19,480 bases of DNA from a virus (lineage: Duplodnaviria > Heunggongvirae > Uroviricota > Caudoviricetes). The DNA is taken from the IMG/VR virus record IMGVR_UViG_2648501130_000004. One strand, written 5' to 3'. The notes under the pieces are model-generated. The model was not told where the DNA came from, did not search any database, and worked only from the letters and a program-made list of their open reading frames with translations. A program made the position numbers and the translations under genes. Numbering within the stretch: the stretch's first letter is position 1; every line of letters begins with the position of its first letter. This document shows, piece after piece, positions 1 to 19,480 of this stretch.

Positions 1-1224
1 ATGGCGTTGTCTGATGCGTGGTTGCGTTCAGTCGTTGGAAAGGAACGTGATAAGGTTTTGGTTAAATCCGATCGTGATGGTCTGTCTGTCAGAGTATCAC
101 CGAAAGGTCGCGTAGTGTTCCAATATCGTTATCAATGGGCAGGGAAAGGTGAGCGTCTTGATATCGGAACTTACCCGGCAACTGGATTAAAAGAGGCCAG
201 AGAAGAAGTTATCCGTCTCCGTGGTGAACTTGAGTCAAACCGTAATCCACGATTGGTCAAGCAGGCTGAAAAACGAAAAGCTACTGAAGCCATGACGGTA
301 GAGTCTGTGATCCGTGCCTGGTATGAAGCATATTGTGTAAAAAATAAAAAAGGTTCTGAACAGATACTCCGCTCGTTTGAGCTGCACCTGTTCTCTAAAA
401 TCGGGAATATCCCTCACGATGCAGCTACATTGCATGATTGGTTAGAAGTCCTGGAGCCTCTTAGCACTAAGACTCCAGCAATAGCAGACCGATTGCTAAT
501 TAACGCAAAGCAGGCCCATGTCTGGGCGTATAAGAGAAAGCTCATTGAAACTCGCCCGCTGTCGGATATCACGGGTAAAGATATGGATATCCGTAAAGGT
601 CAGAAGAAACGGTTTCTGACACATGATGAAATTAAAATCCTTTATGCTGCGATCGATGGTTCTCGAATGGTTCCTAAATACCGGGCCTTCATTAAGCTAT
701 TGCTGCATTTTGGCTGCCGTAGTTCAGAGCTAATTACTGCCAGGGTGGGCGATTTTGATTTCATTAATAAGGTATGGACTGTACCACCAGAACGACATAA
801 GACTGGAGAGATAACAGGCGAACCGCTAAAGAGGCCCATTATTGAACCGGTGGAGGAGCTTATAAAGAACGCTATCTCTATGAACAATGGTTCCGATATG
901 CTTTTTACTAAGGAAGGAAGCAGGGAACCCGTTGGTCGAACATCATTGCAGTCGCTGCCTTACAATTTAATGCAGTACGCATGGAGGCGTTTGGGGCATC
1001 AATTCCCTCATTGGTCTCTTCATGATTTGAGGCGAACAGCACGAACAAACTTTTCTGATCTTACTGCTCCTCATATTGCAGAAATAATGCTCGGCCATAA
1101 ACTGCCAGGGGTTTGGCAGGTTTATGACAAGAGCGATTATCTAGAAGAACAGCGTAAAGCATATCAGGCATGGTGGGAGAGAGTTGAATCGATCGTTACT
1201 TGTACTGGCCCAGAATCTACCTGA
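1..1224 (+). CDS. int: Tyrosine site-specific integrase, P4-like family with N-terminal arm-binding (DUF4102-like) domain
   Basis: 407-aa ORF; N-terminus LSDAWLRSV...LSVRVSPKGRVVFQYRY...GTYPATGLKEAREE typical of P4-type arm domain; C-terminal HDLRRTARTN...LGHKL...VYDKSDY catalytic-domain motifs. Confidence 0.9.
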   Translation: MALSDAWLRSVVGKERDKVLVKSDRDGLSVRVSPKGRVVFQYRYQWAGKGERLDIGTYPATGLKEAREEVIRLRGELESNRNPRLVKQAEKRKATEAMTVESVIRAWYEAYCVKNKKGSEQILRSFELHLFSKIGNIPHDAATLHDWLEVLEPLSTKTPAIADRLLINAKQAHVWAYKRKLIETRPLSDITGKDMDIRKGQKKRFLTHDEIKILYAAIDGSRMVPKYRAFIKLLLHFGCRSSELITARVGDFDFINKVWTVPPERHKTGEITGEPLKRPIIEPVEELIKNAISMNNGSDMLFTKEGSREPVGRTSLQSLPYNLMQYAWRRLGHQFPHWSLHDLRRTARTNFSDLTAPHIAEIMLGHKLPGVWQVYDKSDYLEEQRKAYQAWWERVESIVTCTGPEST

Positions 1225-1480
1225 CAGCTTGCGTAGCCCTGACAGTCTGTTTTGAGCGAACAGTGGACATTTTCAATGGCATTCTTGAGTAGGTTACGCT
1301 TAGACCAGAAGTAAGAGGTGATAGAATTATCAACAATACATAAAACATAGGGGATCCTTATTGATTTATTGATCTTGACCAACTTATGTGATGCAGTATG
1401 TCTTTAACTTGTATTACTATTATCTTTATCTTTATCTTGTTGTTTCTAATAAACTTATCTTATTTCAGAAAGGAGTTTTT

Positions 1481-3181
1481 ATGCATTTAGTCACGAAATC
1501 TTATTTCGATGCCTTTTGCAAAGCATTCGCTGCGCCCTATGAGGAGACCAAAAATTTTGAGGCGTTTGTGAACTATTGTGCTTTTTCAAAATACTCAGGC
1601 GACAAAGTTGAGGTCAGTGATCTTGTGTATGAAGGCCCGGACCCTGGTATTGATGGAGCATTTTTATTTTTAGACGACAGAGCCATTTTTTCAACTGAAG
1701 AACTTCAGGAGATTTTCCAAAACTCACGTCGCGAGTTTCAAGTTTCATTAGTATTCACGCAAGCTAAGTCATCGGAGAAGTGGAGCAAACAGGAAATAGA
1801 CTCTTACATTGCGTCAATAAGAGATTATCTTTCACCAGCGCCACAACAACCCCACAGTGAATATCTAGCGGACTTTAAAAAAATGTTCAACTTGATATTT
1901 GCTAATATCGGCAGAGTCAAAAATGGCCTTCCAGACTTATACGCATATTTTTTTAGTGCTGCACAAAATACAGAGGCCAGAGAAATAAAAGCTGCATTTG
2001 CATCGGGTGAAAAAAGCTTAAAGTCACTCGGGTTTTCACATGAAACATCCTTCATTATGGCTCACAAAGACATGATTCATGAGCTTTGGCTTGCTGCGGA
2101 AGGTCCAATAGAAGCTAAACTTCCTACAATAGGCTATGCTCCATTCCCAGCGGCCCCTAATATTAATAATGCCTATGTAGCTACAGTCAAAGCTCGTAGT
2201 TTTATTGATTCTATACTTAAAGACAAAAATGGAAACCCTCGAAAAAAATTATTCGAAGAAAATGTTAGAGATTTTCTGGGAATTGATGGTGACGTAAATT
2301 CAGAAATTGCAGGAACACTAGATACTGATGGAAAAAAAGCAAGATTTGGTTTAATGAATAATGGAGTGACAATAGTTGCATCAAGCGTGAGGCCTGCAGG
2401 GCAAGAAATTTTTATACGAGATTTTCAAATTGTTAATGGATGTCAAACGTCTAATGTTCTTATATCAAAAGACATTCAAGTAGATGAATCAGTTAGTTTA
2501 ATGATTAAATTAATTGAAACCGATGAGCCAGCGATCCTTGATGACATTGTACGAGCTACGAATAGACAATCTAAAGTTGAAGATGCACAGTTCATTTCAA
2601 CGCTAAAAAAATTAAGGGAATTAGAACATTATTTTAATGCTAAAGGTGCTATTGAAGGAAATAAAATTTATTTTGAGAGAAGAAAGGGGCAGTATAGTTC
2701 AGAAAGTATAGCTCCAGTACGCATATTTGATATCAGAGAAGTTGCGCGAGCATATGCTGCTATTGTTATGATGAGACCAGATTATTCCAGTCGTTATCCA
2801 AATAGGTTAACTGGTGACTTACTTAATGAGGTTTTCTCTTCCGATGCCCTCGAGGATGATTATTATATATCTTGCTATTGCTTGTATAGGCTAAAGGCTC
2901 TTATCTCAAATAAGAGGTTTGATGGGAAGTATTCAAAATTACGCTGGCATATTCTAACTGCTGCGTCAAAATACTGTGGTAATAATTATAAGGCTTGGGG
3001 GTTCAAAAATAAAAATGAAGCTCTTCATAACTTATTCTCAATGAATGATGGGGAGTGGTTTGAAAAACTTGAGAGTTTAGTAAAAATAGCTATACCAGAT
3101 CCGGATATTTCTCGAGACTTACTAAAGTCGCAGCCTTTAACATCAACGATTCTCAAAAGTGTTGATAGCGTACCTAAATAA
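1481..3181 (+). CDS. Large AT-rich accessory protein, candidate abortive-infection/defence protein (AIPR-like, tentative)
   Basis: ORF track gives 1388..3181; the likely start is ATG 1481 preceded by AAAGGAG. GC about 28-38 percent in sampled lines versus 50-60 percent in the backbone. Central FQIVNGCQTSNV motif that I associate with the AIPR family. No Walker A motif seen. Confidence 0.6.
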   Translation: MHLVTKSYFDAFCKAFAAPYEETKNFEAFVNYCAFSKYSGDKVEVSDLVYEGPDPGIDGAFLFLDDRAIFSTEELQEIFQNSRREFQVSLVFTQAKSSEKWSKQEIDSYIASIRDYLSPAPQQPHSEYLADFKKMFNLIFANIGRVKNGLPDLYAYFFSAAQNTEAREIKAAFASGEKSLKSLGFSHETSFIMAHKDMIHELWLAAEGPIEAKLPTIGYAPFPAAPNINNAYVATVKARSFIDSILKDKNGNPRKKLFEENVRDFLGIDGDVNSEIAGTLDTDGKKARFGLMNNGVTIVASSVRPAGQEIFIRDFQIVNGCQTSNVLISKDIQVDESVSLMIKLIETDEPAILDDIVRATNRQSKVEDAQFISTLKKLRELEHYFNAKGAIEGNKIYFERRKGQYSSESIAPVRIFDIREVARAYAAIVMMRPDYSSRYPNRLTGDLLNEVFSSDALEDDYYISCYCLYRLKALISNKRFDGKYSKLRWHILTAASKYCGNNYKAWGFKNKNEALHNLFSMNDGEWFEKLESLVKIAIPDPDISRDLLKSQPLTSTILKSVDSVPK

Positions 3182-3187
3182 AGAGAA

Positions 3188-3206
3188 GGGAAGCTTATTG
3201 CTTCCC
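3188..3206. terminator. Stem-loop (GGGAAGC-ttatt-GCTTCCC) after the AT-rich gene; T-rich only on the minus-strand side
   Basis: Perfect 7-bp inverted repeat with 5-nt loop directly after stop codon 3179-3181; on the minus strand it is followed by TTCTCTTTATTT. Confidence 0.4.
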
Positions 3207-3419
3207 AATAAATTAACACACTTATAGAACCCTTGACTTAAACTTTTTACTGGTTCTCTCAGATATCGATAATTTTATAGGTTGTATCATAGCGTGATCG
3301 TCTTCAAGAGAAACAACTTAACATTAAATTAGCAACGTTTGCTCTTGGCACAGACTTGACTGTCAGATTAGTTTGGTCTGTGCCATAGATATGTCAGCTC
3401 CCATCTGAGATAATACACG

Positions 3420-3614
3420 TTACTCAATAACTCCAGCAAATCTGTATATCTTGCGTGATGCCCATTTATTTGGGCAGGATTTAATATCAGGATCTGGAAA
3501 GTCAGGCCTGTATTTCTGGCCAGTTCTCCTGTTTACGCTGTTCCAGCGAAGAACAGTCGATACTGAAACGCCACAGAAGTCGGCGACTTGTTTAGTTGTC
3601 ATTAAGTTGTTCAT
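3420..3614 (-). CDS. xis: Excisionase / AlpA-like small HTH DNA-binding protein
   Basis: 64-aa ORF; N-terminus MNNLMTTKQVADFCGVSVSTVLRWN resembles excisionase/AlpA HTH; start ATG overlaps the upstream stop (TAATG) with GGAGGTG RBS. Confidence 0.55.
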   Translation of the reverse strand: MNNLMTTKQVADFCGVSVSTVLRWNSVNRRTGQKYRPDFPDPDIKSCPNKWASRKIYRFAGVIE

Positions 3615-4234
3615 TACTTCACCTCCTGCGGCGGCTCCGGTAGCGGCATCCAGTGGGTTACTTTCGATGCCGGTTCTTCCCTATCGTCAGTAACTGCCCA
3701 CCATTTGTTTCTCGACCAATCGTAATACCCTTCGAAGGTATCGCACTCAGTCCAGCCGTAAGGCTTCCCCCAACACCAAACATACTGTTTATCGTTCGGC
3801 ATTCGCTCACTACAGCTTATCCAACCATCCGGAGTTACTGGAGAGTTGCCCGACAGCTTGTTCAACTTGTAAGTCTGGCTTACAGGTTCGGCACCATGAA
3901 GCATGGCGGCGCGGCAGGCGTTCCAGCCTTCATCAAAACCGACTATGCCATTATTTAAAGACGGACGAGCATCTGGCACCACCGGCACTGGCTTGGCTAT
4001 ATATAGCGGCTGAACATACCAGCCCTTTGATAACCAACTGTCAGCAATGTTTTTACTCCTCGTTATTGCCGGAATACCTAAGCCATTTTCTGAATGCAGC
4101 CATGCCACCGGCTCCTCTTCTAGCGATGCCAGAGCAATTTCATAAGCACGGCGCTCAATATCGTCTCGAACCTCTAGGCTGCTGATTCGTTCTTTGATTT
4201 CTTTAATCAGTTCTTTATCGGTAAATGTGGTCAT
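3614..4234 (-). CDS. Phage protein with C-terminal DUF551-like domain
   Basis: 206-aa ORF; C-terminus WWAVTDDREEPASKVTHWMPLPEPP matches the DUF551 signature as I remember it; TAATG coupling to the upstream gene, GGAGG RBS. Confidence 0.7.
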   Translation of the reverse strand: MTTFTDKELIKEIKERISSLEVRDDIERRAYEIALASLEEEPVAWLHSENGLGIPAITRSKNIADSWLSKGWYVQPLYIAKPVPVVPDARPSLNNGIVGFDEGWNACRAAMLHGAEPVSQTYKLNKLSGNSPVTPDGWISCSERMPNDKQYVWCWGKPYGWTECDTFEGYYDWSRNKWWAVTDDREEPASKVTHWMPLPEPPQEVK

Positions 4235-4596
4235 TATGCTCCAGCCTCCGGTGCTTTTGGCATTACTGCCCAGTGAGTGATATTGACGTTTTCAAGGTCC
4301 CCGACCTGAAATGTCCACTGCCATTCTCCGGTTTCTTTTTGCCCCCATGTATACCAGAGAGAACGCCAGCCAATCAGCCAGCCTTCTCCATTAGCATCAA
4401 ATAACAAAACACTTTCATTTGCTGGTGGCAGTTCAGTTGACACTGGTATTACTTTGTTTTCCTGTGCTGCACATTTAGCTTCAAGCGCATCGAATTTACG
4501 CACTAGGTATTCAGCATCCGTTTCATTCACTTTCAGATCTCGCGGTACACATCTCCCACGAAGAAACCCTTCCATTTCGAAAACATTCATGCGCAT
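4234..4596 (-). CDS. Small phage protein with DUF551-like C-terminus (YfdS-like size)
   Basis: 120-aa ORF ending ...ENVNITHWAVMPKAPE; alternative start 4590 (ATGA overlap with upstream stop). Confidence 0.65.
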   Translation of the reverse strand: MRMNVFEMEGFLRGRCVPRDLKVNETDAEYLVRKFDALEAKCAAQENKVIPVSTELPPANESVLLFDANGEGWLIGWRSLWYTWGQKETGEWQWTFQVGDLENVNITHWAVMPKAPEAGA

Positions 4597-5123
4597 TTGC
4601 GTAACTCCGATAATTCGTTAAAGCGTTCCATAAACATCCCGTAGGCATGGCCTGGAGCCAGTGGAATCACGTTGAACATCTCTGTTGCCGGGATACCTTC
4701 CAGCACAGGCCAGAAAGAGCCATCATCAAGCCCGAGATCGCGGCGTTCGGTTGCCAGCATAATGAGATCGGCATATTTCACTGGCGTGCTCATAACAGGA
4801 GGTAACCCGTATTTCTCACGGATTACGGCGTCTATTTTTTCTTCCATCCGTTTATAGTCAGGAAGAAGTCGTTTCAGTGGTGCGGGGATGTCCTGGCAAT
4901 ATGCTTCTGTTGCATCATGCATTAAAGCTTCAAAAGCAAATTCCTGCGGCACCAGCTGGCTGCAAAGCACCGCATGTTGGGCGACGCTGTAGAAGTGAGA
5001 AAGATGACCGGCAAAGCGGCAGATATTTGAAAGGGAAACCGCGATATCGTTAATAACGATGTCGTCTTTATTTATCTTGTCATAATAAAAATGCTTCCCG
5101 GAAAAAGTTTTAATAAATGACAT
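4587..5123 (-). CDS. HD-domain phosphohydrolase (YfdR/YfbR-like putative 5'-deoxynucleotidase)
   Basis: H...HD metal-binding motif (SVAQHAVLCSQL ... ALMHDATEAY); start taken at internal ATG 5123 with GGAGAA RBS, giving 178 aa; the ORF track's longer 199-aa start lacks an RBS. Confidence 0.75.
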   Translation of the reverse strand: MSFIKTFSGKHFYYDKINKDDIVINDIAVSLSNICRFAGHLSHFYSVAQHAVLCSQLVPQEFAFEALMHDATEAYCQDIPAPLKRLLPDYKRMEEKIDAVIREKYGLPPVMSTPVKYADLIMLATERRDLGLDDGSFWPVLEGIPATEMFNVIPLAPGHAYGMFMERFNELSELRKCA

Positions 5124-5217
5124 TTTGTTCTCCACTTTATATGCGCTGCACCGCGCTGAATTTTGGTTAAAGAAAACCCTCGCCATCAGGCGATTATTGA
5201 GTTAATTACGTTTCCAT

Positions 5218-5239
5218 AAATGCCCCCGCAGGGGCATTT
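5218..5239. other. Perfect 9-bp stem-loop (AAATGCCCC-cgca-GGGGCATTT) between the YfdQ-like and HD genes
   Basis: Seen directly in sequence, 13 nt downstream of the YfdQ-like stop; no U-tract follows. Confidence 0.4.
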
Positions 5240-5251
5240 GCAGTAATGAAA

Positions 5252-6076
5252 TCAGGCGGTGAAAGTACCAATAAAGGTTTCTACTTTGCTGTCTTTGAAT
5301 TTTTCAACAAGCAGATCACGAAATTCGTTAGCCATTTCTTCCTGCACTGCTTCCAGCTGAATAATGCGCAGAACCAGTACAGGGCGATCACCAGTGATAA
5401 TGCTGAGGCGTAATTTAAACGGACGTTCTTTCAGGCCTTCAAACGGAACGCATTTAAACTCAAATGCTACTGGCATAATGTCTTTGGTTTTCGCTTCGAC
5501 AGACTCCATCAGAGAGCGTTTGCCGCTGAAGTCATTGTCTTCAAAATCAGCGGTCTGGTTTGCTTCAATCGTGATTTTACGGACCGCCGCAGCCGCTTTT
5601 GTTGCCTGAATGGCGTCACCATTAGCATCAAAGCCCACAAGGTAGTCGGCCCAGTCTTCAATCCATTCTGCCAGTGACTTCTGGGAGTTACGCTCGCCGT
5701 TAACAGACAACAGGGCAGAGAACGGTGCTGTCTTTTTCAGTTTGAGAGTGGCGGTGTTATCTGCGTGACCTGGTTCATCAATAGTACCCAGGTTAAGCAC
5801 ACTGACGGCTCGCATATTATCAGCATCGATAAAGCAGCGGGTGCCTTCATCTGCAAGATCTTTAGAATAACGGGTAAAGTCATCGATGCTGGCAGTGGAA
5901 AGCGCACCACGGAAACGGAAGCGATTTAAATTAAATTTTTCCAGATCATGAATGCGGAAATTCTCAGGCAATGCCACAGCATCGGCACCAATCTTACTGA
6001 TAATTTCATTAACACCCTGAGCAGAAATAAGGGCATGGATTTGATTAATTGCGGTTGTGTCTAAGTTCTGAGACAT
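5252..6076 (-). CDS. YfdQ-like phage protein (DUF2303 family, function unknown)
   Basis: 274-aa ORF; resembles in length and sequence the CPS-53 YfdQ family as I recall it; GAGGA RBS 7 nt upstream of the ATG. Confidence 0.75.
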
Positions 6077-6141
6077 AATAAGTCCTCACTATATAAAGAT
6101 ATTCAGTGATGAGATAAATAATCAGTTTATTAAAAACGATA

Positions 6142-6504
6142 TTAACGACCTGCTGCGCGGAGTTTTCCGTCAGGTTCACCGGCAAGAGTCAGTAATTGTC
6201 CCTGGTCTTCCTGCAGAATAGTCAGGCGACCACCGCGATTGACATACATCGGCGTTTCGGTGGTGTCTTCTTCGGAAATTTTCCCGCGGTTAGTCGGGCG
6301 AACATATGAGAGTTTGTGTTTGATTTTTACACGGTTCTCATCAAACGGTTCGATTTCCAGGTTGAGCGAGACCTTACCTTTGGTTTTCGTGTTCATCACA
6401 CCGGAAGCGACTTCACTGAGAACAGCGCCGATTTTGGTTTCAAATACGCCGCCGTCCAGCTCCCCGATAAATGCCTGCACATCAGTACTGCGTTCGCTAG
6501 CCAT
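6142..6504 (-). CDS. YfdP-like small phage protein (function unknown)
   Basis: ORF track extends to 6735, but the credible start is ATG 6504 (MASERSTDVQ...) preceded by GAGGAG, giving 120 aa; the upstream extension is GC-rich leader with no RBS. Confidence 0.65.
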   Translation of the reverse strand: MASERSTDVQAFIGELDGGVFETKIGAVLSEVASGVMNTKTKGKVSLNLEIEPFDENRVKIKHKLSYVRPTNRGKISEEDTTETPMYVNRGGRLTILQEDQGQLLTLAGEPDGKLRAAGR

Positions 6505-6649
6505 TTTGCTGCTCCTCATCATATCGACCCTGCAAGGTCGGTTGGTTTCTCCACAAAACAGAGAAGAACACCTGCGGTGGCAGCCGCCCGGATGGATTGG
6601 GTTATGAGCCCGTCGTCCGGTGATGCCCTTCTCTGTTTTGTAAAAAGAG

Positions 6650-6698
6650 CGGTACCAGCCGGAAGCAAGTGTACAAACTGGTACCGCCAAAGCAGTGG
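6650..6698 (-). terminator. Intrinsic terminator inside the pL leader (tL-like)
   Basis: On the minus strand GCGGTACCAG-(19 nt loop)-CTGGTACCGC, a perfect 10-bp stem, followed by UCUUUUUA. Confidence 0.5.
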
Positions 6699-7104
6699 CT
6701 GTTGTGGTGGGGTTGTCACTCAGGCGTATGGTCAACCTGACAATCCGGTGTCCTCAACGGGGAAAGAGTAACCCCGCCATACTTACCGCCGCGCCATTTC
6801 GCGGATTACCACAACGCTGAGAGCACTTAGCCAGTTACGGCACCACACTTTGTCGCGGTTCCATAAATGCCCTCATCGTTGCACCCTGGTCTCTTCCCAG
6901 GCGTCAAACCGGATCGCCACGCTGGTTAGGCGTCTTATCAGCATCATCATTGACTTGCACATTCCGGCTACCTGGTTTGTTTGCCCGAGCAAGGAGTGGA
7001 TTGTCCCCTTTAACGTCCCCAGACCGCTAACGACGCATGTGCCATACGCCGTGTTACAACCAAATTTAGTTTAATCTTGCCTGTGTTATGTTTCTTTTAG
7101 ATAC

Positions 7105-7132
7105 ATTATGTATCTCAAGGGTACATTGTCAA
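7105..7132 (-). promoter_or_regulatory. pL-like early-left promoter (TTGACA - 16 bp - CATAAT) overlapped by a perfect palindromic operator AGATACA-tta-TGTATCT (7099..7115)
   Basis: Minus-strand -35 TTGACA at 7132..7127 and -10 CATAAT at 7110..7105; sits directly downstream of the cI terminator, as lambda pL/oL sits relative to cI. Confidence 0.5.
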
Positions 7133-7134
7133 GT

Positions 7135-7158
7135 ATAAAAAAACCTGCCGAAGCAGGT
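7135..7158 (-). terminator. Intrinsic terminator of the cI transcript
   Basis: Minus-strand hairpin ACCTGC-ttcg-GCAGGT followed by a run of about 8 U, 13 nt after the cI stop. Confidence 0.7.
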
Positions 7159-7170
7159 TATAAATATTGA

Positions 7171-7845
7171 TTAGGCCTTTATTTTGTATCTTCTTGGTTT
7201 TCCCGAGAAAATCACTGTACCAATTATAGAGCAATTACCGTTAATCTTAATGTAAGGCTCAGGCCAGTTTGGGTTTAATGCTTTGAGATAACGCTGTGTT
7301 CCATCTTCTATCAATCGCTTGAAGGTGGTTTCGCCTGTATCGTGCATCAATGCAATAACGTCGTCACCGTGGCAGGCAGGGACTTCGGGATCAACAAAAA
7401 TCATGTCTCCAGGGCGGTACTCATCAATCATTGAATCACCAATCACCCGCAAGATATAAGTCATTTCGCCACAGGGTACAGGGCAGGGGTAAGTTTCTGC
7501 TGTGCTCAAATCAACCTCAGAATAGCCAACTTCTTTCCATGCTCCGGCCTGTACCCATGATATGACAGGGACTAACGTTATTTGTTTGTTAGTGATTGAA
7601 ACATCAGGTTTTTTTGTGATGTTCGTGGTCTGGTGTTCTTGATCAAGCCATCCGACAGGCAGGTCGAAACATTTTTCGATGTGCCGCGCCATGCTGTCAC
7701 CGATATTTTTAGTAGCACCATCTCCCATAAACCTGCTGGTCTGGGTTGGCTCGCGATCAATCATGGTGGCAAAGGAAGAATTCCCGCCAACACCATCTCT
7801 CAGTTTTCTGGCGTTAGACCGCCGGATGTCATGGATTGTTTTCAT
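7171..7845 (-). CDS. CI-like prophage repressor (N-terminal HTH, C-terminal S24 LexA-type autopeptidase domain)
   Basis: 224-aa ORF; C-terminal LRVIGDSMIDEYRPGDMIFVDPE... is characteristic of S24 peptidase repressors; divergent from cro. Confidence 0.88.
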   Translation of the reverse strand: MKTIHDIRRSNARKLRDGVGGNSSFATMIDREPTQTSRFMGDGATKNIGDSMARHIEKCFDLPVGWLDQEHQTTNITKKPDVSITNKQITLVPVISWVQAGAWKEVGYSEVDLSTAETYPCPVPCGEMTYILRVIGDSMIDEYRPGDMIFVDPEVPACHGDDVIALMHDTGETTFKRLIEDGTQRYLKALNPNWPEPYIKINGNCSIIGTVIFSGKPRRYKIKA

Positions 7846-7935
7846 AACGAAATTAAAACCTTTGTACCGATAAGGTACAAGTATCTTGAAGGTTCATTTC
7901 AATCATGTAATATGTATATCGGAGGTACATATTGT
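7846..7935. promoter_or_regulatory. Immunity-region operator/promoter (OR-like): inverted repeat TTGTACC-gataa-GGTACAA (7862..7880) plus candidate PR (TTGAAG 7886..7891, 16 bp, TAATAT 7908..7913)
   Basis: 90-bp divergent intergenic region between the cI and cro starts; palindrome and promoter hexamers read directly from the sequence. Confidence 0.5.

Positions 7936-19480: not shown

Follow-up and report, generated by a model that had tools for sequence, protein, structure and literature searches.

yfdR, a prophage gene for an HD-domain protein, in the probable early-left operon of a defective Escherichia coli prophage

The yfdR gene and its identity

The window analysed here is the whole 19,480-nucleotide stretch of the IMG/VR virus record IMGVR_UViG_2648501130_000004 (Caudoviricetes), and all coordinates refer to it. 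The gene under study lies on the minus strand, where an open reading frame runs from an ATG at 5123 to a TGA at 4589-4587 and encodes 178 amino acids.

4587-5123, minus strand: yfdR coding sequence, 178 amino acids plus stop; HD-domain phosphohydrolase, also published as a DnaA-binding protein
5130-5133, minus strand: Shine-Dalgarno GGAG of yfdR, six bases 5' of the ATG, read from the sequence

The encoded protein aligns without gaps to YfdR of E. coli K-12 (b2361, prophage CPS-53) and is identical to it at 177 of 178 residues (99.4%), the sole substitution being a conservative one, E170 here versus D170 in K-12. At the DNA level the gene is 100% identical to RefSeq genes annotated as "yfdR: 5'-deoxynucleotidase" in many chromosomes. 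The protein matches PHROG 318, "deoxyribonucleoside 5' monophosphate phosphatase", at 4e-110 and the solved structure PDB 2gz4 over its full length at 1e-13. Homology to PHROG 318, K-12 YfdR and 2gz4 rules out a chance open reading frame, and on these matches the gene at 4587-5123 is yfdR itself, a very common prophage gene of E. coli. An alternative in-frame ATG at 5186 would lengthen the protein by 21 residues. Because RefSeq does not use that start on identical DNA, the interval given in the first-pass annotation, which equals the RefSeq CDS exactly, is the accepted yfdR coding sequence. The same annotation had described the product as an HD-domain enzyme of the YfbR/YfdR nucleotidase type, and this description holds: the gene is yfdR, its RefSeq name is 5'-deoxynucleotidase and all of the metal-binding residues are kept.

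Organization and predicted control of the leftward operon

The leftward block consists, in order, of yfdP, yfdQ, yfdR, yfdS, a 206-residue DUF551 gene and a small helix-turn-helix gene at the xis position. Listed from the repressor gene leftward, its features are as follows.

7171-7845, minus strand: gene for a cI-like, LexA-family repressor, 224 amino acids; Pfam Peptidase_S24 at 1.5e-26; PHROG 4, transcriptional repressor; RefSeq and Ayreon annotation
7142-7159, minus strand: terminator-like hairpin and T-run, immediately 3' of the repressor gene, with the pL-like promoter following closely; marked as a terminator by the Ayreon annotators
7105-7132, minus strand: pL-like sigma-70 promoter, TTGACA, 16-base spacer, CATAAT, 11 of 12 consensus positions; found by promoter scan and annotated as a promoter in Ayreon
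7087-7126, no strand assigned: two operator-like 20-base repeats (TATGTATCTCAAGGGTACAT type) overlapping the pL-like promoter; repeat family D1, inverted repeats I1, I3, I4 and I6
6142-6504, minus strand: yfdP, 120 amino acids, first recognisable gene of the leftward operon; PHROG 204; 98.3% identical to K-12 YfdP
5252-6076, minus strand: yfdQ, 274 amino acids; Pfam DUF2303 at 2e-92; 98.9% identical to K-12 YfdQ
5124-5251, minus strand: structured yfdQ-yfdR spacer with hairpins at 5218-5239 and 5193-5180; terminator scan and RNA fold
4234-4596, minus strand: yfdS, 120 amino acids, Pfam DUF551; 95.8% identical to K-12 YfdS
3614-4234, minus strand: DUF551 gene at the position of K-12 yfdT, 206 amino acids; only the first 42 match YfdT
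3420-3614, minus strand: small helix-turn-helix gene, 64 amino acids, at the excisionase position and last of the leftward block; placed as xis of ST64B

The operator-like repeats have related copies in the divergent rightward promoter region, which separates the repressor gene from a cro-like gene; these copies occupy 7878-7897 and 7911-7930. The same order, from the cI-like gene through to xis and int, is seen in Salmonella phage ST64B. Phage Ayreon, whose deposited host is E. coli K12, is 98.6% identical over window positions 3364-11170, and its annotators independently marked the same promoter, the terminator after the repressor gene and a terminator within the yfdQ-yfdR spacer (equivalent to window 5210-5249). 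A position in the early-left operon had been proposed for the gene from its letters, and the architecture agrees: a repressor gene, a terminator, an 11/12 promoter with shared operator repeats, and a leftward block ending in xis and int. The arrangement of these features gives good support to a repressor-controlled early-left operon. The cI-like protein presumably keeps the operon silent in the lysogen, and the pL-like site at 7105-7132 would drive yfdP-Q-R-S; both the promoter activity of this site and its repression are predictions from the sequence.

The pL-like promoter is separated from the start of yfdP by around 600 bases (6505-7100, minus strand) with no convincing open reading frame, the largest independent ones encoding 39 and 66 amino acids. 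No Rfam family reached its gathering score over this interval, and a 107-base stretch of it is 84% conserved in ST64B. The region could be a long leader carrying an antitermination or regulatory RNA, or could hold unrecognised small genes.

A second structured region separates yfdQ from yfdR. The hairpin at 5218-5239 is perfect and GC-rich, while that at 5193-5180 is terminator-like with a T-run. The spacer folds at -40.9 kcal/mol (z = -3.6), which beats all 200 of 200 shuffled sequences, and a promoter scan of its minus (coding) strand gave no promoter-like site. The hairpins are probably partial terminators or RNA-stabilising hairpins within the operon, and the spacer may determine how strongly yfdPQ is expressed relative to yfdRS. 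Downstream, the first 10 bases of yfdS are also the last 10 of yfdR (ATGCGCATGA), suggesting translational coupling of the two genes.

At the far end of the block the 206-residue DUF551 protein and the 101-residue K-12 YfdT have their first 42 residues in common at 93% identity. The two genes appear, from this comparison, to carry one N-terminal module on different C-terminal parts, a mosaic comparable to the Ea22 variants. The 64-residue helix-turn-helix protein gave a weak HTH_17 match, under the cut-off.

Distribution and state of the prophage

Related copies of yfdR were found in 2971 of 5426 complete E. coli genomes and in 49 deposited phage genomes, including SfII, Stx2-converting phages, cdtI and 2H10. 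Strain AR434 has a prophage between yjjG and prfC to which window positions 1-11631 are 99.99% identical. This AR434 prophage, otherwise nearly identical, lacks the next ~860 bases of the window (11632-12489) and carries a pseudogene at that site.

The remainder of the window (13609-19480) contains an antiterminator gene (13609-14403) and then only tail-fibre fragments. Within this region are two oppositely oriented tail-fibre-assembly genes, a truncated recombinase gene and a 161-base inverted repeat (15966-16126 and 16895-17055). Judged by these components, the tail-fibre region is what remains of a Gin/Pin-type invertible segment. Because no head or lysis genes are present the prophage is defective, and for the same reason induction of its leftward operon may have no purpose in phage growth.

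Two further features were noted outside the leftward block. A plus-strand gene at 1481-3181, flanked by the integrase gene (1-1224) and the xis-like gene, encodes a 566-residue AIPR-family protein, with matches to PADLOC AbiU (2.6e-111), Pfam AIPR (5e-43) and PHROG 1841 (abortive-infection family). This AIPR/AbiU-like gene is probably defence cargo at the attachment-site end of the prophage. On the other side of the repressor gene, isrK (9088-9164, 58.9 bits) and C4 antisense RNA (9189-9276, 80.7 bits) occur in tandem on the plus strand, both above the Rfam gathering score. They fall inside a CDS annotated as an 'ash family protein' in AR434 and as the 'immunity region' in Ayreon, which suggests a P1/P7-type RNA-controlled antirepressor module and possibly an over-extended CDS annotation.

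The HD active site

YfdR was aligned with nine phage homologues (68-33% identity), Atu1052 and E. coli YfbR, giving a 12-sequence alignment with relatives down to 19% identity. Five of the nine phage sequences come from Salmonella, Klebsiella, Xanthomonas, Pseudomonas and Caulobacter phages, and the others from Tunturiibacter, Vibrio, Achromobacter and Bacillus phages. Ten positions are invariant: R36, V47, H50, H69, D70, E73, D78, P82, K84 and D119 (YfdR numbering). The H...HD...D metal-binding motif of the HD-domain phosphohydrolase superfamily is therefore present in YfdR, and the H...HD motif recognised earlier is confirmed as H50 and H69-D70, with the distal D119 equally invariant. Loss of metal-binding residues on careful alignment had been named as the finding that would count against the enzyme assignment; none is lost in the 12 sequences and the site is intact.

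Residues H50, H69, D70, D119, E73 and D78 of YfdR align with H33, H68, D69, D137, E72 and D77 of YfbR. E72 of YfbR has a catalytic role; the role of its counterpart in the phage HD enzyme DatZ, E70, was revised. In YfbR, H33, H68, D69 and D137 are the Co2+ ligands, and R18, W19 and D77 determine specificity for deoxyribose, D77 contacting the sugar itself (PMC8177086). A pairwise MAFFT alignment of YfdR and YfbR was discarded, as it misplaced the first histidine and the C-terminal aspartate, both of which the 12-sequence alignment put right.

The R18-W19 pair of YfbR probably corresponds to R36-F37 of YfdR, judged by spacing from the first histidine; MAFFT set R36 against YfbR R12. The ribose-excluding Trp19 of YfbR is thus probably Phe37 in YfdR, an assignment made by spacing because the MAFFT alignment of this segment is unreliable. 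The tryptophan of the pair is retained in Atu1052.

Family placement and fold

An HMM search for a YfbR-like domain had been suggested as a check. Such a match exists, covering YfdR residues 41-104, yet it scores 24.3 bits against Pfam PF12917 (gathering cut-off 25.9), and the NCBIfam YfbR equivalog NF003009 scores 19.9, far under its cut-off of 122. With scores under both cut-offs, YfdR is not a YfbR orthologue. At E <= 0.01, PF12917 matches nine of ten YfdR family members, the best at 2.5e-08. A profile built from these ten members found 2gz4 at 2e-30 and YfbR (2PAQ) at 1.2e-5 in the PDB, and was not significant for DatZ (E = 0.53) or OxsA (E = 0.11). PHROG 7076 matched YfdR at only 1e-4, over residues 54-121. 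By these searches YfdR is in a separate, mostly phage-borne clade comprising PHROG 318 and PDB 2gz4.

A single-sequence AlphaFold model of YfdR was unusable (mean pLDDT 38, pTM 0.24). The full-length match to the solved 2gz4 structure indirectly supports a fold as a small all-helical HD-domain hydrolase.

The distant phage homologues have as neighbours genes for DNA polymerase and dUTPase, thymidine kinase and DHFR, a Cas4-type exonuclease and helicase, or DNA ligase, a setting consistent with the family having arisen in the metabolism of DNA and nucleotides. Because the catalytic residues are strictly kept in E. coli prophages as in phages of Bacillus, Caulobacter and Vibrio, catalysis appears to be under selection in the YfdR family, and DnaA binding can then not be its sole function.

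Published function of YfdR

In experiments on the K-12 protein and its partners, Noguchi and Katayama found that yfdQRST in multicopy suppresses the overinitiation of hda-185. Supplied in the same way, yfdQRS or yfdQRT inhibited initiation in several genetic backgrounds (PMC4776307). The former of these two sets, yfdQ, yfdR and yfdS, is intact in the window. YfdR was the only DnaA binder among YfdQRST, bound only domains I-II of DnaA in a Phe46-dependent manner, and competed on domain I with DiaA and the DnaB helicase (PMC4776307). By itself it inhibited the DiaA and DnaB interactions only moderately; YfdQ together with YfdS or YfdT was required in vivo, so that yfdQ is needed along with yfdR for inhibition of initiation (PMC4776307). 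Extracts containing YfdQRST inhibited oriC replication in vitro (PMC4776307). YfdR is described again in a 2025 paper as a prophage-encoded protein that competes with DnaB for domain I of DnaA (PMC12122000).

The study of Noguchi and Katayama describes the nucleotide affinities of YfdR as much below those of YfbR and calls its function elusive (PMC4776307, citing Zimmerman 2008). Its functional data come from overexpression throughout, and the authors concede a possible artefact (PMC4776307). Deletion of yfdQRST in K-12 gave no initiation or hydroxyurea phenotype; deletion of CPS-53, yfdQ or yfdS is reported to raise sensitivity to H2O2 (PMC4776307). In an engineered strain, deletion of yfdR did not raise the yield of CMP (PMC10870394). 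For DUF2303, the family of YfdQ, no functional study was found beyond the 2016 paper, and no paper was found joining HD domain, deoxynucleotidase and phage.

These reports divide what had been proposed from the sequence for the role of the enzyme. Inhibition of host replication stands, as a published block of initiation, but the route through nucleotide pools does not, the reported mechanism being direct binding of DnaA domain I (PMC4776307). Reshaping of nucleotide pools is itself disfavoured by the low affinity relative to YfbR and by the CMP result in the engineered strain.

Proposed role in the early-left module

We consider it probable, with some reserve, that yfdR acts here as part of an early-left module whose derepressed products YfdQRS block initiation through DnaA, with a weak dNMP phosphatase activity besides. 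The module, yfdP-yfdQ-yfdR-yfdS, would be one conserved among temperate phages of the SfV/ST64B/CPS-53/Ayreon type and located in this case in a defective prophage, and YfdR would bring to it an intact single-metal HD site. In the lysogen the cI-like repressor would hold the leftward promoter off, and once repression was lifted the leftward operon would be transcribed. YfdR would then bind DnaA domain I via Phe46 and compete with DiaA and DnaB, as reported for the K-12 protein, and with YfdQ and either YfdS or YfdT would stop further initiation of chromosome replication at oriC. It would also dephosphorylate 2'-deoxynucleoside 5'-monophosphates at low affinity, again as reported for the K-12 protein. 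Taking the published and comparative evidence together, the DnaA block is most likely the main in vivo effect of YfdR, and the nucleotidase most likely a genuine, weak, ancestral activity.

A serious rival, although we regard it as rather unlikely, is that YfdR is purely a nucleotide-pool enzyme that dephosphorylates dNMPs in a Co2+/Mn2+-dependent manner during phage development, DnaA binding being an artefact of overexpression. What makes it serious is the strict conservation of the full catalytic set across very distant phage homologues. Both RefSeq and PHROG name the protein a deoxynucleotidase, homologues elsewhere adjoin genes for dUTPase, thymidine kinase, DHFR and DNA polymerase, and the artefact is one that the authors of the DnaA study themselves allow for. 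However, affinities far below those of YfbR and a CMP yield unaltered by yfdR deletion (PMC10870394) are not what such an enzyme would lead one to expect, and the reported DnaA binding is specific, being confined to YfdR, to domains I-II and to an intact Phe46 (PMC4776307).

The substrate of YfdR might also be something other than a canonical dNMP. It could be a nucleotide that is modified or damaged, a dNTP, as used by DatZ, or a nucleotide of defence signalling, and YfdR would then be a sanitising or counter-defence enzyme. We think this improbable. A better substrate may exist, given the weak activity reported on canonical dNMPs (PMC4776307), the apparent replacement of YfbR Trp19 by Phe37, by spacing, implies a different pocket, and yfdR sits in the accessory early region of temperate phages with an AbiU-like defence gene nearby. 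Yet a search of PADLOC-DB v2 at E <= 0.01 gave no match for YfdR, YfdQ, YfdS, YfdP or the DUF551 protein, and the family profile reaches YfbR and not DatZ or OxsA. Among 31 papers that mention YfdR, no title or abstract points to a defence or anti-defence role. The suggestion that the enzyme counters nucleotide-based defence signalling or restricts incoming phages consequently finds no support in these searches. A combined form, in which YfdR would act on a defence-signalling or modified nucleotide and moonlight in DnaA binding, shutting off initiation while disarming a nucleotide-based host response, is conceivable but more doubtful still. Finally, that yfdR has no function at present and drifts here as a silent remnant is very unlikely: the element does lack head, lysis and most tail genes, and yfdQRST deletion in K-12 was without a replication phenotype (PMC4776307), but the open reading frame is intact with its catalytic residues, Shine-Dalgarno sequence and operon partners, yfdR is 97-100% conserved over nearly 3000 genomes and viable phages, and deletions of CPS-53, yfdQ and yfdS have the reported H2O2 phenotype (PMC4776307).

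Significance

The yfdR gene, its HD domain, the weak deoxynucleotidase activity and the DnaA binding are all already published, and over half of the complete E. coli genomes contain related copies, so that the locus is minor as a discovery. The copy described here and the near-identical one in the viable phage Ayreon do, however, keep the native repressor, operator and promoter that have been lost from K-12 CPS-53. Copies under native control would be a better system for studying inhibition of DnaA by YfdQRS at natural expression levels. Such a system could also explain the strong conservation of the catalytic site despite poor activity on canonical dNMPs.

Comparison with known systems

Lambda P, Bacillus SirA, and E. 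coli DiaA and Dps are, like YfdR, regulators that bind DnaA, and YfdR lowers initiation. SirA and DiaA are reported to use the same Phe46/Phe49 surface of DnaA domain I, whereas lambda P binds domain III (PMC4776307). All four proteins are unrelated to YfdR, and none is an HD hydrolase.

Phage T5 Dmp, a deoxynucleoside-5'-monophosphatase, resembles YfdR as a phage-encoded early enzyme annotated for dNMP dephosphorylation, and the likeness is a functional analogy only. It was rejected as the closest phage relative of YfdR, since the two have no detectable similarity (BLASTP E above 3) and belong to different PHROG families, 415 for Dmp (annotated as polynucleotide-kinase-like) and 318 for YfdR.

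The closest solved structure is that of Agrobacterium Atu1052 (PDB 2gz4), which has the R-W/F, H, HD and D motifs in common with YfdR at ~30% identity, and which is a structural-genomics entry without a functional name in the PDB table. E. coli YfbR (PDB 2PAQ) has the HD domain, the metal ligands and the residues equivalent to E72 and D77 in common with YfdR, and both proteins are reported to act on dNMPs. The two nevertheless are only 19% identical, with the profile match limited to YfdR residues 41-104; the nucleotide affinity of YfdR is much lower, and Trp19 of YfbR is apparently Phe37 by spacing. YfbR is moreover encoded by a chromosomal housekeeping gene and YfdR by a prophage gene.

Closest of all is K-12 YfdR of CPS-53, which agrees in length, in 177 of 178 residues and in RefSeq product name. 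Its neighbours yfdP, yfdQ and yfdS have the same order and overlaps as here. However, the element in the window retains the repressor gene and the pL-like promoter, its DUF551 gene is full-length in the place taken by the short yfdT in K-12, and the element lies between yjjG and prfC, whereas CPS-53 occupies argW.

Follow-up and report, generated by a model that had tools for sequence, protein, structure and literature searches.

The leader between the early-left promoter pL and the first early-left gene, about 593 nt counted from the pL start, is a mosaic of three portable, widely distributed RNA modules: a pseudoknotted RNA (module A), a cloverleaf-like element (module B) and a small RNA (sRNA) of the DicF superfamily. 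It is strongly folded and non-coding, and it contains a hairpin followed by a U-tract. On the basis of its anatomy, homologies, covariation and distribution, all of which are directly observed, we consider it probable that the leader, lying immediately after pL, is a repressor-controlled polycistronic precursor of non-coding RNAs (ncRNAs) of the dicBF type. A first-pass annotation of the window (the whole 19 480-nt stretch of DNA analysed here) had offered, as one alternative, that the leader encodes a regulatory RNA with its 3' end at the hairpin. This was essentially right, the hairpin being the terminator of the DicF-superfamily sRNA; the three-module make-up of the leader had been overlooked. 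The features of the locus are given in table 1.

Table 1. Features of the early-left leader and its surroundings, listed from the repressor gene to the first early-left gene.
Feature	Position	Strand	Evidence
cI-like repressor, LexA/S24 peptidase family, ymfK-like	7171..7845	-	Pfam Peptidase_S24, E = 1.5e-26
Intrinsic terminator AACCTGCTTCGGCAGGTT + TTTTTTT	7142..7159	-	closes the repressor transcript immediately upstream of pL
pL-type early-left promoter	7105..7132	-	consensus match; annotated promoter in phage Ayreon
Operator-like perfect palindrome AGATACATTATGTATCT	7099..7115	.	overlaps the -10 of pL
Module A, conserved pseudoknotted structured RNA	6812..7057	-	covariance model R1, covariation; no Rfam family
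Module A core helices P1-P5	7057..6880	-	alignment A3
Module A 3' long hairpin P6, arms CAACGAUGAGGGCAUU / AGUGCUCUCAGCGUUG	6881..6812	-	read from the sequence and alignment A3
Module B, pre-DicF element	6701..6815	-	homology upstream of DicF, predicted fold
DicF-superfamily sRNA with intrinsic terminator	about 6700..6642	-	motif, slot, model R2
Long-range duplex around two small hairpins	6553..6641	-	25-nt arms 6553-6577 and 6617-6641
Proximal 5' UTR	6505..6552	-	small hairpin 6542..6523; Shine-Dalgarno GAGGAG 6517..6512
First early-left gene, yfdP-like, 120 aa	6142..6504	-	ORF, ATG 6504

General features of the locus

The promoter pL reads TTGACA-16-CATAAT, agrees with the consensus at 11 of 12 positions and is the top promoter-like site within the 19.5-kb window. 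Both the promoter and the palindrome overlapping it had been proposed in the first-pass annotation, and both are upheld. Judging from the sequence, transcription would start at about 7098. A degenerate second copy of the operator, with three mismatches, is found at 7923-7939 in the cI/cro intergenic region. The counterpart of the repressor gene is annotated as repressor/cI in the phages Ayreon and SfV, and the counterpart of the terminator that follows it is annotated as a terminator in the same two phages.

At the other end of the leader, the ATG at 6504, preceded by its Shine-Dalgarno sequence, is the credible start for the first gene. Downstream of the yfdP-like gene come yfdQ (DUF2303), a yfdR-like gene and DUF551 genes. 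In the E. coli K-12 element CPS-53, all of the leader but the 19 nt next to yfdP is gone. In SfV, the slot of modules A and B is filled by orf33, whose product is acidic, has no Pfam family and is not N-like.

The leader differs sharply in composition from its surroundings. Its GC content is 0.545-0.555 over positions 6400-7000, compared with 0.355-0.375 over 7000-7300 and 0.365-0.39 over 5900-6200, and G exceeds C on the RNA strand. The predicted fold of the 593-nt transcript has a free energy of -230.5 kcal/mol, against -197.8 ± 6.6 kcal/mol for shuffled sequences (z = -4.94); none of the 100 shuffles equalled it. Composition and predicted folding thus agree with the description of the leader as GC-rich and structured in the first-pass annotation.

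Searches of the window and seven related loci against Rfam, at both gathering and permissive thresholds, gave no match for module A, module B or the window sRNA. The only Rfam matches elsewhere in the window were isrK and C4, and those in the related loci were tRNAs and one weak DicF match in a Klebsiella Uetakevirus. No paper was matched by a full-text literature search with the module sequences. Two other identities were considered for the leader and rejected. It contains no direct or tandem repeats, which excludes a repeat array of the ToxI-like or CRISPR-like kind. The Pas sRNAs of pathogenic E. coli map to another locus, the late region of lambdoid prophages.

Module A is a conserved pseudoknotted RNA

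Module A is composed of a hairpin formed by helix P1, a P2 stem enclosing a variable insert, the invariant sequence GGUAGCCGGAAUGUGCAAG, and helices P4 and P5. The 7-nt loop of P4 (YUMACCA) forms a pseudoknot with a downstream GGUG/GGUU, and the hairpin loop of P5 is GAAGAGA. The window copy, as aligned in its row of alignment A3, carries every helix of the family; its P6 is, from its sequence, a candidate RNase III duplex. When run on the window with filters off, covariance model R1 recovers a single copy (147 bits, E = 2e-45). The window spans cI through Q and beyond, and this search yielded no copy on the pR side. Searches of Rfam gave no match for module A even at E <= 5-10.

The structure is strongly supported by comparison of homologues, an analysis that had been proposed for the leader in the first-pass annotation. 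In an alignment of 31 diverse sequences, pairing holds in 98.4% of cells, and compensatory changes occur in 10 of the 26 pairs; the observed value is reached by none of 500 shuffles, and slid controls give 28-56%. The pseudoknot itself covaries, with a C-G pair in 28 sequences and an A-U pair in three, including the window. Two U-G pairs (23:33 and 46:106) are invariant and G-U pairs are frequent. Since such pairs can form on the transcribed strand only, module A is a strand-specific RNA structure. Its orientation always equals that of neighbouring tRNA genes, and its hairpins differ among relatives by indels in non-multiples of three.

Module A is common to three very different groups of phages: lambdoid prophages, P1-type phage-plasmids and Uetakeviruses. 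Among 5426 complete E. coli genomes, 1833 (about one-third) contain it; it also lies between trnI and ban in phage P1 and beside tRNA-Arg in Uetakeviruses. In two unrelated lambdoid leaders it starts at nearly the same distance from the inferred pL start (about 47 nt in the window and about 49 nt in mEp390).

RNAs conserved in this manner have usually proved to be riboswitches, ribozymes or protein-binding RNAs. Module A would most likely be a stable RNA that is released separately and acts in trans. Somewhat more tentatively, we propose that it represents a new class of structured phage RNA with a function of its own, always co-transcribed with tRNAs, tRNA-like elements or DicF-type sRNAs. 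Candidate roles include that of a protein- or ligand-binding RNA, for example one serving as decoy or sponge against a host nuclease, a tRNA-targeting defence or a global RNA-binding protein; a self-processing RNA, or an N-independent antiterminator unrelated to put, are further candidates.

Module B and the DicF-superfamily sRNA

Module B begins right after GCUCUCAGCGUUGU, which is the exact point at which tRNA-Arg starts in Uetakeviruses. Its predicted fold, a closing stem (GUUGUGGU / ACCACAAC) and three hairpins, resembles a cloverleaf with a four-way junction. It is not a tRNA: ARAGORN reports 0 tRNA or tmRNA genes in the window, and there is no match to RF00005. The element is 90-94% identical to the segment directly upstream of DicF in Qin-type prophages. 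In L004, a related locus with a genuine DicF, positions 2501-2623 align with 6815..6693 of the window at 90% identity, and the alignment stops just before DicF. Module B is also homologous to a feature of phage P1 annotated as a 'dicF-like region'. The comparative support for its structure is moderate: 89.5% of cells are paired, compared with 36-62% in slid controls, and six pairs show compensatory changes, a number matched by 147 of 500 shuffles. Inspection by eye did not reveal the closing stem in the module B of phage P1.

Immediately behind module B lies the sRNA, with a 5' end that we place, by analogy with DicF, at about 6700. Its terminator is built from perfect 10-nt arms, GCGGTACCAG at 6649-6658 and CTGGTACCGC at 6678-6687, which are 19 nt apart; the stem (6687..6649) is extended by two G-U pairs and followed by UCUUUUUAC, with the U-tract at 6648..6642. 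The strong terminator with a 10-bp stem that the first-pass annotation had reported in the leader is therefore real, and it extends over 6687..6642. A simple terminator scan overlooks it because its loop is longer than 8 nt.

Several observations assign this RNA to the superfamily of DicF, an sRNA that blocks cell division. The window sRNA and DicF have in common the sequence UUUGGCGGUAYCAGUUU, at the same position after module B, and a terminator with the conserved 5' arm UUUGGCGG..CAGUU. Model R2, which was built from ten other variants with window-type sequences left out, matches 6707..6637 at 27 bits (E = 2.5e-5); the runner-up in the window scores 10.6 bits. Finally, the sRNA is one of at least eight alternative cassettes found behind module B in different phages. 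All of these end in a hairpin and a U-tract, and they keep the terminator and vary the loop. The same sRNA occurs, without being annotated, in 29% of complete E. coli genomes (1593 of 5426), including Stx2c-converting phages of O157:H7.

The resemblance does not extend to the whole molecule. The DicF family RF00039 matches the genuine DicF of L004 at 72.5 bits; it gives no match on the window at its gathering score (48 bits), nor on positions 6300-7300 at E <= 5. The window sRNA lacks the first 19 or so nucleotides of DicF, and its loop and 3' arm differ. The segment of DicF that pairs with the ftsZ ribosome-binding site (UUUUACUCCGUGACUG) is not kept, UUUGUACACUUGCUUCCGG being present instead, so that a DicF-like function is not established for the window sRNA. 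In duplex predictions against ftsZ (RNAduplex), not even genuine DicF could be told apart from shuffled sequences. The loop of the window sRNA holds a C/U-rich motif, CUUCC, that resembles an anti-Shine-Dalgarno sequence. This loop most likely mediates an action of the sRNA in trans on host mRNAs, and the targets probably differ from those of DicF.

Directly after the U-tract starts the long-range duplex, which has a predicted free energy of -46.3 kcal/mol (z = -5.64) and shows compensatory changes in three divergent related loci (L103, L174 and L131). Cleavage at this candidate RNase III site would part the sRNA from the downstream mRNA. Its Qin counterpart, with arms AGUGAAUUUUGUGAUG / CAUCACAAAAUUCAUU, lies after DicF and just ahead of dicB.

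Comparison with related operons

The closest known system is the dicBF operon of Qin. Like the locus studied here, it is a repressor-controlled early-left operon of a lambdoid element, with module B directly upstream of an sRNA whose terminator stem opens with the same conserved sequence and which ends in a U-tract. In either operon, a long-range duplex lies directly behind the terminator and reaches the ribosome-binding site of the next gene, and another duplex lies just upstream of the approximately 115-nt module B, at which RNase III makes the 190-nt precursor in Qin. The differences are that the window lacks ydfABC between promoter and RNA as well as dicB downstream, and that it has the additional 245-nt structured RNA, module A, ahead of module B.

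The ban operon of phage P1 is also a repressor-controlled early operon (C1, Pban/Op72), and it carries both modules B and A. Its module B lies at 68472-68573 and is followed, as in the window, by a small hairpin with a U-tract; its module A is matched by model R1 at 141 bits. The arrangement is different. The order in P1 is B ... tRNAs ... tciABC ... trnI ... A ... ban over about 2.4 kb, compared with A-B-sRNA within 450 nt in the window. The module A of P1 lacks the P6 hairpin, and the sRNA of P1 is too divergent to be matched by model R2.

The lambdoid phage mEp390 has the same succession as the window: a terminator, pL, module A, a DicF-like sRNA and a long-range stem. In Uetakeviruses, module A ends 1-3 nt before the 5' end of tRNA-Arg, which is followed by a DicF-like sRNA (one of them being the weak RF00039 match mentioned above). 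Such an arrangement recalls the tRNA clusters of phages and E. coli, in which ncRNAs are co-transcribed with tRNAs and freed by tRNA-processing nucleases, as are the sRNAs derived from 3'-ETS and the species 1 and 2 RNAs of T4. In the window, by contrast, the place of the tRNA is taken by the cloverleaf-like module B, a non-tRNA element.

Proposed expression of the leader

By analogy with dicBF, inactivation of the cI-like repressor would allow pL to fire, and module A, module B and the DicF-family sRNA would be transcribed in that order. The hairpin and U-tract of the sRNA would halt a fraction of the transcripts at about 6642. RNase III would be expected to cut in the long duplex at the boundary between modules A and B (about 6816/6815), and RNase E just 3' of module B, which would leave an sRNA of about 59 nt bearing its own terminator. 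The remaining polymerases would pass the leaky terminator into yfdP and the other early-left genes. On this read-through RNA, the duplex behind the U-tract would offer a second target for RNase III, and cleavage there would free the sRNA from the mRNA.

The model for the processing steps is dicBF. The transcript from dicBp is converted by RNase III to a 190-nt form and by RNase E to the 53-nt form of DicF; the equivalent terminator is simply leaky, and RNase III processing of the read-through transcripts gives a 72-nt form (PMC10448788; PMC5069750). In L004, counting 190 nt back from the terminator leads to about position 2500, the junction of the upstream duplex with the closing stem of module B, which corresponds to about 6816/6815 in the window.

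Untranslated RNA that is heavily structured and richer in G than in C should be a poor substrate for Rho. With Rho thus expected to be inefficient, and with only one intrinsic terminator in the way, itself presumably partial as in dicBF, no N protein or nut site would be needed to reach the early-left genes. Conversely, a stem of 10 G-C-rich pairs with five U residues could be an efficient terminator, and some aid to read-through would then be needed. The part of module A in this explanation is architectural rather than mechanistic.

Alternative readings of the leader

The leader could instead be mainly a cis-regulatory 5' UTR or attenuator, the hairpin being a regulated terminator, the duplex controlling the stability and translation of the yfdP mRNA, and the RNAs being by-products that have no function in trans. 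The duplex ends about 35 nt before the Shine-Dalgarno sequence of yfdP and accompanies different downstream genes in different loci, and the stability of the dicBF transcript is influenced by RNase III processing (PMC10448788). Nevertheless, modules A and B and the sRNA are each found independently in unrelated genomic contexts, which fits self-contained RNA genes better than the leader of a single gene. Cassettes with a fixed terminator and a varied loop are, moreover, what is expected from seed diversification of trans-acting sRNAs. We therefore regard a purely cis-regulatory leader as unlikely.

A second reading concerns antitermination. Module A could be a cis-acting processive antiterminator, like put of HK022 in function though not in sequence, that replaces N and lets polymerase read through the DicF-type terminator and later ones. 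HK022 resembles the window in being lambdoid, in lacking N and in having a structured RNA soon after pL, followed by terminators. The phage studied here has neither N nor nut; the nearly constant distance of module A from the pL start in two unrelated lambdoid leaders, ahead of a terminator, is suggestive, and an invariant core with a pseudoknot fits an RNA that binds a macromolecule.

The lambda-type solution finds no support in the leader, where neither boxA nor boxB occurs above chance. Over the whole window, CGCTCTTA is found at eight sites with at most one mismatch, 11.8 being expected. The sole site of this kind in the leader (6651..6644) is formed by the terminator arm and the U-tract, and an rrn-type boxA is absent from the leader even when up to two mismatches are allowed. 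The search for boxA/boxB suggested in the first-pass annotation thus gave counts at or below chance.

Nor does module A resemble put. The latter is about 70 nt long, has two stem-loops, starts at the 5' end of the transcript and exists as a putL/putR pair (PMC9378689). Module A, in contrast, covers about 180-245 nt with five or six helices and a pseudoknot, begins about 47 nt downstream of the start and is single-copy, without a twin on the pR side. The HK022 immunity region was searched with a profile of module A (nhmmer) and with model R1, neither of which found a match; when it was compared with the leader by blastn, no alignment exceeded 18 nt and all had E >= 0.85, which is chance level. 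A 9-mer common to putL and module A, CAUGCGUCG, is likewise at chance level.

Elsewhere, module A is placed where antitermination is improbable. In P1 it comes after the terminator and tRNAs of the operon and abuts the ribosome-binding site of ban, and in Uetakeviruses it heads a small tRNA/sRNA unit with no long operon. Qin-type dicBF operons, and also SfV with the same downstream genes, manage without it. The option raised in the first-pass annotation that early-left expression relies on a put-like cis element is consequently not supported, and we judge an antitermination role for module A to be improbable too.

It is very improbable that a small protein, N-like or other, is made from the leader. 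The first-pass annotation had stated that no ORF of 60 aa or more lies on this strand ahead of the first early-left gene. With respect to coding this is correct, as there is no coding signature; with respect to mechanical ORFs it is not, because the leader strand contains a GTG-started ORF of 66 aa (6719..6519), and the first gene can be extended in frame to a TTG start at 6735. A TTG-started ORF of 39 aa is also present (6992..6873). Hypothetical proteins are annotated at this place in Ayreon and in some RefSeq records, and the 66-aa frame is open in several relatives. The comparative evidence speaks against all three candidates. Substitutions across homologues are distributed evenly over codon positions 1/2/3 in each of the three frames (27/30/29, 30/29/27 and 29/27/30), and such variation as exists takes the form of compensatory changes in RNA stems. 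In divergent relatives the frames of the leader ORFs are broken by indels, and indels in non-multiples of three occur both in the hairpins of module A and in module C relatives. The GTG and TTG starts are not preceded by a Shine-Dalgarno sequence. None of the leader ORFs matches a Pfam family or contains an arginine-rich motif. An N-like arginine-rich protein was not found as the product of the first pL gene either, the N-termini of YfdP and of SfV orf33 not being arginine-rich. The absence of an N-like gene from the leader, as originally noted, is in agreement with these results.

Least probable of all is that the structures work as DNA, for example in single-strand initiation, as a recombination hotspot or as junctions of mosaicism. 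The modules do lie at mosaic boundaries, where short common junction strings such as GCUCUCAGCGUUGUGG recur, and the module A of P1 is just ahead of the replicative helicase gene ban. On the opposite strand, however, many of the conserved G-U pairs would become C-A mismatches; with respect to promoters, tRNA genes and terminators the modules always face the same way; and the family includes experimentally detected RNAs, namely DicF and its 190-nt precursor.

Significance

To our knowledge, DicF has so far been viewed as one individual prophage sRNA belonging to Qin-type elements. An earlier study found no homologues of DicF or DicB in the phage genomes then available (PMC5069750). The present comparison suggests that active phages carry at least eight cassettes that can replace one another downstream of a shared structured element, and that DicF is one of these. 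Such a pattern suggests an sRNA family of phages in which scaffold and processing context are conserved and the target-binding loops vary, and which would be deployed at the onset of induction.

The leader also holds a pseudoknotted RNA that is supported by covariation and has no Rfam entry. If module A does prove to be a class with its own function, then together with the variable sRNA slot it would make up an operon of RNA modules, the first to be turned on by temperate enterobacterial phages once repression is lifted. The locus thereby provides a concrete and testable model of how lambdoid phages devoid of N may run an early operon across a long untranslated region.

General features of the leader

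The gene layout around the leader is lambdoid. The pL-like promoter recognized in the first-pass annotation is the top-scoring promoter-like site of the window, and the palindrome that overlaps it has a degenerate copy between cI and cro. The leader is GC-rich and structured, as had been proposed: its GC content is about 0.55, against 0.36–0.39 on both flanks, and the 593-nt transcript folds far more stably than its shuffled versions (z = −4.94). The hairpin with a 10-nt stem and a following U-tract was also recovered. The ATG at 6504, with the Shine–Dalgarno sequence GAGGAG in front of it, is the credible start codon of the first gene.

The leader of Escherichia phage Ayreon is 100 per cent identical to that of the window. 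Identity is 98–99 per cent for phage cdtI, a series of Stx2c-converting phages and phage 2H10, and mEp460, SfV and many others match in part. The leader is a mosaic, in which separate stretches match separate sets of genomes, and comprises three modules.

Table. Features of the leader and its surroundings in the window.
Feature	Position	Strand	Remarks
LexA/S24-type cI-like repressor	7845..7171	minus	
cro and immunity region	right of repressor		Q further right
Terminator of the repressor gene	7159..7142		upstream of pL
pL-like promoter	7132..7105	minus	TTGACA-16-CATAAT; 11/12 consensus positions
Operator palindrome	7099-7115		AGATACATTATGTATCT; overlaps -10
Module A	7057..6812	minus	
P6 long hairpin	3' of P5		CAACGAUGAGGGCAUU ... 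AGUGCUCUCAGCGUUG; in many copies, including the window
Module B	6815..6701	minus	
Small RNA	~6700..6642	minus	CAGCCACUGCUUUGGCGGUACCAGUUUGUACACUUGCUUCCGGCUGGUACCGCUCUUUUU; at the position of DicF in Qin
Terminator hairpin	6649-6658 and 6678-6687		perfect arms, 10 nt each; then UCUUUUUAC
Post-terminator duplex	6641..6553	minus	two 25-nt arms enclosing two small hairpins
yfdP/Q/R-like and DUF551 genes	left of leader		
isrK	9088-9164	plus	RF01394, 58.9 bits
C4 antisense RNA	9189-9276	plus	RF01695, 80.7 bits

Module A

Module A, the first part of the leader, is found between tRNA-Ile (trnI) and ban in P1, P7 and D6-type phage-plasmids, in the pL leader of mEp390, and in the Uetakeviruses phiV10, typing phage 9, SPN9TCW, Tyrion and BUCT711, where it ends 1–3 nt before a tRNA-Arg gene. 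Its orientation is always that of the adjacent tRNA genes. Scanning viral contigs for its invariant 19-mer revealed more than 120 loci with 98 distinct core sequences. The module is also present in 1833 of 5426 complete E. coli genomes, annotated in none of them, and at least 10 enterobacterial genera carry it. A covariance model of module A (R1) has a single hit in the window, at 147 bits, and one more in the ban region of P1; HK022, SfV and the Qin-type loci have none. Nothing resembling it was found in Rfam, and a full-text literature search by its sequence returned no paper; with no genome annotation either, module A appears to be undescribed.

The alignment of 31 diverse copies consists of invariant blocks interrupted by hairpins that differ in both length and sequence. 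The proposed structure includes helices P1, P2 (around a variable insert) and P4, whose 7-nt loop forms a pseudoknot with a downstream GGUG or GGUU, as well as P5 with the loop GAAGAGA. Over the 31 copies, 98.4 per cent of the cells are paired and both sides change in 10 of the 26 pairs; none of 500 shuffles attains the observed value, and slid controls are 28–56 per cent paired. There is a substantial chance that module A represents a new class of functional RNA.

The 3' arm of P6 adjoins the next module. In the window, the minus-strand GUUG at 6812–6815 is common to this arm and to the 5' arm of the module B closing stem, so that the two pairings are mutually exclusive; they could constitute a folding switch or a processing determinant. 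RNAalifold favours the pairing of GCACAU (7026–7031), which lies in the loop and 3' arm of helix P1, with AUGUGC (6938–6943) of the GGUAGCCGGAAUGUGCAAG block over the local covarying P1 hairpin. Both motifs are invariant, and this predicted pairing may reflect an alternative conformation or else a second pseudoknot.

Module B and the DicF-type small RNA

Module B is an element already known but uncharacterized. It is 90–94 per cent identical to the segment that directly precedes the small RNA DicF in the ydfC–dicB interval of Qin-type prophages, and P1 has a diverged copy, labelled 'dicF-like region' in GenBank, immediately behind its C1-controlled Pban promoter. In the window it begins directly after GCUCUCAGCGUUGU, the exact start point of tRNA-Arg in Uetakeviruses; ARAGORN and Rfam did not recognize it as a tRNA. 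The predicted fold has a closing stem and three hairpins; when copies of the window, Qin and P1 types are compared, this stem and the third of the hairpins show compensatory changes. It is 89.5 per cent paired and its count of compensatory pairs is not above that of shuffles; covariation support is moderate.

At about 1372–1505 of the Enterobacter phage Tyrion locus, module A is followed by a slot with the same closing stem (GUUGUGG ... CCACAAC), inside which lies an unrelated insert of about 115 nt that carries a 53-aa CDS annotation. Cargo in this slot seems to vary: a tRNA, module B or other sequences. PP818812 ('Actinobacillus phage vB_Apl-pPE4', locus positions 1600–1790) has two tandem copies of the sRNA cassette behind a module B whose 5' part has been exchanged for other sequence; this locus (DicA-YdaT-Kil-exonuclease VIII) resembles the typical enterobacterial lambdoid arrangement.

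The small RNA of the window shares UUUGGCGGUAYCAGUUU with DicF. Across phages, at least eight different cassettes stand behind module B, all with the stem start (U)UGGCGG and a terminal U-tract, and additional variants occur after tRNA-Arg in Uetakeviruses and in the mEp390 leader. The Rfam DicF model (RF00039) gave no match to the window sRNA. A model built from ten other DicF-type variants, without the window type (R2), has 6707..6637 as its sole significant match in 40 kb (27 bits, E = 2.5e-5; next 10.6 bits). The window variant is present in 1593 of the 5426 E. coli genomes. DicF's ftsZ-pairing stretch is not conserved in it; in ftsZ duplex prediction, genuine DicF itself could not be separated from shuffled sequences. 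By position, scaffold and terminator, the window sRNA is predicted to be a new variant of the DicF kind, one that RF00039 misses and that lacks the ftsZ-pairing segment. All cassettes carry C/U-rich loop motifs resembling anti-Shine–Dalgarno sequences (CUCC in DicF, CUUCC in the window, UUCCCUUUCU in Uetakeviruses), which fits trans-acting sRNAs with diversified seeds.

Behind the 'dicF-like region' of P1 lies a candidate sRNA, CCAGUUUGCCCAUCUUCGGGUGGGCGUUUUUU (locus positions 1229–1262), too divergent for R2; it precedes tRNA-Asn and tRNA-Thr in the ban operon, which C1 controls. The post-terminator duplex is kept, with compensatory changes, in relatives with other downstream genes, and the same duplex arrangement separates DicF from dicB in Qin.

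Alternative functions of the leader

The main rival explanation is that module A acts in cis on terminators, like the antiterminator RNA put of HK022. The absence of N and the location of module A 47–49 nt past the pL start in two unrelated leaders agree with this. However, module A has no similarity to put, is single-copy, immediately precedes ban in P1 and, in Uetakeviruses, belongs to small tRNA units. The put-like element that the first-pass annotation gave as one alternative is not supported. A purely cis-regulatory leader fits poorly with the independent mobility of every module.

The statement that this strand carries no ORF of 60 aa or more is literally untrue: it has a GTG ORF of 66 aa (6719..6519), and the first gene can be extended to a TTG start. 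Neither looks coding. They have no Pfam family, substitutions among relatives are evenly spread over codon positions in all three frames, and divergent relatives have frame-breaking indels; a hidden small protein is thus unlikely. A DNA-level function is also unlikely, since conserved U–G and G–U pairs make the module A structure possible on the transcribed strand only.

Related loci and proposed expression

Among known systems, the dicBF operon and the leader of the P1 ban operon come closest. SfV (locus positions 3001–4033) shares cI, pL and the yfdP operon downstream with the window; its module A/B slot is occupied by orf33 (98 aa, acidic, no Pfam family) and a terminator. What it retains of the sRNA terminator is the 3' arm of the stem and the U-tract, and the post-terminator duplex is likewise kept. 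In E. coli K-12 CPS-53, only the last 19 nt of the leader are left before yfdP (locus positions 5586–5604). The 357 nt upstream are unrelated, with GACGG-rich repeats, so that CPS-53 is without the promoter and RNA modules. The Tyrion locus also carries an int-alpA RNA (2298–2362; RF02996, 44 bits, above the gathering score). In the window, isrK and C4 both lie within the pR-side 'immunity region' ORF (8728–9564), and the isrK terminator (9145–9158) is in mid-operon; both early operons thus hold an embedded sRNA with its own terminator.

Experiments on Qin identify the repressor-controlled dicBp transcript as the source of DicF: cleavage by RNase III gives a species of 190 nt, RNase E generates the 53-nt sRNA, and transcripts reading through to dicB yield a 72-nt form by RNase III (PMC10448788; PMC5069750). 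In the Qin-type locus with genuine DicF, 190 nt upstream of the terminator is position ~2500, the inferred RNase III end, where an upstream duplex meets module B; the counterpart of this junction in the window is the base of P6 (6816/6815). By analogy, the pL transcript would stop in part at about 6642, RNase III would cleave between modules A and B, and RNase E would cleave after module B to give an sRNA of about 59 nt. Read-through transcripts would continue to yfdP, and RNase III would cut these a second time, within the post-terminator duplex. The leader RNA is heavily structured, with more G than C, and should therefore be a poor Rho substrate; with a leaky terminator, N would not be needed.

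Follow-up and report, generated by a model that had tools for sequence, protein, structure and literature searches.

Site-level operator map of an SfV/Ayreon-type immunity region in which one dyad family probably serves both operators

Genes, promoters and terminator of the immunity region

We analyzed the immunity region in a 19,480-nt stretch of tailed-phage DNA (Caudoviricetes, IMG/VR record IMGVR_UViG_2648501130_000004); the whole stretch is called the window. The region is of the lambda type, in agreement with the preliminary description, and has a cI gene whose product carries an S24 domain, a divergent cro, a right operator (OR), a leftward promoter with its operator (pL/OL) and a cI terminator abutting pL. 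The genes and transcription signals are as follows.

7171..7845, minus strand: cI repressor gene, 224 aa; N-terminal DNA-binding domain and C-terminal S24 LexA/UmuD-type autopeptidase; annotated repressor/cI in Ayreon
7936..8136, plus strand: cro, 66 aa, HTH; annotated in relatives; PHROG 35 transcriptional repressor, E 3e-15
7105..7132, minus strand: pL; -35 TTGACA (7132..7127), 16-bp spacer, -10 CATAAT (7110..7105); 11/12 match to consensus; a promoter in the Ayreon annotation
7886..7913, plus strand: predicted PR; -35 TTGAAG (7886-7891), 16-bp spacer, -10 TAATAT (7908-7913); from conserved blocks
7852..7880, minus strand: predicted PRM; -35 TTGTAC (7880..7875), 17-bp spacer, -10 TTTAAT (7857..7852)
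7135..7159, minus strand: cI intrinsic terminator; hairpin 7159-7142 AACCUGC-UUCG-GCAGGUU, U7 at 7141-7135

The divergent cI (minus strand) and cro (plus strand) genes are separated by 90 bp. CI matched Pfam Peptidase_S24 over residues 93-212 (E 1.5e-26), and its translation carries Ala100-Gly101, Ser138 (GDSM) and Lys176 (FKRL), an Ala-Gly site and a Ser/Lys dyad predicted to serve self-cleavage. Pfam gave no match for the N-terminal domain. The profile of this domain matched SPC32H Rep (5d50_A) with an E value of 1.3e-10, the match ending at residue 76, and hhalign of the same profile with an approximate sequence of the 434 repressor domain gave no significant match. A single-sequence AlphaFold model of the domain had a pLDDT of 61, falling below 50 in the helix-turn-helix part. 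When the domain alone was used in a protein search, only fragments of the same protein were returned, two of which led to homologous, non-independent loci. The Pfam match of Cro was YdaS_toxin/HTH_3-like and lay below the curated cut-offs.

The pL promoter was invariant among relatives. The predicted PR matched the consensus at only 8 of 12 positions and was not called by the promoter scan; its assignment is based on the conserved blocks CTTG....GGTTCA...TGtA..aT and on the equivalent in a Pseudomonas phage, TTGACG-17-CATCCT. On the other strand, a T.TAAT block lies 6 nt from the cI ATG in nearly all relatives, and TGGAAT occupies the same distance in the Pseudomonas phage. Because the PRM -10 is only 6 nt from the ATG, a leaderless cI mRNA is implied; no Shine-Dalgarno sequence was found upstream of cI in the window sequence. 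From this layout we infer PRM, the leaderless cI start and the -43 geometry given below.

The cI terminator, which had been placed immediately before pL, proved to be real. Its hairpin and U-tract folded at -12.3 kcal/mol (z = -5.2), a stability that none of 200 shuffles reached, and it lies directly upstream of pL. The stem is kept by compensatory changes in relatives (CCTGCC..GCAGG, CCCGCT..GCGGG, CCCGCA..GCGGG). An Rfam scan of 6400-8200 detected no RNA family.

The feature is ordinary and essentially already known, and what the analysis yields is a site-level operator map. Phage Ayreon was 100% identical to the window over 6900-8200 and covers only 74% of the window overall. In SfV and SfIV, phage cdtI, Stx2c phages and Ayreon, CI was 98.7-100% identical to CI here and the cI-cro DNA 95.5-100% identical. 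The SfIV CI, 100% identical to CI here, is also 100% identical to that of SfV (PMC3851460). The OR region differed from SfV at 2 positions, both outside the half-sites. Taken at the level of sequence, the near-identity of CI, Cro and the operator region implies homoimmunity within the SfV-type group. The SfV GenBank entry U82619 labels the equivalent of 7862-7930, which corresponds to the first through third OR sites, "putative operator region" and includes the cI terminator, and the Ayreon annotation includes pL and the terminator. No operator definitions for this immunity type were found in the SfIV, epsilon34 and Ayreon-announcement papers, and a text search for TGTACC returned a primer only.

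Operator sites and their conservation

The preliminary description had singled out two palindromes, TTGTACC-GATAA-GGTACAA at 7862-7880 and AGATACA-TTA-TGTATCT at 7099-7115, and had taken them as distinct dyads that suggested two regulators or relaxed specificity. Both positions were exact, and the second in fact extends to a perfect palindrome of 8+1+8, AGATACAT-T-ATGTATCT. Perfect palindromes with 7-nt arms are common in this DNA (31 in the window versus 15.4 +/- 3.4 in random sequences), so palindromes alone prove nothing, and their significance comes from clustering and conservation. We found that both palindromes are made of the same hexamer half-site, GGTACA/TGTACC; once it is recognized, the apparent two-dyad anomaly disappears. 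The short TGTA/TACA motifs, correctly noted earlier as recurring at OL and OR, turned out to be the key to this single-family reading. The dyad consists of 6-bp half-sites with centres 11 bp apart around a spacer that is not sequence-constrained, and one 17-bp family, TGTACC-N5-GGTACA, probably serves both the left and the right operators. The sites, predicted operators to which no strand is assigned, are listed below.

7863..7879: OR3-like operator, TGTACC-GATAA-GGTACA; perfect dyad, 0 mismatches; weight-matrix score 20.0; overlaps the predicted PRM -35 and spacer
7880..7896: OR2-like operator, AGTATC-TTGAA-GGTTCA; degenerate, 3 mismatches; weight-matrix score 12.1; PR -35 (TTGAAG, 7886-7891) inside
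7913..7929: OR1-like operator, TGTATA-TCGGA-GGTACA; 2 mismatches; top weight-matrix score, 23.0; abuts the PR -10
7109..7125: operator OL1, TGTATC-TCAAG-GGTACA; 1 mismatch; weight-matrix score 19.2; fills the pL spacer
7089..7105: candidate operator OL2 (weak), TGTTTC-TTTTA-GATACA; 3 mismatches; weight-matrix score 9.8, about the random maximum

The canonical dyad is thus not limited to OR, since OL1 carries it with one mismatch. The OR palindrome first described consists of the PRM-overlapping operator 7863-7879 and a single flanking base at either end. The OL palindrome arises where two sites meet: OL2 contributes its right half and OL1 its left half, 3 bp apart around the pL -10 (ATTATG on the plus strand). 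The site at 7913-7929 covers the predicted PR start and the cro Shine-Dalgarno sequence GGAGG, the centre of 7880-7896 lies at about -43 of the predicted PRM start, and OL2 overlaps both the final base of the pL -10 and the start site of pL.

A pattern search for TGTACC-N5-GGTACA with up to 3 mismatches over 19.5 kb gave 10 matches, five of which fell in two control regions of ~100 bp, clustering in ~1% of the window. A weight matrix trained on OR sites of the 16 divergent loci only, with no OL sites in the training, ranked the sites in the window in the order 7913, 7863, 7109, 7880 and 7089, and the next best match elsewhere scored 8.3. The maximum in random sequences averaged 9.5, the highest being 17.7. 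The sole perfect dyad in the window (7863-7879) sits on PRM, which is opposite to the lambda affinity order if consensus match predicts affinity. Two further candidates were rejected: an extended symmetry of 19-25 bp at 7913-7929 (inverted repeat 7903-7916/7926-7939), whose flanks were asymmetric in most relatives, and an additional site at 7132-7135 (GTAT, 11 bp to the right of 7121), which was not conserved in relatives.

Conservation was assessed in 96 enterobacterial loci, comprising 16 divergent loci (CI 73-88% identical) and 80 homoimmune prophages. The latter were obtained by an IMG/VR scan with the N-terminal domain alignment; being near-identical, they were of no use for divergence and were used for population variation. 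Among the 16 divergent loci, column identity at 7863-7879 was 0.99 for the half-sites versus 0.50 for the spacer, and at 7109-7125 it was 0.96 and 1.00 for the half-sites versus 0.51. The sequence TGTAYC-N5-GGTACA abutted the pL -35 in 91 of the 96 loci. At 7880-7896, GGTTCA was invariant and AG..C was kept in all relatives, and the 7913-7929 operator was conserved as well. The right half of OL2 was conserved (0.99), whereas its left half (0.68) was no better than the spacer (0.66). In the 80 homoimmune prophages the substitutions occurred in the spacers (GATAA/GTTAA/GATAG/GCTAA; TCAAG/TCAAA/TCATG and others), while the half-sites were fixed. More distant homologues with different recognition helices had different dyads, such as TTAGC-N5-GCTAA.

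Of the two palindromes originally proposed, the OR dyad is conserved in relatives and the exact OL palindrome is not. The latter was present in 3 of the 96 loci and is lineage-specific. It is rare because the left arm is GGTACA, not GATACA, in most loci: the window shares GATACA with cdtI, 2H10 and Stx2c phages, whereas GGTACA is found in SfV and most prophages. The TTA at the centre of the palindrome belongs to the pL -10, which is why it does not vary.

The same motif was found in Pseudomonas phage vB_Pae_BR133a. Over CI residues 1-71 the N-terminal domain of its repressor is 59% identical and shares the REPTQxSR helix; its Cro is 33% identical, and its repressor likewise has an S24 C-terminal domain. 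Unlike the window, this phage has a different host, its remaining DNA is unalignable, and its OL is separated from the repressor gene by two additional genes. The repressor-cro interval contains three sites (coordinates in L115).

8862-8878: equivalent of 7863-7879, TGTACC-AGAAA-TGTACA; first site, 17 nt from the repressor start codon, as in the window
8878-8894: equivalent of 7880-7896, AGAACC-TTGAC-GGTACA; middle site, with the -35 inside
8913-8929: equivalent of 7913-7929, TGTACC-CAGGA-GGTACA; 3 nt before cro, with the Shine-Dalgarno sequence inside

At its leftward promoter we found GGAACC-AAGAA-GGTACA, with one good half, and AGTACC-TTAAA-GGTACA-TTGTCAA, whose closing TTGTCAA is shared with the window. 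The OL site abuts TTGACA, as OL1 adjoins the pL -35 in the window, but the OL sites are 33 bp apart and their half-sites 16 nt apart instead of 3, and the 15-mer found around the pL -10 is lacking. As the comparison shows, the operators go along with Cro and the N-terminal domain of the repressor, forming one module from Enterobacteriaceae to Pseudomonas phages. In Ralstonia phage Hennie a single AGTATC-AACTA-GGTACA lies 15 nt upstream of a 41%-identical homologue; we gave it little weight because the recognition helix differs.

Alternative readings of the palindromes

At this window size and composition about 15 perfect palindromes with 7-nt arms are expected, and the ones at issue might be chance products of AT-rich promoter DNA. 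We find this scarcely credible, since the comparative data already contradict it: conservation of the half-sites extends over 96 loci, an unrelated Pseudomonas phage has the motif too, and the five sites cluster in ~1% of the window. It is also very improbable that the palindromes are nucleic-acid hairpins, such as an attenuator or terminator before cI, and not protein-binding sites. In the terminator scan a weak terminator-like hairpin (7880-7862, minus strand) with AGGTTTTAAT after it was indeed flagged, but the arms are invariant without compensatory changes while the loop varies freely, the mark of a protein site rather than an RNA stem. Compensatory changes are seen in the genuine terminator at 7142-7159, and the same dyad occurs where a hairpin would have no sensible role, within the spacer of pL and over the start of PR.

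Another reading, essentially the idea of the preliminary description, holds that the 15-bp head-to-head dyad at pL (GGTACA-TTA-TGTAYC, 7100-7114) is a distinct site, recognized by Cro or CI with another dimer geometry or by a second regulator, so that pL would be controlled separately from PR. The 15-mer GRTACATTATGTAYC occurs in 89 of the 96 related loci, its left half-site (GGTACA, 7100-7105) is ~99% conserved though the canonical 17-mer partner of that half-site is weak, and a similar GGTACA-TAT-TGTATG is present at 7924-7938. Both arms, however, are the half-site hexamer of the 17-mer and so give no different specificity, and the part that does not vary at their centre is the pL -10 hexamer. 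Conservation does not extend to the copy at 7924-7938, where relatives have GGTACATATTATGAAAG or similar, and there is no other conserved copy in the window. In the Pseudomonas phage the spacing of the OL half-sites departs from this arrangement, and the half-site centres at pL are 9 bp apart as against 11, a spacing unsuited to a dimer whose geometry is fixed. A recurring and conserved second dyad with a half-site of its own was thus not seen; the OL arrangement has one conserved copy only and is absent from the Pseudomonas OL. We consider this reading unlikely.

It is also conceivable, if rather improbable, that the three half-sites at pL (GGTACA-3 bp-TGTAYC-5 bp-GGTACA, in 89-91 of the 96 enterobacterial loci) form a real functional unit. 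The half-site 7109-7114 would then be shared by an 11-bp-spaced dimer site and a 9-bp-spaced head-to-head site, and CI and Cro, or two modes of CI, would compete for mutually exclusive registers. If true, such competition for a shared half-site would give pL a left-operator logic unlike that of lambda.

The reading that we prefer, with a probability of about 80%, makes this a CI/Cro switch of standard lambdoid design, belonging to the SfV/Ayreon immunity type and using a single operator family, TGTACC-N5-GGTACA.

A putative CI/Cro switch in comparison with lambda and SPC32H

Binding by CI and Cro is inferred here, as are the affinities, the activation of PRM, cooperativity and the leaderless start. 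At 7109-7125, and perhaps at 7089-7105, dimers of CI would occlude pL, while CI at 7913-7929 and 7880-7896 would block the start and the -35 of PR. With its centre at about -43 relative to the predicted leaderless PRM start, 7880-7896 would be suitably located for activating PRM in the manner of lambda OR2. Lying on PRM itself, 7863-7879 may allow shut-off by CI at high concentration or by Cro, which presumably reads the same sites as CI. Induction would occur by RecA-stimulated autocleavage of the S24 domain of CI.

The result is an operator map of the SfV/Ayreon/cdtI/Stx2c immunity type, which has the consensus TGTACC-N5-GGTACA, with three sites at OR and one or two at OL. Possible uses are the prediction of homoimmunity among Stx2c and cdt-converting prophages or help in designing reporter constructs. 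The map has little importance beyond annotation, and no new regulatory principle is indicated.

The region resembles lambda in its divergent cI and cro, in a CI with an S24 autopeptidase C-terminal domain, in the terminator after the cI transcription unit, in three related 17-bp dyads at OR with related ones at OL, and in an operator overlapping PRM. In lambda, OR2 lies about 42-43 bp upstream of the leaderless PRM start, a position resembled here by the operator at about -43 of the probably leaderless predicted PRM start. It differs from lambda in operator sequence (TGTACC-N5-GGTACA versus the TATCACCGCCAGTGGTA type), in the centre-to-centre spacing of the OR sites (17 and 33 bp versus 23-24 bp) and in the number of recognizable OL sites (two versus three). 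The OL-OR distance is only ~0.8 kb, without rexAB, the N-terminal domain of CI has no sequence relationship to its lambda counterpart, and CII is of the CP76 type. Unlike lambda, SfV and SfIV have no reported N or cIII (PMC3851460).

SPC32H Rep (PDB 5D50) is similar to CI here in its Rep-type N-terminal DNA-binding domain. PMC9638917, citing Kim et al. 2016, describes a C-terminal domain of Rep that tetramerises and an antirepressor that inactivates Rep. A C-terminal domain of that type, a tetramerising non-protease targeted by an antirepressor, is not what CI here carries, its own being an S24 autopeptidase. The recognition-helix residues of SPC32H Rep and CI also differ, and a different operator is therefore expected for Rep.

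A probable single operator family at OL and OR

The preliminary description had reported different palindromes at the left and right operators, and a cI terminator immediately before pL. Both palindromes and the terminator were confirmed in the sequence, and the OL palindrome was actually a perfect repeat of 8+1+8.

Features of the immunity region (window coordinates)
7099-7115: OL palindrome, AGATACA-TTA-TGTATCT
7132..7105, minus strand: pL, a sigma-70 promoter, TTGACA-16-CATAAT (11/12 match)
7159-7142, minus strand: cI terminator hairpin, AACCUGC-UUCG-GCAGGUU, then seven U (7141-7135); folding -12.3 kcal/mol, z -5.2
7171-7845, minus strand: cI, 224 aa, Peptidase_S24 domain at residues 93-212
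7862-7880: OR palindrome, TTGTACC-GATAA-GGTACAA
7936-8136, plus strand: cro, 66-aa HTH protein

The terminator hairpin lies 12 nt past the cI stop codon and pL comes directly after it; both are also annotated in the record of Escherichia phage Ayreon. Perfect palindromes with 7-nt arms are not rare as such (31 in the window against ~15 expected), so the argument must rest on placement and conservation. The OL palindrome is made up of two arms, GATACA (7100-7105) and TGTATC (7109-7114), with 3 bp between them, the former being the right half of a weak site at 7089-7105 and the latter the left half of a strong site at 7109-7125, while its middle is the pL -10 hexamer (ATTATG, 7105-7110). We searched the window for TGTACC-N5-GGTACA and scored it with a weight matrix trained solely on OR sites of divergent loci.

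Operator 17-mers (mismatches to the pattern; weight-matrix score)
7863-7879, OR: 0; 20.0
7880-7896, OR: 3; 12.1
7913-7929, OR: 2; 23.0
7109-7125, OL: 1; 19.2
7089-7105, OL: 3; 9.8

These sites were five of only 10 pattern matches in 19.5 kb. The best matrix score elsewhere in the window was 8.3, and the maxima in random sequence had a mean of 9.5 and a top value of 17.7. The pattern match and the score of an OR-trained matrix at 7109-7125 indicate that the canonical OR dyad is present at OL too. The earlier suggestion that there are two operator families, or two regulators, failed its defining test, and the apparent anomaly is explained by the half-site that OL and OR share. The PerC-like protein that had been named in that context is encoded past the replication genes by an ORF of 164 aa (10605-11099, plus strand; PerC-family domain at residues 100-151), and the pattern and weight-matrix scans of the window found no operator-like GTAC dyad near it. 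A 14-nt inverted repeat (7903-7916/7926-7939, 86% complementary) whose arms enclose the Shine-Dalgarno sequence of cro is operator 7913-7929 with symmetric flanks; the flank symmetry was absent from most of the aligned relatives.

Conservation of the operator in relatives

A scan with one genome per species gave a divergent set of 16 loci from other Enterobacterales (CI 73-88% identical), and a scan of IMG/VR gave a homoimmune set of 80 prophages in which the N-terminal domain of CI is identical. When the regions cI-cro and cI-pL were aligned, the consensus was tGTAcC.....GGTACAAGt..CTTg..GGTTCAt.t...t..tGtA..aTGTA....GGAGGTACAt for OR and ggtacattaTGTA.C.....GGTACAtTGTCAA for OL, the repeating unit in both being the same 17-mer. 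Column identity in the divergent set was 0.99 in the half-sites and 0.50 in the spacer of 7863-7879, and 0.96 and 1.00 in the half-sites and 0.51 in the spacer of 7109-7125. Differences among the homoimmune prophages and close phage relatives likewise fell in spacers. Fixed half-sites around a free spacer, as seen in these alignments, are characteristic of an operator that is bound by a dimer and uncontacted at its centre. The exact OL palindrome occurred in only 3 of the 96 related loci, because GGTACA is the left arm in most of them.

An independent lineage was found in Pseudomonas phage vB_Pae_BR133a, whose DNA is unrelated to the window apart from the operator motif. Over CI residues 1-71 the N-terminal domain of its repressor shows 59% identity and shares the IDREPTQxSR helix, and it is also joined to an S24 C-terminal domain; the Cro homologue of this phage is 33% identical.

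Operator sites of vB_Pae_BR133a
Repressor-cro interval: TGTACC-AGAAA-TGTACA; AGAACC-TTGAC-GGTACA; TGTACC-CAGGA-GGTACA
Leftward promoter, ~1 kb past the repressor gene: GGAACC-AAGAA-GGTACA; AGTACC-TTAAA-GGTACA-TTGTCAA

As in the window, 17 nt separate the first site from the repressor ATG, the middle site contains the -35 (TTGAC; TTGAA in the window), the third contains the GGAGG of cro, and an OL site adjoins TTGACA. Homologues that are more distant and differ in the recognition helix had other dyads, such as TTAGC-N5-GCTAA, as expected if helix and operator co-vary. Just downstream of the repressor gene, the sequence of vB_Pae_BR133a (L027) carries two copies of a palindrome, CTGTATATACA(G/A), at 2029-2040 and 2075-2086, a motif distinct from the GTAC operators.

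It is quite unlikely that the head-to-head arrangement at pL, in which half-sites face each other across 3 bp (7100-7114), is functional in itself. The 15-mer GRTACATTATGTAYC was kept in 89 of 96 loci even though the left half of 7089-7105 was no better conserved than its spacer (column identity 0.68 vs 0.66), but the second head-to-head copy in the window (7924-7938) was not conserved among relatives, and the 15-mer is absent from OL of vB_Pae_BR133a since the two sites there are 33 bp apart. We attribute the conservation of 7100-7105, where GGTACA is nearly invariant, to an operator with one good half combined with the -10 hexamer; 7880-7896 and the second OL site of the Pseudomonas phage are parallels.

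Immunity type and neighbouring features

Ayreon was 100% identical to the window over 6900-8200, and phages cdtI, 2H10, SfV, SfIV and Stx2c-converting phages were 95.5-98.5% identical. Coverage of the full window by Ayreon is only 74%, which makes the source an Ayreon-like prophage or phage and not Ayreon itself. The immunity region is of the SfV type; the equivalent of 7862-7930 was labelled "putative operator region" in the SfV GenBank record in 2002, and a CP76-type CII-like gene comes after cro. It is an ordinary, essentially known feature, and what we infer here is the site-level operator map and the link to the Pseudomonas phage module. A mosaic joint was located at 7072-7075, 14 bp to the left of the OL sites: similarity of the mEp460 type stops at 7071, and from 7075 on the window resembles SfV, SfIV and the PhiR phages. 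The module seems to have been exchanged as a block with its boundary right at OL.

Rfam matches above the gathering score were obtained 1.2 kb right of OR for the Hfq-binding RNA isrK (9088-9164, plus strand, 58.9 bits) and the C4 antisense RNA (9189-9276, plus strand, 80.7 bits). Both lie within an Ash-family ORF (8728-9564) annotated "immunity region" in SfV and Ayreon; this long ORF may be over-called at that place. The 9088-9276 region appears to be a second module for immunity or antirepressor control, one based on RNA and similar in kind to P1/P7 immI or Gifsy IsrK. Directly beside the integrase gene (1-1224) is a gene for a 597-aa AIPR (abortive-infection) family protein (1388-3181, plus strand), probably a prophage-carried defence gene. 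Identical hairpins, AACCCGC-CACTGA-GCGGGTT, at 14510-14529 and 15187-15206, 677 bp apart, are probably duplicated terminators.

Predicted promoters and comparison with known switches

The best position for PR is TTGAAG (7886-7891)-16-TAATAT (7908-7913), a prediction that matches the consensus at only 8/12 positions and was not called by the promoter scan; it falls in conserved blocks and has a parallel in the Pseudomonas phage. Site 7880-7896 would cover its -35, and 7913-7929 its start and the cro ribosome-binding site. Upstream of cI, a conserved T.TAAT 6 nt before the ATG, TTGTAC 17 bp further upstream and the lack of a Shine-Dalgarno sequence before the ATG predict a weak PRM and a leaderless cI mRNA. 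At pL, 7109-7125 would cover the spacer, and 7089-7105 possibly the last -10 base and the start site. From the predicted pL start to the first leftward ORF of any size, ~575 nt (6523-7098, minus strand) held only tiny hypothetical gene calls, with no Rfam match and nothing annotated in other phages. A conserved block, GGCGGCTACTTCGTGGGCGTCCTGCC, occurs just downstream of pL in many relatives and is missing from the window; the stretch could be a leader RNA element.

In the CI translation, VQA100-G101 corresponds to the usual cleavage site and GDS138M and FK176RL to the usual Ser/Lys dyad. A Pfam search with the CI N-terminal domain (residues 1-76) gave no match. A profile of this domain matched two others, the one with which Rep of Salmonella phage SPC32H binds DNA (5d50_A, E 1.3e-10) and a CI domain from a phage (7nkv, E 3.5e-4). 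In Rep the homologous module is fused to an antirepressor-controlled tetramerisation domain, whereas in the window it is fused to an S24 autopeptidase, so that one DNA-binding module is found with either type of C-terminal domain. Every feature of a lambda-like switch that can be read from sequence was found, and on this basis the switch is predicted to work like lambda's. Cro would presumably use the same sites as CI, and induction would presumably proceed via RecA-stimulated self-cleavage of CI. Site 7863-7879, on the predicted PRM, would occupy an OR3-like position, and 7880-7896, centred at about -43 of the predicted PRM start, would correspond to OR2, whose activating position in lambda is near -43. 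The order of site strength is unlike that in lambda, as the only perfect dyad of the window is the one on the predicted PRM, with the PR-proximal sites imperfect. The equivalents of 7913-7929 and 7109-7125 are near-perfect as well in divergent relatives, and the SfV/Ayreon lineage may have tuned the strength of its sites.
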